From: an uncultured bacterium
Lineage (GTDB): Bacteria; Chloroflexota; UBA5177; JANWHV01
DNA: 64,000 nt
NCBI GenBank assembly: GCA_963729625.1
Contig: CAVSOU010000007.1
Coordinates: 192,001 to 256,000, forward strand
Direction of reading: 5' to 3'
In this document: positions 1 to 64,000 of the stretch, piece after piece
Numbering within the stretch: position 1 is the first letter of the stretch
Layout of the letters: the number at the start of each line of letters is the position of its first letter
Translations under genes and position numbers: made by a program
The notes under the pieces: generated by a model
Seen by the model: only the letters and a program-made list of their open reading frames with translations
Databases searched by the model: none
What the model was told of the DNA's origin: nothing

Positions 1-23
1 TGCTCCTGGCCTCGCCCATTCTG

Positions 24-530
24 GTGAGTACCGGCCCGCGCGCCCCAGTCTGTGTGCTGCTGCTTGCCTTCGCGGACTGGGCCGTGGCGCGCGTCACCCA
101 GGTTGCCCATCCTGAGCGCGACCGTTGGGACGTGCTGCACCTGCTCAGGCTCGTGCTCGCTGCAGCGGTCCTGGCTGGACTGTGTGCCATGTGGGCTGCA
201 CATGCTGGAGTCAACTGGGGACAGGTGGACAGTTGGTGGCAGTATGTCGTCGTCCTCTTCGCGTCCAGCGCGAGCTTGAGCGCGGCCGGTGCCTGGGGGA
301 TGTACCGCAGGCTCCACCCGCCGGTCTGGGTCCACGCCGTCGTCTCTATGAGGGACGCGGCCTGTGTTGTCCAGTCTGTCTGCTCCGGCCGTGGTCTGTA
401 TGGCGCCTATCGTTTTGGCGACGACGGCCGTGCAGCGTTCGTGGCCGCCTTCCCTACTGCTGAGAAGGCGCGCGAAGCGCTTGAGCGAGCGCCACGGTGT
501 GCCACGCAGGCCGTGAATGAGAGCGGCTGA
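24..530 (+). CDS. Hypothetical membrane protein (start uncertain)
   Basis: ORF with about three hydrophobic segments; no family motif recognised. Confidence 0.4.
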   Translation: MSTGPRAPVCVLLLAFADWAVARVTQVAHPERDRWDVLHLLRLVLAAAVLAGLCAMWAAHAGVNWGQVDSWWQYVVVLFASSASLSAAGAWGMYRRLHPPVWVHAVVSMRDAACVVQSVCSGRGLYGAYRFGDDGRAAFVAAFPTAEKAREALERAPRCATQAVNESG

Positions 531-687
531 TGCTGCGGAGGAGCCACGCGACCCATCTGCGGGCGGCCGGAACCTGCCTGGCCCCAGCCACGCTGGCGTG
601 CGGCGAGGGATTCACGGGCGTACTCGCCGAGCAGCCGCGCAGCCGCATAGCGCAAATCCCTTGCTGTCGAACCAGAAGGAGAAGGAC

Positions 688-1365
688 ATGAACGCGTCAA
701 GAAAGCTCGCAGTCGTGCTGGTGATCGCGCTTACCGCCCTCGCCGTCGGATCCGCGCCGCCAGCGCGTGCGGGAAGCGCGCCGCCTCAGGTCTTCCCGCC
801 CCAGGCACGCCCCTACGGCCGTACCTACGGTGACTGGGGAGTCCGGTTCATACAGTGGATGCTGGCCATACCTGCAGCGGAAAGCCCCATGCTGGATACC
901 TCCGGTGCGCGCTGCGCCAAAGGCCAGTCCGGGCCGGTCTGGTACCTGTTCGGCAGCAGTACCAGCCCCGTGATACGCACCTGCACCGTGCCGGCCGGCA
1001 CGGCGCTCTTCATCGCGCCGTTCACTGGGGAGTGTTCGACCGTGCAGGGCAACGGCCACACCTTCGTGGCTCTAGGCAGTTGCGCCACACGCATGACCGA
1101 TTCGTTGACTCGCGCGGATGTGACGGTGGACGGGCGCGTCACGCACCTGCTCCCCCACTACCGGTTTAAGACCTCCATGTTCAGCGTCACATATCCTGTC
1201 GGCAACCTACTCGGTGTGCCCGGGCCTGGGACCAGCAAGATGGTCGCTGACGGCTTCGCCGTCATGGTGGCGCCGCTGGCAACGGGGCGGCACACGGTCG
1301 GCCTGCGCGGCGGCACTGCCTCAGGCGCGGGAGAAGTCACGTACCATCTGACGATCGGCCGCTGA
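688..1365 (+). CDS. Secreted protein of unknown function (YGDW..QW / CxxxQSGPVWYL type)
   Basis: AGGAG SD before ATG 688; signal peptide ending ARA; paired Cys; motif PYGRTYGDWGVRFIQW..SPMLDTSGARCAKGQSGPVWYL. Confidence 0.75.
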   Translation: MNASRKLAVVLVIALTALAVGSAPPARAGSAPPQVFPPQARPYGRTYGDWGVRFIQWMLAIPAAESPMLDTSGARCAKGQSGPVWYLFGSSTSPVIRTCTVPAGTALFIAPFTGECSTVQGNGHTFVALGSCATRMTDSLTRADVTVDGRVTHLLPHYRFKTSMFSVTYPVGNLLGVPGPGTSKMVADGFAVMVAPLATGRHTVGLRGGTASGAGEVTYHLTIGR

Positions 1366-1580
1366 CCGGCACGGTCCGTTAGCACTGCACCGCTCGCCCC
1401 GGAGCAGGGTGCCGGATCGCGCGACGCGAATGGCAGCCCCCTTTGCCTTACCGCGCCGTTTCACGTACCTTAAGCCATCGCGGCGAGTCCAACCGCTAGT
1501 ATGGTGCTCACCCGCGGCTCTGGCAGGTCTCGTGCTCAGGTCGAGGACCGCTTCGACACCGACAGAAAGGACGACTGGCC

Positions 1581-3623
1581 GTGGCACCTAAGCAGCTCCT
1601 CCGCATAGCAAGTATCTGCGTGTTCCTGACCGCTTTGCCCCTGGCTGACCGTGCGCCTGCCGGCGCTGCACCTTCACTGTTCAACCGCAACCACCTCGTC
1701 AATGGCGATGCGGAGGCCGGACCCGCTCCCCTCATGCTGCCAGGCGCTGCCTGGGCTGCAACCCGGTCGGCGGCTCCAATCGGTGCGGCCGGCGCCGCTT
1801 CCTCGGCGGTGAAGGTGACTGCGGTCGCCGGCGGCTTGTACCATGGCCTGGCGCTGAGCTCGAGCGGCGCGGTGTTCGCCTGGGGCTGGAACATTACCGG
1901 CCAGCTATGCAACGGGAGCACCGATGGCAGCGACATGCCGGTGAAAGCGAGGCTGCCCGGCGGTACGAAGGTGACCGGGTTAGCCGCCGGCTTCGCCCAC
2001 AGCCTGGCGGTGACCTCGACCGGCGCGGTGCTCGCCTGTGGCAAGAACTATAACGGCGACCTCGGCGACGGGACCGCGACGGACAGCGAAGTGCCGGTGC
2101 GGGTGCGTCTGCCCGCGGGCACGAAGGTGTCCGCCGTCGCCGCCGGCGCCGACCACAATCTGGCGGTGACCTCGACTGGGACGGTGCTCGCCTGGGGCCT
2201 GGGCAACGAGGGCCAGCTCGGCAACGGCGGCACGGGCTCCAGCGCTGTCCCGGTGAGCGTGAGCTTACCTGCGGACACGAAGGCGACCGCCGTCGCCGCC
2301 GGCAGTCAATTCAGCCTGGCGCTGACCTCGAGTGGCACGGTTTTTGCCTGGGGCTACAACGTAGACGGCGAGCTCGGCGACGGGACCAAGACAAACAGCG
2401 ACGTGCCGGTGCAGGTGAAGCTGCCCACCGGTACCAGGGTGATCGCGGTCGCGGCTGGTGGCTACGACAGCCTGGCGCTGACGTCGACTGGCGCGGTGCT
2501 TGCCTGGGGCTACAACACAGACGGCGAGCTCGGTGACGGCGGCACGGCAAACAGCGACGTGCCGGTGAAGGTAAAGCTGCCCGCGGGCACCAAGGTGTCC
2601 GCCGTCGCCGCCGGCGGCCCCCTCACCGGAGTGGGCGTGACCACCGCCGGCCCCGGCCATAGCCTGGCAGTGACCTCCACCGGCGCGGTGCTCGCCTGGG
2701 GCTACAACACAGACGGCGAGCTGGGTGACGGCGGCACGGCAAACAGCGACGTGCCGGTGAAGGCGAAGCTGCCCGCGGGCACGAAGGTGTCCGCCGTCGC
2801 CGCCGGCGAACTGCACAGCCTGGCGGTGACCTTGACCGGCGCGGTGCTTGCCTGGGGTGGCAACAACTTCGGCCAGCTCGGCGACGGGAGCTACGCGGGG
2901 AGCGATGGGTCGGTGAAAGTGAAGCTGCCGGGGTTCGCCGCAGGGCCAGCGGCAACGCTCAGGCTCACGCAGCCCGCGCTCGCTGCGACGGCGCGTGCAA
3001 CCACTACGCAGAGCACCACGTTAGCGGGCTACACGTTCGCCAACTATATCGCGGTGCCGGGGGCTGTGAGCGCTATCATCGTCGTGCCCAAGCTCAACTG
3101 CAAGGCCACGCCGACAGCGGGGAGCGCGATGTACGCCGGCGTCGGCATCCAGTCCGTGAGCTCGTACGCCCGTCTGTATCTGGCTTGCACGCCGCAAAGG
3201 GTGGCCAGCTCATACCCATCGCTCGTGGTCAATGGCAGCACCAGGAACATCGCGAGCGACGTGGCCCGGACTGGAGACACGATCGAGCTCGCGGTGTCCC
3301 AGAGCGCCTCGCACGTGACGGTTTCGGTCATTGACATCACGCACGGGTTCATCGCCACCGGCAACGGCGCCGGCAGCGGCACAGGCGAGGGCATCACGGT
3401 CGGCGACTTTCCGGTGGTTTCTGGCGCGGCGACGTCTGGGATGCCCAACTTTGGCACCCTGGACTTCTCCAGCGCGCTGATCAATGGATACCCGTTCGGC
3501 TCCGCGAATCCCGGGCTCCAGGCCGACGATCTCTACGCGAGCTCGACGGGTCCGCGCGAGATCAAGAGCACCTACTCCGCCACTAATAAGGAGGCGTTCG
3601 CGACCGTCTTCGAGCATTCCTGA
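1581..3623 (+). CDS. Secreted RCC1-repeat beta-propeller protein with C-terminal G1 (A4) peptidase-like domain
   Basis: Signal peptide; seven AVAAGxxHSLA..GxVxAWGxNxxGxLGDG repeats; C-terminal LAGY / VSAIIVVPKLNC / GDTI / PNFGTLDFS pattern. Confidence 0.85.
   Translation: MAPKQLLRIASICVFLTALPLADRAPAGAAPSLFNRNHLVNGDAEAGPAPLMLPGAAWAATRSAAPIGAAGAASSAVKVTAVAGGLYHGLALSSSGAVFAWGWNITGQLCNGSTDGSDMPVKARLPGGTKVTGLAAGFAHSLAVTSTGAVLACGKNYNGDLGDGTATDSEVPVRVRLPAGTKVSAVAAGADHNLAVTSTGTVLAWGLGNEGQLGNGGTGSSAVPVSVSLPADTKATAVAAGSQFSLALTSSGTVFAWGYNVDGELGDGTKTNSDVPVQVKLPTGTRVIAVAAGGYDSLALTSTGAVLAWGYNTDGELGDGGTANSDVPVKVKLPAGTKVSAVAAGGPLTGVGVTTAGPGHSLAVTSTGAVLAWGYNTDGELGDGGTANSDVPVKAKLPAGTKVSAVAAGELHSLAVTLTGAVLAWGGNNFGQLGDGSYAGSDGSVKVKLPGFAAGPAATLRLTQPALAATARATTTQSTTLAGYTFANYIAVPGAVSAIIVVPKLNCKATPTAGSAMYAGVGIQSVSSYARLYLACTPQRVASSYPSLVVNGSTRNIASDVARTGDTIELAVSQSASHVTVSVIDITHGFIATGNGAGSGTGEGITVGDFPVVSGAATSGMPNFGTLDFSSALINGYPFGSANPGLQADDLYASSTGPREIKSTYSATNKEAFATVFEHS
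2490..2808 (+). repeat. Two near-identical ~127-bp RCC1 blade-coding repeats (about 2490-2616 and 2682-2808)
   Basis: Both read GGCGCGGTGCTyGCCTGGGGCTACAACACAGACGGCGAGCT...AAGGTGTCCGCCGTCGCCGCCGGCG with only a handful of substitutions. Confidence 0.85.
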
Positions 3624-4415
3624 CAGCGGGGTCCGCGCCGGGTGGCACTTCACTGCACTGGCGTGAGCCACTGAGCGCTGGGCGGCCCAGAGCGTGCTCC
3701 GCACGGCTGGTCGGGCCGGCTCCAGCAGCCGACGCTCATAAGCTGGAACTCCGGCCTTGACGTGAGGAAGGCTGGACACTACCGCTGCCACTTTGACGCC
3801 GCTGGGAGCGGAAAGCGCCGCAAGGCGCCGCGGTCGCCAAGAACAGCCTGCCGGCGCGCGCGTAGGTCTCCAGGTCACTCCACACGTCAGTGAACGAGCC
3901 CCCCTGACCTTTGCCAGCCTTGGCATGCGCAACAGCTACCGTAACCGGCCGACGCTCGGATCGGGAAGCCGGGGCCGCGCCAGGTCCGCCGGCCGTGAGT
4001 CGACCGAAAGTGCCCCACGAGATTACAAAAACTTTACACCTCCGCAACGACCCGGTAACCTCCGTCTCCTAGCATGAACTTCAGGAGGCGCGAAGCAAAT
4101 GGACCGGATGGGTCCGGCACGCGCGGTATGTTAGGACAGGGGTTGCCCTGAGCATCGCCGGTGTGACGGGTCCGACGAACGGCCCGCATGTTTGATTCGC
4201 TACCTCCAACACAGGCAGGGACCCTACGTCGTATGTTGTGGCGTTGGCCGACACTGCAAGATCGAATTGGGATACGCCTCGCCTGAGCCACACAGCTGTG
4301 GCGGACGAAATGTGAGGAGGGACGGACGGGCGGCCGGCCCGTACCTCTCGACTCAGGACTACGTGCGAATGTCCGGGCGGCCGGACCGCGTGTTCCTCGT
4401 TCGCCGGTGAAAACG

Positions 4416-4459
4416 GAAAAGCTCCCCTGATGAAGTGAGGGTCACCAGGGGAGTTTTTC
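4416..4459. terminator. Probable bidirectional intrinsic terminator
   Basis: GAAAAGCTCCCCTG...CAGGGGAGTTTTTC inverted repeat with A-tract and T-tract ends. Confidence 0.65.
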
Positions 4460-4477
4460 TGCGCGCATGGCGCCACC

Positions 4478-5434
4478 GTGGTGGCAGTCGCCCGCAACCG
4501 GAAAAGAATCCCTATAATAGGGGAGCGTACTTGCGTGCGGTCGCGACACGTCCGGATAGAAGGACCTTTGAGCACACAACCACTGAGCAGAACAATTCGG
4601 GAATCTATTGCCAGGATGGTGGCCACGGGCGCCCCTCCGGTGCTGGACGCGCCGTTCAGCCCGGCAGGCTTTCGTATCGTGCTGGCTCGCAACCGTATTC
4701 GTGGCACTGACGATGCTCTCAGCATGTTCTCGATGCGCGCTCCCACGAGCGTGACACACTACATTTGGTCGAGCCAGGTCATATGTCCGGGCCTCTCCGA
4801 CGAGGACTCTGCCGTGTTCCGCGACGAGATTGAAGCGATCCTGTTTCGTTACCTCAATCCGCTCGACGTAGTGCATGGGCGCGAGAGAACTGTGTGGCTC
4901 CTCAGCGAGACGGAGCAAAGCCAGCTGGCACGCGTCATGGCACTGCCTCCGGAGGATGAGCTGGACTACATTTACATGGCCGGCCCCAGCGCTCAGTGGG
5001 CAGGGCCGGTGCGTGGACTTCACAAGACGATGGCAACACTCGTTCAGCTCCTGAGCAGGCATCCAGATTTTGTCACTGGCAAGGCGGTGTGCAGAATTCC
5101 TGTCAGTTTCATCTTTCTGGGCGATGCGCAAAGCCTCGAGCGCGTTCCTTCGGCAGGTATTAGCGTCGACGGGCGGACCGCGCCGATCCGCGGGGTCTTC
5201 GCGATCGACACAAGTAGCTACATGGATGCGCTTGTGCAGCTTGGCGAAGAAGAAGCACGCGACCTGGTGGCCGTGGAGTTCGCATTTTCCGGCACGTGCA
5301 TCCGCGCGCAAGGCCCCCTGGGCATTCCTATGTATCGCATCCCGCATGCAATCCACGCAGACGCCGTGCGCAGCATTACCATAGTAAATGGAAACCGCGT
5401 TACCTTTGAGGCGCCGGCCAGCCCGCCGGCGTGA
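4478..5434 (+). CDS. Hypothetical protein (true start may be ATG 4616)
   Basis: Long ORF with globular-protein composition; no secure family assignment. Confidence 0.6.
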   Translation: MVAVARNRKRIPIIGERTCVRSRHVRIEGPLSTQPLSRTIRESIARMVATGAPPVLDAPFSPAGFRIVLARNRIRGTDDALSMFSMRAPTSVTHYIWSSQVICPGLSDEDSAVFRDEIEAILFRYLNPLDVVHGRERTVWLLSETEQSQLARVMALPPEDELDYIYMAGPSAQWAGPVRGLHKTMATLVQLLSRHPDFVTGKAVCRIPVSFIFLGDAQSLERVPSAGISVDGRTAPIRGVFAIDTSSYMDALVQLGEEEARDLVAVEFAFSGTCIRAQGPLGIPMYRIPHAIHADAVRSITIVNGNRVTFEAPASPPA

Positions 5435-5650
5435 CGGGGTGCTGTGGTCGCCGCGCGGGACAAGCGGCGCGCATCTGGGAAGCGCGGTGGCTCATGCTGG
5501 GGCAATGTGCGATATGTGCCGGCATGACCCTGCTGAAACAAATGCTTCTAGCCGATAGATCAGCTGTGGAAGCTGAAGCGATGCAGTGAAGTGGCCGGCG
5601 TTGGGGCTTTTGGAGGGCGGCTGGTGGTTTGCGAGGCGGATCGTAGTCAG

Positions 5651-8365
5651 ATGACAAGCGATCCCGGCAGCCGACTTACTGCGTTAAGCAGAATTGCGCT
5701 ACGCATTTGCGAACATCCAGATCTGCATGAGCTCTGTAGATTCGTGTACAGCCGAGTGCGCGATCAGATGCTGGTGGATTCGTTCTATGTCGCGCTGGCC
5801 GAACGGGAGTCCGAGGGTTTGCATGGGCTGCTGATCATAGACGATGGCAGAGAGTACCCTCCGCAGAGCCTGCATGTGCCGGCGCACGAGCGTGCCGCGG
5901 GGCCTGCCCCGGCGCTTCTGAGCCAGCTTCAACTCGAGCAACAAGTGACCTCAGGAGGCGGTAAACCCGCACGGAGCGGGATAAAGTGCGCAATGCGCGC
6001 CGGAGGCCGACCGCTTGGGCAGATCGCCGTTTTGTGCCGAGAGCCTGAGGCGTATACGCTCGACGATGCGCAGTTTCTTCAGGCTGTAGCCGATCAGCTC
6101 AGCACGGCGGTCGAGCGTGACCGGTACCAGGCAGAAGCCGAGACTCGTGAGGCAGAGCTGCAGAGGATATTGGACAGTGAGCATCGTACCCAGGACTCCA
6201 TGTCCATCGACTTCGCTCTTCGCGAGCTGGCTCGCGGGCTGCTGCGCGTGTCGGGCGCGGATGGAGTAATTGTCACGCTCTGGGATGACGCAACGGATGA
6301 AGGTATCCCCGCTGCCTATGCTGCTGCGCCCGGTGTGACGCTCCAGGGCTTGCTAAACGCGGTGCCGCGCCAGGCGATCCGGCTGACGATGGAGGAGCTT
6401 GATGCCGCTCCAGCTGTGATGCACGTCGCCGGAGGCGCCTCGACTTCACGATGGTCGTCCTCGGATGGCTGGTGCTCAGTGCTAACACTACCGCTGGTGG
6501 TCGAAAGCGACTGGCTCGGCATCGTGGAAGCAGGGAGCAAAGACCCTGGCTTCGAATTCACAGCGCAGGCGATTGCCACGTGCCGCGTCGTCCTCCAGCA
6601 GGCAGCCGTGGGCGTTTACCACGCAAGGGTTTCCGAGCACGCTGTCGAGCGCACCACGTCTCTGTCCGGCCTGACGAGCTTCGCGGAAGCATTGAGCAAT
6701 GCTCCGGATGACCTGGATGTCGTACTCCAGATCATCTGTGATGAGGCGCGCAAACTCCTTTCGATGAGCCACTCGTCGTTGTTTCTTCTCAGCGCGTCCG
6801 AGCAGATGCTCACACTCTGTGCTCGCAGCGGTGTCCCCGGCCCGCAGAATATCGGAGATCAGATACCCCTCGATCACGTGAACTCCGTCGCCGCCCGCGC
6901 CATCACGGAACGCCACATGATCGTTGAGACAGAGCTCAACAGGGACGCAACAGGAGCCGACCAGCCGCCACTCCCGGTCGCGCTTGACATAGGCCGAGCG
7001 AAGAGTGTGATTGTTGTGCCGCTTCGGCACAATGGGGTGAGTCTCGGCGCACTGCTGCTGTCCGATCGACGGCATCGTAACGGATTCCAGTCCGAGGAGA
7101 TTCGCCTTGCAACGGGGGTGGGGAGTCAGGCCGCCGCAGCTCTGGCACGGTCCCAGATCCGCGCCGCGGAGCAAGAGCGGCTCCAGATCGCCTCTGCGCT
7201 CGGACGAATCAGTGCCAGTATCGGAGCCGAGGACGACCCGACGGCAACATTCAATCTGATACTTCGCGAAGCGGACTCGCTGATTGGGTACGACCAGGCA
7301 GGGATCTATGTCTTCGACGAGTCGCATCTGACCGTGGCCGCGGCAGTGGGTACAACCCTGTCGAGAGTGCCGCAGAACGCTGCAACCTTGCGCCTGTGGA
7401 GAGAGCCGAACAACCTCGACCTCGCGGCGTGTATGCGCGATCCTGCCCTGATCCGTGCGTTCGGACCGGCCCGCTTCGCCGACCTGCTCAGCGTACCACT
7501 CCTGGTGGACGGCGCGGTCGCCGGGCGAGTGACGTTCGCGTCCACCCGCGCCGGCAGGTACGACGCGCACCAGATGCAGTTGGCCACGCTGCTTGCCGAA
7601 AGAACCGCACACCTCGTGACCGTCTTGCGGCTACGCGCGGCCCAAAAGGAGACAATGGCCAAGCTTGTTGAGCTCGACGACATGCGGCGCGATTTTGTGG
7701 CCACGGTCTCACACGAGCTCCGCACGCCACTTACAGGCATCCTGGGTTATGTCGAGCTCATGCTGAGCCGCTGGAACAGTCTTGATGACAGCCGGCGAAA
7801 GGAGATGCTGCTGCGTACGCAGAGCTCCGCGACCCGCCTCGAGCATCTCGTGAAGGACCTTCTGCTGTTCTCGAACGTCGAGCATCAGGCGCTCAGGCTA
7901 GAAATAGCCGGCTACGCGGTGGACACGTTGATCGAGCAGGCAGCTGACGTGGTGCGCACCAAATTCCGTGGCCAGGAGCTTGATATCAAGCATCCGGACG
8001 AAAGCGCATTGGTGCTGGTCGACGCGCAACGAGCAGTCCAGGTGGCAACGAACGTACTGGACAATGCGGTCAAGTACTCACCCGTAGGGAGCGTGGTCCA
8101 CGTCCGCTGGAAGATTCACAGACATGCCGTCGAGATCGTTGTTCGCGACCACGGCCCGGGCATTAGCGTCGAGAGCATGGATCGACTGTTCACTCGCTTC
8201 GGCACTCTCGGCCACCAGCCACGTCCCGGCCAGGTTGGCTCTGGTATCGGCCTTTACATCTGCAAGAAACTGGTTGAGGCGATGAACGGCAGGATTTGGG
8301 CCGTCAGCCAGCCTGGCCACGGCAGCTCGTTCCACTTCACTCTGCCGCGATTCTTCGACACCTAG
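5651..8365 (+). CDS. Cytoplasmic multi-GAF sensor histidine kinase
   Basis: About four GAF-like repeats; H-box FVATVSHELRTPL; N-box NVLDNAVKYS; G-boxes DHGPG and GSGIGL. Confidence 0.92.
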   Translation: MTSDPGSRLTALSRIALRICEHPDLHELCRFVYSRVRDQMLVDSFYVALAERESEGLHGLLIIDDGREYPPQSLHVPAHERAAGPAPALLSQLQLEQQVTSGGGKPARSGIKCAMRAGGRPLGQIAVLCREPEAYTLDDAQFLQAVADQLSTAVERDRYQAEAETREAELQRILDSEHRTQDSMSIDFALRELARGLLRVSGADGVIVTLWDDATDEGIPAAYAAAPGVTLQGLLNAVPRQAIRLTMEELDAAPAVMHVAGGASTSRWSSSDGWCSVLTLPLVVESDWLGIVEAGSKDPGFEFTAQAIATCRVVLQQAAVGVYHARVSEHAVERTTSLSGLTSFAEALSNAPDDLDVVLQIICDEARKLLSMSHSSLFLLSASEQMLTLCARSGVPGPQNIGDQIPLDHVNSVAARAITERHMIVETELNRDATGADQPPLPVALDIGRAKSVIVVPLRHNGVSLGALLLSDRRHRNGFQSEEIRLATGVGSQAAAALARSQIRAAEQERLQIASALGRISASIGAEDDPTATFNLILREADSLIGYDQAGIYVFDESHLTVAAAVGTTLSRVPQNAATLRLWREPNNLDLAACMRDPALIRAFGPARFADLLSVPLLVDGAVAGRVTFASTRAGRYDAHQMQLATLLAERTAHLVTVLRLRAAQKETMAKLVELDDMRRDFVATVSHELRTPLTGILGYVELMLSRWNSLDDSRRKEMLLRTQSSATRLEHLVKDLLLFSNVEHQALRLEIAGYAVDTLIEQAADVVRTKFRGQELDIKHPDESALVLVDAQRAVQVATNVLDNAVKYSPVGSVVHVRWKIHRHAVEIVVRDHGPGISVESMDRLFTRFGTLGHQPRPGQVGSGIGLYICKKLVEAMNGRIWAVSQPGHGSSFHFTLPRFFDT

Positions 8366-8377
8366 CCGCCGCCTCAG

Positions 8378-9640
8378 CTACGCTGGGAAAGGAACGCCCA
8401 GTTCCTTGCTCAGCGTGCGCAACCCCTCCACTGTCTTGGTATCGAGCGGCACGCCGACGATTTTGTGGCGCTCCGTCGCTTCATCCTCGGGTTGACCCGC
8501 CACGAGCACACGATCGGCGCCAACCGCGGGTGGCGTTTCCTTGAGCTCATGAATGAGGTGATCCATCCGCTCTCGGAATTCGCTGGTCGGTAGTACCAGA
8601 TCGGGTCTGAACGCCATGAAGAAATGTCCGATGTTAGACGCCTGTTCCGTTCCCCAAAATCCCGCCAAATGCGGGCCGTAGCCGGCGCCCGACAGTATTC
8701 CGGACAGCACGTCGACGAGTATCGCCAGGTCATAGCCTTTGTGCCCGCCAAGGTCCCGGGTGCCGCCGAGCGGCATGGGCGCGCCACCGTCCAGCGCGGC
8801 TTTCGGATCGGTTGTGGGCTGCCCCTCTTTGTCCACTGCCCAACCGACCGGCATCGTCTTGCCCTGACGCGCGGCAACCTCTAGCTTGCCGCGAGGGACA
8901 ACGCTCGTCGCCATGTCGAGCACCCAAGGTCGCTCATCCTTGGCCGGCACGGCAACCGCGATCGGGTTCGTTCCGGTCATAATCTTCTTGCCGAAGGTCG
9001 GCATCACCAGTGGCGTCGTGTTGGTGAAGGCCCAGCCGACCATGTGGTATTTCAATGCCATCATCGCGTAATAGCCGGCAATACCAAAGTGATTGCTGTG
9101 GAATACCGTGGCGAGGCCGATGCCGGATTGTTGTGCCTTCTCAATTACCTTGGTCATGGTGAAAGAGCTCGCCACCTGGCCAAGGCCATTTCCGGCGTCG
9201 ACGCGAAGGCTAACCGGCGTCTCGTGCACAACCTCGACCTTCGGATGCACCTCAATCAAGCCGCCCCGGATGCGCTTAACGTACTGGTACAGACGCGCTA
9301 CGCCATGCGAGTCGACGCCGCGGAGATCGGCCGCCACCAGCACGTCGGCCGTCGTCCAGGCGTCCTGCGGAGGCACGTCGAGCGCGGTGAGCAGTTCGGC
9401 CACGAACGCGCGCAAGCGGTCAGCGTCGACGTACAGGGCCCCGCTGGTGTCGGCCACGCGCGCCGGAACTTGCAGGTCCGCGAGAAACGCGCGCAGCTTG
9501 GCGTCGTCCAACCGCCCCAGCACGTCATCCGGCTCTGAGACTTCCAGGCCGTTCAGGAGGTTTCCCACAGCTTTCCTGAGCTGTTCGGCGCCTATGAGAC
9601 CGTCGCCCTGCAGTTCCGCGCCGGCGGCATCCGTTGACAT
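8378..9640 (-). CDS. Ldh_2 family (malate/L-lactate/sulfolactate dehydrogenase-like) oxidoreductase
   Basis: ADLRGVDSHGVARL, SNHFG, GTNPIA, LDMATS, GGHKGY motifs. Confidence 0.9.
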   Translation of the reverse strand: MSTDAAGAELQGDGLIGAEQLRKAVGNLLNGLEVSEPDDVLGRLDDAKLRAFLADLQVPARVADTSGALYVDADRLRAFVAELLTALDVPPQDAWTTADVLVAADLRGVDSHGVARLYQYVKRIRGGLIEVHPKVEVVHETPVSLRVDAGNGLGQVASSFTMTKVIEKAQQSGIGLATVFHSNHFGIAGYYAMMALKYHMVGWAFTNTTPLVMPTFGKKIMTGTNPIAVAVPAKDERPWVLDMATSVVPRGKLEVAARQGKTMPVGWAVDKEGQPTTDPKAALDGGAPMPLGGTRDLGGHKGYDLAILVDVLSGILSGAGYGPHLAGFWGTEQASNIGHFFMAFRPDLVLPTSEFRERMDHLIHELKETPPAVGADRVLVAGQPEDEATERHKIVGVPLDTKTVEGLRTLSKELGVPFPA

Positions 9641-9704
9641 ATCACGCGCACCTCTCACTGACACTTCAATTCCATCACCTGAAGCGTACCAGAAGCCCGA
9701 GCCA

Positions 9705-11414
9705 CTACCGCCGGCTAAACTGTCGCTCCAGCGCTGACGTGCTCAGCAAAATCATCGTTGGTCTTCCGTGCGGGCAGGTCCGCGGATGCGACGTAGTTTC
9801 CAGGCGCTGAACCAGGTAGCGCATCTCCTCCAGGGACAGCGGCTGGCCGGCTTTGACGGCTGCTTTGCAGGCCATTGTCGCCAAAAGACGATCTTGCTGT
9901 GCGCTTCGCTCCTTTCCGGACTCCAGATCGTCCAGCAACGCCGTGAGTGTCTCGGCCAGCGGAGCACCCTGCAGCATGGCCGGTACCGCACGCACAAGGC
10001 ACGTTGTGTCTCCGAACGGCTCGACATGAAAGCCGAACGACAGTAGCGTGTCTCCGCAAGCGAGAAGCGCGCCCATGCCTTGTGGCGTGAGGTCGATGAG
10101 AGCCGGATCCAGAAGCGGCTGCACGGCGATGCTTTGAGCTTCCATCTGACCGCTGAGCTCGTCGTAGAGAACGCGCTCGTGTGCCGCGTGCTGATCGACC
10201 ATGTAGACGCCGTCGGGGCCTTCGGCAATGATGAACAAGGCTCCGGCCTGGCCGAGTACTCGCAACGCGGGAAGAGTTCTCGACACGGGAGATAGCGTTT
10301 GGCCGGCCGGTGCGGCACTATCAGGCATTTCGAGCAAGGGAAGCTGTTCCGCATCGAGCCCCCCTTCCGATGCGTCCGCTGCCTTCAGGTTGCGCGGATC
10401 CGCGAATTCGGACATGATTGCGGAGTTGACCGTATGCCGGATTGCACCGAACACTTCGCGCTCATTCAGAAAGCGTACTTCAGCCTTGGCGGGATGGACG
10501 TTCACGTCGATCTGGGCTGGAGGGATCGTCAACATCACGACACACACCGGATGGCGACCGATCATGAGCATCGAATGGTACGCCTCTTCAAATGCAACAT
10601 TGAGGACCCGGTTTCGTACCCACCGGCCGTTGACAAAGAATGCCTGTTGGCCACGCGTCCCTCTGGTGTATCCGATCCTGCTCGCCAGTCCACGAACCCG
10701 AATCCCGTGCCTATCGCCGTCGAGATCCTTGAGCTGCTCGGCAAGGTCGACGTCGAAGATGCAGGACAGCACGTCGCGTACCGTGGCAGAGCCGGATGTC
10801 GAAAACACGGTGCGGCCGTCAACCGCGAGCGTCATTGCCACATGTGGGCTGGCAATGGCGTAGTGCGAGACAACCTGCTGCGCCGAACCTGCTTCGGCCT
10901 GCCGACCTTTGAGAAATTTGCGTCTCACGGGGAGGTTCGCGAACAGATCGCTCACCTCGACCGTTGTGCCCACAGGCAACCCGACCGCTCGCCTATCGAC
11001 GACGACCCCACCCGTCACCACAATCTGCGAGCCTGCCGGTTCGTCCGCGGCGCGAGTGCGCACACGCACGGTGGAGACTGCAGCTATGCTGGGAAGCGCC
11101 TCGCCACGAAAGCCCAAAGTCGCAATCGCCTCCAGATCCTCGATCGTGCTAAGCTTGCTCGTTGCGTGGCGCTGAAAGGCCAGCTCGAGATCGGCCGCAC
11201 GTATGCCACAGCCATTGTCTTGGATGCGAACGCGGTCCAGCCCACCGCCATCAAGGTCCACGCGCACGAACGATGCCCCGGCGTCCAGGGCGTTTTCCAG
11301 CAGCTCCTTGACAACAGAAGCGGGACGCTCGATCACTTCTCCGGCCGCAATCCGCGCAGCCACCTCAGGATCGAGCGTTCGAATACGTGGTTGAGACGGA
11401 ATTTGCTCGTTCAT
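9705..11414 (-). CDS. mutL: DNA mismatch repair protein MutL
   Basis: IAAGEVIERPASVVKELLENALDAGA, GFRGEAL, DVNVHPAK; endonuclease motifs DQHAAHER, ACK, CPHGRP. Confidence 0.97.
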   Translation of the reverse strand: MNEQIPSQPRIRTLDPEVAARIAAGEVIERPASVVKELLENALDAGASFVRVDLDGGGLDRVRIQDNGCGIRAADLELAFQRHATSKLSTIEDLEAIATLGFRGEALPSIAAVSTVRVRTRAADEPAGSQIVVTGGVVVDRRAVGLPVGTTVEVSDLFANLPVRRKFLKGRQAEAGSAQQVVSHYAIASPHVAMTLAVDGRTVFSTSGSATVRDVLSCIFDVDLAEQLKDLDGDRHGIRVRGLASRIGYTRGTRGQQAFFVNGRWVRNRVLNVAFEEAYHSMLMIGRHPVCVVMLTIPPAQIDVNVHPAKAEVRFLNEREVFGAIRHTVNSAIMSEFADPRNLKAADASEGGLDAEQLPLLEMPDSAAPAGQTLSPVSRTLPALRVLGQAGALFIIAEGPDGVYMVDQHAAHERVLYDELSGQMEAQSIAVQPLLDPALIDLTPQGMGALLACGDTLLSFGFHVEPFGDTTCLVRAVPAMLQGAPLAETLTALLDDLESGKERSAQQDRLLATMACKAAVKAGQPLSLEEMRYLVQRLETTSHPRTCPHGRPTMILLSTSALERQFSRR

Positions 11415-11418
11415 GCCA

Positions 11419-12042
11419 CTAGCGATGAATCGCTCCATCGACGGCCGCTAGCGTCGCGCCTGCAGCACGCTCCGCGCGGGCGAGAAGGTCCTGCAGAGCC
11501 GCGGCAGTAGCCGACGTATAGGCGGCATCCTTGATTGCCGCCAGATTGATCCTGACGTTCAGAGAAGATGCGATGGCTCCCGCCTGTGCCGAAAGCGCGG
11601 CCGCGCCTGCGTCACTGATCACATTCCGGTTAGCCTCAGACGCGATGCGCTCGGCGAGCTCGAGCACGTCAACACCGACCTCAGTCGTGCGGAGCGGCAC
11701 GGAGGTAGCGGTCCTGAGTGCCGCCTGGATCCGCGTTGCACGAGTCGCTTTTTCCTCTTCACTGGCCTTAGGCAGGCCGTAGGCCGCGGCAACCTGCTCG
11801 AAGGCTGTGGTGTCTTCGTCACGAAGCCTGTCGGCGTCGTGACGAAGCCTGCCGGCCGCATCGCGGACCGCGATCATCAAGGGCTCGACAGACTTGTATT
11901 TTTCGCGGCCGATTGTCAGGTTGCAAACCATCTCCACCAATGCCGCGCCAGTCGAGACCAGCAGGGCCGCCGCGGCGCCGCCGCCGGGGGCAGGGGCCTC
12001 GGAAGCCAAGGCCTCCAGCCATTCGTTCACCGTTTCGCTCAT
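11419..12042 (-). CDS. Cyclodeaminase/cyclohydrolase family protein (FTCD C-terminal / FchA-like)
   Basis: LASEAPAPGGGAAAA, MVCNLT, NVISDA, LNVRINL motifs. Confidence 0.9.
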   Translation of the reverse strand: MSETVNEWLEALASEAPAPGGGAAAALLVSTGAALVEMVCNLTIGREKYKSVEPLMIAVRDAAGRLRHDADRLRDEDTTAFEQVAAAYGLPKASEEEKATRATRIQAALRTATSVPLRTTEVGVDVLELAERIASEANRNVISDAGAAALSAQAGAIASSLNVRINLAAIKDAAYTSATAAALQDLLARAERAAGATLAAVDGAIHR

Positions 12043-12376
12043 CTTACCCTCGCTATCCAATCCATTTAGTGGTGCATCCCCGAAGTCTGCGCCGCACGTG
12101 ATGCTCCGGGGCACCCGTCGCAACGGGCCGCCGCCAGGTGTGGGCTTTAGCCCGCTTTCCGCGCCCGATGATTGGCGGAAGATTTGCCGGACGTACCATC
12201 AAGACCCCACGTTGCCGCTTATCAGTATGCACGGTGGGCTGTCTGAATGGTAGCGAGGAACAATCCGCGCGGCGCAAGAACCCCTGCGGTGCGACGATCG
12301 CCGCGGCGACTCTTGCATATCCCGTGCGATCCAGTTCGCTATTGTTCCCGTCATGCCAGTTGCAAAGCACCCGGCC

Positions 12377-12790
12377 TCAATGGCCGAGGGTCAGCACGCT
12401 GTTGGCGCGCTCGTGCCAGTGAAATGTGACCAGGGCAAATTGCGAGGCGAGGGCCTTTACCTGCCCGTTGAGCGCGAGCATACCTTCATGCCGAACCTTG
12501 TATTCGTCGTTCAGCTGCCTGATCACGAGTTGGCTGTCGCCGAGCACCCGGACGCGGTACGCGCTCGGATCCTTTCCGGCATTGTGGAGCGTCTTCAGAA
12601 TATCAGCGAGGCCGTCAATCAGGGCACGATATTCCGCTTCATTGTTCGTAACGCCATCGCCGTATTCGCGCCTCTCGACGCGATAGCGATTATCGCAGGT
12701 TCGTATCTCGTAACTTCCGTATCCGAGCCCCGGATTCCCCTTCGAGCCGCCGTCAAACGTCAGTGTATAGTGGGATGTCGCGAACTGCAT
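12377..12790 (-). CDS. Ribonuclease HI family protein
   Basis: FDGGSKGNPG, TNNEAEY, GDSQLV motifs. Confidence 0.88.
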   Translation of the reverse strand: MQFATSHYTLTFDGGSKGNPGLGYGSYEIRTCDNRYRVERREYGDGVTNNEAEYRALIDGLADILKTLHNAGKDPSAYRVRVLGDSQLVIRQLNDEYKVRHEGMLALNGQVKALASQFALVTFHWHERANSVLTLGH

Positions 12791-12926
12791 CGCTCTCCTC
12801 TGGCTGGCCCTCATCGCCTGTTCCCTAGACAGGGTACAATTCCTGGTGCACCGATGTCGCAGGCCATCGCGAATGACCCTTGCAGCGGTTGACTTTTCGA
12901 AGGGGCACCTGTACGTTGACGGCGCC

Positions 12927-13490
12927 ATGACACAGAACCGATATGGTGTGCTGCTGAGCGTTATCCTGCTTGGGTTGCTTACAGCGGGCTTTTTCGTGGC
13001 TGCCAGGGCAGCGGTGAATAAGCTCAATACGAGCGTGGCAAGCGCAAATCCCACCACCACTTCAACTCCGATGGTGCTCGTGGCGGCTACATCCACGACG
13101 TCCAGCGGCCGCCCTAACGTGAAGGCGTCCGCGACACCAGCTCACTCCGGCGCTTCGCCGACCGTCACTGCGCTGCCACAGAGCGCGAATGTGGTCATCA
13201 ATAGCTCGTCAACGGACACGACGCATTCCAAGACGAGCTTGCCGTCGAGCACCTACCAGGTGTGGTGCCACGTGCTCGTTCCCGGGGTGGCCGCGGGGAC
13301 GCCGATCAAGTTCCGCTTCCAGCGAGTTGGCACTCCGGGTGATTATTGGGTGCAGCCGGAGTCGGTCGTATCGTCGGGCAATGAATCATATATCCTTGGT
13401 CCTCTGCAGACCGGCCAGTGGCGGTGCTTGGTCGAAATCGCACCGAGCGGCAAGTTGATCGGATCCACATCGTTTGCCATCAACCCGTAG
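12927..13490 (+). CDS. Membrane-anchored/secreted hypothetical protein with Ser/Thr linker and beta-rich C-terminal domain
   Basis: N-terminal hydrophobic helix, S/T/P-rich linker, two Cys in the C-terminal domain. Confidence 0.7.
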   Translation: MTQNRYGVLLSVILLGLLTAGFFVAARAAVNKLNTSVASANPTTTSTPMVLVAATSTTSSGRPNVKASATPAHSGASPTVTALPQSANVVINSSSTDTTHSKTSLPSSTYQVWCHVLVPGVAAGTPIKFRFQRVGTPGDYWVQPESVVSSGNESYILGPLQTGQWRCLVEIAPSGKLIGSTSFAINP

Positions 13491-13611
13491 CGCGTGCTTT
13501 GGTCGGCTTGCTTGATCGCGCGCGTGATGCCCGTGCAGGGCGCATCGTCCAAGTGCGCCGGTAACGCCCGAGTGGGTCATCGCAGTACAGTTCCCGGCCT
13601 CCGACACTCGA

Positions 13612-14862
13612 TCAGGCGAATAACCGTGGAAGCCGCTTCTTCCAGGCGGTGGGCAGGATTATGTCAATTGCGTCGTCCACGGTGACAATGCCCTTCAAAT
13701 GCCCACCATCATCGACAACTGGGACGGCGAACAGGTTGTACTTGGCGATCAGCTTCGCGGCGCGATCTTCATCATCTTCGACGTGCACGACGACAACCTC
13801 CCGCTGCATGAACTCGGTAACCACCTGCGTAGGCGCGGCGACGATAATGTCGCGCAACGTGACTACGCCAGTGAGCGTCTCGCTCGCAAGATCCGTCACC
13901 ACAAAGACATAGTGGATCACGTCGATTTCCGCCGCTGTCGCGCGAAGGTGGTCCATGATCTCGGCGGCGGTCCAGGTCTCCGGCACCGCCACGTACTCAG
14001 TCGTCATGAGTCCTCCTGCCGAGTCCTCGCGATAGCTGAGAAGCTCCTTGACGTCTTCTGACTCCTCATGCTCCATGAGAGCAAGCAGCTCGCTCGCCTT
14101 TTCATCGGACATGTCACCCAGGACGTCGGCCGCCGCAGATGGGTCCATCTCCTCAAGAATGTCAGCTGCCTTCTCGCTCCCCATCCCTTCAAGCAGGGAG
14201 AGCTGTCGTTCCGGAGCCACCTCTTCGAGCGCTTCGGCGGCCGTCTCGTCGTCCATTCCTTCGAACAGTGCGACGCCCTCTTTGACGCTGAGCTGATCGA
14301 CGATCTCGGCAAGATCGGCAGGGTGAAGCCTTGCAAGGTTGTCGTTGGAAACTCGCAGCTTCAGCCCACCGGATTCGCTGCCAAGGGTGTCGACATCCTC
14401 CCACCGAATAAAGTCTTCCCGAGGGCGTATGCCAAGCTTGCTGGCGACCTGTTGGATGCCCAGGCGTCGAAGCAATGCGCGGCCACTGATGTCGACGCCA
14501 ATGAGCCGGTAGTTCCCATTCGTGCGAGCAAGCTGAAGATCATTGACTCGCACCACCTTGTGCCCCTCGACGTCCACAATCTGCCGGTCCAGAATCTGAG
14601 TGCCAACGAAGATGTCGTCACCTGACGCCAGGTAGGGCGTGATCTGGTCACGCTGCTGACGCAGCACGACGGTGGTGTCGAAGCTGAGGATCTGATCCCA
14701 GGGCACGAGTGTACTGTCGCGGTTGCGGCCGTCGCGGATGGCAACTGCCCTGATGATCGGATAATTGGCGTCCGAAGATACCACAAGATCGGCGACCTTG
14801 CCGTGGGGCTGGCCGCGCGAATCGAGAACAGGCCGCCCGGCAATCTGGCTGAAGAAGGGCAT
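13612..14862 (-). CDS. MgtE intracellular-type protein (PRC-barrel + MgtE_N + CBS pair), no transmembrane domain
   Basis: ILDRQIVDVEGHKVVRVNDL, LHPADLAEI, YREDSAGGLMTTEY, GIVTVDD. Confidence 0.9.
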   Translation of the reverse strand: MPFFSQIAGRPVLDSRGQPHGKVADLVVSSDANYPIIRAVAIRDGRNRDSTLVPWDQILSFDTTVVLRQQRDQITPYLASGDDIFVGTQILDRQIVDVEGHKVVRVNDLQLARTNGNYRLIGVDISGRALLRRLGIQQVASKLGIRPREDFIRWEDVDTLGSESGGLKLRVSNDNLARLHPADLAEIVDQLSVKEGVALFEGMDDETAAEALEEVAPERQLSLLEGMGSEKAADILEEMDPSAAADVLGDMSDEKASELLALMEHEESEDVKELLSYREDSAGGLMTTEYVAVPETWTAAEIMDHLRATAAEIDVIHYVFVVTDLASETLTGVVTLRDIIVAAPTQVVTEFMQREVVVVHVEDDEDRAAKLIAKYNLFAVPVVDDGGHLKGIVTVDDAIDIILPTAWKKRLPRLFA

Positions 14863-15252
14863 AGCAAAACCTCGTTTCAGGTCCGTCGGGAACGTCGGCC
14901 GTCGACGCTCCACGCTTTGTCATCGATAGGATGAGGACCAGACGAGGTTGAAGTTACCTCAGCGGGCTGCGGTCACGCTGCGCAGAAGCGCCTCCCTGCT
15001 GGCGATGATCAACGCTCGTCGGTCCTTTCGTATGTGTTCTGTAGTCATATGCCTTTGCAATACTTGCGGAGTGTATACGCCCATAGCGGACACGTTACTT
15101 TCACCAGGACCGGCGTCCACGCGGATCATCACCTCCCCTTGCTCGATGGTCGGCCAGCGACGACACGCTGGAACGATACGGTGCTGCGAGCGCGCCAAGC
15201 ACTGCAGCGCAGGTATCGAGCATAGCCGGCCAGAGCCGCGACAAGCAGGATC

Positions 15253-15573
15253 TCATTTGCGCAGGCTCACATGCCAGGCAATCATTGTGCTGTGAGGGCC
15301 CGCGCTGTAACTAACGGTAACATATGAGCCGACCTTGAACAAGAATCTCGATATCGCCTTACCGCCCTTCAGGAACTTGGTTTGGCCGTTGACGACAAAC
15401 TGGTACCTCGTATTGTGGGTCTTCGAGAAGATCACAAGTGCGGATGCTGAAACCGCGGTGATCGTACCGATGTACATGCGATGGCGCGTTGCGCCGCGCG
15501 CCGGAGACGCCTGGATCGCCGTAAGGAGAACTCCCAGCGCGAGGATGACGGGAAGACATCGTGATACGCGCAC
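15253..15573 (-). CDS. Small basic secreted hypothetical protein (OB-like, DUF5666-like pattern)
   Basis: GAAAGGA SD, signal peptide, GTITAVS...T.F...FKVGSYVTV pattern. Confidence 0.65.
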   Translation of the reverse strand: MRVSRCLPVILALGVLLTAIQASPARGATRHRMYIGTITAVSASALVIFSKTHNTRYQFVVNGQTKFLKGGKAISRFLFKVGSYVTVSYSAGPHSTMIAWHVSLRK

Positions 15574-15739
15574 AGTTCAAATCCTTTCTCAATCAAGGGG
15601 CACCACCGTTCGAATATGATACAGTTCTGCGGCGTGCGCGTGCGTCTTAGCTGCCTCTATCCGGCTATACTGTAGGACTGTAGGCGCCGAGGCGCGAGGC
15701 GTCACGTCGTCGCGCTGTGATGGCGCCGAAGCTGGAGAT

Positions 15740-16111
15740 ATGCCTGTGAACGACGGAGCTATCGAGCTTGATAGGAGACCCGGCAAGATCGAAGTGTCTC
15801 CTCTGGCGATCGCCACGGCCGCCAGCCGCGTCGTCCTGGAGTGCTACGGTGTCGTTGGCATCGCCGACAGAAAGCTGCGACACGGCAAAGCCGAGTTGCT
15901 GGACGACAGCGCTTACTCGCGCGGAGTGATTGTCTCCATTGAGGGCGGCGAAGTTGTCGTTGACGTGTACATCGTCGTCGAGTATGGCACGCGCATCTCA
16001 GAAGTCGCCAACAACGTGATCAGCGCCATTCGTGACGCCCTGCAGCGCATGCTTGGTCAGGCCGCAATCCGCGTCAAAGTCAACATCCAGGGGCTGCGCA
16101 TCAGCAGCTAA
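15740..16111 (+). CDS. Asp23/Gls24 family protein (YloU-like)
   Basis: ECYGVVG, DVYIVVEYGTRISEVA; directly upstream of the DAK2 gene. Confidence 0.92.
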   Translation: MPVNDGAIELDRRPGKIEVSPLAIATAASRVVLECYGVVGIADRKLRHGKAELLDDSAYSRGVIVSIEGGEVVVDVYIVVEYGTRISEVANNVISAIRDALQRMLGQAAIRVKVNIQGLRISS

Positions 16112-16126
16112 CTTGAGGGGGCTGGT

Positions 16127-17809
16127 TTGGGAGCCGTCACTGAGAGACCGCGGCGCGTGCACAACCGATGCGATGGGCGCCAATTGCTCGACGTATTCTC
16201 GACGGCGACTGCGTGGCTCGCGAGGCACGCCGCGGAAGTAGACGCACTCAATGTCTATCCGGTACCCGACGGCGATACCGGCTCAAATATGTCCCAGACG
16301 ATGCATGCCGCCCTCGCCGAGGCTGAGGCCGAGCTCGAGGCCGAGGCCGGCAAGATCGCGGCCAAGCTCGCGCATGGGGCGCTCATGGGCGCTCGCGGCA
16401 ATTCAGGCGTTATTCTGTCTCAGCTGCTGCGTGGTTTCGCCCGGGCACTGGATGGAAAACGCACCTTCAGTCCATCCGATGTGGCCATCGCACTGCAGGA
16501 GGGCAGTGCAACAGCGTATCGCGCGGTTGTGAAACCGGTTGAAGGCACGGTGCTGACAGTGTCACGTATTGCCGGCGACCACGCGATTCAAGCGGCAGCC
16601 GATCGACCGGATTTTCAACATGTGCTGGGGAACGTGGTCAGCGCCGCACGCATCGCCGTTAAGGAAACCCGCAATCAGTTGCCGGCGCTCACACAGGCGG
16701 GAGTTGTCGACGCGGGAGGGCAGGGATACTTGTATCTGATCGAGGGCGCGCTGCGACACTTGCAGGGCCATCGCGATCGGGCCGCCGGCAGTCATTTCGA
16801 GGCGGTGGCGACACGCGCCGCTGCTCCAGGGCACGCCAGCCTTCGATACCATGAGTCCGCTTTCGGCTATTGCACCGAGTTCATCATTCTCGGCAGCGGG
16901 CTGTCGGAGTGGAGCTTGCGCACCGAGCTGGAGCCGATTGGTGACTCCTTGCTTGTCGTCGGCGACGGCAGTATTCTGCGCATCCACGTGCACACCGACG
17001 ATCCTGGGCGCGTCCTCACCGCAGGCGCGAGACTCGGCCGGATTCGCCAGGTGAAAGTGCAGGACATGCAGGCACAGCACGACGAGTTTGCTCGTGAGGT
17101 GGCGCCGGTTCTCGCTTCTCCGCCAGAGCGGGCGGTATCGTCCAGCCGTGTCGAGCTGCCGATCGGAAGCGTTGCGGTTGCCAACGGCGACGGCTTCAAG
17201 GCGATTTTCGAGAGCCTGGGCGCGGAGGTCGTGTTGGGAGGCCAGACCATGAATCCGAGCACGCAGCAGATCCTGGAAGCTGTCGACCGCTGTCCGCAGC
17301 ACACTGTGATCATTCTTCCGAACAACACGAACGTCGTGAGCACTGCGCACCAGGCGGCAAGTCTCAGCAAGAAACGCGTGGAAGTCATCCCGACTCACAG
17401 TATGCCCCAGGGTATTGCGGCGCTCATCGCCGTGCAGTATGACGAGGAAGTCGACCAGATTCTCGATGCGATGCGTGGCGCGGCCGGGTCCATCCGTACG
17501 ATCGAGGTGACTCGCGCGGTTCGCGATGCGGAGCTGGACGGCCTGCAGGTTCGTAAAGGTGAGATCTTGGGAATCCTTGACGATAAGCTCGCCGTGGCCG
17601 GCGCCGACGTCGAGTCGGTAGTGACAGACATGTTCGAGACACTGTCCATCGATCGCAATAGCGTCGTGACGGTCTATGCGGGAGACGATACGTCGGAAGA
17701 ATCGGCGCTCCAACTTCACGAAACGCTTGAGAGGCGCTACCCTCAGATCACGATTGAGTCCTCGCCTGGGGGCCAACCCTACTACCAGTTCATTGTGTCG
17801 GTCGAATGA
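16127..17809 (+). CDS. fakA: DAK2-domain fatty acid kinase catalytic subunit (FakA/YloV)
   Basis: LNVYPVPDGDTGSNM, GARGNSGVILSQ, VVDAGG, YCTEF, GGQTMNPS, GGQPYY. Confidence 0.93.
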   Translation: MGAVTERPRRVHNRCDGRQLLDVFSTATAWLARHAAEVDALNVYPVPDGDTGSNMSQTMHAALAEAEAELEAEAGKIAAKLAHGALMGARGNSGVILSQLLRGFARALDGKRTFSPSDVAIALQEGSATAYRAVVKPVEGTVLTVSRIAGDHAIQAAADRPDFQHVLGNVVSAARIAVKETRNQLPALTQAGVVDAGGQGYLYLIEGALRHLQGHRDRAAGSHFEAVATRAAAPGHASLRYHESAFGYCTEFIILGSGLSEWSLRTELEPIGDSLLVVGDGSILRIHVHTDDPGRVLTAGARLGRIRQVKVQDMQAQHDEFAREVAPVLASPPERAVSSSRVELPIGSVAVANGDGFKAIFESLGAEVVLGGQTMNPSTQQILEAVDRCPQHTVIILPNNTNVVSTAHQAASLSKKRVEVIPTHSMPQGIAALIAVQYDEEVDQILDAMRGAAGSIRTIEVTRAVRDAELDGLQVRKGEILGILDDKLAVAGADVESVVTDMFETLSIDRNSVVTVYAGDDTSEESALQLHETLERRYPQITIESSPGGQPYYQFIVSVE

Positions 17810-18666
17810 ACGGCCATGTTCGCAAACCTGCGCGCGTGCGCGTCGTCACCGACAGCGCGGCCGATATCGCGCCGGACGTCGCTAAGGCCCTGAACATCTG
17901 CGTCGTGCCCTTTACGATTCGCTTCGGCGACAAAGTGTTCACCGACGGCGTGGACATGGGCGCCAAAGAGTTCTACGACATGCTTCGGAACAGTGCTGAT
18001 TTTCCTCAAACGTCGCAGCCGGCGGTAGGCCTCTTTGAAGAGGCCTTCCGGGACGCCTCTACGCAGGGATATGCTATTGTCTCGATTCATATTTCGGCCC
18101 GCCTCAGCGGCACATTTGGCGGTGCCTCTCTAGCCGCGCGGAACGTTCCGGAGGCGTGCATCCATCTGGTCGATTCACGGCTCGCGGCCATGGCTCAAGG
18201 AACCCTCGTGATCACCGCGGCAAGGATGGCTGCCGAAGGCGCGGCGGCCGAGAACATTGTCGCCGCCGTTGAGTCAATGGCCAACCGAACACAAATTGCG
18301 ATCATGATTGACAGTCCTACCTACCTGTATCGGGGAGGGAGGATCGGTCGCGCGCAAAGCCTGCTGGGCAGCATGTTGAGCATCAAGCCGATCATCGGCA
18401 TCGAGGATGGAGTCGTCGCGCCCAGACTGCGCGCGCGAACTGCGATGAGGGCCGTGCAGGCGATGTACGAGCTCGCTCGCTCGCTCGATCCGCTGCAGGA
18501 GGTGCTGGTATTGCATTCAAACGCACCGGACCTCGTCGACGAGTTCTGCCGTTTGCTGAAACCCAGCTATGGTATTCCCACCGTCGGCGTGCTCGGACCC
18601 GTAGTCGGTACTCACGTCGGCGACGGCTGCATTGGGATTGCAATGGTTCAGTCCGACCGGCGCTGA
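17806..18666 (+). CDS. DegV family fatty-acid-binding protein (FakB)
   Basis: VTDSAAD, TSQP, LSGT, GGRIG, SIKPI, THVG. Confidence 0.93.
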   Translation: MNGHVRKPARVRVVTDSAADIAPDVAKALNICVVPFTIRFGDKVFTDGVDMGAKEFYDMLRNSADFPQTSQPAVGLFEEAFRDASTQGYAIVSIHISARLSGTFGGASLAARNVPEACIHLVDSRLAAMAQGTLVITAARMAAEGAAAENIVAAVESMANRTQIAIMIDSPTYLYRGGRIGRAQSLLGSMLSIKPIIGIEDGVVAPRLRARTAMRAVQAMYELARSLDPLQEVLVLHSNAPDLVDEFCRLLKPSYGIPTVGVLGPVVGTHVGDGCIGIAMVQSDRR

Positions 18667-18687
18667 CCGAATACGGGAGACGGGTTC

Positions 18688-19452
18688 ATGCTCAAGATCA
18701 CCATACTTGGCAGCGGGACGAGCCATGGCGTACCAATGATTGGCTGCCACTGCGCTGTCTGCACGTCGCAGGATCCGCGCGACAATCGAATGCGGCCTTC
18801 TGCCATGGTCGGCATTGACGGCTACAACGTACTCGTCGATGCGGCGCCCGAGCTTCGTCTGCAGATGATCGCGGCGGGAATTGACGTTGCCGAGGCCGTG
18901 CTGCTCACGCACGGGCATGCCGACCACCTCCACGGAATCGACGACGTGCGGAGGTTCAACGAACAGCTGGGCAGTGCGGTGCCCGTCTACGGTCCACCTG
19001 CATTGCTGGCCGACATCCGCGTCAGGTTTCCCTACATTTTCTCGCAGACCATGCAGGGTGGGGGTATTCCGTCGATTGACCTTCGACCTGTCGAGGGACC
19101 GTTTCAACTCAACGGCCGCACCATTGTCCCTGTCCCAGTGTGGCACGGCGAGACCCTTGTGACCGCATACCGAGTGGACGGCTTCGCCTATGTCACCGAC
19201 ACCAACTTCGTTCCTCAGGCATCATGCGCGCTGCTCGAGGGCCTGGATGTCCTTGTGCTCGATGCGTTGCGCCGTGAGCCGCACCCGACACACTTCAACT
19301 TCGAGCAAGCGCTCGCGATGGTGGATCGGTTGAAACCGAAGCAGACGTATTTCACCCATCTTACGCACACGACGTTGCACGCAACCGTGGAGGCCGAATT
19401 GCCGCCCCACGTTCGGTTGGCCTACGACGGCCTAACACTGGAGCTGCCCTGA
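18688..19452 (+). CDS. Metallo-beta-lactamase fold hydrolase (PhnP-like)
   Basis: LGSGTSHGVPMIGCHCAVC, THGHADHLHG, HPTH. Confidence 0.9.
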   Translation: MLKITILGSGTSHGVPMIGCHCAVCTSQDPRDNRMRPSAMVGIDGYNVLVDAAPELRLQMIAAGIDVAEAVLLTHGHADHLHGIDDVRRFNEQLGSAVPVYGPPALLADIRVRFPYIFSQTMQGGGIPSIDLRPVEGPFQLNGRTIVPVPVWHGETLVTAYRVDGFAYVTDTNFVPQASCALLEGLDVLVLDALRREPHPTHFNFEQALAMVDRLKPKQTYFTHLTHTTLHATVEAELPPHVRLAYDGLTLELP

Positions 19453-19955
19453 TGCCGATCACGCATCTTGACGACGAAGGCCGTGCACGCATGGTCGACG
19501 TATCATCGAAGCGGGTATCCATACGACAAGCTACGGCCCAGGCCACGGTGAAGCTCGGCGCGGTCGCGGCGAAAGCCGTGCGTGATGGCGCGGTAGTGAA
19601 GGGAGACGTGCTCGCGGTGGCGCAAGTCGCGGGAGTGATGGGCGCGAAGGCGACGCCGTCGCTCATCCCGCTCTGCCATCCGCTTCCGCTGTCAGGTGTG
19701 TCGATGACGTTTGGTTGGGACGGCGACGATCTTCGCATACGGGCAACGGCGCGTACAACAGCACAGACCGGTGTAGAGATGGAAGCGCTCACCGCCGTCT
19801 CGGTCGCTGCGCTGACCGTCTACGACATGGTCAAGGCAATTGAGCGCGGCGTACGTATCTCCGACATCTTGCTGCTGCACAAGAGCGGGGGGAAGAGTGG
19901 AGAATGGCGCTCGGGCCAGTCCGAGGCAACCCCCGAGGCGACCGCGGAACCGTAA
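19452..19955 (+). CDS. moaC: Cyclic pyranopterin monophosphate synthase
   Basis: THLD..G.ARMVDV, LIPLCHP, TGVEMEALT, YDMVKA, KSGGKSG. Confidence 0.96.
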   Translation: MPITHLDDEGRARMVDVSSKRVSIRQATAQATVKLGAVAAKAVRDGAVVKGDVLAVAQVAGVMGAKATPSLIPLCHPLPLSGVSMTFGWDGDDLRIRATARTTAQTGVEMEALTAVSVAALTVYDMVKAIERGVRISDILLLHKSGGKSGEWRSGQSEATPEATAEP

Positions 19956-19979
19956 TTCCCAGCGCAGGCGCGGATCGGC

Positions 19980-20273
19980 CTAGAGCTCGTCGACCGTCTT
20001 CTCAAGTCGCTTAAGCCCGTCCTTCAGAACGGTCTTGAGCTCCTTGAGCGCTTGTTCGGCAACGTTATCCAACAGGCCTTCGATCAGACTCTGGCTCCGC
20101 GCGGCGACTTCCACGCCAGCCTTTGCCGCGCCTTCCGAAGCGGCCCCAGGCACGGCCGTCAGCTCGGCCTGCACGCTCTTGAGCTTGCCGGCCCGACTGC
20201 GACGATACACGATAATCGCGGCTACCAGTCCGCCAAACAGTGCCATTCTGGGTAGCAAGTCCTCAGTATCCAT
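19980..20273 (-). CDS. Small hypothetical protein with N-terminal membrane anchor
   Basis: AGGAG SD; hydrophobic segment then amphipathic helix. Confidence 0.6.
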   Translation of the reverse strand: MDTEDLLPRMALFGGLVAAIIVYRRSRAGKLKSVQAELTAVPGAASEGAAKAGVEVAARSQSLIEGLLDNVAEQALKELKTVLKDGLKRLEKTVDEL

Positions 20274-20410
20274 CACGCTGACTCCTAATCGCCTTCGCAT
20301 CCGGCAGCTCGTCTCTTGAAATAGGCTTACATCATGCCGATTCGATACCTGGTATGTGTTCAGTGTAGCACGGGTCTTCCTACACTACTGTGAGAAGGAG
20401 ACATGCATCA

Positions 20411-20968
20411 ATGGACGCTCAAACCGAATGGGAACGTCTCAACGCGGTCATCCGAGACCGCGCACTACGCTACGGCGATTTCGTCTTGCGCTCAGGCGCG
20501 CGCAGCTCGTTTTACCTCGACTGTCGTCAGGTGACACTCGACTCCGAAGGCGCTTACCTGGTTGCGTCGCTGATGCTCAATCGGATGGAAGGGCTCGTGG
20601 CACAGGCTGTGGGCGGTCCCGCGCTCGGCGCGGTGCCGATCGTGGGCGCTATGTGCGCGCTCGCACATGTACGGGGCCGTCCCCTTTCCGGCTTCATCGT
20701 CCGCAAGGAGGCCAAGGATCATGGAATGGGGAGTCTCATCGAAGGCACGCTCCGTCCTGGATCGCGGGTAGTGTTGGTCGAAGACACCGTGACAACAGGC
20801 GGTGAGCTTCTGCGCGCAACAGAGGCCCTTCGCGAACGCGAGTGTGAGATTGCGCTGGCGATGTGGATCGTCGACCGCGGCGCCGGCGCTCTCCAGCTGA
20901 TGCGCGACCAGGGGATTCCGGCCGAGGCGCTCTACACCTTGGATGACCTTGGGGTAGAGCGGGACTAA
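20411..20968 (+). CDS. pyrE: Orotate phosphoribosyltransferase
   Basis: GDFVLRSG..S.FYLD, VRKEAKDHG, VEDTVTTG. Confidence 0.95.
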   Translation: MDAQTEWERLNAVIRDRALRYGDFVLRSGARSSFYLDCRQVTLDSEGAYLVASLMLNRMEGLVAQAVGGPALGAVPIVGAMCALAHVRGRPLSGFIVRKEAKDHGMGSLIEGTLRPGSRVVLVEDTVTTGGELLRATEALRERECEIALAMWIVDRGAGALQLMRDQGIPAEALYTLDDLGVERD

Positions 20969-21426
20969 AGCTCGCTGGCCCCGTCCCGGCCGGATTCCGG
21001 CGTGACTACTGCCATACACCTTCGAGTTGAGGATGCAGCCTCATCTGCCCGCATCGCGGCGGACCCATCTGCCGCATCTGTGCCATCTGCGTTTCTGGAC
21101 CACCTCCCAACGCACCGGCTCTCCCGGCATGGGCGGCCGGACCGTTCCGCCCACCCCGATGCAACTCGGTAATGCGAGTACCGTGCGGCCGGGAGCCAAC
21201 GGCCGCGTCCTCACCGCTTCAACTTTGACCGCGCGCACCCGCGTTCATTGCCCGGCATTTTGAGCACAGGTACACTGAGTCATGCCGGCCCGTCCGACCG
21301 CGGATGGGCCTTGGTCTCATTCCGCGGGCGAAGAGTTGTCGTCATCGCCGCGGTGTTTCGTGAGCTGTATCGTCGCGTGGCCATCTGCGGCCGCGCCTTC
21401 CGCGTGAGTCCTCTCAGGAGCAGAGC

Positions 21427-22821
21427 ATGAGCCAGCCCCGTACTATCGGTGAATTGCGTGCCAGCGGCTACAAGGTTCAGCCAATCAAACAGGAGATGCG
21501 CCGCAACCTGATCGCCAAGATCAAGGCCGGTGAAGAGCTGTTCCCCGGCGTCGTCGGATACGACTCGACAGTCATTCCACAGATCGAGAATGCGATACTT
21601 TCAGGCCAGGACATTGTCCTCCTGGGGGAGCGCGGGCAAGCAAAAACGCGAATCGCGCGCAGCCTGATCAATCTGCTTGACGAAAGCGTGCCGGCGATTA
21701 GCGGGTGTGAGATAAACGACAACCCGTTCGAACCGGTTTGCGCGGCATGTCGGCTGCGCGTGGCTGAGCAAGGGGAAGATGTACCTGTCGTGTGGGTCTC
21801 ACGCGAAGCACGCTACGGCGAGAAGCTTGCAACGCCTGACATCACCATTGCAGACCTTATCGGCGAAATAGATCCGATCAAAGTTGCAGAAGGTCGCTAT
21901 CTGTCAGACGAAATGACGATCGCCTACGGCCTGGTGCCCCGAACAAATCGTGGCATCTTCTGCATCAACGAGCTGCCCGATCTGGCAGAGCGCATTCAAG
22001 TGGGTCTGCTGAACATCATGGAGGAACGTGATGTTCAGATCCGTGGCTACAAAGTGCGACTCCCGTTGGACGTCTACGTGGTCGCGAGCGCCAACCCCGA
22101 AGACTACACCAATCGTGGACGCATCATCACGCCGCTTAAGGACAGGATCGGCTCGGAGATCCGCACACATTACCCGCGCACGATCGAGCATGAGATCGCC
22201 ATCATGGAGCAAGAAGCCTCGCCGGCCTTTGCCGAGGATATGGACGTGGCGTTCCCACGCTATATGAAAGAGATAATCGCCGAGATCACGCATATGGCGC
22301 GGAAGCACAGCGAAATATCGAAACGCTCGGGCGTGAGCGTCCGCGTATCAATCTGCAATTACGAGAATGTACTCAGCAACGCCATCCGGCGCGCTGTCCG
22401 CCTCAGCGAGAGGCAGGCCGCGCCCCGTATCAGCGACCTTCCGGCGGTGATCGCGTCGACCGCGGGAAAGATCGAGCTCGAGACCGTTGGCGAGGCAAGC
22501 GAGGAACGCATCATCGAACGGATCATCCAGGGCGCAATCGTGAACGTCTTCAACCGCTACTTCCTGATCCAGGAGTTCGACGAGCTCCTGGCGAACTTCG
22601 ACCGCGGCTTCGGCGTGGACACCAGTGACGGCATGCCCGCCATGCAGTACGTCCAGCAGGTATCGGAGGTGCGCGGTCTGCGTTCAGCCGTCGGAAAGCT
22701 GAACGCCCAGGGCAACCCCGCAAGCGCGGCATCCGCGGTGGAGTTCGTGCTCGAGGGAATTCACTTGAACCGCAAGCTTAATAAAGATCGCAAACCGGGG
22801 GGAATCCGCTATAGCAAGTAA
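21427..22821 (+). CDS. AAA+ ATPase of the ChlI/MoxR-related family
   Basis: Walker A variant GERGQAKT, Walker B variant FCINELPDL, ANPEDYTNRGRIITPLKDR. Confidence 0.9.
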   Translation: MSQPRTIGELRASGYKVQPIKQEMRRNLIAKIKAGEELFPGVVGYDSTVIPQIENAILSGQDIVLLGERGQAKTRIARSLINLLDESVPAISGCEINDNPFEPVCAACRLRVAEQGEDVPVVWVSREARYGEKLATPDITIADLIGEIDPIKVAEGRYLSDEMTIAYGLVPRTNRGIFCINELPDLAERIQVGLLNIMEERDVQIRGYKVRLPLDVYVVASANPEDYTNRGRIITPLKDRIGSEIRTHYPRTIEHEIAIMEQEASPAFAEDMDVAFPRYMKEIIAEITHMARKHSEISKRSGVSVRVSICNYENVLSNAIRRAVRLSERQAAPRISDLPAVIASTAGKIELETVGEASEERIIERIIQGAIVNVFNRYFLIQEFDELLANFDRGFGVDTSDGMPAMQYVQQVSEVRGLRSAVGKLNAQGNPASAASAVEFVLEGIHLNRKLNKDRKPGGIRYSK

Positions 22822-22905
22822 CGGAACCCTGGGAGGGACTGTGACATCGTTACGGAGGCGAAGCACGATGCCTCCTTCACGCGGGCTAACAGGCACGAGG
22901 TCGCC

Positions 22906-24939
22906 ATGAACCTGAACAGTGACTACCGTTACTCAGAGTGGGACAACAGCCAGCAGATCGATCCGTTTGACGCGAACGAGCTGATCAACGCGTTGTCGGA
23001 TGAGCTGCTTGACGACGGTGACCTGCAGCGCGCGCTGCAGCGGCTTTATCGCCTTGGCGACCAGGGCCGGCTCGGCGACCGGCTCGATGGCATGAAACAG
23101 CTCATCGAGCGGCTTCGACAACAGCGGCAAGCTACGCTCAGCCGCCATAACCTGAGCTCGATAATGGACGACCTGAAGGCTCAGCTGAACGACATCGTCG
23201 ACACCGAGCGGCGCGGGATCGAGCGGCGCGTGGTCGAAAGCAAGCAGCCACCTCCAGCAGGGAGCGAGCAAACCTCGGCGGACGATAACGAGGCACTGCG
23301 CAAAATGCTCGACAGTATGGCCGCCAGGAAGCGCGACTACCTCGACGCGCTGCCGGAAAGCGTGCCACAGCGGTTTCAGTCGCTCTCGCAGTACGACTTC
23401 ATGGACAACGAGGCGCGCGACAAGTTCAATGCTCTCCGCCAGAAACTCCAGCAGCAGGTAATGCAATCCTACTTCAAGGGCATGCAGCAGGCCATACAGA
23501 GCATCACGCCGGAAGACCTTCAGCGAACCCGCCAAATGGTGCAAGACCTGAACCAGATGCTCGAGGATCGTCTCCAGGGCCGCGAGCCGAAGTTCGATGA
23601 GTTCATGGAGAAGTATGGCGACATGTTCCCAGGCGTCAACAACCTGGATGAGCTCCTCGAGCAGATGCAGCAGCGCATGGCCGCCATGCAGGCGCTGATG
23701 GACAGCATGTCGCCGGAAATGCGCGACCAGCTCCAGCAGATGATGGATAGCCTGATCGGCGACGACCGGCTGCGGGCCGATCTTGCTCGCCTTGCCCTCA
23801 ATCTGAATCAGATGTTCCCCAATCAACAGGGACGCCGCGGATATCCCTTCCGGGGAGACGAGCCGCTGTCCATGGTTGAGGCCATGGCCATGATGGAGCG
23901 TCTCCAGGCGATGGACGATCTCGAGGCCCAGATGCGTGCCGCGCAGACAGGGGATGGGATCGACGATATCGATCCGAACAAGGTGCGCGGCGTACTGGGC
24001 GAGGAGGAGGCGCGCCAGCTGGAGCAGCTTCAGCAGCTAACCAAGATGCTCGAAGAAGCCGGGTTCGTCAAGAAGACTGAAAAAGGGTACGAGCTTACAG
24101 CGCATGGCATCCGCAAGATCGGACAGAAGGCCCTTCGCGATGTCTTCGGCCGGCTCAAGCGTGACAGCTTCGGCAGCCATGCCACGCAATTCCGCGGCGG
24201 AGGTGGCGAGCAGATTGACGAGACCAAGCGCTATGTATTCGGCGATCCGTTCCTGCTTGATATCCAGAAAACCGCCATGAACGCGGTCGAACGGCAGGGA
24301 CGAGGCACTCCTGTGAGGCTCGCGCCTGAGGACTTCGAAGTATATCGAACTGAGCTTCTCACGCAGTCGGCGACCGTGTTGATGCTGGATATGAGTCGAT
24401 CGATGTTTCTTAACGGGTGCTTCTCAGCGGCCAAGAAAGTCGCCATCGCACTGCACAGCCTTATCAAAGGGCAGTATCCACGCGACTCCCTGCAGATCAT
24501 CGGCTTCTCGTACCTGGCTCAGCCAATCAAGCCGGAAGACCTGCCCGGGATAAGCTGGGACGATCACAATTATGGAACGAATCTCCAGCATGCCTTGATT
24601 CTTGGCAGGCAGTACCTCGCGCGAAGCAAGGCGCGCAACCGGCAGATCATCGTGATCACAGACGGGGAGCCGACGACTCATCTCGAGGGCGGGCATCCGA
24701 TGTTCAATTATCCGCCCACATATCGGACAATTCAGGAAACGCTTCGCGAGGTCGTTCGCTGCACCCGCGACCAGATAGTGATCAACACCTTCATGCTCGA
24801 GAGCGGATACTATTTGACCGATTTCGTCGGCCAGATGACCAAGTTGAACCGCGGTCGCGCGTTCTTTGCTACCCCGGAAAACCTTGGCGAGTATATCCTG
24901 GTCGACTACGTCGCGAACAAGCAGAAGAAGGTGAGCTAA
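22906..24939 (+). CDS. VWA-domain partner protein with long helical N-terminus
   Basis: MIDAS DMSRS, GTN, TDGEP; follows the AAA ATPase. Confidence 0.9.
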   Translation: MNLNSDYRYSEWDNSQQIDPFDANELINALSDELLDDGDLQRALQRLYRLGDQGRLGDRLDGMKQLIERLRQQRQATLSRHNLSSIMDDLKAQLNDIVDTERRGIERRVVESKQPPPAGSEQTSADDNEALRKMLDSMAARKRDYLDALPESVPQRFQSLSQYDFMDNEARDKFNALRQKLQQQVMQSYFKGMQQAIQSITPEDLQRTRQMVQDLNQMLEDRLQGREPKFDEFMEKYGDMFPGVNNLDELLEQMQQRMAAMQALMDSMSPEMRDQLQQMMDSLIGDDRLRADLARLALNLNQMFPNQQGRRGYPFRGDEPLSMVEAMAMMERLQAMDDLEAQMRAAQTGDGIDDIDPNKVRGVLGEEEARQLEQLQQLTKMLEEAGFVKKTEKGYELTAHGIRKIGQKALRDVFGRLKRDSFGSHATQFRGGGGEQIDETKRYVFGDPFLLDIQKTAMNAVERQGRGTPVRLAPEDFEVYRTELLTQSATVLMLDMSRSMFLNGCFSAAKKVAIALHSLIKGQYPRDSLQIIGFSYLAQPIKPEDLPGISWDDHNYGTNLQHALILGRQYLARSKARNRQIIVITDGEPTTHLEGGHPMFNYPPTYRTIQETLREVVRCTRDQIVINTFMLESGYYLTDFVGQMTKLNRGRAFFATPENLGEYILVDYVANKQKKVS

Positions 24940-25052
24940 AGTCAGCCACCGCCTGACCAGCTGGCCGCTTGGTGCACGGCAGGCGGTTCGTCTCCGCGCG
25001 GCACATGGCATGTTGGATCGAGAACGCCGATGTGCCGCGCGACATCGCCGCT

Positions 25053-25988
25053 TCAGGAGTCCTGCTGGTACAGGAAGGTGGATAGGTAGCGCTCTCCGCT
25101 GTCGGGCAACAGCACGACAATCGTCTTGCCGGCGTTCTCCGGACGCTTCGCCACCTCGAGCGCGGCATGAGCGGCCGCGCCGCTCGAGATTCCCGTAAGG
25201 ATGCCCTCCTCGACCGCAAGGCGCCTTGCCGCCGCCGTCGCCTCGGCAACGCTGACCGGAAGCACCTCATCGATGACGGAACGGTTGAGAATTTCTGGGA
25301 CAAACGGTACGCCTATGCCCTGTATCTTGTGTGGACCCGGCGTGCCCCCGGAGAGAAGAGGTGATTCGGCCGGCTCCACCGCCACGATTCTCAGGTCAGG
25401 TTTTCGCGGCTTGAGCACTTCTCCCACGCCGGTGATCGTGCCTCCGGTACCGATGCCTGCGACGAAGATGTCTACCGCGCCCTCAGTATCGTTCCAGATC
25501 TCCTCGGCCGTCGTCTCGCGGTGGATCTTCGGGTTGGCCGGATTCTCGAATTGCATCGGGATGAAGGAGTTGGGGGTCGACTCTGCCAGCTCCGCCGCTT
25601 TCGCTATCGCGCCAGGCATGCCGTTGGCGCCTGGAGTCAGCACGAGCTCCGCGCCTCGCGCCTTCAGCAACTGGCGACGCTCGACGCTCATCGTTTCAGG
25701 CATCGTGAGGATCAGCCTGTAGCCCTTCGCCGCTGCCACGAACGACAGCGCAATGCCCGTGTTACCGCTGGTTGGCTCGATAATCGTCGTCTTGCCGGGA
25801 CTGATGAGGCCCTGGCGCTCGGCCTCGGCGATCATGCTCACTCCAATGCGGTCCTTGACACTTCCACCCGGACCGAAATACTCCAGCTTCGCGAGCACCC
25901 GCGCCTGTGATCCATCCGTTACACGGTTCAGCCGCACCAGCGGGGTTTGTCCCACCGTCTCCGACAGATCGTTGTAAATCCTGCCCAT
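25053..25988 (-). CDS. cysK: Cysteine synthase A
   Basis: PGGSVKDR (PLP Lys), [31 protein letters not shown]. Confidence 0.97.
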
Positions 25989-26046
25989 TTCGCGTCCCCT
26001 GATTATAAAGGCTATCGAGTTACTTGACATTATCTCGATCAAGAAG

Positions 26047-26075
26047 AGGTTAACACACGACAATCTGTGCGTCAA
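26047..26075 (-). promoter_or_regulatory. Sigma70-type promoter for cysK
   Basis: Minus strand TTGACG-N17-TAACCT. Confidence 0.6.
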
Positions 26076-26124
26076 AACATGAAGCGATCGCGCGTTTCAG
26101 GTGCGCTCGAGCCCGCTGTTTCGT

Positions 26125-26153
26125 TTGACAACGTGGACGATGATCCGTACGCT
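26125..26153 (+). promoter_or_regulatory. Sigma70-type promoter for tRNA-Glu
   Basis: TTGACA-N17-TACGCT about 20 nt upstream of the tRNA. Confidence 0.65.
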
Positions 26154-26172
26154 GACTGAGTGCTTTCGGCAC

Positions 26173-26248
26173 GGCCCGGTCGTCTAGCGGCCTAGGACAT
26201 CGCCCTTTCAAGGCGGAGATCACGGGTTCGAATCCCGTCCGGGCTACC
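26173..26248 (+). tRNA. tRNA-Glu(TTC)
   Basis: Acceptor GGCCCGG/CCGGGCT, anticodon loop CTTTCAA, T-arm GGTTCGAATCC. Confidence 0.96.
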
Positions 26249-26257
26249 TCGCCCCGC

Positions 26258-26716
26258 CTACCATTCAGCCAGGAGCGCCTCGAGACCCGTTCGCAGCGAC
26301 TGCAGTTGCTCGCCCGAGAGCTTTGTCAGCCGCTCGTGGATCCGCGCAGCTCGACCTTCATACAGGGAGGCCAGGGTCGCTTCGCCCTTCGGCGTGAGCC
26401 GGCTGACGACAAGCCTTCGATCGCCCGCATCGTCTTCTCTGCAAACGAAGCCGGCCTCAACCAACCGGTCGAGGATGCCCGTTACATTCGATACGTGGAT
26501 GCCGAGGTTCTCGGCCAGTACACCCATGCGAGCACGGCCCACTTGCCACAAGAAGAGCATCGCCTTGAACTGCGCCATCGTAATGTCCAGACTCATCCAC
26601 GCCTGCAGTTCCACCAACGAGAACAGCCGGACCAACGTGGCAAACTGCTCCCGGACCTGCTCGGCAAGGTCAGGCGCCCCGACGACCACCGATGATTGAT
26701 CCGCGCTCTGAGTCAC
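26258..26716 (-). CDS. MarR family transcriptional regulator
   Basis: ITMAQF, LAENLGIHVSNVTGILDRLVEAGFV, DRR, LTPKG. Confidence 0.92.
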   Translation of the reverse strand: MTQSADQSSVVVGAPDLAEQVREQFATLVRLFSLVELQAWMSLDITMAQFKAMLFLWQVGRARMGVLAENLGIHVSNVTGILDRLVEAGFVCREDDAGDRRLVVSRLTPKGEATLASLYEGRAARIHERLTKLSGEQLQSLRTGLEALLAEW

Positions 26717-27057
26717 TGCGACCTCAAGAGACCAATGCGCTGCTTTCTGGCAGGATGATACGTGCCAAGTTTCTCGTGCGTCAAGCCTGCGGCCGGCGCA
26801 AGGCTTACATGTTCGCTGGCTTGCCACGTGCTATAACGTGCCCCGCGGCCAGGTGCACTGCGAGTCGGCTGCCATACTGGCAGTGCCCGCCCGCTCGTCC
26901 GCCGCGGCCAATCGTCTCCCCCCATTTGTCCCGGTAGCCCTGTCTAAGGACTGCTGCGAAGCGCTACCTTTTCGAGTAGACTTGCTCACATGGGAACCCT
27001 ACGAACCGTCGATGCCGCGTGCCGCACAAGCTGGAATCCTCGATGTCGTAATTCTTC

Positions 27058-29265
27058 ATGAGCTTGGAACCCAGAAGAGTGGCCTTGACCGGTTCTGCAG
27101 CTTCGCCTTCGAACCCTGCTCTGGCGGCCGGGCTGTTCGCCAGGTATCGCGTGCATGTCTGTGCGGCGTCCGTGGCGCTGTTCGTTCTCGCGCTGCACCT
27201 CGTGCTGACGCACATGAGCGCGTATTCGGCAACCCCGCTGTGGGGCGCCGAGCTCCTGTTCAACATCCTGCTCAATGTGGCCTTCCTGGCAATTTCCCTG
27301 GCATTTGGCCAACGACTGGCTGGGCCCCTAACCCACTGCGCGAGCTCACCGATCGTCGATACGTTGTCGGTACTCGCGCTCGGCTTCGGAGCGCTCAGCT
27401 TGAGCATTCTCGCGATCGGACTCCTGCACGTGCTCTACTGGCCGGTCATCGCGGCGGCGGCGCTCGCGCTCGTCGCGTGGCTACGAAGCGAATTGCTGTC
27501 ACTGTGGTGCGCAGTCGCGCGCGGGACCTGGCTATGCCGGCTACGAGCCCAAGCTCAATCAGCGCTCAGCCCCGGCATGAAGATCCCGGCAATCATTGTT
27601 GCCGGGGCGATCCTCTTCGCGTTTCTCCGCAACGCCGTGCCCCTGGTCGGGGATGAGCAGGATTACGACGGCGTCAGTTATCACGTGGTCGCTCCAAAAT
27701 TGTATCTTGCCGCCCACCACATCTTTCCCGTTCCCGACATCCCGCTTGCCAATGCTCCATCGGCGACAGAGATGTTCTCGATCCTGGGACTTCTGGCCGG
27801 CACCGACATGCAGATGAAGGTCTTGAATCTCTGCTTTTCGCTGCTGCTCGGCATCGCCGTATTCGACTTCACGAGACGGCACCTGCGGGCAGACGCGGCG
27901 GCGCTCGCCGTCATCCTGCTGTACTTGCCGCTCTGGATCGTGAACTTGATGTCGTGCACGCTGCCGGACTTCGCTGCGGCGTTCTTTGCCGTGCTCTCCC
28001 TTGACTCCATGGCCACGTGGCTCGAACGCGCTTCCGGCGAGACGTCGGCTCGCGAAAACAGTCCTCGAACGGTGTGGAGCGGCGGCCGGCGAGAGTGGTT
28101 GCTGCCGCGCGCCGGATTGTTGGCCGGATTCGCGGTCAGTTGCAAGCTTACAACAGCGCCGTTGCTGCCTTCCGCGGTGCTGGCGCTGGGCGGCGCCTGC
28201 CTGACCCTTGAGTGTCCTGGCATGCTCCAGCGTCTGCGGTACGCCATCGGGGCGTGCCTCCAGGTGTGTGTATTCGCGGTCCTTCCGCTCGCGCCCTGGT
28301 TTCTCAAGAATGTCGCCTTCTTCGGCAGCCCGTTGTATCCAGTCGGCCAGCTCGTCAATGGAGCCGACTGCACCGGCGGCGTGGAAGTGTGCGCCCCGGC
28401 TGCTGCTGTCGCCAGTAGCCCATTGCCGTCAATCGTGCAGAGCGTATGGCATCCGCTCTTCAACGTAGTGAGCACGTACTGGAACTATAGCGGACCGCTC
28501 AGTGCCTGCATCCTCATCGCGGCATGTGTGTTCCGGAGTGCGCCGGCGCGATTCTGCGTCATGTTCCTGCTCTTCGGCGCCGTCATCTGGTTGAAAGTCG
28601 AGCCGCTCTTCAACCCGCCGAGGTACTGGCTGCCGATGCTCTGCATCAGCTTCTGCCTCTCGAGCGCGGCCATAAACTGGACGCTCGAGCAGCTTGGCTC
28701 AAGGCTGCGATGGACCCTGCGCCTGTTCGGAGAGCCGCATGGCATTGGCGAAGTGGTTCTCGTTATGTACCTGGCGATTGCCTCGCTCTGGCTTCTCATC
28801 ATCTCTATCGGTTTGGCCCAGCGCGCGAGCGCCTTCGATCTGCTCTCGGGCGGGCTTTCGCGCCACGAGTTTCTGGTGCAGAGGGTCCGCCCATATAGCG
28901 CTATGGACTGGGTCAACGCGCATGTCGGGTCGACGACCGAGGTCGTGACTGTCAACACAAGCCTCGGATATTACCTTCAGGAACCATACCTGAGCGACTG
29001 GTTCGGTACGAGATCGGCCCGGCTGCAGGCAGGAGGGACGCAACGTAAGGCCGAGTTCTCTGAATGGTGCGCCGCGAACGTCCGTGCTGTGGTCTTGAAC
29101 CGCGGCCTGCACGAGTACAACTCAGACTCGGCGGCGGAGATACAGCCTCGCGCATCTATTGCCTGGCTCCGAACCCCAGGTCTTGGCGCCCGCCTGCTGT
29201 TCACGTGGCGCGGCGTCGACGTCATTGCGGTTCATCCGTGCGACACGCTCTCGCGCCCAAGGTGA
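27058..29265 (+). CDS. Polytopic membrane protein, GT-C-like glycosyltransferase paralog 1
   Basis: Many TM segments; DYDGVSYH..PKLYL, PWFLKN..FGSPLYP, PRY; soluble C-terminal domain. Confidence 0.75.
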   Translation: MSLEPRRVALTGSAASPSNPALAAGLFARYRVHVCAASVALFVLALHLVLTHMSAYSATPLWGAELLFNILLNVAFLAISLAFGQRLAGPLTHCASSPIVDTLSVLALGFGALSLSILAIGLLHVLYWPVIAAAALALVAWLRSELLSLWCAVARGTWLCRLRAQAQSALSPGMKIPAIIVAGAILFAFLRNAVPLVGDEQDYDGVSYHVVAPKLYLAAHHIFPVPDIPLANAPSATEMFSILGLLAGTDMQMKVLNLCFSLLLGIAVFDFTRRHLRADAAALAVILLYLPLWIVNLMSCTLPDFAAAFFAVLSLDSMATWLERASGETSARENSPRTVWSGGRREWLLPRAGLLAGFAVSCKLTTAPLLPSAVLALGGACLTLECPGMLQRLRYAIGACLQVCVFAVLPLAPWFLKNVAFFGSPLYPVGQLVNGADCTGGVEVCAPAAAVASSPLPSIVQSVWHPLFNVVSTYWNYSGPLSACILIAACVFRSAPARFCVMFLLFGAVIWLKVEPLFNPPRYWLPMLCISFCLSSAAINWTLEQLGSRLRWTLRLFGEPHGIGEVVLVMYLAIASLWLLIISIGLAQRASAFDLLSGGLSRHEFLVQRVRPYSAMDWVNAHVGSTTEVVTVNTSLGYYLQEPYLSDWFGTRSARLQAGGTQRKAEFSEWCAANVRAVVLNRGLHEYNSDSAAEIQPRASIAWLRTPGLGARLLFTWRGVDVIAVHPCDTLSRPR

Positions 29266-31343
29266 GCGTCACCGGTGTTCATGTGCCCGCGGCACGTGCA
29301 CAGTCGGTGAGCTGGAATGGGTTCTCGATTACCCTGGCGGTAGTCGTGGCGGCTGCAGTGGCGCTCCACCTGCTCGTCCTGTCTGAAGGTCCGCACTGGA
29401 CGTCGCCCCTGCTGGCGGGCGAATGGTTGTTCAACGCCGTACTGGCTGGCTGCCTGCTTTTGTTCAGCCTCGTCCTGGGTCGACGCCTGGGTGGACCGCT
29501 ACGCCTGCTCGCACACCAGCCACTCGACGATGGACTGGCCATGCTGGGACTCGGCTTCGGTGCTCTTTCTGCCGGCATGCTCTGCGTCGGCTTGGTGCAG
29601 CTGTACTACCGGCCCTTGCTGCTCCTGGGTTTCGCGTTGGCCACCGTCGTGCTTCGCCGGGACCTGCTCTATCTCCTGGCATATGCACGGCAAAGCATCC
29701 ATGCGTGGCGGCGGGCAGGCCTGCCGACGGCGCCCGAGGGAGGCCAGCGCCTGATTCTCGCGCTACTGGCGTTTACCTCGCTGTACGTACTGTTGCGGTC
29801 AATGCTCCCGCTTACCGACTGGGACGCCGTCGTCTACCATCTAGCCTCGGTAAAGCTTTACCTCGCGCATCACGGAGTGTTTCCCCTGCCCGATATTCCG
29901 CTCGCCAATGGCCCAGCGGCCGAAGAGATGCTGTTTCTCCTGGGCCTCGCCACCGGCACTGACGGTCTGGGCAAGGTGCTGAACATTGGCTTCGCCGTGC
30001 TGCTCTGCATAGCCATCTATATCCTCGGTCGTCGCCTGAGCGGACGCACGGCCGGCTGGCAGGCCGTACTGCTGTTTGGCAGTACCTTCTGGATGATCGC
30101 GGTTCTGCCGCTTGCGATCGTCGATTTCGCCTCGGCGTTCCTGCTGGTGGCCGGAGTCAACGACGGAGTAGCCTGGGCCGATCGATTGTCGACCGCAGCG
30201 CGCCGTGGAGTGAGCCACGGCCGAGCAGATCCGCTGTTGATACGCAGCGGGCTCCTGATAGGCTTCGCGGCCTCCACGAAGCTGTCCATGTTGGTCGCGC
30301 TGCCGGTAGCCGGTGCCACGGTGATCGCTATTGCGTTCCTGTACGGAGGTCGCGCCTGGGCTCCGCGCGTACGTGGAGCGGTCCGCGCCGGCGCAGTGAT
30401 AACGGTGAGCGCGGCGATCCCGCTGGCCCCCTGGTTCCTGAAGAATTGGGCGTATTTCGGCAATCCGCTTTACCCGTATGCAACCGTAGCCGTGAGCAAT
30501 CCGTCACACGGCATTTCCATCGACACCGCGCCTACGCTGCCTGCGGCGCATATCACCTGGATCTTCACATCTCTCGGTGACTTCCTCTGGAATCACGTAG
30601 GCGCGCTCTCCCTTGCGCTCGCCGTCGCCATAGTCCTGTTGCGGCGACCCGGGCAGCGGTTCGCGCTGTTGTTTCTGGCCACCGGGCTCGTCGCCTGGTT
30701 CCTGTTCGTGCCGTACTTCGATCCTCCGCGCTATTACCTGGGACTTGCGGCGCTCGCGCAGGCGCTCAGCGTGAGCGCGCTCTACGCAATCTTGCCGCTC
30801 AACAGGCGCGCAAACATGCTACGAAGTATCGGTGTGTTCTGCTATCTCATCACGCGTACGTGGCCAAACGTGCTGATTGGGCTCGGCGTGATGCAGCAGA
30901 GCCTGATCGGCCAGGTCGCCCGTGGCGACATCTCGCGTTACGACTACCTTGCCGGACAGGTACGCGGCTACGTTTCCGCGCAGTGGGTCAACTCCCACAC
31001 GCCGGCAGGAACGGTGATTGCGACGGCGGGCGTGCTCTCGGGGTACTACCTCGACCGCCCCTACCTGAATGACTGGTACGGAACACGCCTCAGTCGATTA
31101 GAGGCAGGCGGGGCCAGCCGAGAAATGGAGCTGACCGCCTGGTGCAAGGCGGGGGTGCACTTCGTCATCTTCGACCGCGGCGACGGGAACATGGGATTCG
31201 ACGGCATCAACGGGGTGAGGCCGCCAATGTCGTTCCCCTGGCTGCGCACGCCGGGTCTCAATGCCCGCCTTCGTTTCAGTGCCAACGGCGTCGACGTGCT
31301 CTCCGTCGATCCATGCTCGACTTTGAAACGCGGCGGGGAATGA
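29262..31343 (+). CDS. Polytopic membrane protein, GT-C-like glycosyltransferase paralog 2
   Basis: GTGA start/stop overlap with paralog 1; DWDAVVYH, PWFLKN..FGNPLYP, PRY. Confidence 0.75.
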   Translation: MSVTGVHVPAARAQSVSWNGFSITLAVVVAAAVALHLLVLSEGPHWTSPLLAGEWLFNAVLAGCLLLFSLVLGRRLGGPLRLLAHQPLDDGLAMLGLGFGALSAGMLCVGLVQLYYRPLLLLGFALATVVLRRDLLYLLAYARQSIHAWRRAGLPTAPEGGQRLILALLAFTSLYVLLRSMLPLTDWDAVVYHLASVKLYLAHHGVFPLPDIPLANGPAAEEMLFLLGLATGTDGLGKVLNIGFAVLLCIAIYILGRRLSGRTAGWQAVLLFGSTFWMIAVLPLAIVDFASAFLLVAGVNDGVAWADRLSTAARRGVSHGRADPLLIRSGLLIGFAASTKLSMLVALPVAGATVIAIAFLYGGRAWAPRVRGAVRAGAVITVSAAIPLAPWFLKNWAYFGNPLYPYATVAVSNPSHGISIDTAPTLPAAHITWIFTSLGDFLWNHVGALSLALAVAIVLLRRPGQRFALLFLATGLVAWFLFVPYFDPPRYYLGLAALAQALSVSALYAILPLNRRANMLRSIGVFCYLITRTWPNVLIGLGVMQQSLIGQVARGDISRYDYLAGQVRGYVSAQWVNSHTPAGTVIATAGVLSGYYLDRPYLNDWYGTRLSRLEAGGASREMELTAWCKAGVHFVIFDRGDGNMGFDGINGVRPPMSFPWLRTPGLNARLRFSANGVDVLSVDPCSTLKRGGE

Positions 31344-31347
31344 GACT

Positions 31348-33429
31348 GTGACTGTTAGGCTGTCCGGTCGGTGGAGTCTCATTCCGGCCGATGCTCGGCG
31401 GCGCGTGGTGCTGGTCGCGTGCGCCGCGTGCATCCTTGCCGCCTCCACGGTGCTGCATCTTGTCGTCCTGGCGGAGGGACCGCACTGGCGATCGCCGCTT
31501 CTTGCCGGCGAATGGCTCTTCAACGTGGTGCTCGCGGTGACGATATTGGCGTACGCGTCGGCGCTCGGACGGCGCGTGTTCGGAGCTCTGGCGCGTCTCG
31601 ACGGAGACGGATTGGCGGATCGACTCGCCACATTGGGCCTCGGCCTTGGAATCATGTCCTCTCTCGTGCTTCTGGTCGGCTTCGCGCGGCTCTATTACGG
31701 CGCGGTGTTTCTTGCCGCGTTCCTCGGGCTGACAGCCTTACTTCGGGACCAGCTCGTCGACATGCTCGACGGAGTGGCGCGAGCAGTAGCTTCCTGGCGC
31801 AGAGAACGGGCGTTCTCCATTCCGGACAGGCGTCACGCCGTCGTACTGCTGCTCCTCGGCGTCACACTCGTGCATGTTGCCGCGCGTTCTATGCGGCCAC
31901 TCGACGACTGGGATGCTCTCGCCTATCACATGTCGTCGGTGAAGATTTACCTCGCCCACCATTCCATCGTCCCCTTGCCCGACATACCGCTGGCCAATGC
32001 ACCATCATCCGAAGAAATGCTGTTTCTGCCCGGACTGATGGCCGGATCGGACGGCCTTGGGAAGGTACTGAACATCGCCTTCGGCGTGCTTCTCGCCCTT
32101 AGCGTGTTCGCCCTGGCTCGCCGACTGCGGGGACGGATCGAGGCGTGGCAGGCCGCGCTGTTTCTGGCAACATCCATCTGGATTATCCAGGTGCTCCCGG
32201 ATACGTTCACCGATTTCTCGTCGGCGTTCTTTCTCGTCACTGCCGTATACGACGTTTCCGTCTGGACGGACAATCTCGCTCACCGCGGCCGGCAGCCTGC
32301 CCGTGGACTCGGCGCCAGCAGGTTACTTCTCAGGGCAGGATTGTTCACCGGCTTGAGCGCATCCTGCAAGCTTTCCACGCTCCCAGCGCTTCCTGCGCTG
32401 TGTTGCGCCGTTGCGATTTGCGGCGCGTTGTACGCGGGCCCCGCGCTCGGCCGGAAGATACGGGTAGCGATCCAGGCAGGGTCGATCATGGGAACCGCCG
32501 CATTGGTGCCGCTGAGCCCGTGGCTACTCAAGAATCTGTACTTTTTCCGGGCGCCGCTGTATCCATATGAAGGCGTTTCGGTCAGCAATCCCACGTCGTC
32601 GAACGGGCTTTTCGTTCAGTCGACTGCTGCCTCCCCGTTAGCGCACGCGCACTGGATTATCACCTCGCTGGCGGACTTTCTGATCAACGACGTCGGGCTG
32701 TTGTCAGTGTTATTGCTCGTGTCGATTTTTGTCCTGAAACGGCCGGTACAACGCGCAGCGCTCGTCTCGGCGGCGGCATTGATTGCGCTCTGGTTCCTCT
32801 TTGTGCCGTACTTCGCGCCGCCGCGTTACTATCTGGGGGTCGCCGGCGTCACACAGGCACTGTCCGTTACCGTTGCATATGAGTTGTGGGAGGTACTGAA
32901 GTTCTCGCGCAGCAGTCTGCAGATGCTGCTTCTGCTCTACCTGCTCCTCAGAGCGGTCTACCTTGCAGTAGCCGAGTACAGCCTGCTCAGCAGCCCGATG
33001 CTGGGACAGGTCGCGACCGGGCAAATATCGCGATACGACTATCTTTCGCTCCAGGTCAGGGGCTACCAGGCAGAAATGTGGATCAATGCGCACACGCCGG
33101 AGGACGCGCGCATTGCCGTAGTGAACGTGATCACGGGCTATTATCTGGACAGGTCCTATTTGAATGATTGGTACGGATCTCGCCGCGCGCAGCTGATGTC
33201 CGGAGAGGCGCCACTTCGGGAGCAGCTGGCACTGTGGTGCCGCCACGGCGTGCGATACGTCGTATTTGACCGTGGAGATGGCCGGCCCGAACAGGAGGGA
33301 CTCGATAACGGTGCCCGTCAGCTGGACTCCTTCGCGTGGACGCGTACGCCGCACCTCGACGTCCAGGGCCTGTTCAGCGCCCGAGGAGTCGACGTGCTTG
33401 CCGTTCGTCCGTGTGACATCGGGCCATAG
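31348..33429 (+). CDS. Polytopic membrane protein, GT-C-like glycosyltransferase paralog 3
   Basis: DWDALAYH, PWLLKN..FRAPLYP, PRY; 4 nt after the paralog 2 stop. Confidence 0.75.
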   Translation: MTVRLSGRWSLIPADARRRVVLVACAACILAASTVLHLVVLAEGPHWRSPLLAGEWLFNVVLAVTILAYASALGRRVFGALARLDGDGLADRLATLGLGLGIMSSLVLLVGFARLYYGAVFLAAFLGLTALLRDQLVDMLDGVARAVASWRRERAFSIPDRRHAVVLLLLGVTLVHVAARSMRPLDDWDALAYHMSSVKIYLAHHSIVPLPDIPLANAPSSEEMLFLPGLMAGSDGLGKVLNIAFGVLLALSVFALARRLRGRIEAWQAALFLATSIWIIQVLPDTFTDFSSAFFLVTAVYDVSVWTDNLAHRGRQPARGLGASRLLLRAGLFTGLSASCKLSTLPALPALCCAVAICGALYAGPALGRKIRVAIQAGSIMGTAALVPLSPWLLKNLYFFRAPLYPYEGVSVSNPTSSNGLFVQSTAASPLAHAHWIITSLADFLINDVGLLSVLLLVSIFVLKRPVQRAALVSAAALIALWFLFVPYFAPPRYYLGVAGVTQALSVTVAYELWEVLKFSRSSLQMLLLLYLLLRAVYLAVAEYSLLSSPMLGQVATGQISRYDYLSLQVRGYQAEMWINAHTPEDARIAVVNVITGYYLDRSYLNDWYGSRRAQLMSGEAPLREQLALWCRHGVRYVVFDRGDGRPEQEGLDNGARQLDSFAWTRTPHLDVQGLFSARGVDVLAVRPCDIGP

Positions 33430-33704
33430 CCGGGCCGGCGTTCGCCGCTGCCCGATGACGCCTCCGCCGTCAAGTGTGCAGGCCAGGGAAGCCCAGGGAC
33501 TTCATTACTACGTACTTTTGGAACTACCCCCGGCCACCCCAGCAAAACAGTCACCCTGCCTGATCGAAAGGATAGAGTGCTCAAGGGTCGGCCATCGCCG
33601 GTGGCTACACGCTGTCATCAGCACCGCCGATGAGCGAGGCCTGTCCAGATACCGCTGAGCACGTTACCAGGTGTACAGTTCTGCACCGCCATGTAACGTC
33701 CCCG

Positions 33705-34760
33705 TCACCCGTGGTTGCGGTTTAGCGGAGCAGTGGACTCGCGAACCACGAGGCGGGTCGAGAGCTCGACGCGGCTGACCTCGAGCGGTAACGCGTCGAT
33801 CAAGCGGTACAGAAGCGTGACCGCGTGCCGGCCCAGCTCTTGCAGGGGTTGCGCGACGGTCGTCAGCGCGGGAGTGGTGACAGACGCGAGGTCGATGTCG
33901 TCGAACCCAACCACCGAAAGATCTTCGGGTAGTCGAAGCCCGCGTTCTCGGGCCGCCCGCATCACGCCGATCGCCATATTGTCGCTCTGGGCAAATATGG
34001 CCGTTGGACGCGAGGGCAACGACAGCAGTGCATGGCCGGCGGCCACGCCGCCATCGTACTTGAAGTCGGACTCCACCACGTATTCGGGTCTGAGTGGAAG
34101 CCCGGCCGATATCATCGCCGACTGATACCCGGCCAGGCGATCCTCGCTGGCGCACCAGCCTGGATAGCCTGTCACCAGGCCGACACGTGTATGGCCGAGG
34201 GAGATCAGATGCTCGGTGGCCTGGCGTCCTCCTGCCCAGTTGGTGGACGATACGACCGGGATGCCTTCCGGCAAGAGCAGACTCGGATCGATCACCACAA
34301 ACGGTGAACCGTGCTGACGCAGGTGCTGCAGCTCGACCCTCGTCTCGGTCGGGGTTACCAGCATCGTGCCGTCAGTTGTGCCGTGTATCAGGCGCTCCAG
34401 GACTGAAAGCTCCCGATCGTGACGATGCTGCGTGGGACAAAGTACGGGCCGCGCGTCGCGCTCGAATAGCGCCTCACTCGCCCCCTCGATAATGCCGGAA
34501 AAGAACCCATTTTGAGTGAATGGCACGACCACGCCGATCAATCCAGTCCGCCCGCTCGCAAGGCCTCGCGCGGTCCGACTGCCGACATAGCCGGCGGCAC
34601 GCACGCGTTGCAGCACAAGCTCGCGCGTGGCCTGGGAGACGTCTGGACGGCCGTTCAGCACGCGCGAGACCGTCGCAATCGAGACACCTGCCTGCTCGGC
34701 TATGTCGCGGATCATCGCGCGCTTTCCCGTCCCGGTTGGAATGTCTGTGACCTCAGCCAC
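33705..34760 (-). CDS. LacI family transcriptional regulator
   Basis: HTH IRDIAEQAGVSIATVSRVLNG; PEDLSVVGFDD, PALTTV. Confidence 0.95.
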   Translation of the reverse strand: MAEVTDIPTGTGKRAMIRDIAEQAGVSIATVSRVLNGRPDVSQATRELVLQRVRAAGYVGSRTARGLASGRTGLIGVVVPFTQNGFFSGIIEGASEALFERDARPVLCPTQHRHDRELSVLERLIHGTTDGTMLVTPTETRVELQHLRQHGSPFVVIDPSLLLPEGIPVVSSTNWAGGRQATEHLISLGHTRVGLVTGYPGWCASEDRLAGYQSAMISAGLPLRPEYVVESDFKYDGGVAAGHALLSLPSRPTAIFAQSDNMAIGVMRAARERGLRLPEDLSVVGFDDIDLASVTTPALTTVAQPLQELGRHAVTLLYRLIDALPLEVSRVELSTRLVVRESTAPLNRNHG

Positions 34761-34791
34761 GGTGCACCACCATGCGAGCATTCGGAACTAA

Positions 34792-34835
34792 CCGTAAACG
34801 CTTCCGGTTCTACGCCAAAATGCCGAGTTTGTCAA
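34792..34835 (-). promoter_or_regulatory. lacI promoter with adjacent LacI-type operator
   Basis: Minus TTGACA-N17-TAGAAC (34835-34807) followed by imperfect palindrome CCGTAAACGCTTCCGG (34792-34807). Confidence 0.6.
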
Positions 34836-35021
34836 GCCTCTGACCCGCCAAACAGGCCTGCGAGGACTCGGATCGAGTTCATGGGACGAAGTCCACGGCG
34901 ATGCGCTGGCACAACACGCCATAGCATTTTGTGTAATAGAAGAGCCATTAGACGTGGTTTTCGTCCACTATTGTCACCGCCGTGCTGACTGATTCGCTGC
35001 CACGCATCATGACGACCCATA

Positions 35022-35084
35022 TTGACATCGGGAGCATCCCATGCTATTCTCCGGGCTGTTGATGCGTTTCCGTAAACGCTCCCG
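35022..35084 (+). promoter_or_regulatory. ABC operon promoter with LacI-type operator
   Basis: TTGACA-N17-TATTCT with TGn extension; CCGTAAACGCTCCCG at 35070-35084. Confidence 0.7.
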
Positions 35085-35371
35085 ATAACCCGGTGACACA
35101 CAGCGGGTATTGCGGAAAGAGGCCGACGGTGCTACGCTTCTGCCGTCTCCGTGGTGGAATCGATCTGGTTATCGGCCACGCAGGCGTGGACGAGGTGCAG
35201 GATCCGAGTGTCGGCCAGTCAAACGCCGATCGCGAAGGGAGGTACGTCGCGGTACGATAGAGACCCGTTCGCGGCCTTCTCAGGCATCCCAACGTAACCA
35301 GCCGCATATGGTGTAGCGGTGCATTGCGTGACGACGAGGCACGCCAATTGAGCTCGCAAGGAGCGGAATAG

Positions 35372-37111
35372 ATGGCCCTAACGCCAACATTGAAGACGTT
35401 CGGCAAAGTGGTCCTGGGCATGGGTTTGATCGCCAGCATGGTGATGCCTAACCATATCGCCACCCGGGTCGCGCACGCGGCCTACAGTGGACCGCTCGTG
35501 ATCGCCGACCAGACAACCGGCACCTGGGTGCGTGATTTCAACCCCTATGACATCGCAAACCAAAACAGCCCGACCCTTAGCGGTATCTACGAAACCCTGT
35601 ATATCACCAGCACCCACAACGGCAACAAGCAAACTCCCTTGCTGGCAACGGGATACTCATGGTCCAAGGACCTCAAGAGCCTCACGTTCACTATTCGCCA
35701 GGGCGTCAAGTGGTCCGACGGCTCCCCGTTCAGCGCAGACGATGTCGTGTTTAGTGCCCAGCTTGGCCAAACTTGCGGCGTGGCCAATACAGTCGGCTGG
35801 TGGGACGTAAAAGACAAGTCGGGCAAGGTCATCAGCCCAGGCAGCCTTGCCAGTGTGACGGAATCCGCCGACAAGTCGACGGTGACGTTCACCTACAAGA
35901 CCGTCGACACGACAGTATTTGTGCCCAACTTCAACAATTTCTACGTCGTGCCCAAAGCAGTCTGGTCGGCTCACGCGAAAGACTCGGCGCAGGGGGGCGA
36001 CTGCGATACCTGGAAGAACCCTGACCCGGTGGGCACCGGTCCCTTCACTCAGGTGCAGTCATACTCAGCTCAGACCTACGTTCTGGGCAAGAACCCCAAC
36101 TACTACCTGCCGGGCGAGCCCAAGGTTTCCTCTATCGAGTTCCTCGACCACACCGGCAACGATACATCTACGAACGACTTCATCAATGGAAAGGTCGACT
36201 GGTCCGGAAACGCGCTCGGCGTGAACGCGGTCAACAGCGGGACCCGGCATTTCCAGTATTCCGCTCCCAACGTTCCGGTGCAGCTGATCTTCATCAATAA
36301 GTACCCGTACAACATTCCGGCATTCCGCCAGGCCGTCAGCATGGCTCTCGACCGAAAGACCATTGTGGGCACCGCCGAGGCCGGTTTTGGCTTCCAGCCT
36401 GCCGACGCACTCGGTCTCGCCTCCCAGTGGCCGGACTGGATCGCTCCGTCGGTCAAGGCGCAGGACACCGCGCTGTCCACCTACAACCTGACCGCGGCCA
36501 AGGCACTGCTCGCGAAGGCCGGGTTCACAGTCAATAAAGACGGTACCCTGCTCGATCCCAAGGGGAAACCTGTCGACTTCGATATCCAGACAGTTACCGG
36601 CTGGACCGACTGGTATACCGCGGTTGGGTTGATTGCATCCGAGCTAGGCGGACTTGGCATCAACGCAGGCGTGCACCAAACCCAGTTCGGGGCTTGGCAA
36701 AACACCCGCTTGACCGGAACATTCGATTGCCTGATTTTCTGGCAGCTCACCGTCGACTCGCCGATTTCGCTGTACGGCCAGTTCATGGCTGCCAACGACT
36801 ATTATCCCGTGGGCACCTTGATCGGCAACGGCAACGACCTCGGGCGGTACCAGAGCGCGGCAGCTGATGCGGCTCTCAAGGCAGCTCGAGCTACGGCCGA
36901 CGTCTCAACTCAGAAGGCCAAGGTTGCCGCTCTCGAGAAGATCTGGTTGAACGATCTCCCCACAATCCCGCTGTGGATCGCCGGGCTCTGGGAGAATTAC
37001 AACACGCAGCATTTCACCGGCTTCCCGGTAGCGGGCAACTACTATGCCTCCGGCCAGCCCGGCGACCGGCCCGACCGCGAGCTGGTGTTGCTCAATGTCA
37101 AGCCCGTGTGA
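35372..37111 (+). CDS. Family-5 (Opp/Dpp-type) ABC substrate-binding protein, probably oligosaccharide-binding
   Basis: RDFNPY, VKWSDGSPFSADDV, PVGTGPF, GWTDW as in TmCBP-like sugar binders; divergent LacI. Confidence 0.9.
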   Translation: MALTPTLKTFGKVVLGMGLIASMVMPNHIATRVAHAAYSGPLVIADQTTGTWVRDFNPYDIANQNSPTLSGIYETLYITSTHNGNKQTPLLATGYSWSKDLKSLTFTIRQGVKWSDGSPFSADDVVFSAQLGQTCGVANTVGWWDVKDKSGKVISPGSLASVTESADKSTVTFTYKTVDTTVFVPNFNNFYVVPKAVWSAHAKDSAQGGDCDTWKNPDPVGTGPFTQVQSYSAQTYVLGKNPNYYLPGEPKVSSIEFLDHTGNDTSTNDFINGKVDWSGNALGVNAVNSGTRHFQYSAPNVPVQLIFINKYPYNIPAFRQAVSMALDRKTIVGTAEAGFGFQPADALGLASQWPDWIAPSVKAQDTALSTYNLTAAKALLAKAGFTVNKDGTLLDPKGKPVDFDIQTVTGWTDWYTAVGLIASELGGLGINAGVHQTQFGAWQNTRLTGTFDCLIFWQLTVDSPISLYGQFMAANDYYPVGTLIGNGNDLGRYQSAAADAALKAARATADVSTQKAKVAALEKIWLNDLPTIPLWIAGLWENYNTQHFTGFPVAGNYYASGQPGDRPDRELVLLNVKPV

Positions 37112-37136
37112 TTTAATAAAGTCTGTTTAGTGCTTG

Positions 37137-37171
37137 CGGGCACGGCCGGCACAATCCGGCCGTGCCCGTTT
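37137..37171 (+). terminator. Stem-loop after the binding-protein gene (stabiliser or partial terminator)
   Basis: Perfect 13-bp stem CGGGCACGGCCGG/CCGGCCGTGCCCG followed by TTT. Confidence 0.7.
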
Positions 37172-37261
37172 GAACGCCCGGCCGGAATCCGCGTCGGCCG
37201 GCTTGAGAAACGCTAGGCAAGTCGGTGAGCGGAGTGCTGGACCGGCCACAGGACGGATCAT

Positions 37262-38242
37262 ATGAGGTATCTGGGGAGGCGACTGTTCTTCTACCTTCTC
37301 GCTCTGTGGGCGTCGATCACTCTCAATTTCGCCCTTCCACGAGCGATGCCGGGTGACCCGGCGATGGCCATTCTGGCAAAACTGGGGCCCTCGCTGGCTT
37401 CCCAGCCAAATGCCCTGCGGGTGGTGGAGACAGAGCTGGGCGTGTCAACCGATCCGTTGCCGCTGCAGTACTGGCACTACCTCGTGAACCTCGTGCACGG
37501 TGATCTCGGCACATCGTATGGCATGCACGAGCCGGTCGCACAGGTCATTCGCGATACCCTTCCCTGGACGTTGTTCCTTGTCGGCGTGGCGTCGTTCATT
37601 GCCTTCATTTTCGGCACGCTGCTTGGCATTTATTGTGCCTGGCGACGCGGCGGCTTCGCAGACAGTGTCCTGGTGCCTGCGACTGCCGTTTTCGCCGCAT
37701 TCCCGCCCTTCTTTCTCGCCCTCCTGCTTGCCTATTACGTTGCCACGCTAGGGGGCTGGTTCCCGAACGGCGGCAGCTATGCCTCGTTGACCGGCCCCAA
37801 CCTGGATTTCGGCTTCATCGGGGATATGCTGCAACATGCGGTGCTGCCGGCCTTTGCGCTTGTCATTGCCTCCGTAGGCAGCTGGCTGATCGGCATGCGC
37901 AACGCCATGATCAACACACTGTCCGAAGACTACGTCACGATGGCCACGGCGAAGGGCCTGGCGGATCGGCGCGTGATGATCTGGTACGCCGCACGCAATG
38001 CTTTCCTGCCACAGGTAACAAGTTTTGCCATGGTTCTTGGCTTCGCCGTCGGCGGCCAGGTGATCATCGAGTACGTGTTCAATTACCAGGGTGTCGGCTT
38101 CCAGCTGGTCAATGCAGTAAGCTCGCAGGATTATCCGCTTATCCAGGGAATACTGCTGGTCGTGACGGTAGCCGTGTTGTTTGCCAACTTCGCAGCAGAC
38201 GTGTTGTACGCACGCCTTGATCCGCGCGTGCGCCGCCGCTAG
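37262..38242 (+). CDS. ABC permease, DppB/OppB type
   Basis: MPGDP, GDLGTS, EDYVTMATAKGL, DYPLIQG, LDPR. Confidence 0.94.
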   Translation: MRYLGRRLFFYLLALWASITLNFALPRAMPGDPAMAILAKLGPSLASQPNALRVVETELGVSTDPLPLQYWHYLVNLVHGDLGTSYGMHEPVAQVIRDTLPWTLFLVGVASFIAFIFGTLLGIYCAWRRGGFADSVLVPATAVFAAFPPFFLALLLAYYVATLGGWFPNGGSYASLTGPNLDFGFIGDMLQHAVLPAFALVIASVGSWLIGMRNAMINTLSEDYVTMATAKGLADRRVMIWYAARNAFLPQVTSFAMVLGFAVGGQVIIEYVFNYQGVGFQLVNAVSSQDYPLIQGILLVVTVAVLFANFAADVLYARLDPRVRRR

Positions 38243-38262
38243 CGCCCGGAGGACGCTGAAAC

Positions 38263-39285
38263 ATGCAGGCTGAACCGAACGGAACTGGCGCCGCGTCAAA
38301 GGCACCCATGACAGCAACGACTAGGTCTGCTGGCCGTCGGGCCTGGCGTCCCGGTGTGCCGCGCTGGCTCTCGCTGCTTCTCTCCGATGGCAAGGCGACG
38401 GTTGGGCTGGGAATCCTGGCTTTCTTCCTGGTCGTGGTGATCCTGGCGCCCTTCATCTGGACCGGAGACCCCATGGCGACCGACAAGTCGTTCATCGATC
38501 GGGGAATGGGAGTGCTCAATCCCCCCTCGGCGAACCACTGGTTCGGTACTGACGTCGCGAATCGGGATATTTTCTTGCAGGTCATCAACGGCGGCCGTCA
38601 GACGCTGTTCCTCGGCTTCTCGGTCGGCGTGATCGCCACCATCCTCAGCGTGCTCGTGGGCGTCAGTGCCGGCTTTTTTGGCGGGATGGTGGACGAGGTC
38701 TTGAGCACCATCACTAATGTCTTCCTGGTCCTGCCGCCACTACCCGTGTGCATCGTGATCGCCTCGTATATAACCGTGAAGAGTGAGTGGCCAATCATCG
38801 GCGTCATTTCCTTCATTGCCTGGGCCTGGAGCGCTCGTGTCTATCGGTCCCAAGCCATGAGCATAAGGTCCAAAGACTTCGTGGAAGCTGCGATTGTGTC
38901 CGGTGAATCGGGATTCAAGATCGTGTGGAGCGAGATCTTACCAAACATGATTAGCATCGTGGTGAGCGGATTCATCGGTGTAACCACATTTGCAATCCTG
39001 TTCTCCGTGGCTCTTGACTTCCTGGGCTTTGCCAACAATGCGCCCATGAGCTGGGGCAGGATCCTCTTCTTTGCCCAGACCAGCGGCGCCGTCCAGGCCG
39101 GCAGATGGTGGACGTATGTTTTCGCCGGAATGGCGGTCACGCTCGTGAGCTTGGGGCTTATCCTGATCAACTTCGGCGTCGACGTGATCAGTAACCCGCG
39201 CCTGCGTGTCGAAGAGTTGAAGACTCAGCCCAGGCCCAGGATGACGCCATCGCCCGATGGCGTGAACGTCGCCCGCGCTCGCTGA
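38263..39285 (+). CDS. ABC permease, DppC/OppC type
   Basis: PPSANHWFGTD..RD, KDFVEAA, EILPN, SWG, NPRLR. Confidence 0.94.
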   Translation: MQAEPNGTGAASKAPMTATTRSAGRRAWRPGVPRWLSLLLSDGKATVGLGILAFFLVVVILAPFIWTGDPMATDKSFIDRGMGVLNPPSANHWFGTDVANRDIFLQVINGGRQTLFLGFSVGVIATILSVLVGVSAGFFGGMVDEVLSTITNVFLVLPPLPVCIVIASYITVKSEWPIIGVISFIAWAWSARVYRSQAMSIRSKDFVEAAIVSGESGFKIVWSEILPNMISIVVSGFIGVTTFAILFSVALDFLGFANNAPMSWGRILFFAQTSGAVQAGRWWTYVFAGMAVTLVSLGLILINFGVDVISNPRLRVEELKTQPRPRMTPSPDGVNVARAR

Positions 39286-39518
39286 CATCTCGGCCGCACG
39301 TGACACGCGCGCGTGTCCTGCTCGCCCCGTTGCAGGTGAGACGGCACTGTGTGGGCGCAATGTCCAGCCGCAAAGAGTCGATCTCTTCCAATTCTGCCTC
39401 GAGTTTGATACCCTCCGCATGTCGTGCCCGCATTGGTCGAGCAAGCGAGCGCTGCGCCGTACTGCTTGGCGCATGTCGAACGGCGAGATGCCGGGTCAGC
39501 AGAAGATGGAGATGGCGT

Positions 39519-40124
39519 GTGGGAGAATCCAGGCTGTTTCAGGATAAGGCAATTGAGCGGATGGTCCTCGACTCCTTTGATGAAATGTGCGAGGACGCGG
39601 GCATAGAAGGCGCGTTTGCCGACGAAGGGCCGATGACGCTTGCGCTGGTACCGGATCCACTGCGGTTGGGTGCCGTCGTCGACCTATGGATGCGGATAGA
39701 GAGCCGCGAGGAAACCGCACGCCAGGCAATCGCCGAACACACGACTATTCTCGGCAGCCACTTCGTCGATGTTGCCAACGACGACGATCTCGAAGAGGAA
39801 TACGACGAGGAAGAGGGTGAGTCAGTCGACGATGCGGAGCAGGAGAGCGAAGCTGACGACGATGGAGATGAGGAAGATGACGAGGAGACCGTCGAGCCCC
39901 TGCTCGACGAGCTCGAGCTTCGCGGGCGGCTTCTCGTCGACGTCATCAATGCCGTCGGGCAGCAGCTCTCCGAGCGGCGCGGCGCCCTGGAATTGGGCGA
40001 GGAGTTGCCGAGCTTAGCGTCGGTTCGTGAGGCGATTCTCGAGGCCCTCAACATCACGTTTGAAGACGAGCGCCTGGCCGACCTCTGGGAACACGGGGTG
40101 CTCGTCACCGCCGAAGAACAGTAA
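39519..40124 (+). CDS. Highly acidic hypothetical protein
   Basis: ORF with a long Asp/Glu tract; start GTG 39519 or ATG 39561. Confidence 0.7.
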   Translation: MGESRLFQDKAIERMVLDSFDEMCEDAGIEGAFADEGPMTLALVPDPLRLGAVVDLWMRIESREETARQAIAEHTTILGSHFVDVANDDDLEEEYDEEEGESVDDAEQESEADDDGDEEDDEETVEPLLDELELRGRLLVDVINAVGQQLSERRGALELGEELPSLASVREAILEALNITFEDERLADLWEHGVLVTAEEQ

Positions 40125-40395
40125 GGATTGCGCCGCCTCCCGCCTGCCCGAGCGCCGTATGAAGTGCACTGCACGGCGCTCTGAACACCTGGCCGGCGCG
40201 GCTTGGCGGCCACCTGCGCACGGACCTTCTGCCGCGGCCGGAGGCCTTTGCCCAATCGCGGTTGCTTGCGGCGCGACCGACTGCAGTGAAGCCAGGACGA
40301 GGTCACCATTGACGCACACGAACCCGGGCGCACGGGCGTCCCGCCGGCCCTCGTTTGCTGGCCGGCACACCTGCGGATCCCACTACGGCTTTAGT

Positions 40396-41853
40396 CTAGT
40401 ATGCCTTGGCGAATACGAGGCGCCGGCCGATTCCGGGTGCGCCGCAACGCACGCACGCTCCGGCCTCGGGTGGCGCATCGAATGGGATGCAGCGAGCCGT
40501 CGCTTTTGTGTCCTCCTTGATTGCGGCCTCGCACGCTGGGTCGCCACAGTGATGGGCGTTGAGGAAGACATTCCGTTCGGCAAGCTCGCGCACGAACGTC
40601 TCGTAATCGTCGACGTTCTCCGTCAATGATTGCCGAAGTCGAAGCGCACGTTCAAACATGCTTGCCTGGATGTCGGCGAGCACGGCCGGGACTCGAGCGG
40701 CAAGGTCGGCTATCGCGACGGACTCCTTTGTGCGGAGATCGCGGCGAGCCAGCACCACTTGGCCGTTGGCGATATCACGCGGTCCGATCTCCATGCGCAG
40801 CGGTACACCCTTGAGCTCCCACTCGTTGTACTTGAAGCCCGGGGTTAACTCTTCACGCTTGTCAACCTTGAGCCGAACCTTGCCCTCGAGAACATGCTGA
40901 ATCCCTGCAATCGCGGTCAGCACGGCGTCGCGCTCGGCTGCTTTGCGCGCGATGGGAACGACAACCAGCTGAATCGGCGCCACGCGCGGAGGCAACACCA
41001 GGCCGGCCTCGTCGCCATGGGTCATGATGATCGCCCCGATGATGCGGGTCGAGAGTCCCCAGCTCGTCTGGTACGGATGCAGACGGACACCCTGGTCTTT
41101 GGCCTGATACTCGATCTCGTACGCACGCGTGAAATTCTGACCGAGGTTGTGCGACGTTCCTGCCTGCAGGGCTCGGCCATCGGACATCATCGCTTCAATT
41201 GCGATAGTGTAGTCCGCGCCGGCGAACTTCTCGCTCGCCGTCTTGCGTCCGGAAATCACAGGTATGGAAAGCCAGTCTTCTGCCAACGACCGGTAGACGC
41301 CCAGCATCTTGTCCGTTTCTTCCGCGCCTTCCTCCGGGGTGGCGTGAAAGGTGTGACCCTCTTGCCACAGGAATTCGGTGGTGCGCAGGAAGAAGCGGGT
41401 CCGCATCTCCCACCGCATCACGTTTGCCCACTGGTTGATGAGCACCGGGAGGTCGCGCCATGACTGGATGTATCGCTTGTAGGTCGAGCAGATGATTGTC
41501 TCAGACGTGGGCCGGATCGCGAGGCGCTCCTCGAGTTCCGCGCCGCCCGCATGAGTGACCCAGGCAACCTCAGGTGCGAACCCCTCCACATGCTCGGCTT
41601 CCTTGACGAGAAAACTCTCAGGGATAAGGAGCGGAAAATACATATTCTCATGGCCGGTCGCCTTGATCATGTCGTCAAGCGCGCGCTGAACGTTTTCCCA
41701 CAGCGCGTAGCCATAAGGCCGAATGATCATGCAGCCGCGCACGGCGGAATAGTCGGCCAGCTCGGCACGCCGCACGACGTCGGTGTACCACTGGCTGAAG
41801 TTCTCGCTCTTCCGAGCAATCTGATCGGGCAGCGTCGTAATCTCGTCATTCAT
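40396..41853 (-). CDS. proS: Proline--tRNA ligase, archaeal/eukaryotic type
   Basis: EAEHVEGFAPE, RPTSE, FLWQEGHT, QAGTSH, C-terminal FAKAY. Confidence 0.97.
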   Translation of the reverse strand: MNDEITTLPDQIARKSENFSQWYTDVVRRAELADYSAVRGCMIIRPYGYALWENVQRALDDMIKATGHENMYFPLLIPESFLVKEAEHVEGFAPEVAWVTHAGGAELEERLAIRPTSETIICSTYKRYIQSWRDLPVLINQWANVMRWEMRTRFFLRTTEFLWQEGHTFHATPEEGAEETDKMLGVYRSLAEDWLSIPVISGRKTASEKFAGADYTIAIEAMMSDGRALQAGTSHNLGQNFTRAYEIEYQAKDQGVRLHPYQTSWGLSTRIIGAIIMTHGDEAGLVLPPRVAPIQLVVVPIARKAAERDAVLTAIAGIQHVLEGKVRLKVDKREELTPGFKYNEWELKGVPLRMEIGPRDIANGQVVLARRDLRTKESVAIADLAARVPAVLADIQASMFERALRLRQSLTENVDDYETFVRELAERNVFLNAHHCGDPACEAAIKEDTKATARCIPFDAPPEAGACVRCGAPGIGRRLVFAKAY

Positions 41854-42014
41854 TGTGACAGAATCTCCAGCGCAATCGATGGGGACCTCAAGATTGAAGC
41901 TAGGGTAGTGTAGCATGACGTCAGTTGCCGCGGCGCGAACCTTGACCTTGGTCGGGCACCACCTGACAAGAGTGATCGACGGTGCGCCGGTGCCACTGCC
42001 TGCCGCGCTCGGAA

Positions 42015-43016
42015 TCAGCCAGACTGCGGCCGGTTCGGCAGCGCGGTGCCGATCAGCTCGCCTACGTTCTGCACGCCATGAGCCGACATCCAGGCTGCCA
42101 CACCGACCACCAAGCGTTCGGTGGCGACCGGATCGGCGAACGACGCGGTACCGACCTGAACGGCGGAGGCACCGGCCATCAAGAACTCGATCACGTCATC
42201 AACTGTTATGACACCGCCCGCGCCCACGATTGGGATGTGCACTATCTGGGCAACCTGGTACACGCAGCGCACTGCAATCGGTCGAATCGCCGGGCCGGAG
42301 AGCCCGCCTGTGATGTTGCCCAGGTACGGCCTGCGTCGCGCAACGTCGATTCGCATGCCCAAGACCGTGTTGATGAGCGTCAGAGCATCCGCGCCGGCGT
42401 CCTCCACAGCCAACGCGATTGGCCGGATATCGGTCACGTTTGGCGTGAGCTTCACCAGCAGAGGCAGTGAGCACGCCGCGCGCACTTCCCGCGTGACTTC
42501 AGCCGCGAGATCGGGGTCCGAACCAAAAAGCATACCGCCGGCAGACACGTTCGGACAGGAAACGTTCAATTCGAGCGCGGCAATGCCGGGAACATCGTCG
42601 AGGGTCTCCGCGACTGCCACGTAGTCGTCCACAGACTCACCGGCCACATTCACAATGACCGGTACTCGCCACTTTGCCCATATTGGCGCCTTTTCGCGTG
42701 CCACCGCGGCGACACCGGGATTCTGAAGACCCACGGCGTTCAGCATTCCCGCCGGCGTTTCGCAAACGCGGGGTGGGGGAGCACCCCGCCTGGGACGAAT
42801 CGTCGTGCCTTTCGTGAAGATGGCGCCCAGTCGCTCCACGTCCATCAGGCGCGCATACTCGATGCCGTAGCCAAACGTGCCGGCAGCAGCGGCGATCACG
42901 TTCTGCAAGACGAGTCCGGAGGGATGCGACGGCGCCAGATCCACGGCAAGGCCCAAAGCGTGCTGTCGTATTCGGGATGCGACGTCTTGCGATGCAGCAG
43001 CGTCGCCTGTCGTCAC
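42015..43016 (-). CDS. pyrD: Dihydroorotate dehydrogenase, family 1B catalytic subunit (start uncertain)
   Basis: AGTFGYG, LNAVGLQNPG, ELNVSCPNV, KLTPN, GGLSGPAIRP. Confidence 0.94.
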   Translation of the reverse strand: MTTGDAAASQDVASRIRQHALGLAVDLAPSHPSGLVLQNVIAAAAGTFGYGIEYARLMDVERLGAIFTKGTTIRPRRGAPPPRVCETPAGMLNAVGLQNPGVAAVAREKAPIWAKWRVPVIVNVAGESVDDYVAVAETLDDVPGIAALELNVSCPNVSAGGMLFGSDPDLAAEVTREVRAACSLPLLVKLTPNVTDIRPIALAVEDAGADALTLINTVLGMRIDVARRRPYLGNITGGLSGPAIRPIAVRCVYQVAQIVHIPIVGAGGVITVDDVIEFLMAGASAVQVGTASFADPVATERLVVGVAAWMSAHGVQNVGELIGTALPNRPQSG

Positions 43017-43032
43017 CGGAACTGAACCGCCC

Positions 43033-43332
43033 TCATCGCCCATAGAGGCGTTTGCGCCGCGAGCGCGCCCAAAATACGAGCGCCGCGATGACCAGGAGAG
43101 GCAGGGCAAGTGCGAGCACGAATCGGACTATCTCTCCGACAACAAGAACGACAATCAGCGCCGCTACGGTATACGCAAGCACACGAATGCCTGGTTCCCC
43201 AACCAGGTCGATGACCCCCCGTGGACGCGCGGGCTCGACCGAGTACCCACGGGCGCCGGGCAGAATCGCTCCACAGGCAGCACACCAGGCGTCTTCATCC
43301 CGTGTAGCGGCACCACAATGCGGGCAAAACAT
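43033..43332 (-). CDS. Zinc-ribbon membrane protein
   Basis: MFCPHCG..WCAACG then two hydrophobic helices. Confidence 0.75.
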   Translation of the reverse strand: MFCPHCGAATRDEDAWCAACGAILPGARGYSVEPARPRGVIDLVGEPGIRVLAYTVAALIVVLVVGEIVRFVLALALPLLVIAALVFWARSRRKRLYGR

Positions 43333-43387
43333 CCGACACCTCTCTTCCTTGGGTCTCTGCAATTCTACCCCAAGAAGTGGCGATCGG

Positions 43388-44494
43388 CTACGTTGGCTCG
43401 CGAACTCCGAGCACGCTGAATCCTGGGGACCAGCCTTCACGACCCTTTGTGCGGAGCGTGCCGATGGACTGCACGTCGAAGAACTCCGCGATTGCTTCAT
43501 ACGTTTGCTGCGTCACCAGTATCTGCCCGGGCCCTGCATTTTGTTCAAAGCGAGCCGCAAGATTGACGGCGTCCCCGACGGCCGTATAGTCCATTCGCTG
43601 CTCGGAGCCAATGTGGCCCACGACGACGTCTCCGCTATTGATGCCGATACCCATCCGCAAGGCGACATCTTGAAAGCCGTCAATCCGCACCCGGCCCACG
43701 AGACTCTGCATCGTGAGACCGGCGAGCACGGCGCGTTTCGCATGGTCGGAGTAGGCGATCGGCGCGCCAAATAGGGCCATGACGCCATCGCCCAGGATCT
43801 GATTTACCGTGCCGCCATGCAGGTAGACGGCCGAGATTATCTCGCCAAGATACGCGTTGAGCACCTTCATCGCCTCCTGCGGCGGAAGCTCCTCCGCAAG
43901 ACTCGTGTAGCCACGCAGATCCCCAAACAGGATTGAGACTGTCCTGCGCTCGCCACCCGGCCGCAGATACCGATCCGGGTCCCTCAGTATTTGGTCTGCT
44001 ACTCCGGGAGACACTGCTCGCTGCAACGCGTCGAGCAACAGGTCGTTCCGCTGCTCCAGCTGATCTCGGAGCGCTTTGAGCCTGAGAAGCGACCGCGCGC
44101 GAGCGCGCACCTCCACCTCATTGAATGGCTTTGAGATGAAGTCGTCGGCCCCGGCCTCGATGCCCTCCACGCGATCGGCCGTATCGGTGAGCGCGGTTAC
44201 CAGGATGACGGGGAGAGCCTGCGTCTTGGGATTCCGTCGCAGGGCGCGGCACACGTCGAATCCCGACATCCCCGGCATCATCACGTCGAGGATAACGAGG
44301 TCAATTGCCGTCTCGTCAAGCACGCGCAGTGCATCCGATCCGTTGGTCGCGACCGTCGTCTGGTAGCCTTCAGATCTGAGCACGATCTGCATGAGCCGCG
44401 CGTTCCTCTGCTCGTCGTCGACCACCATGACGTGCGGGACACGCGGCGTATCGCAACCGTCAGCTTGGCCGTCTAGCACGACTTCCCCAGGCAT
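43388..44494 (-). CDS. Response regulator receiver fused to class III nucleotidyl cyclase
   Basis: REC VVDD / LDVMMP / KP; cyclase LFGDLRGYT, GDGVMA, YTAVGDAVNLAAR. Confidence 0.93.
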   Translation of the reverse strand: MPGEVVLDGQADGCDTPRVPHVMVVDDEQRNARLMQIVLRSEGYQTTVATNGSDALRVLDETAIDLVILDVMMPGMSGFDVCRALRRNPKTQALPVILVTALTDTADRVEGIEAGADDFISKPFNEVEVRARARSLLRLKALRDQLEQRNDLLLDALQRAVSPGVADQILRDPDRYLRPGGERRTVSILFGDLRGYTSLAEELPPQEAMKVLNAYLGEIISAVYLHGGTVNQILGDGVMALFGAPIAYSDHAKRAVLAGLTMQSLVGRVRIDGFQDVALRMGIGINSGDVVVGHIGSEQRMDYTAVGDAVNLAARFEQNAGPGQILVTQQTYEAIAEFFDVQSIGTLRTKGREGWSPGFSVLGVREPT

Positions 44495-44859
44495 CTCTCA
44501 ATCACCCTGATTAACTCGGCGTCATCAATCGGCTTGCTCAGGTATGCGTCACAACCGGCTGAAAGAACGCGCTCCGCGTCGCCAATCATCGCGTACGCCG
44601 TGGTGGCGACGAGTGGAATTGCTCGAGTCTGCGCATCGCTTTTGAGCATGGCGGCCAGCGTAAACCCATCGAGGCCAGGGAGCTGCATGTCGAGCAAGAT
44701 GAGTGCCGGTAGGCACTCTCGCAGCTTGCTCAGCGCTTCGTAGCCGCTGCCGGCTTCCTCCACGATATAGCCCTGCGTGCGCAGGATCAGCCGCACGAGC
44801 CGCATGTTAACCGGGTTGTCTTCTATAACCAGGATGCGGGGCCGTGTTGCCTGTGGCAT
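44473..44859 (-). CDS. Single-domain response regulator (DivK-like)
   Basis: IEDN, LLDMQLPGLDG, TAYAM.GD, GCDAYLSKP. Confidence 0.92.
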   Translation of the reverse strand: MPQATRPRILVIEDNPVNMRLVRLILRTQGYIVEEAGSGYEALSKLRECLPALILLDMQLPGLDGFTLAAMLKSDAQTRAIPLVATTAYAMIGDAERVLSAGCDAYLSKPIDDAELIRVIERCLGKSC

Positions 44860-44995
44860 CGCTTCACACCGTTCACTGCTGGGTCGTTCGGCCCAAGCGC
44901 ACACTCTTCTCCGAACAGTGTACGCGACGAGAGCCCATTCCCGCTCATAGCGGTGGTCGGACCCGCACCCCAACAGCAGGCAGACAGGTCGACCC

Positions 44996-45976
44996 TTAAT
45001 GCACGGGACGCAAATGGGAAGGATCGCTGCCAGCCTGGTGTGCTGACCCTTGGCGGATACCCGTCTCCGTCTCGACACCGCGACCCTGAACGACCAGAAG
45101 CGGAACCTCGACATGGCGCAGTAAGTCGAGCGCCACGCTGCCGTAGAGCACCTTGTCGAGGCCCTGACGCCCGTGCGTGGCAACGACGATCAAGTCGACA
45201 TTGTCCCCCGCAGTAACGTCGAGGATCTCGGCGCATGGGCTGCCAACCGGGACTACGCTGTGCCACACTCTTCCGGCAAGGCGCGCGCTTCCCACTTTAT
45301 CGAGGTACAAGCTGGCCTCATGTACGTAGCGGTCTGTTTCGCGCCCGGTATCGTCGTGGAGCGGCACCGACATCTCACCGGCGAATCCCGGCATCGAAAG
45401 TGGCGCGTGCCGAGGCACGACGCGGATCAACTCGATTTCCGCGTTCTTGGCCACCGATTCACGCTCCAGCACGTCGAGGGATATCTCAGACAGGCGTGAT
45501 CCGTCGAGCGCGACGAGAACTCTTGCGAACCCTGAATCATCGGAACCCTGGCGGGACTGTTTGCCAGCCCTCGTCAGCACGACGGGCGTATCGCACTTTC
45601 GCAGGACTGCCTCGGCGACCGAACCGAGAAGTGCATGGCTCAGCCCTGTGCGCCCATGCGTGCTCATGCTGATGAGCCCGGCGCTTTGCGACTCAGCGGC
45701 AAATAGTATGCCTCGCACCGGGTCACACGGCAGAACATCGCTGACTACGTCGAAGCCACGACTATGGAGATCGAGCTCAAGCGCGGCAAGATAGTCCTTC
45801 GCCTCGTGCAGGGTGCGACGCTCCTCTGCATAGGTGCTTCGATCGCCTGCGAAGAACATCGTCGTCCGAAGCAGGTAGATCGTCGCGCCTGAATCGCGTG
45901 CCAGCTTGCACGCCGACCGAAGGCCGGATTCGGCTGCGGGTGAGCCATCAAGAGGCACCAAGATTTTGTTTTTCAT
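44996..45976 (-). CDS. Tandem-domain universal stress protein
   Basis: Two Usp domains: ILVPLDGS..THGRTG..LGSVA and VLVALDGS..THGRQG..YGSVA. Confidence 0.93.
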   Translation of the reverse strand: MKNKILVPLDGSPAAESGLRSACKLARDSGATIYLLRTTMFFAGDRSTYAEERRTLHEAKDYLAALELDLHSRGFDVVSDVLPCDPVRGILFAAESQSAGLISMSTHGRTGLSHALLGSVAEAVLRKCDTPVVLTRAGKQSRQGSDDSGFARVLVALDGSRLSEISLDVLERESVAKNAEIELIRVVPRHAPLSMPGFAGEMSVPLHDDTGRETDRYVHEASLYLDKVGSARLAGRVWHSVVPVGSPCAEILDVTAGDNVDLIVVATHGRQGLDKVLYGSVALDLLRHVEVPLLVVQGRGVETETGIRQGSAHQAGSDPSHLRPVH

Positions 45977-46181
45977 GGCAGCCTTCCCCCAAGTCAGCGC
46001 TGGGAGCGAGTCGGAACAATCAACCAACTTCACCATACCGCCGCAAGACGGCACCCGAATATGGCCTGATGTCCTCATGAAGGTGGGACAATCGGCACCG
46101 ACGGCGTGGCCATATCGCGACCTCAAGCAGGGTCACGTGGGGTGACGGCATCCGCTGCGCAGGCCTTATCGGGCTCCGGGA

Positions 46182-49493
<3,312 letters not shown>

Positions 49494-49740
49494 TGCGTCT
49501 CGTCCCAGTCATGTGACTTTGAGACAACTATAGGGTCTCTCATCGCTGCGAAGCAAGCACTCCATGGTACAGTCGGATGCCGAACGCGCCCATCCTGGCA
49601 ACTCGATCGTAGCACGCGGGGCCGTTTGCATAATGTTCTGGTTGCACGAGTTGCAGGGCAGAAGGTAACCTCAGCTTTGCGGGAACCCAGTTCTTGGGGG
49701 CGCGCCGGGTCCAACTAGGGATTCTGGACGGGAGCGGCTC

Positions 49741-51009
49741 GTGCGTCAACGTGGCGCGGTCGCCTATGCTGCCCGCGCCTTGCACGGGTACTTCGCGATC
49801 AATCTACCAGTCAGCGCTGCGGTCCAGCGTGACTTCCGCCTCGACCTGACGGGCGCTGTTCTGTATGGCCTGTTCAACGGGAGCGCGGTCGGCTATATCT
49901 ATGTCGTCGCGCGGACGATCGGCGTCAGCCAGACCGGCATCAGCGTACTGATGGCGATGGGCGCGGTTGGCGCCATTCTCTCGCTGCCTGTCTCACTCAT
50001 CCCGAGAGGCGGCAACGGTGGCCGCGCCCTCATGTTTGCTGCGTGGTCGGTAGGCCGAGCGGTGCTTGTCCTGCTGCTGTTCTTTAGCTCACCGGCGCCC
50101 TACATGCTCTTCGCATCGATCTTCTTGATCAGCAGCAGCATCGCCATGCCGTTCTACGCGGAGATTCTGCAGCACATTTACCCCCGCGAGTTTCGTGGCC
50201 AGCTCATGAGTCTGGTTCGAGTGGGCAGTGGCGCCGCGACGACGATCGCATCGCTCGCCACGGCGTGGCTGCTCGGATCGAGGCATGTCGCCTTTCAAGC
50301 GGTCTTTGCCGGCGGCGCGCTCTTGGCCGTAATGTCCGTCTATACATTCTCGAAGGTCACGCCTGTGCGACCGCCGCCGCGCCCCAGACCTTCGCTTGGC
50401 GACACATTCGGTATTCTGCGGCGCAATACAGCCTTTGCCGGATATCAAATGTGGGTGTTCCTTATGGGTGCCGGAAACATCATGACTGCCACGCTGTACC
50501 CTCTGGTGATAGTCGACAAGCTGCATGCCGGCTACGGCCCGTTCGGCGTGCTTACTGTCATCACGGCGATGGGCTACCTATCCTCTTTCTTTGTATGGGG
50601 GCGCATAGTCGACCGGAAGGGGCCGGTTTTCACCATCATGCTTGTCGGGATGTGCCTTCTTACCACGCCGGTGGGCATGCTTACGGTACCCGGAGTGTAC
50701 TGGCTGGCGCCCTTCATGTTCGTCAACGGCATTGCGAATGCCGGTTTCGAGATTGGGCCTTTCTCGGCCGTGATGCATTACAGCCTGAGCTCTCCCCGGG
50801 ACGTACCGCGCTATATGGCGCTGCACTCCATCTTCTCAGGCCTGCGAGGACTGGTCTTCCCATTCGTCGCCACGCTTGTCCTGGCCGGGCACCACTATTC
50901 GCTTGCGCTCTCAACTGCATTCTCGATCTCCATTGCCGGCACCTTCATGCTGTGGAGGCTCGCGCGCCGAGAAGCGGCGATAGCGCGCCTTCCGAACCGG
51001 GTAATATAG
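49741..51009 (+). CDS. MFS transporter
   Basis: About 12 TM segments; motif A-like WGRIVDRKG; YPREFRG. Confidence 0.85.
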   Translation: MRQRGAVAYAARALHGYFAINLPVSAAVQRDFRLDLTGAVLYGLFNGSAVGYIYVVARTIGVSQTGISVLMAMGAVGAILSLPVSLIPRGGNGGRALMFAAWSVGRAVLVLLLFFSSPAPYMLFASIFLISSSIAMPFYAEILQHIYPREFRGQLMSLVRVGSGAATTIASLATAWLLGSRHVAFQAVFAGGALLAVMSVYTFSKVTPVRPPPRPRPSLGDTFGILRRNTAFAGYQMWVFLMGAGNIMTATLYPLVIVDKLHAGYGPFGVLTVITAMGYLSSFFVWGRIVDRKGPVFTIMLVGMCLLTTPVGMLTVPGVYWLAPFMFVNGIANAGFEIGPFSAVMHYSLSSPRDVPRYMALHSIFSGLRGLVFPFVATLVLAGHHYSLALSTAFSISIAGTFMLWRLARREAAIARLPNRVI

Positions 51010-51212
51010 AGAGAGACGCCGGGACTGCCGCGCTTTTGGCGAGAGTCACCGTGCCGGGCGAGCAATGAGTGACGCGTTCCGCGCTTCTCCGGCAGGAAGC
51101 GGTACCTCTGGTTCTACCGCTGTAATCGAGGACGGAGTATGATTGCTTCGGTAGAACCCGCTAGCATTCGTGGTCGCCGCCATCGTCGCAGCGCCATACA
51201 CTGGAGCACCGC

Positions 51213-52163
51213 GTGAAGATATTCTGCCCGTTTTGTGGCATCGCCAATGCACCTGAATTGTCGACCTGCCGGGCGTGCGGAACCGCGTTACCCGAGTCAT
51301 TGGATGCCGCTACGTTCGGGATGCCCAATCGCTCCAAACCGCATGACGCGCAGGCGTTCGGCACCATCGCACCGTACGATACACAAGAGTCCGCGACGGC
51401 GACTGGCGGCTATCCGACTCCCGTGCAACCGGAGATGGCATCCCGAGGGGCTTCCTCTTATCCGTCAGGATATCCAGACCTACCGGCGCAGGTTCCCTAT
51501 GGCTACCAGCCCCAGCCTGTGCACGGCCAGACGGGCATGCCTGCTCCAGGCGCTCAGCCCGGAGGCTTGGCGCCAGTCGGGCCATTCAATGGAGCATACC
51601 CGGCCCACTACGTGCCGTCGCCACCCGGAAACGTGTATCTTCCTGGCGATCCCCGCGCGTATCGGCAGGCGTCGCCGGGCCCCTACAGCGTGGGGAGAAG
51701 CTCTGGCGGTCACCAACCGGCGCTTTTCACGCCGGCGCCCGCTTATCTCCAGAACGGTCAGCTCGAGCTCGCGGACTCCGGCACCAGGCTCGGAGCCTTT
51801 ATGCTTGACGCGATGGCGTTGACGGTCCCGTGGTTCGTCCTGACGGGCCTTGCGGCTGCGACGGCTTCGACGTTGCTGACGGCGATGTCGCTTATGGTGA
51901 TGTTCTTTGGGCCTGCTCTCTATTTCATCGCATGCTGGGCCAGCGGTGGCCAGACGCTCGGCTACCGCGCCCTGGGGCTGAAGCTCGTTCGTACCGACGG
52001 CTCTCAGCCGGGAGTGGGATCGGCCATTGCTCGCTGCCTGGGAATCATGATTTGTCTATTCATGCTGGTTCCTGGCGCCCTGGGCCTCCTCTGGATGCTG
52101 TGGGACGATCGCAGGCAGGCGTTGCACGACAAGATGGCCGATACGCTGGTTGTGAAGACGTGA
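51213..52163 (+). CDS. Zinc-ribbon / Pro-rich / RDD family membrane protein
   Basis: CPFCG..CRACG; Pro/Tyr/Gly-rich linker; RLGAFMLD, GQTLG, QALHDKMADTLVV. Confidence 0.88.
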   Translation: MKIFCPFCGIANAPELSTCRACGTALPESLDAATFGMPNRSKPHDAQAFGTIAPYDTQESATATGGYPTPVQPEMASRGASSYPSGYPDLPAQVPYGYQPQPVHGQTGMPAPGAQPGGLAPVGPFNGAYPAHYVPSPPGNVYLPGDPRAYRQASPGPYSVGRSSGGHQPALFTPAPAYLQNGQLELADSGTRLGAFMLDAMALTVPWFVLTGLAAATASTLLTAMSLMVMFFGPALYFIACWASGGQTLGYRALGLKLVRTDGSQPGVGSAIARCLGIMICLFMLVPGALGLLWMLWDDRRQALHDKMADTLVVKT

Positions 52164-52292
52164 CAGTCTTTCGCCACGCCGGCGCTTCCCATACCCGGTC
52201 GCGACGGCCGAACTCCGCGCAATAGCCCCGGGCTCGGTCGCCGTCAGGCCGCGAGTTGTCCCGGTCCGTTTGACTACCAGCTCACCTCGGTT

Positions 52293-52673
52293 GTGCTGTC
52301 GAGCGCGGTCGCCACACTCCAGACAACTCTGCTGCCCACCGCGCGCGTTACCCTGTCGATGGTGCGCAAGAAGGTCTTTCCAGAGTTCTTTGCAGCGATC
52401 AGCCCCGCTAGGATTCAGTCGCCACGGATCGGCACGCTGTTCCTGGACAGGCTCGCGGTCATTGGCCTCGCCGTGGGCGGGCGGGCGCCGAGCGTCAAAA
52501 CCTTCCTCGTGAACAGCGTGTCGCAGGTCGGACACGGCGTACGAGTTGGGAGCGCGGGGACGGCCAGCACGAGCCTGCGAATCTGGTGCAGTCAGTACTG
52601 GTCGGGAGACAGCATTTCACCGTTTCGTGTGCCACGACGTGGTTGGAAATGGGCGTTCGCGCACGTGCGGTGA
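52293..52673 (+). CDS. Hypothetical protein, 5' end unresolved
   Basis: Protein-like ORF; frame stays open back to 52164 with no start codon. Confidence 0.45.
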   Translation: MLSSAVATLQTTLLPTARVTLSMVRKKVFPEFFAAISPARIQSPRIGTLFLDRLAVIGLAVGGRAPSVKTFLVNSVSQVGHGVRVGSAGTASTSLRIWCSQYWSGDSISPFRVPRRGWKWAFAHVR

Positions 52674-52674
52674 T

Positions 52675-52704
52675 TTGACTGTCGACTCCGGCTAACCCTA
52701 TGAT
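52675..52704 (+). promoter_or_regulatory. Sigma70-type promoter for the ANTAR regulator (possibly also glnA)
   Basis: TTGACT-N18-TATGAT, then AGGAGGT SD. Confidence 0.6.
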
Positions 52705-52727
52705 TCTGTGTAAGAAAGGAGGTGAGT

Positions 52728-53318
52728 ATGCCCAACTCGGCAACGCGAATCGTGATCGCGGACGACGAGCCGCTTATCCGAATTGACTTGCGCGAGAACC
52801 TGGAAGGCCTTGGCTACGAGGTCGTGGGAGAGGCGGCGGACGGCAAACATGCCGTGGAACTTGCGCGGAAGCTTCGCCCCGACATCGTGATCATGGACAT
52901 CAAGATGCCGGAAATGAGCGGCATCGAAGCACTTCGCGTGCTCACGGAAGAGAACGTCGCCCCGGTGTTGTTGCTGACAGCGTACGGCGAAGGAGATCTT
53001 GTGCAGCAGGCGAGCGACGCTGGAGCAGTCGCGTACCTGGTCAAGCCATACCGGCAGTCGGATCTCCAGCCACATATCGAAGTTGCACTCGCACGATTTA
53101 GCGAGTTGCGAACGCTGCGGACCGAGTTGGAAGATGTTAGGGAAGCCCTGAGCGTGCGAAAGCTCGTTGAGCGGGCCAAAGGCCTGCTTATGGAAACGCA
53201 AGGCCTCAAGGAAGCAGAAGCGTTTCGGCGCATCCAGAAGCTGAGCATGGACACGCGAAAGTCCATGAAGGAAGTGGCCGAAGCCATCTTGCTTGCCCAT
53301 CAGGCAACGAAGTCCTGA
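52728..53318 (+). CDS. REC-ANTAR response regulator (PdtaR/EutV/NasT-like)
   Basis: REC IADDE / MDIKMP / YLVKP; ANTAR RKLVERAKGLLM..EAEAFRRIQKLSMD.RKSMKEVAEAI. Confidence 0.95.
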   Translation: MPNSATRIVIADDEPLIRIDLRENLEGLGYEVVGEAADGKHAVELARKLRPDIVIMDIKMPEMSGIEALRVLTEENVAPVLLLTAYGEGDLVQQASDAGAVAYLVKPYRQSDLQPHIEVALARFSELRTLRTELEDVREALSVRKLVERAKGLLMETQGLKEAEAFRRIQKLSMDTRKSMKEVAEAILLAHQATKS

Positions 53319-53425
53319 GATCCGGCGGGCCTGCCCGGCCCCCTGGCGCCGCCCGGTCCCTTGGGCTGCGACCGAACCGTCTATTTCGTGGGGCGTGCTG
53401 CCGGTGGTAGCAAGACGCCCAGATC

Positions 53426-53524
53426 CGCAGAGTCGCGCAGAGTAGCGCGCCCTCCGCCAACGCAGGCAAATCCACGACGAGCAATGTTGCCCAGTGTTTT
53501 GATTTGCGCAGTAATTGGTGGAGG
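53426..53524 (+). promoter_or_regulatory. Candidate ANTAR-target RNA leader with anti-SD helix
   Basis: Hexaloop hairpins CGCGC-AGAGTA-GCGCG, GCC-AACGCA-GGC, GC-AATGTT-GC; competing CCTCCGCCAA/TTGGTGGAGG helix. Confidence 0.65.
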
Positions 53525-53531
53525 AGACTGA

Positions 53532-54962
53532 ATGACACCCAGCGAAGTGCTGAAATACGCAGAGGATAACGGCGTACGATTCGTGGACTTCAAGTTCACT
53601 GATCTGCCGGGCACGTGGCAGCACTTTACAACCCCGCTCAGCGAGCTTGAGGTATCGACGTTTACCGAAGGCCTTGGCTTTGACGGGTCAAGCATCCGAG
53701 GTTTTCAGGAGATCAATGAGAGCGACATGCTCGTGGTCCCGGACGCCTCAACCGCCCACCTCGATCCGTTCACGGCCGTACCCACCCTGAGTCTCATCTG
53801 CGATATCGCCGATCCGCTCAACAAAGAACCGTATTCGCGCGACCCACGCTTCATCGCGAAGAAAGCCGAGGCTGTTGTCAAGAAACTCGGCTTCGCCGAC
53901 GCCGCGTACTTCGGTCCTGAAGCCGAGTTCTTCATCTTCGACGACGTGCGGTATTCAACCGCACCCGACTATTCGTTCTTCGCGGTCGATGCCGAGGAGT
54001 CTCACTGGAACTCAGCACGTGACGAAGGACCCAATCTCTCCAACAAGATTCGTCCGAAGGAAGGCTACTTCCCTGTTGCGCCACAGGACAAGCTGAATGA
54101 CGTTCGAGGCGACATGGTACTCACCATGATGGACTCGTTCGGAATCAACATCGAAACGCACCATCACGAGGTTGCGGCTGCTGGTCAGGCCGAGATCGAC
54201 ATGCGCTTCGACACGCTGCTCAAGATGGCTGACAATCTTATGACCTACAAGTACGTGGTGAAGAATGTCGCGAAACGCCACGGCAAGGTCGCCACATTCA
54301 TGCCGAAGCCGCTGTATGGCGACAACGGCTCGGGTATGCATGTGCACCAGAGCCTGTGGAAGGATGGGAAACCGCTATTCTCCGATCCCGCTGGTTACGC
54401 AGGGCTGAGCCAGATTGCGCTCCAGTACATCGGCGGACTCTTGTTGCACGCGCCGGCGATACTGGCGTTTGCCGCTCCCACCACGAACTCGTATCGCAGG
54501 CTTGTGCCGGGCTTTGAAGCACCGGTGAATCTCGTATTCTCCGCGCGGAACCGCAGCGCTGCCGTGCGCATTCCGATGTACTCCAACAATCCCAAGGCGA
54601 AGCGCATTGAGTTCCGGCCCCCGGATCCTGCCGCGAACCCATACCTCACATTTGCCGCTCTCCTGTGTGCGGGTGTCGACGGCATTCGGAAAGGTATCGA
54701 TCCGACAAAAGCGGGTTTTGGCCCGCTGGATCGGAACATCTACGAACTCTCCCCAGAGGAATACGAGGGCATCCGCTCGGTGCCAGGCAGTCTTGACGAC
54801 GCGCTCGCGGCGCTTGAGGCCGATCACGAATTCCTTCTCGTGGACGGCGTGTTTACGCAGGACGTCATCGACACCTGGGTGAACTACAAGCGGACAGCGG
54901 AAGCGGACGAAGTTCGGTTGCGGCCCACACCACACGAGTACTACCTGTACTTCGACGTCTGA
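53532..54962 (+). CDS. glnA: Type I glutamine synthetase
   Basis: [47 protein letters not shown] adenylylation-type Tyr. Confidence 0.98.
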
Positions 54963-55029
54963 TTACTCCATCCAGCGCTGGCGGGAATATCGTCAGTTCC
55001 CGGCAGCCGCCTGGAACCGCGCGTATCAC

Positions 55030-55062
55030 AAATGCCCGCCGCAACTCTTGCGGCGGGCATTT
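55030..55062. terminator. Bidirectional intrinsic terminator after glnA
   Basis: Perfect 15-bp inverted repeat AAATGCCCGCCGCAA/TTGCGGCGGGCATTT between convergent genes. Confidence 0.8.
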
Positions 55063-55125
55063 CCTGTCGTCGGAGAGTCCCGCGAGCCGGCGCATGGAGT
55101 CCGACACGAGCGTGAAGCACCAGAC

Positions 55126-55722
55126 TTAATGGTCGGTTGCGCGTGCGTCCAGCTCCTGCTGCGAGGGCGTTGACTCGGACTCCGCGGGTCCTGAGCTAGC
55201 CGCCTGTGGAGCCTGGTCGGTGCGGGCAGGACCGGTCCCGCCTTCATCGTGCTTCACTTCGATCCAGTTCTCTTCGCCAAAATCCTCGTCGTCCTCTCCT
55301 CCGCGCTGCGTGAAGTAGGCGACCAACGCACCGACGATCAAGCCGACGAGGACGAATCGCCAGAATCCTCCACCGGATTGCTCTTCCATCGGTGGCTCCT
55401 TGCCTTCCGGCTCGGCATCCGATTTGCTTGCAATCGCCGGAGCGGGCTTTGCGGTCTCCTGGGCGCTCTTGCCGTCCCGTGCCGCCGATGAATTACTGCC
55501 CGCAAAGTGGCCCGCGGCTGCATGTGACGCTGCCACGGTTTCGGCCGAATGTTTGGCTCCCACCACGGCCTGTTCAGCCAGCGTCTTCGCGGTCTCTATC
55601 AACTGCAGCAACGATTGCTGCACCAGTTGTTGAACGGCATCCCTTGTGGCATCGGTGATTTGTTGCGCCGCGTCCTTCACCGTGTCCTTCACCGTCTCCC
55701 GAATCTCTTCTAAGTCTGGCAC
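55126..55722 (-). CDS. Hypothetical single-pass membrane protein
   Basis: Helical N-terminus, low-complexity linker, one TM helix, acidic tail. Confidence 0.65.
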   Translation of the reverse strand: MPDLEEIRETVKDTVKDAAQQITDATRDAVQQLVQQSLLQLIETAKTLAEQAVVGAKHSAETVAASHAAAGHFAGSNSSAARDGKSAQETAKPAPAIASKSDAEPEGKEPPMEEQSGGGFWRFVLVGLIVGALVAYFTQRGGEDDEDFGEENWIEVKHDEGGTGPARTDQAPQAASSGPAESESTPSQQELDARATDH

Positions 55723-56060
55723 CCGATCTTTCCTCTCTGCTAGACCTGCTGCACGCACGACACATGCTGACTGTATCGCAAAACCGACAACTCAGAAAGA
55801 ACAGCGCCACGGTCTCTGACCAGAATCGATGGCGCGACACTCCAATCCCGGCATCAGGCGCCTCCGGAGTGCAGGTCGTTAAGGCACAGCTCCCGGATCT
55901 GATCCTATTGTACTATGACATAGGCGGTGCACTGCCAATCCACGTATTTGCGGACTGTGACGTACGAGACTTGCAGCGATGCAGCAAGTGGGCGATCATG
56001 AGCATGCTGGCCAGATAGCCCGTTCCCGCCTACTGGCCCACCAGCAAAGGGGAAACAGGT

Positions 56061-56231
56061 ATGAATAGGGTCGTGCTGGGAATAGTCGGCGCCCTTGTCG
56101 CGGTGTGGCTGATATTCGCTGTATTCAACGCGGTGAAGGGCCTCATCCATCTTGCGCTCGTGATCGCCATACTTCTGGTTGCCTATAACCTGCTGATGAG
56201 TCTCCGGCATCGCATGGACGGGCCGGACTAG
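56061..56231 (+). CDS. Small two-helix membrane protein (56 aa)
   Basis: Hand translation MNRVVLGIVGALVAVWLIFAVFNAVKGLIHLALVIAILLVAYNLLMSLRHRMDGPD; purine-rich SD; shorter than the ORFs in the track. Confidence 0.7.
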   Translation: MNRVVLGIVGALVAVWLIFAVFNAVKGLIHLALVIAILLVAYNLLMSLRHRMDGPD

Positions 56232-56517
56232 TCACGTGCCTGGTCCTGTTAAAGGCTTGACGCGCGCGGCCAGCGCCGGCAGCCTCCGGCCGGTGCCGCA
56301 ATGCATGGGCTGTTCGCTGATTGCTGTGCCGCTATGGCAGTGGGAAGATTTCCGCCGGTGCATGGCCAAGGCGTCTGAGTCTCAGGTGGTGCCTGAAGCT
56401 ACATGGCGAGTCCGCGGGGCTAATGCCCCTCAGGCGCCGCCAGTTTGGCCGTGACCGTTCGCGGCCAGGTCCGCCGCGTGAACTGCGCCGCTTGAGGATG
56501 GCCCCTGGCGGACGTGC

Positions 56518-56543
56518 ACCGCTATACTCAACCGCTATACTCA
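56518..56543 (+). repeat. Perfect 13-bp tandem duplication containing TATACT
   Basis: ACCGCTATACTCA twice. Confidence 0.9.
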
Positions 56544-56693
56544 GATGTGTCCCGCCGTTCGACGCTGCATTCTGGGGCGTCGTCCTGAGTCACCACAGGC
56601 CAGCGAAATGAACCGGAGTCGACGTGGTTGACGCGAGATCAGCAGGCAAGCAGTTCGCCCCAGCAACCATGACCACCGGCGTCTTCTGCACCG

Positions 56694-58127
56694 ATGACTG
56701 ACTTTGTCCACTCGGTATTGTCCGGGGGGGTCCCACGTGAGGCATGCGGCGTATTTGGGATCTTTGCTCCCGGCGTCGATGTGGCCCGCGCAACCTACTA
56801 TGGCTTGTACACGTTGCAGCATCGTGGACAGGAGAGCGCGGGAATCGCCGTGGCCGATGGCAAGGCGATCCGCGTGCGCCGCGATATGGGTCTCGTCTCG
56901 CAAGTCTTCAATGACGCGGACTTGAGCGACCTTCGCGGCGACGTCGCGATAGGGCACTGCCGCTATTCGACCACGGGCGCGAGCTATCTGGCCAACGCGC
57001 AGCCGATCATCGTTACCGACGCCGTGGGTTCGCCTCAAGAGGGGGAGCCGCTTGCCATCGCCCACAATGGCAATTTGGTCAACGTTCAGCTTCTGCGCGC
57101 ACAACTCCTGGAGATGGGAACGAAGTTCCTGTCTACGAGCGATAGCGAGGTGATCATTCAGCTTATCAGGCTCACCAATGGCCGTTCCTGGCTCGAGCGG
57201 ATCGCTCGTGCGCTGACATCGCTGTCGGGCGCGTTCAGCCTGGCGTTTGCGTCGGCAACCGATCTCTTTGCCGCGCGCGATCCCTGGGGCATTCGCCCGC
57301 TCTGTCTGGGCAGGCTGCTGGATGGCTGGGTTGTGGCGTCGGAATCCTGTGCACTGGACGCCGTAGGCGCGCAACTTGAGCGTGAGATTGAGCCAGGCGA
57401 AGTCATTCAGATTTCGCGCGCGGGTGTCAGGTCCGTGCGCTATGCAAAGGCCAAGCCGCGACTATGCTCCTTTGAATTCATCTACTTTGCCCGCCCCGAT
57501 AGCGTGATCGAGGGACGCAGCGTCCACAGCGCACGCGTCGCTCTCGGCCGGCAATTGGCGATCGAGCACCCGGTAAATGCCGACATGGTCATGCCCGTGC
57601 CCGAGTCCGGCATCCCGATGGCTGTGGGCTACGCGAGAGAGTCACGCACCCCGTACGGAGACGGCCTGGTGAAGAATCGGTACATAGGCCGCACATTCAT
57701 CTCACCCACGCAGTTGGAGCGGGACCGCGGAATCCAGCTCAAATTCAATCCATTATCCGGCGAGCTTAAGGACAAGCGACTGGTCGTGATCGAAGATTCG
57801 CTGATACGAGGCACGACGAGCCGGCCGCTGGTCGCCATGCTTCGGCGAGCAGGAGCGCGCGAGGTTCACCTCCGCATTGCATCACCCCCGTATCGCTATC
57901 CATGCCATCTCGGGATGGATACAAGTCGTCGATCCGAGCTCATCGCCGCCAACAACTCACTGCACGAGATCCTGCTGTACACGGGCGCTGACTCGCTGGA
58001 ATATCTGAGCATCCAAGGATTGATCAAGGCTGTCGGCCGCCTGGAGGCGCATTCATGCCGCGCGTGCCTCGATGGGCGGTATCCTATGCCCGTGCAGGCT
58101 GAACTGGAGGCCGCGACGAGTTCATAG
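56694..58127 (+). CDS. purF: Amidophosphoribosyltransferase
   Basis: Propeptide then CGVFG; LQHRGQES, RYST, HNG, CSFEFIYFARPDS; Fe-S Cys residues. Confidence 0.97.
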   Translation: MTDFVHSVLSGGVPREACGVFGIFAPGVDVARATYYGLYTLQHRGQESAGIAVADGKAIRVRRDMGLVSQVFNDADLSDLRGDVAIGHCRYSTTGASYLANAQPIIVTDAVGSPQEGEPLAIAHNGNLVNVQLLRAQLLEMGTKFLSTSDSEVIIQLIRLTNGRSWLERIARALTSLSGAFSLAFASATDLFAARDPWGIRPLCLGRLLDGWVVASESCALDAVGAQLEREIEPGEVIQISRAGVRSVRYAKAKPRLCSFEFIYFARPDSVIEGRSVHSARVALGRQLAIEHPVNADMVMPVPESGIPMAVGYARESRTPYGDGLVKNRYIGRTFISPTQLERDRGIQLKFNPLSGELKDKRLVVIEDSLIRGTTSRPLVAMLRRAGAREVHLRIASPPYRYPCHLGMDTSRRSELIAANNSLHEILLYTGADSLEYLSIQGLIKAVGRLEAHSCRACLDGRYPMPVQAELEAATSS

Positions 58128-58158
58128 CTTCTAATGCTCGAAGCCACAAGGAGGATTC

Positions 58159-58518
58159 ATGGATCTAGCGAAGATACTCGCAAACATGGTCACGGATGAA
58201 GGTCTTTCAGTAGCGCTGATAGTTGGAGACGACGGCTTGCTGGTTGACGGACAATGCCGAGGAACCGTCGACCTACCAGCAATCGGCGCACTGGCGAGCA
58301 GTACGATGAGCGATTTGCACCACCTGGGCCGCACCCTGGAGGCGGGCGCTGCCGTCCGACTGCGCCTGCGCTTCGAACACTACGAGCTGCTGGTTGAGTC
58401 GCTCACGGACACGGATTTACTCGTAGCCGGAGTTCCGAGCGCGGCCGAAGGGGAAAGGTTGCTCAACGCCTCGGCGCGCTATCGGAGCGAGCTCCGCAAC
58501 CTTCTGGGCGAGCTATAG
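58159..58518 (+). CDS. Roadblock/LC7 (MglB-like) domain protein
   Basis: ALIVGDDGLLV motif, 119 aa, AGGAGG SD. Confidence 0.8.
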   Translation: MDLAKILANMVTDEGLSVALIVGDDGLLVDGQCRGTVDLPAIGALASSTMSDLHHLGRTLEAGAAVRLRLRFEHYELLVESLTDTDLLVAGVPSAAEGERLLNASARYRSELRNLLGEL

Positions 58519-59598
58519 ATGTCGGAGTCCAAGCCACGCTGTGTGCACCGTGGCGACGCCCTGCATGATCCCGCTGGCACAACCGCACGAGCACATTCCT
58601 ATGTCGAGGCAGGAGTCGACATCGCGGCCGGCGAACTAGCGGTCGAGTTAATGCGCCCTGCGATAGCAACCGGTCCCGGGATTCTCAATCGGTTTGGATC
58701 GTTTGGCGCCGCCGTGCCCTCTCCCGGCGGCGACATGCTTCTGGTCAGCAGCGCAGACGGAGTAGGAACGAAGCTATGCCTTGCCCGCACCGACCAAGAG
58801 TGCGCGGGTCTGGGACGCGACCTGGTTCACCATTGCATTGACGACATCTTGACCTGCGGAGCGCGCCCGGTCTTCTTCCTCGATTACCTGGCCTTCGACA
58901 AGCTCAGGCCTGAGCGGGCTGCTGCCATAGTGACCGGCATGGCCGGGGCGTGCAAGAGTCACGGGGCCGCGCTGGTCGGAGGGGAAACGGCGGAGCTGCC
59001 CGACATTTATCGAGAAGATGCCTTCGACGTAGCCGGCTTCATCGTCGGCACGGTTGCACGAGATAGACTGATCGACGGCTCGAGCATCCAGGTGGGGGAT
59101 TCGCTCATCGGCCTGCCATCCGCCGGCCTCCACACAAACGGCTACAGCCTGGCGCGAGCGCTGCTTTTCGACAGACTCGACGAGGAGTTACCGGCCAGCA
59201 CGGATTTCCGGTCGCACGGAAGCATTAGGGATGCCCTGCTTGCCGAACACGCGTGCTACCTCAGTGCTCTGGTGCCGCTCCTCGACGCCAACCTGGTGCT
59301 GGGTCTTGCCCACATCACCGGAGGCGGGCTCCCCGGCAATGTGCCGCGAATGCTGCCTACCGGACTCGCGGCCCGACTCGATCCGAGTTCGTGGTCGCCG
59401 CCGCCGATATTCTCCATTCTGAGCCAGTACGACCTCACGGCGAGTGAGATGTACAGAACGTTCAACATGGGCTTGGGCATGATTCTGGCCTGCAAAGCCG
59501 CGGATTCGGCGGACGTGCTCAGTGCGCTCCCGGGCGCCTCTATCGTGGGCACAATCGAGGCAGGCAGCTCTCGTGGCCGCGTCACGGGATTATTCTGA
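58519..59598 (+). CDS. purM: Phosphoribosylformylglycinamidine cyclo-ligase
   Basis: YVEAGVD, DGVGTK, GGETAE, GLHTNGYS, HITGGG, TFNMG. Confidence 0.97.
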   Translation: MSESKPRCVHRGDALHDPAGTTARAHSYVEAGVDIAAGELAVELMRPAIATGPGILNRFGSFGAAVPSPGGDMLLVSSADGVGTKLCLARTDQECAGLGRDLVHHCIDDILTCGARPVFFLDYLAFDKLRPERAAAIVTGMAGACKSHGAALVGGETAELPDIYREDAFDVAGFIVGTVARDRLIDGSSIQVGDSLIGLPSAGLHTNGYSLARALLFDRLDEELPASTDFRSHGSIRDALLAEHACYLSALVPLLDANLVLGLAHITGGGLPGNVPRMLPTGLAARLDPSSWSPPPIFSILSQYDLTASEMYRTFNMGLGMILACKAADSADVLSALPGASIVGTIEAGSSRGRVTGLF

Positions 59599-60236
59599 TG
59601 CGCGTTGGTGTGCTGATATCGGGCCGAGGCAGCAATCTGCGCGCGCTGCTTGAAGCATTCCCGGCCGGGCATGAATCGGTCGACATCTGTTGCGTTGCGA
59701 CCAACCGGCAGGCTTGCGGCGGCCTGCGGTATGCTCGATCCTGCGGCATACCCACCTATGTATTCCCCCGCGCCAGTTACCCAAGCAGACACGCGCAGCA
59801 GTCGGCGGTTGCTGACGCGTTGTTGACCCAGGGTGTACAACTTGTCGTTCTGGCCGGATTCGACCAGATTGCGACGGAGGCCATCTTGAAGCCGTTTGGC
59901 GGGCGCATTGTCAACATTCATCCGTCCCTGCTGCCGGCCTTCGGGGGCACGCTGCACGCTCAGGCCGAGGCACTGGCATATGGTGTGAAGGTGACCGGCT
60001 GCACTGTACACTACGTCAACGAGGAGATCGATGCGGGCCCAATCATCGCTCAGGCAGCGGTGCGGGTTCTGGCATCAGACACGGTGGAGGTCCTGGCAGG
60101 GCGCATACTGGAGCAGGAGCACAGACTGTTGCCAGCGGTGGTGAAATCGATTGCCGAAGGGCGCGTGAGCGTCGAGGGGCGGCGGGTGCTAGTTTCGGAA
60201 GGGGCTGCCAATGAGAGCGTTGCTGAGTGTCTATGA
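59598..60236 (+). CDS. purN: Phosphoribosylglycinamide formyltransferase
   Basis: SGRGSNL, LAGF, NIHPSLLP, GCTVH, DAGPII. Confidence 0.97.
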   Translation: MRVGVLISGRGSNLRALLEAFPAGHESVDICCVATNRQACGGLRYARSCGIPTYVFPRASYPSRHAQQSAVADALLTQGVQLVVLAGFDQIATEAILKPFGGRIVNIHPSLLPAFGGTLHAQAEALAYGVKVTGCTVHYVNEEIDAGPIIAQAAVRVLASDTVEVLAGRILEQEHRLLPAVVKSIAEGRVSVEGRRVLVSEGAANESVAECL

Positions 60237-61809
60237 CAAGTCCGGCCTGGTAGATTTCGCCAAGCAGCTTCTAGCCCTTGGCGTCGAACTGTTCTCGACA
60301 GGCAAGACATTCCAGACACTGGCGGATGACGGAGTCGCCGTCGCGACCGTCGCCGAACTCACCGGCGCCCCAGAAATCCTCGACGGGCGAGTCAAGACAC
60401 TCCATCCTGCGATACATGCCGGTCTCCTGGCTGATCGGGATAATCCCGAGCATGTTGCCACCCTCGCTGATCTCGGCGTCATACCAATAGACCTGATCGT
60501 CGTCAACCTGTACCCGTTCGTGCAAACGGTCAGCGAGAAACCCGTCGGCCTGTCTGCGGCGATGGAACAAGTCGACATTGGTGGTGTCGCGCTGATCAGG
60601 GCGGCGGCCAAGAACCACAAGCATGTGCTTGTGGTCACGGATCCAGGCGACTACGATGCGGTGCTTTCGGAACTCAAGCATCGGGTTTCGCCCGAGGATC
60701 CCGAAGACCTCGATGGTGCGCCGCCGCTAGGATTGCGTCTGGCGGCCAAAGCCTTCAGCTACACTGCGGCGTATGACTCGTATATCGCAGCCTACCTGTG
60801 CGACCAGCTCGGGGCCGACTTCCCCGACAATCTCAGCCTCCCGATGCGGAAAGTCAAGGACCTCAGGTACGGCGAGAACCCGCACCAGAATGCAGCGTTC
60901 TACACTACCGTGCCTACTACCAGCGAGATTGGATTGCGTACGTTGGCAACCGCGCGGCAGCTGCACGGCCGCGAGCTATCCTTCAATAATCTCCTGGATA
61001 TCGACGCAGCATGGACTGTGGTGCGCGACTTCCAGCAGGCGCCGTGCGTGGTGATTATCAAGCACACGAACCCTTGCGGACTTGCCTGTCACACCGACCT
61101 GAGCGAAGCGTATCGGCGAGCGCACACCGGCGATCCCCAGGCCGCGTATGGAGGCATAATCGGCGTTAACCGGATCGTGGACGGTGCGACGGCTCAAGAG
61201 ATTAGCGCCGTGTTCTATGAGGCGATCGTGGCCCCGGATTACAGCGATGAAGCCCTCGAGATCCTGCAGAAGAAGCGCGACCTGCGCTTGATCGCCATGG
61301 GCGAACGGTCCGCGCCGCGCAAGGGTGAATTCGGCTGGCTACCGGACGACAGGCTTGACTTCAAGCGGGTCACTGGTGGATTCGTCGTCCAGGACCGACA
61401 ACCGACGACCGAAGACCTGGAACTCAAGCTGCTCGTGGTGACGAAGCGCCAACCGACGCTCGAGGAAATCACCGACCTGCGCTTTGCCTGGCGTGCTGTC
61501 AAACACGTGAAATCCAATGCGATTGTCCTGGCACGTCACCTCACCGTGATTGGCGTGGGCGCAGGCCAAATGAAGCGAGTGGACAGTGTTGAGCTGGCAG
61601 TACGCCATGCCAAGGAACGTGCAAGGAACAGCGTTTTGGCGTCGGACGCGTATTTCCCGTTCGCCGACGGCGTCCAGCGGGCAATCGAGGCAGGCGTGAC
61701 TGCGATCATTCAACCGGGCGGGTCGATCCGGGATGAGGAATCGATAAAGGTTGCCGACAACCACGGCGTCGCGATGGTGTTTACCAAGGTTCGTCATTTC
61801 CGGCACTGA
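60211..61809 (+). CDS. purH: Bifunctional AICAR transformylase / IMP cyclohydrolase
   Basis: RALLSVYDK, GRVKTLHP, LRYGENPHQ, KHTNPCG, ASDAYFPF, RHFRH. Confidence 0.98.
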   Translation: MRALLSVYDKSGLVDFAKQLLALGVELFSTGKTFQTLADDGVAVATVAELTGAPEILDGRVKTLHPAIHAGLLADRDNPEHVATLADLGVIPIDLIVVNLYPFVQTVSEKPVGLSAAMEQVDIGGVALIRAAAKNHKHVLVVTDPGDYDAVLSELKHRVSPEDPEDLDGAPPLGLRLAAKAFSYTAAYDSYIAAYLCDQLGADFPDNLSLPMRKVKDLRYGENPHQNAAFYTTVPTTSEIGLRTLATARQLHGRELSFNNLLDIDAAWTVVRDFQQAPCVVIIKHTNPCGLACHTDLSEAYRRAHTGDPQAAYGGIIGVNRIVDGATAQEISAVFYEAIVAPDYSDEALEILQKKRDLRLIAMGERSAPRKGEFGWLPDDRLDFKRVTGGFVVQDRQPTTEDLELKLLVVTKRQPTLEEITDLRFAWRAVKHVKSNAIVLARHLTVIGVGAGQMKRVDSVELAVRHAKERARNSVLASDAYFPFADGVQRAIEAGVTAIIQPGGSIRDEESIKVADNHGVAMVFTKVRHFRH

Positions 61810-61933
61810 GCAGATCGTCCTTGCGCGGAACTGCGACGCGTCATGGCGCTCTTTCGCTCGGCATACTGAATGGGGACCTTGTGCTCACGCGAGTCGCGCC
61901 GTCACGCGATTGCAGCAAAGGAAATTGAGCAAG

Positions 61934-62299
61934 ATGGCCTGTGCACACCTTCACCCGGGCTCCAACGACCCCGTGTCCGGTATCACGCGGGGACTCAATC
62001 AGTGTGACAAGTACAATAACAATCCGCTTCGTCCTATTCCACCGGGCGGAGAAGTTCATTGCCAGGATCCAGGAGCCAGCGGCGTCAACTGCTGGCTCGA
62101 CCTGCGCGCGTGTCGGAAGGCGGAGATAGCGCGGCGATTCTATGCGTATACGACGGGCGATCCCTACGCAATCTCCATTCCGCACGTCGCCCAGGTCGAC
62201 AAAGATCGTTTTGGGCGGGCGTTCGTATGCCTCGAGCAAGAAGGCAAATGGGTGCACGATGGTGACCACGAGTTCCCCATGAGCCTCGCGAAAGACTAG
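61934..62299 (+). CDS. Small Cys/His-rich hypothetical protein
   Basis: 121-aa ORF from ATG 61934 with six Cys and several His. Confidence 0.55.
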   Translation: MACAHLHPGSNDPVSGITRGLNQCDKYNNNPLRPIPPGGEVHCQDPGASGVNCWLDLRACRKAEIARRFYAYTTGDPYAISIPHVAQVDKDRFGRAFVCLEQEGKWVHDGDHEFPMSLAKD

Positions 62300-62312
62300 T
62301 GTCTTCAAGAGC

Positions 62313-62342
62313 TTGACGCGTGCGAAGTCAGACCCCTATACT
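62313..62342 (+). promoter_or_regulatory. Sigma70-type promoter of the tRNA-tuf operon
   Basis: TTGACG-N18-TATACT. Confidence 0.7.
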
Positions 62343-62386
62343 TGTGTGCGCAAGGCAAAGGACCGGCATGTGTTCTTGCGCCCAAC

Positions 62387-62459
62387 GCCGACGTAGCTCA
62401 ATTGGCAGAGCAACGGTTTTGTAAACCGTGGGTTGCGGGTTCGAGTCCCATCGTCGGCT
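62387..62459 (+). tRNA. tRNA-Thr(TGT)
   Basis: GCCGACG/CGTCGGC acceptor, anticodon arm ACGGT-TTTGTAA-ACCGT, GGTTCGAGTCC. Confidence 0.96.
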
Positions 62460-62502
62460 CCGTGCGTGTGCGTTCCAGGCCAGGAACGAGGTCGTTCGTC
62501 GC

Positions 62503-62585
62503 GGGCAGATACCCAAGTGGCCAACGGGGGCTGACTGTAAATCAGCTGGCGTACGCCTTCGGGAGTTCGAATCTCTCTCTGCCCA
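62503..62585 (+). tRNA. tRNA-Tyr(GTA)
   Basis: GGGCAGA/TCTGCCC acceptor, GCTGA-CTGTAAA-TCAGC, long variable arm. Confidence 0.96.
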
Positions 62586-62624
62586 CTCTGCGCTGGTTGG
62601 CGGTGCAGGTAAACTCTGTAGAGC

Positions 62625-62696
62625 GCCCTAGTAGCTCAGTGGTAGAGCGCGCCCTTGGTAAGGGCGAGGTCGTGGGTCCGATTCCCACCTGGGGCT
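62625..62696 (+). tRNA. tRNA-Thr(GGT)
   Basis: GCCCTAG/CTGGGGC acceptor, CGCCC-TTGGTAA-GGGCG; T-loop reads TCCGATT. Confidence 0.93.
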
Positions 62697-62832
62697 CATC
62701 AGACTCGGTCCGCTATTCGCGGTGAGCGGCGGCCCACCACAAAGAGGGGCGGCAACTCACCGCGATTCGCTGATCAACCGGCTTCTGTCGAGGTGGTAGC
62801 CGAGGCGTACGGGAAAGGGTAAATCGTTCACA

Positions 62833-64000
<1,168 letters not shown>

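Follow-up and report, generated by a model that had tools for sequence, protein, structure and literature searches.

A candidate ANTAR-dependent translational ON switch in the glnA leader of an uncultured Chloroflexota bacterium

Introduction

ANTAR proteins occur widely and are linked to nitrogen metabolism; the outputs documented for them comprise antitermination and, among actinobacteria, repression of translation. A locus in an uncultured Chloroflexota bacterium raises the question of whether a further output exists. Within the window (the whole stretch of DNA analyzed here, 64,000 nt of contig CAVSOU010000007.1, assembly GCA_963729625.1, positions 192,001 to 256,000 of the forward strand), an ANTAR response-regulator gene is followed by glnA, and the gap between them holds hairpins with ANTAR-type hexaloops and no recognizable U-tailed terminator. 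By what means, then, might the regulator act on glnA? A preliminary description of the locus had suggested that the bound protein frees the glnA Shine-Dalgarno (SD) sequence, and we followed up this suggestion computationally.

Results and discussion

The regulator gene and glnA probably form one operon

The genes and the sites that delimit them, in window coordinates, are:

52675..52704, + strand: sigma-70-like promoter candidate TTGACT-18-TATGAT (10/12 consensus matches; consensus match only)
52728..53318, + strand: REC+ANTAR response regulator, PdtaR/EutV-like, 196 aa (Pfam)
53319..53531, + strand: intercistronic region and glnA leader, 213 nt, from regulator stop to glnA start
53532..54962, + strand: glnA, type I glutamine synthetase, 476 aa (Pfam, TIGR00653)
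55034..55058, + strand: GC-rich hairpin GCCCGCCGC-AACUCUU-GCGGCGGGC, then AUUUCCU (read from sequence)

The regulator, whose own ribosome site (GGAGG, 52718-52722) lies 5 nt 5' of its ATG, joins a Response_reg domain (1.2e-28, residues 8-117) to a C-terminal ANTAR domain (PF03861; 1.2e-21, 76.7 bits against a cut-off of 27.3, matched over its full length, 1-54). Its closest solved relatives are Rv1626/PdtaR (PDB 1S8N, 1.2e-55) and then EutV (6WSH, 8.7e-41), both aligned full length. Columns D13, D57, T84 and K106, which we take to be the REC acidic pocket, phospho-acceptor Asp, Thr and Lys set, are invariant or nearly so in 19 orthologues. No other ANTAR gene was found in this 87%-complete genome, and a GAF-GAF-HisKA_2-HATPase_c protein, the sole HisKA_2 match in the genome, is the kinase candidate. 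The downstream product is a clear GlnA (Gln-synt_C, 2.7e-130; TIGR00653, 640.9 bits against a cut-off of 429). The promoter candidate is the only one 5' of both genes, with no second promoter-like site in the 213-nt gap, and we infer that the two genes are probably co-transcribed as a pdtaR-like/glnA operon. Four sequencing runs were compared with the locus, one of them a metatranscriptome in contig form, and 53352-53492 was covered by none of the contigs. The hairpin at 55034-55058 likely marks the end of the transcription unit; it failed the U-tail rule of our terminator scan, and weak Rfam alignments to ar14 and Scr3202 have it as their paired 3' portion.

The leader carries ANTAR-type hexaloops around an anti-SD linker

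Four stem-loops were delineated in the leader:

53391..53420, + strand: upstream stem-loop, GGU triloop apex in this genome (minimum free energy (MFE) fold)
53434..53449, + strand: hairpin 1 (P1-like), CGCGC-AGAGUA-GCGCG, 5 bp (sequence, MFE, RNAalifold)
53456..53467, + strand: hairpin 2 (P2-like), GCC-AACGCA-GGC, 3 bp (sequence)
53479..53492, + strand: hairpin 3, GAGC-AAUGUU-GCCC, one A-C mismatch in this genome (sequence, RNAalifold)

All three hexaloops of the window carry A at loop position 1 and G at position 4 (A1/G4; the core of hairpin 3, GC-AATGTT-GC, spans 53481-53490), and the apex of the upstream stem-loop, read by eye, is an A1/G4 hexaloop in relatives G001 and G002 (GCC-AAGGAA-GGC and UGCC-AAGGUC-GGUA, respectively). 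Hairpins 1 and 2 are separated by 6 nt here and by 6-9 nt across relatives, and hairpins 2 and 3 by 11-13 nt; the stem of hairpin 2 is just 3-4 bp across relatives. In the accessible text of two sources (PMC8934654; PMC8164766), the definition of an ANTAR target calls for two or more stem-loops joined by a short linker, each with a stem of no fewer than 3 bp and an A1/G4 hexaloop; the leader shows each of these features. The linker measures 5-12 nt in eut (PMC3369931) and, in the part of the actinobacterial survey available to us, 2-25 nt, the same part describing ANTAR RNA searches that tolerate one point variation (PMC8164766).

Three further segments connect these hairpins to the ribosome site of glnA:

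53451..53455, + strand: CCUCC anti-SD, in the linker between hairpins 1 and 2, with the helix running to 53460 here (pairing prediction)
53501..53507, + strand: GAUUUGC, 3' strand of the inner OFF helix, partner of 53466-53472 (MFE)
53515..53524, + strand: UUGGUGGAGG, 3' strand of the outer OFF helix, containing the glnA SD (sequence, MFE)

The outer OFF helix pairs CCTCCGCCAA (53451-53460) with TTGGTGGAGG (53515-53524) over 10 bp, one of them G-U. The SD that it includes (GGAGG, 53520-53524) precedes the ATG at 53532 by 7 nt and follows hairpins 2 and 3 at distances of 53 and 28 nt, respectively. The inner helix pairs GCAAATC (53466-53472) with GATTTGC (53501-53507), and its sequence varies from relative to relative. 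Hairpin 1 is folded in both states; hairpin 2 is absent from the free-RNA MFE, its 5' arm lying in the outer and its 3' arm in the inner OFF helix. The preliminary description had drawn hairpin 2 from bases of both helices, correctly, and its coordinates for the three hairpins, the two helices, the SD and the ATG match the sequence to the base.

The SD is predicted to be masked in all seven leaders

Thermodynamically, the OFF helix forms in the unconstrained MFE fold of the leader, and the predicted probability of CCUCC:GGAGG pairing is 0.997 here and 0.97-1.00 in 7/7 leaders, so that the earlier proposal of a buried SD holds at the level of prediction. Against 400 control genes with a GGAGG SD, the SD unpaired probability of 0.001 ranks at the 1.5th percentile, and only 4.5% of these controls have a value of at most 0.012. 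The anti-SD:SD duplex energy is −18.8 kcal/mol here and −13 to −20 across leaders, with different subclades extending the helix at different ends. A 121-nt fold (−40.6 kcal/mol, z = −2.0) was matched in stability by 6/200 shuffles, and the 242-nt fold is unremarkable (z = −0.86).

Folding with hairpin 2 constrained, a check proposed in the preliminary description, gave a divided answer. Forcing this hairpin cost 9.7 kcal/mol here and brought P(aSD:SD) to 0.04; across leaders the cost was 2.3-9.7 kcal/mol and masking was lowered in five of the seven (to 0.00-0.35), with values of 0.93 and 0.96 persisting in G003 and M113. Blocking the linker brought the predicted probability of an unpaired SD to just 0.20-0.80, a range in which the G001 and G004 rows are unreliable owing to a mis-assigned hairpin 1, as are their rows with hairpins 1-3 all forced. 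Because the RNAalifold consensus holds CCUCC:GGAGG and hairpin 2 together, with hairpins 2 and 3 nested inside the helix, the two pairings are not strictly exclusive. In these models, the competitor of hairpin 2 is the helix extension alone, the 5-bp CCUCC:GGAGG core being compatible with it, and SD release would probably also require the protein to cover the CCUCC linker.

No U-tailed terminator or Rfam family was found in the leader

A simple scan for a stem plus U-run found no U-tailed terminator in the window leader, in agreement with the preliminary description, nor in any of the seven leaders. The classical overlap of the second hairpin with a terminator 5' arm is absent, hairpin 2 overlapping the SD-sequestering helix, and the element is therefore a variant and not a classical antiterminator. 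Rfam returned no match at E <= 10 in 53319-53531 and none at gathering score in six related loci. This database presumably includes glnA leader RNAs, such as the glutamine riboswitch families. A search for a leader peptide in the leader returned only TTG-start frames without an SD. Among relatives with another glutamine synthetase type, a U-tailed terminator separates the ANTAR gene from glnA in L007 and L009; its 5' arm can form GGC-AAAGGC-GCC, but the hairpin before it has a 5- or 8-nt loop. L038 has a plain terminator, and none of these loci was counted as evidence of ANTAR antitermination.

The element is conserved within one clade and confined to loci with the regulator

Evolutionarily, our comparison covers seven leaders, all from one genus-level clade, and the arrangement first described for the window (an ANTAR gene, A1/G4 hexaloops and an anti-SD overlapping hairpin 2) is conserved in all of them. 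Across seven leaders and three hairpins, loop G4 is kept in 21/21 and A1 in 17/21 cases, the remaining 4/21 having G at position 1; hairpin 1 has G4 in 7/7 and A1 in 4/7, and hairpin 3 has both in 7/7. The stems of hairpins 1 and 2 (four stem pairs tested in hairpin 1) are paired and invariant in 7/7 and CCUCC is likewise invariant (7/7 leaders), with variation found at loop positions 2, 3, 5 and 6 and in the flanks. Identity to G000 is 0.67-0.78 in the leader core, compared with 0.33-0.50 at 4-fold sites in the genes on either side. Given that 4-fold synonymous sites are near saturation between clade members, the retained parts of the leader appear to reflect selection.

The loops and anti-SD thus stood up in relatives, as the preliminary description had required, and the accompanying covariation test contributed a single compensatory pair among 15, an outer extension of hairpin 3 that changes from GC to AU in 2/7 leaders; ten pairs never vary, and 15/500 shuffles reached the observed covariation score. 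Because the stems are invariant, covariation is silent for or against them, and CCUCC:GGAGG is unable to covary because the ribosome fixes the SD, which leaves conservation and thermodynamics as the sole basis for the leader structures. Over 2 x 5.41 Mb, the same hairpin rule finds A1/G4 hexaloop duals 696 times, or ~0.014 expected by chance per 213-nt leader, and the element in one genome is therefore no more than suggestive; its non-random status comes from conservation over seven relatives with saturated neutral sites.

Dual A1/G4 hexaloops within 400 nt 3' of an orthologous regulator occurred at 6/180 loci, all in the clade. Orthologous glnA leaders with no adjacent ANTAR gene had none (0/15; SD unpaired probability 0.09-0.93), and no such hairpins were found in the two nearest outgroups. 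The element thus co-occurs strictly with an adjacent ANTAR gene. Searching the whole genome with model R1 returned the element itself at 78.8 bits and no second site through which a regulon might corroborate binding; the next matches (24.9 and 22.5 bits; E 0.3 and 0.8) resemble ordinary coding DNA and were rejected as regulon members. The generic dual-hexaloop scan placed 43 of its 696 matches 5' of ORFs, with no nitrogen-related set evident from their N-termini. This rule is too loose for regulon finding, and single A1/G4 hairpins number 22,924 in this 60% GC genome. Neither of the two amtB leaders of this genome contains an A1/G4 dual.

A model for translational activation of glnA

Building on the observed parts and their conservation, on the predicted masking and on the joint occurrence with a regulator gene, we posit that the leader is a cis-acting ANTAR-target RNA with an SD-sequestering helix as its expression platform. 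In the free RNA, hairpin 1 would be folded, CCUCC and the 5' arm of hairpin 2 would pair with the SD region of glnA, and the inner helix would take up the 3' arm of hairpin 2, leaving glnA translation masked (OFF). The regulator, phosphorylated possibly by the single GAF-GAF-HisKA_2 kinase, would then dimerize and, as transcription proceeds, bind first hairpin 1 and next hairpin 2 through their A1/G4 hexaloops. Bound protein would keep hairpin 2 closed and cover the 6-nt CCUCC linker, so that the SD would emerge unpaired ~65 nt later and glnA would be translated (ON). Binding, its dependence on phosphorylation and the activating sign are proposed by analogy with antitermination. We regard as somewhat probable the general proposition that this is an ANTAR P1/P2 layout in which an SD-sequestering helix replaces the terminator and bound protein frees the SD. 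The fuller claim, that this is the first ANTAR translational ON switch, with a co-transcribed regulator, hexaloops flanking an anti-SD linker and binding that unmasks the glnA SD, we hold to be evenly balanced.

Three other explanations have to be weighed. The conserved, structured leader might damp or tune glnA translation without ANTAR (constitutively, or through an sRNA, a metabolite or temperature), the hexaloop likeness being coincidental; we consider this unlikely, though the most probable of the three. It gains from the lack of covariation, from hexaloop binding being a prediction only, from the G at position 1 in 4/21 loops and from the commonness of short GC hairpins at 60% GC, where single hexaloops abound. 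Against coincidence stand the retention of G4 (21/21) and A1 (17/21) while the remaining loop positions vary, the restriction of the element to loci beside an ANTAR gene, and Firmicutes loci with the same gene order and ANTAR RNA matches. Ranking next, and also unlikely, is that the protein binds but acts mainly on transcription or RNA stability (a Rho-dependent or non-canonical terminator, or processing), SD masking being secondary. No stem plus U-run occurs in any of the seven leaders, and a perfect SD complement kept at a fixed position points to the ribosome site and not to RNA polymerase, even though antitermination is the mode of all well-studied ANTAR systems, Rho would be drawn to a glnA 5' end left untranslated, and terminator prediction is described as unreliable at high GC in the accessible text of PMC8164766.

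Least probable of the three, in our judgment, is that the regulator binds the hexaloops and represses glnA, with protein on hairpins 2 and 3 stabilizing the closed form or hindering the ribosome, as in translational repression by actinobacterial ANTAR proteins. Repression is the sole ANTAR translational mode published in the portions of PMC8164766 and PMC12591593 available to us; RNAalifold nests hairpins 2 and 3 within the CCUCC:GGAGG helix, and the 11-13 nt between them is inside published linker ranges. However, little would be left to repress, since the SD is predicted to be >97% masked without protein; known repressor cases have the RBS inside the dual stem-loop, whereas here it lies 53 nt 3' of hairpin 2; and hairpin 2 is absent from the free-RNA MFE and, when forced, weakens masking in 5/7 leaders. 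We retain SD release by bound protein as the preferred reading.

If this activation model is true, ANTAR sensors, like riboswitch aptamers, would swap a terminator for an SD-sequestering platform with regulator and target unchanged, and the documented outputs would be joined by protein-dependent activation of translation through a conserved ANTAR site with an anti-SD at its center. Such a platform would also account for some of the terminator-less ANTAR RNA matches, a gap noted in Ramesh 2012 and in the accessible text of Mehta & Ramesh 2021. For annotation, the lesson is to seek CCUCC beside hexaloops, besides terminators. At ~110 nt, the element offers a compact test case in Chloroflexota, a phylum whose post-transcriptional control is almost unstudied.

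Comparison with known ANTAR systems

The closest parallel in architecture is EutV/eut of Enterococcus faecalis (PMC3369931; Walshe 2022, PMC8934654, as far as its accessible text goes), which shares the REC+ANTAR regulator, A1/G4 hexaloops, a short linker, an always-folded P1 and a P2 buried in a competing helix. The present leader departs from eut in several respects: its competing helix captures the SD and lacks a U-tail, its linker doubles as the anti-SD, its hexaloops number three to four versus two, and the gene it precedes is glnA in place of eut. In protein sequence, the nearest relative is mycobacterial PdtaR (Rv1626), and the predicted control of translation initiation via the RBS is also shared with PdtaR-type ANTAR RNAs of actinobacteria, for which translational repression with the RBS or AUG inside the dual stem-loop is described in the portions available to us (PMC8164766; bioRxiv 10.1101/660928). 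In contrast to those repressors, the RBS and start codon of glnA are both outside the dual stem-loop; the RBS follows hairpin 2 at a distance of 53 nt, the anti-SD that masks it is remote, and the predicted effect of binding is activation. The GnfK/GnfR system of Geobacter sulfurreducens (Ueki & Lovley 2010, PMC2995071) likewise has a REC+ANTAR response regulator devoted to genes of nitrogen assimilation, but it acts at terminators 5' of nifH, glnK, amtB and others, and both amtB leaders of the present genome are without such hairpins.

In gene order and inferred regulatory link, the locus resembles those of many Firmicutes listed in Table S2 of Ramesh 2012 (PMC3369931), where an ANTAR RNA match follows a gene for an ANTAR response regulator and precedes one for glutamine synthetase (e.g., Ca. 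Desulforudis Daud_2028, Desulfotomaculum carboxydivorans and Thermincola potens). 'Glutamine synthetase' occurs 25 times in that table, several entries being explicitly 3' of the ANTAR regulator gene; the Chloroflexota genera that we sought in the supplements were not present. The main text of the same study treats matches with an overlapping terminator as the best candidates (PMC3369931), and the window element differs from these in having none. The novelty suggested in the preliminary description is accordingly narrowed, since the ANTAR-glnA link was already tabulated in Firmicutes and ANTAR translational repression already published: what is known is the connection from ANTAR to glnA, and what would be new is the predicted SD-sequestering platform in place of the terminator.

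Regulator gene, glnA and the intervening leader

The 213-nt leader between the ANTAR regulator gene and glnA contains three hairpins with A1/G4 hexaloops, and two helices predicted to bury the glnA Shine-Dalgarno (SD) sequence (OFF helices). The hairpin, helix and SD coordinates of the preliminary description all match the window sequence:

52728-53318, regulator ORF, receiver + ANTAR protein, upstream of glnA
53434-53449, hairpin 1, 6-nt loop
53451-53460 with 53515-53524, outer OFF helix, CCUCCGCCAA with UUGGUGGAGG, 10 bp, one G-U
53456-53467, hairpin 2, 6-nt loop
53466-53472 with 53501-53507, inner OFF helix, 7 bp
53481-53490, hairpin 3, 6-nt loop
7 nt 5' of the ATG, glnA SD, GGAGG
53532, ATG of glnA, downstream ORF, type I glutamine synthetase (GS)

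The regulator's closest solved structures are Rv1626/PdtaR (1.2e-55) and then EutV (8.7e-41), and the 5.4-Mb, 87%-complete assembly (G000) yielded no other ANTAR match. A promoter-like site is present ahead of its gene, none was seen in the gap before glnA, and the leader matched no Rfam family. The genome's sole HisKA_2-type histidine kinase (G000:C7:164156-164359; ORF L207:232-2121), located outside the window at ~80 kb upstream of the regulator gene, has a GAF-GAF-HisKA_2-HATPase_c architecture, resembles PdtaS and is a candidate partner of the regulator. On the 3' side of glnA, a 9-bp GC-rich hairpin followed by AUUUCCU (window 55034-55058), which aligns weakly and below threshold with the Rfam families ar14 and Scr3202, is most likely simply the glnA terminator.

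Conservation of the leader

Beyond G000, the regulator-glnA order is kept in the other four species of its genus, G001-G004, as well as on two metagenome contigs (L112, L113). The resulting seven leaders can be aligned only between hairpin 1 and the glnA start codon. The hexaloops and anti-SD (aSD), on whose conservation the preliminary description had staked its reading, are kept in 7/7: all three hairpin stems, the CCUCC aSD and the SD are unchanged, loop position 4 is G in 21/21 loops and position 1 is A in 17/21 and otherwise G, with variation in loop positions 2, 3, 5 and 6, the linkers and the whole region upstream. Identity to G000 is 0.33-0.50, near saturation, at 4-fold synonymous sites of the two flanking genes versus 0.67-0.78 in the core leader. 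At neutral sites the seven sequences are thus approximately independent, and the core, judged by this comparison, is under selection. Covariation is silent because the stems never vary (10 of 15 pairs are invariant; the one compensatory pair lies in the hairpin 3 extension).

Predicted masking of the SD and a possible switch at hairpin 2

The proposed OFF helix is present in the unconstrained minimum-free-energy folds of the 242-nt and 121-nt stretches alike, the latter with z = -2.0 (6/200 shuffles equally stable) and the former with an unremarkable z = -0.86. When the stretch between hairpin 1 and +12 was folded by partition function, 7/7 leaders showed a CCUCC:GGAGG probability of 0.97-1.00 and left the SD unpaired with a probability of <= 0.012, a masking matched by only 4.5% of 400 control genes sampled from the 597 long G000 ORFs having a GGAGG SD (median unpaired probability 0.37). 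A shorter, -110 folding window missed the anti-SD of one leader (M112) and gave 0.25 for G001, both corrected by the longer window. The anti-SD:SD duplex spans 7-11 bp (-13 to -20 kcal/mol). Leaders of the G000 type lengthen it inwards and those of the G003 type outwards, which suggests that helix strength is kept, beyond the CCUCC pentamer.

The predicted free RNA contains hairpin 1 but lacks hairpin 2, whose 5' arm is taken up by the outer helix and whose 3' arm belongs to the inner helix; the sequence of that inner helix differs among relatives. Forcing hairpin 2 costs 2.3-9.7 kcal/mol, and the earlier idea that this would free the SD was borne out in part: the aSD:SD probability falls to 0.00-0.35 in 5/7 leaders, but G003 and M113 retain values of 0.93 and 0.96 (rows involving hairpin 1 were disregarded for G001 and G004, where it was wrongly assigned). 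Given this residual masking, and an RNAalifold consensus drawing hairpin 2 together with the 5-bp CCUCC:GGAGG core, hairpin 2 by itself is insufficient. Since CCUCC forms the 6-9 nt linker of hairpins 1 and 2, a bound regulator dimer would plausibly cover it.

Distribution of related arrangements

A GS gene follows on the same strand at 13 of 186 loci with an orthologous regulator; seven are the studied leaders, and six carry a different, 444-aa GS type (one, L018, from the unpublished genome G055). Sixteen same-class genomes outside the genus (G018 unpublished) yielded receiver-domain matches at most. At two loci from more distant Chloroflexota (L007:2082-2234, L009:1019-1239), a strong U-tailed terminator separates the 444-aa GS gene from the ANTAR gene, and its 5' arm can instead fold into an A1/G4 hexaloop hairpin, GGC-AAAGGC-GCC. 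These may be antiterminators of the classical kind, although the hairpin upstream has no hexaloop. At L013, L016 and L018 the two genes are only about 20-45 nt apart and look like a plain operon without space for a leader.

The nearest outgroup glnA genes (L212 from G024, L213 from G036; 68% identity) are preceded by AT-rich leaders that lack hexaloops and share conserved blocks, e.g. TTGTGCA..ATGCATAA and GTACACTATA.AGTGTGATA, that could be a DNA operator. Elsewhere in G000, two tandem ammonium-transporter genes (G000:C11:376500-381400, minus strand, outside the window) each follow a small, conserved ORF whose product has a hydrophobic start; both ORFs have a near-identical motif ending ...AWVALPDRKA... 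and may encode a leader or small membrane peptide. The hexaloop scan also caught regular repeat arrays (G000:C11:540076-541024, G000:C17:327294-329753 and C11:939644-940184), the C11 array with identical 5-bp hairpins at a 27-nt period and the C17 and C11 units at a 480-nt period.

Possible modes of action and comparison with known ANTAR systems

We conclude that this leader of ANTAR type, with its SD-sequestering platform, is real, under selection and restricted to the clade. Of the possible modes of action, activation of glnA translation has the best support and is somewhat probable. That the leader acts independently of the ANTAR protein we consider unlikely. Searching the 400 nt that follow the regulator gene with one hairpin rule gave dual A1/G4 hexaloops at 6/180 loci, all of this clade, and G001, the seventh leader, fails solely through one loop starting with G. 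In 15 relatives that lack an ANTAR gene next to glnA, the orthologous glnA leaders have no dual and an SD unpaired probability of 0.09-0.93, and those of the two nearest outgroups have zero hairpins of this kind. Applied to the whole genome, the rule returns 696 duals, giving an expectation of ~0.014 in 213 nt; no further copy of the leader element was found in the genome, nor any such element upstream of either amtB gene, and among public sequencing runs no read or contig spans the leader.

A transcriptional output of ANTAR binding, or an action on RNA stability, appears similarly unlikely; dual A1/G4 hexaloops, the linker constraint and antitermination are established (PMC3369931, including Table S2; PMC8934654), and in the gap here no U-tailed terminator was seen, in agreement with the preliminary description. 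About as unlikely is repression of glnA by the bound protein, the form that published ANTAR translational control takes, with the RBS within the motif (PMC8164766, PMC12591593). In Ramesh 2012 (PMC3369931) translation control figures only as a possibility, and full-text searches of the open literature turned up no paper coupling ANTAR with an anti-SD or translational activation.

The ANTAR-GS regulatory link is itself already known, since Table S2 of Ramesh 2012 places ANTAR RNA hits before glutamine synthetase in many Clostridia, several of them immediately following an ANTAR response-regulator gene; it has no entries for the Chloroflexota genera searched. As in eut leaders, where the second hexaloop stem-loop (P2) is buried in a terminator (PMC8934654), the first (P1) is folded and P2 buried in the predicted free RNA; unlike in eut leaders, an SD-sequestering helix stands here in the terminator's place.
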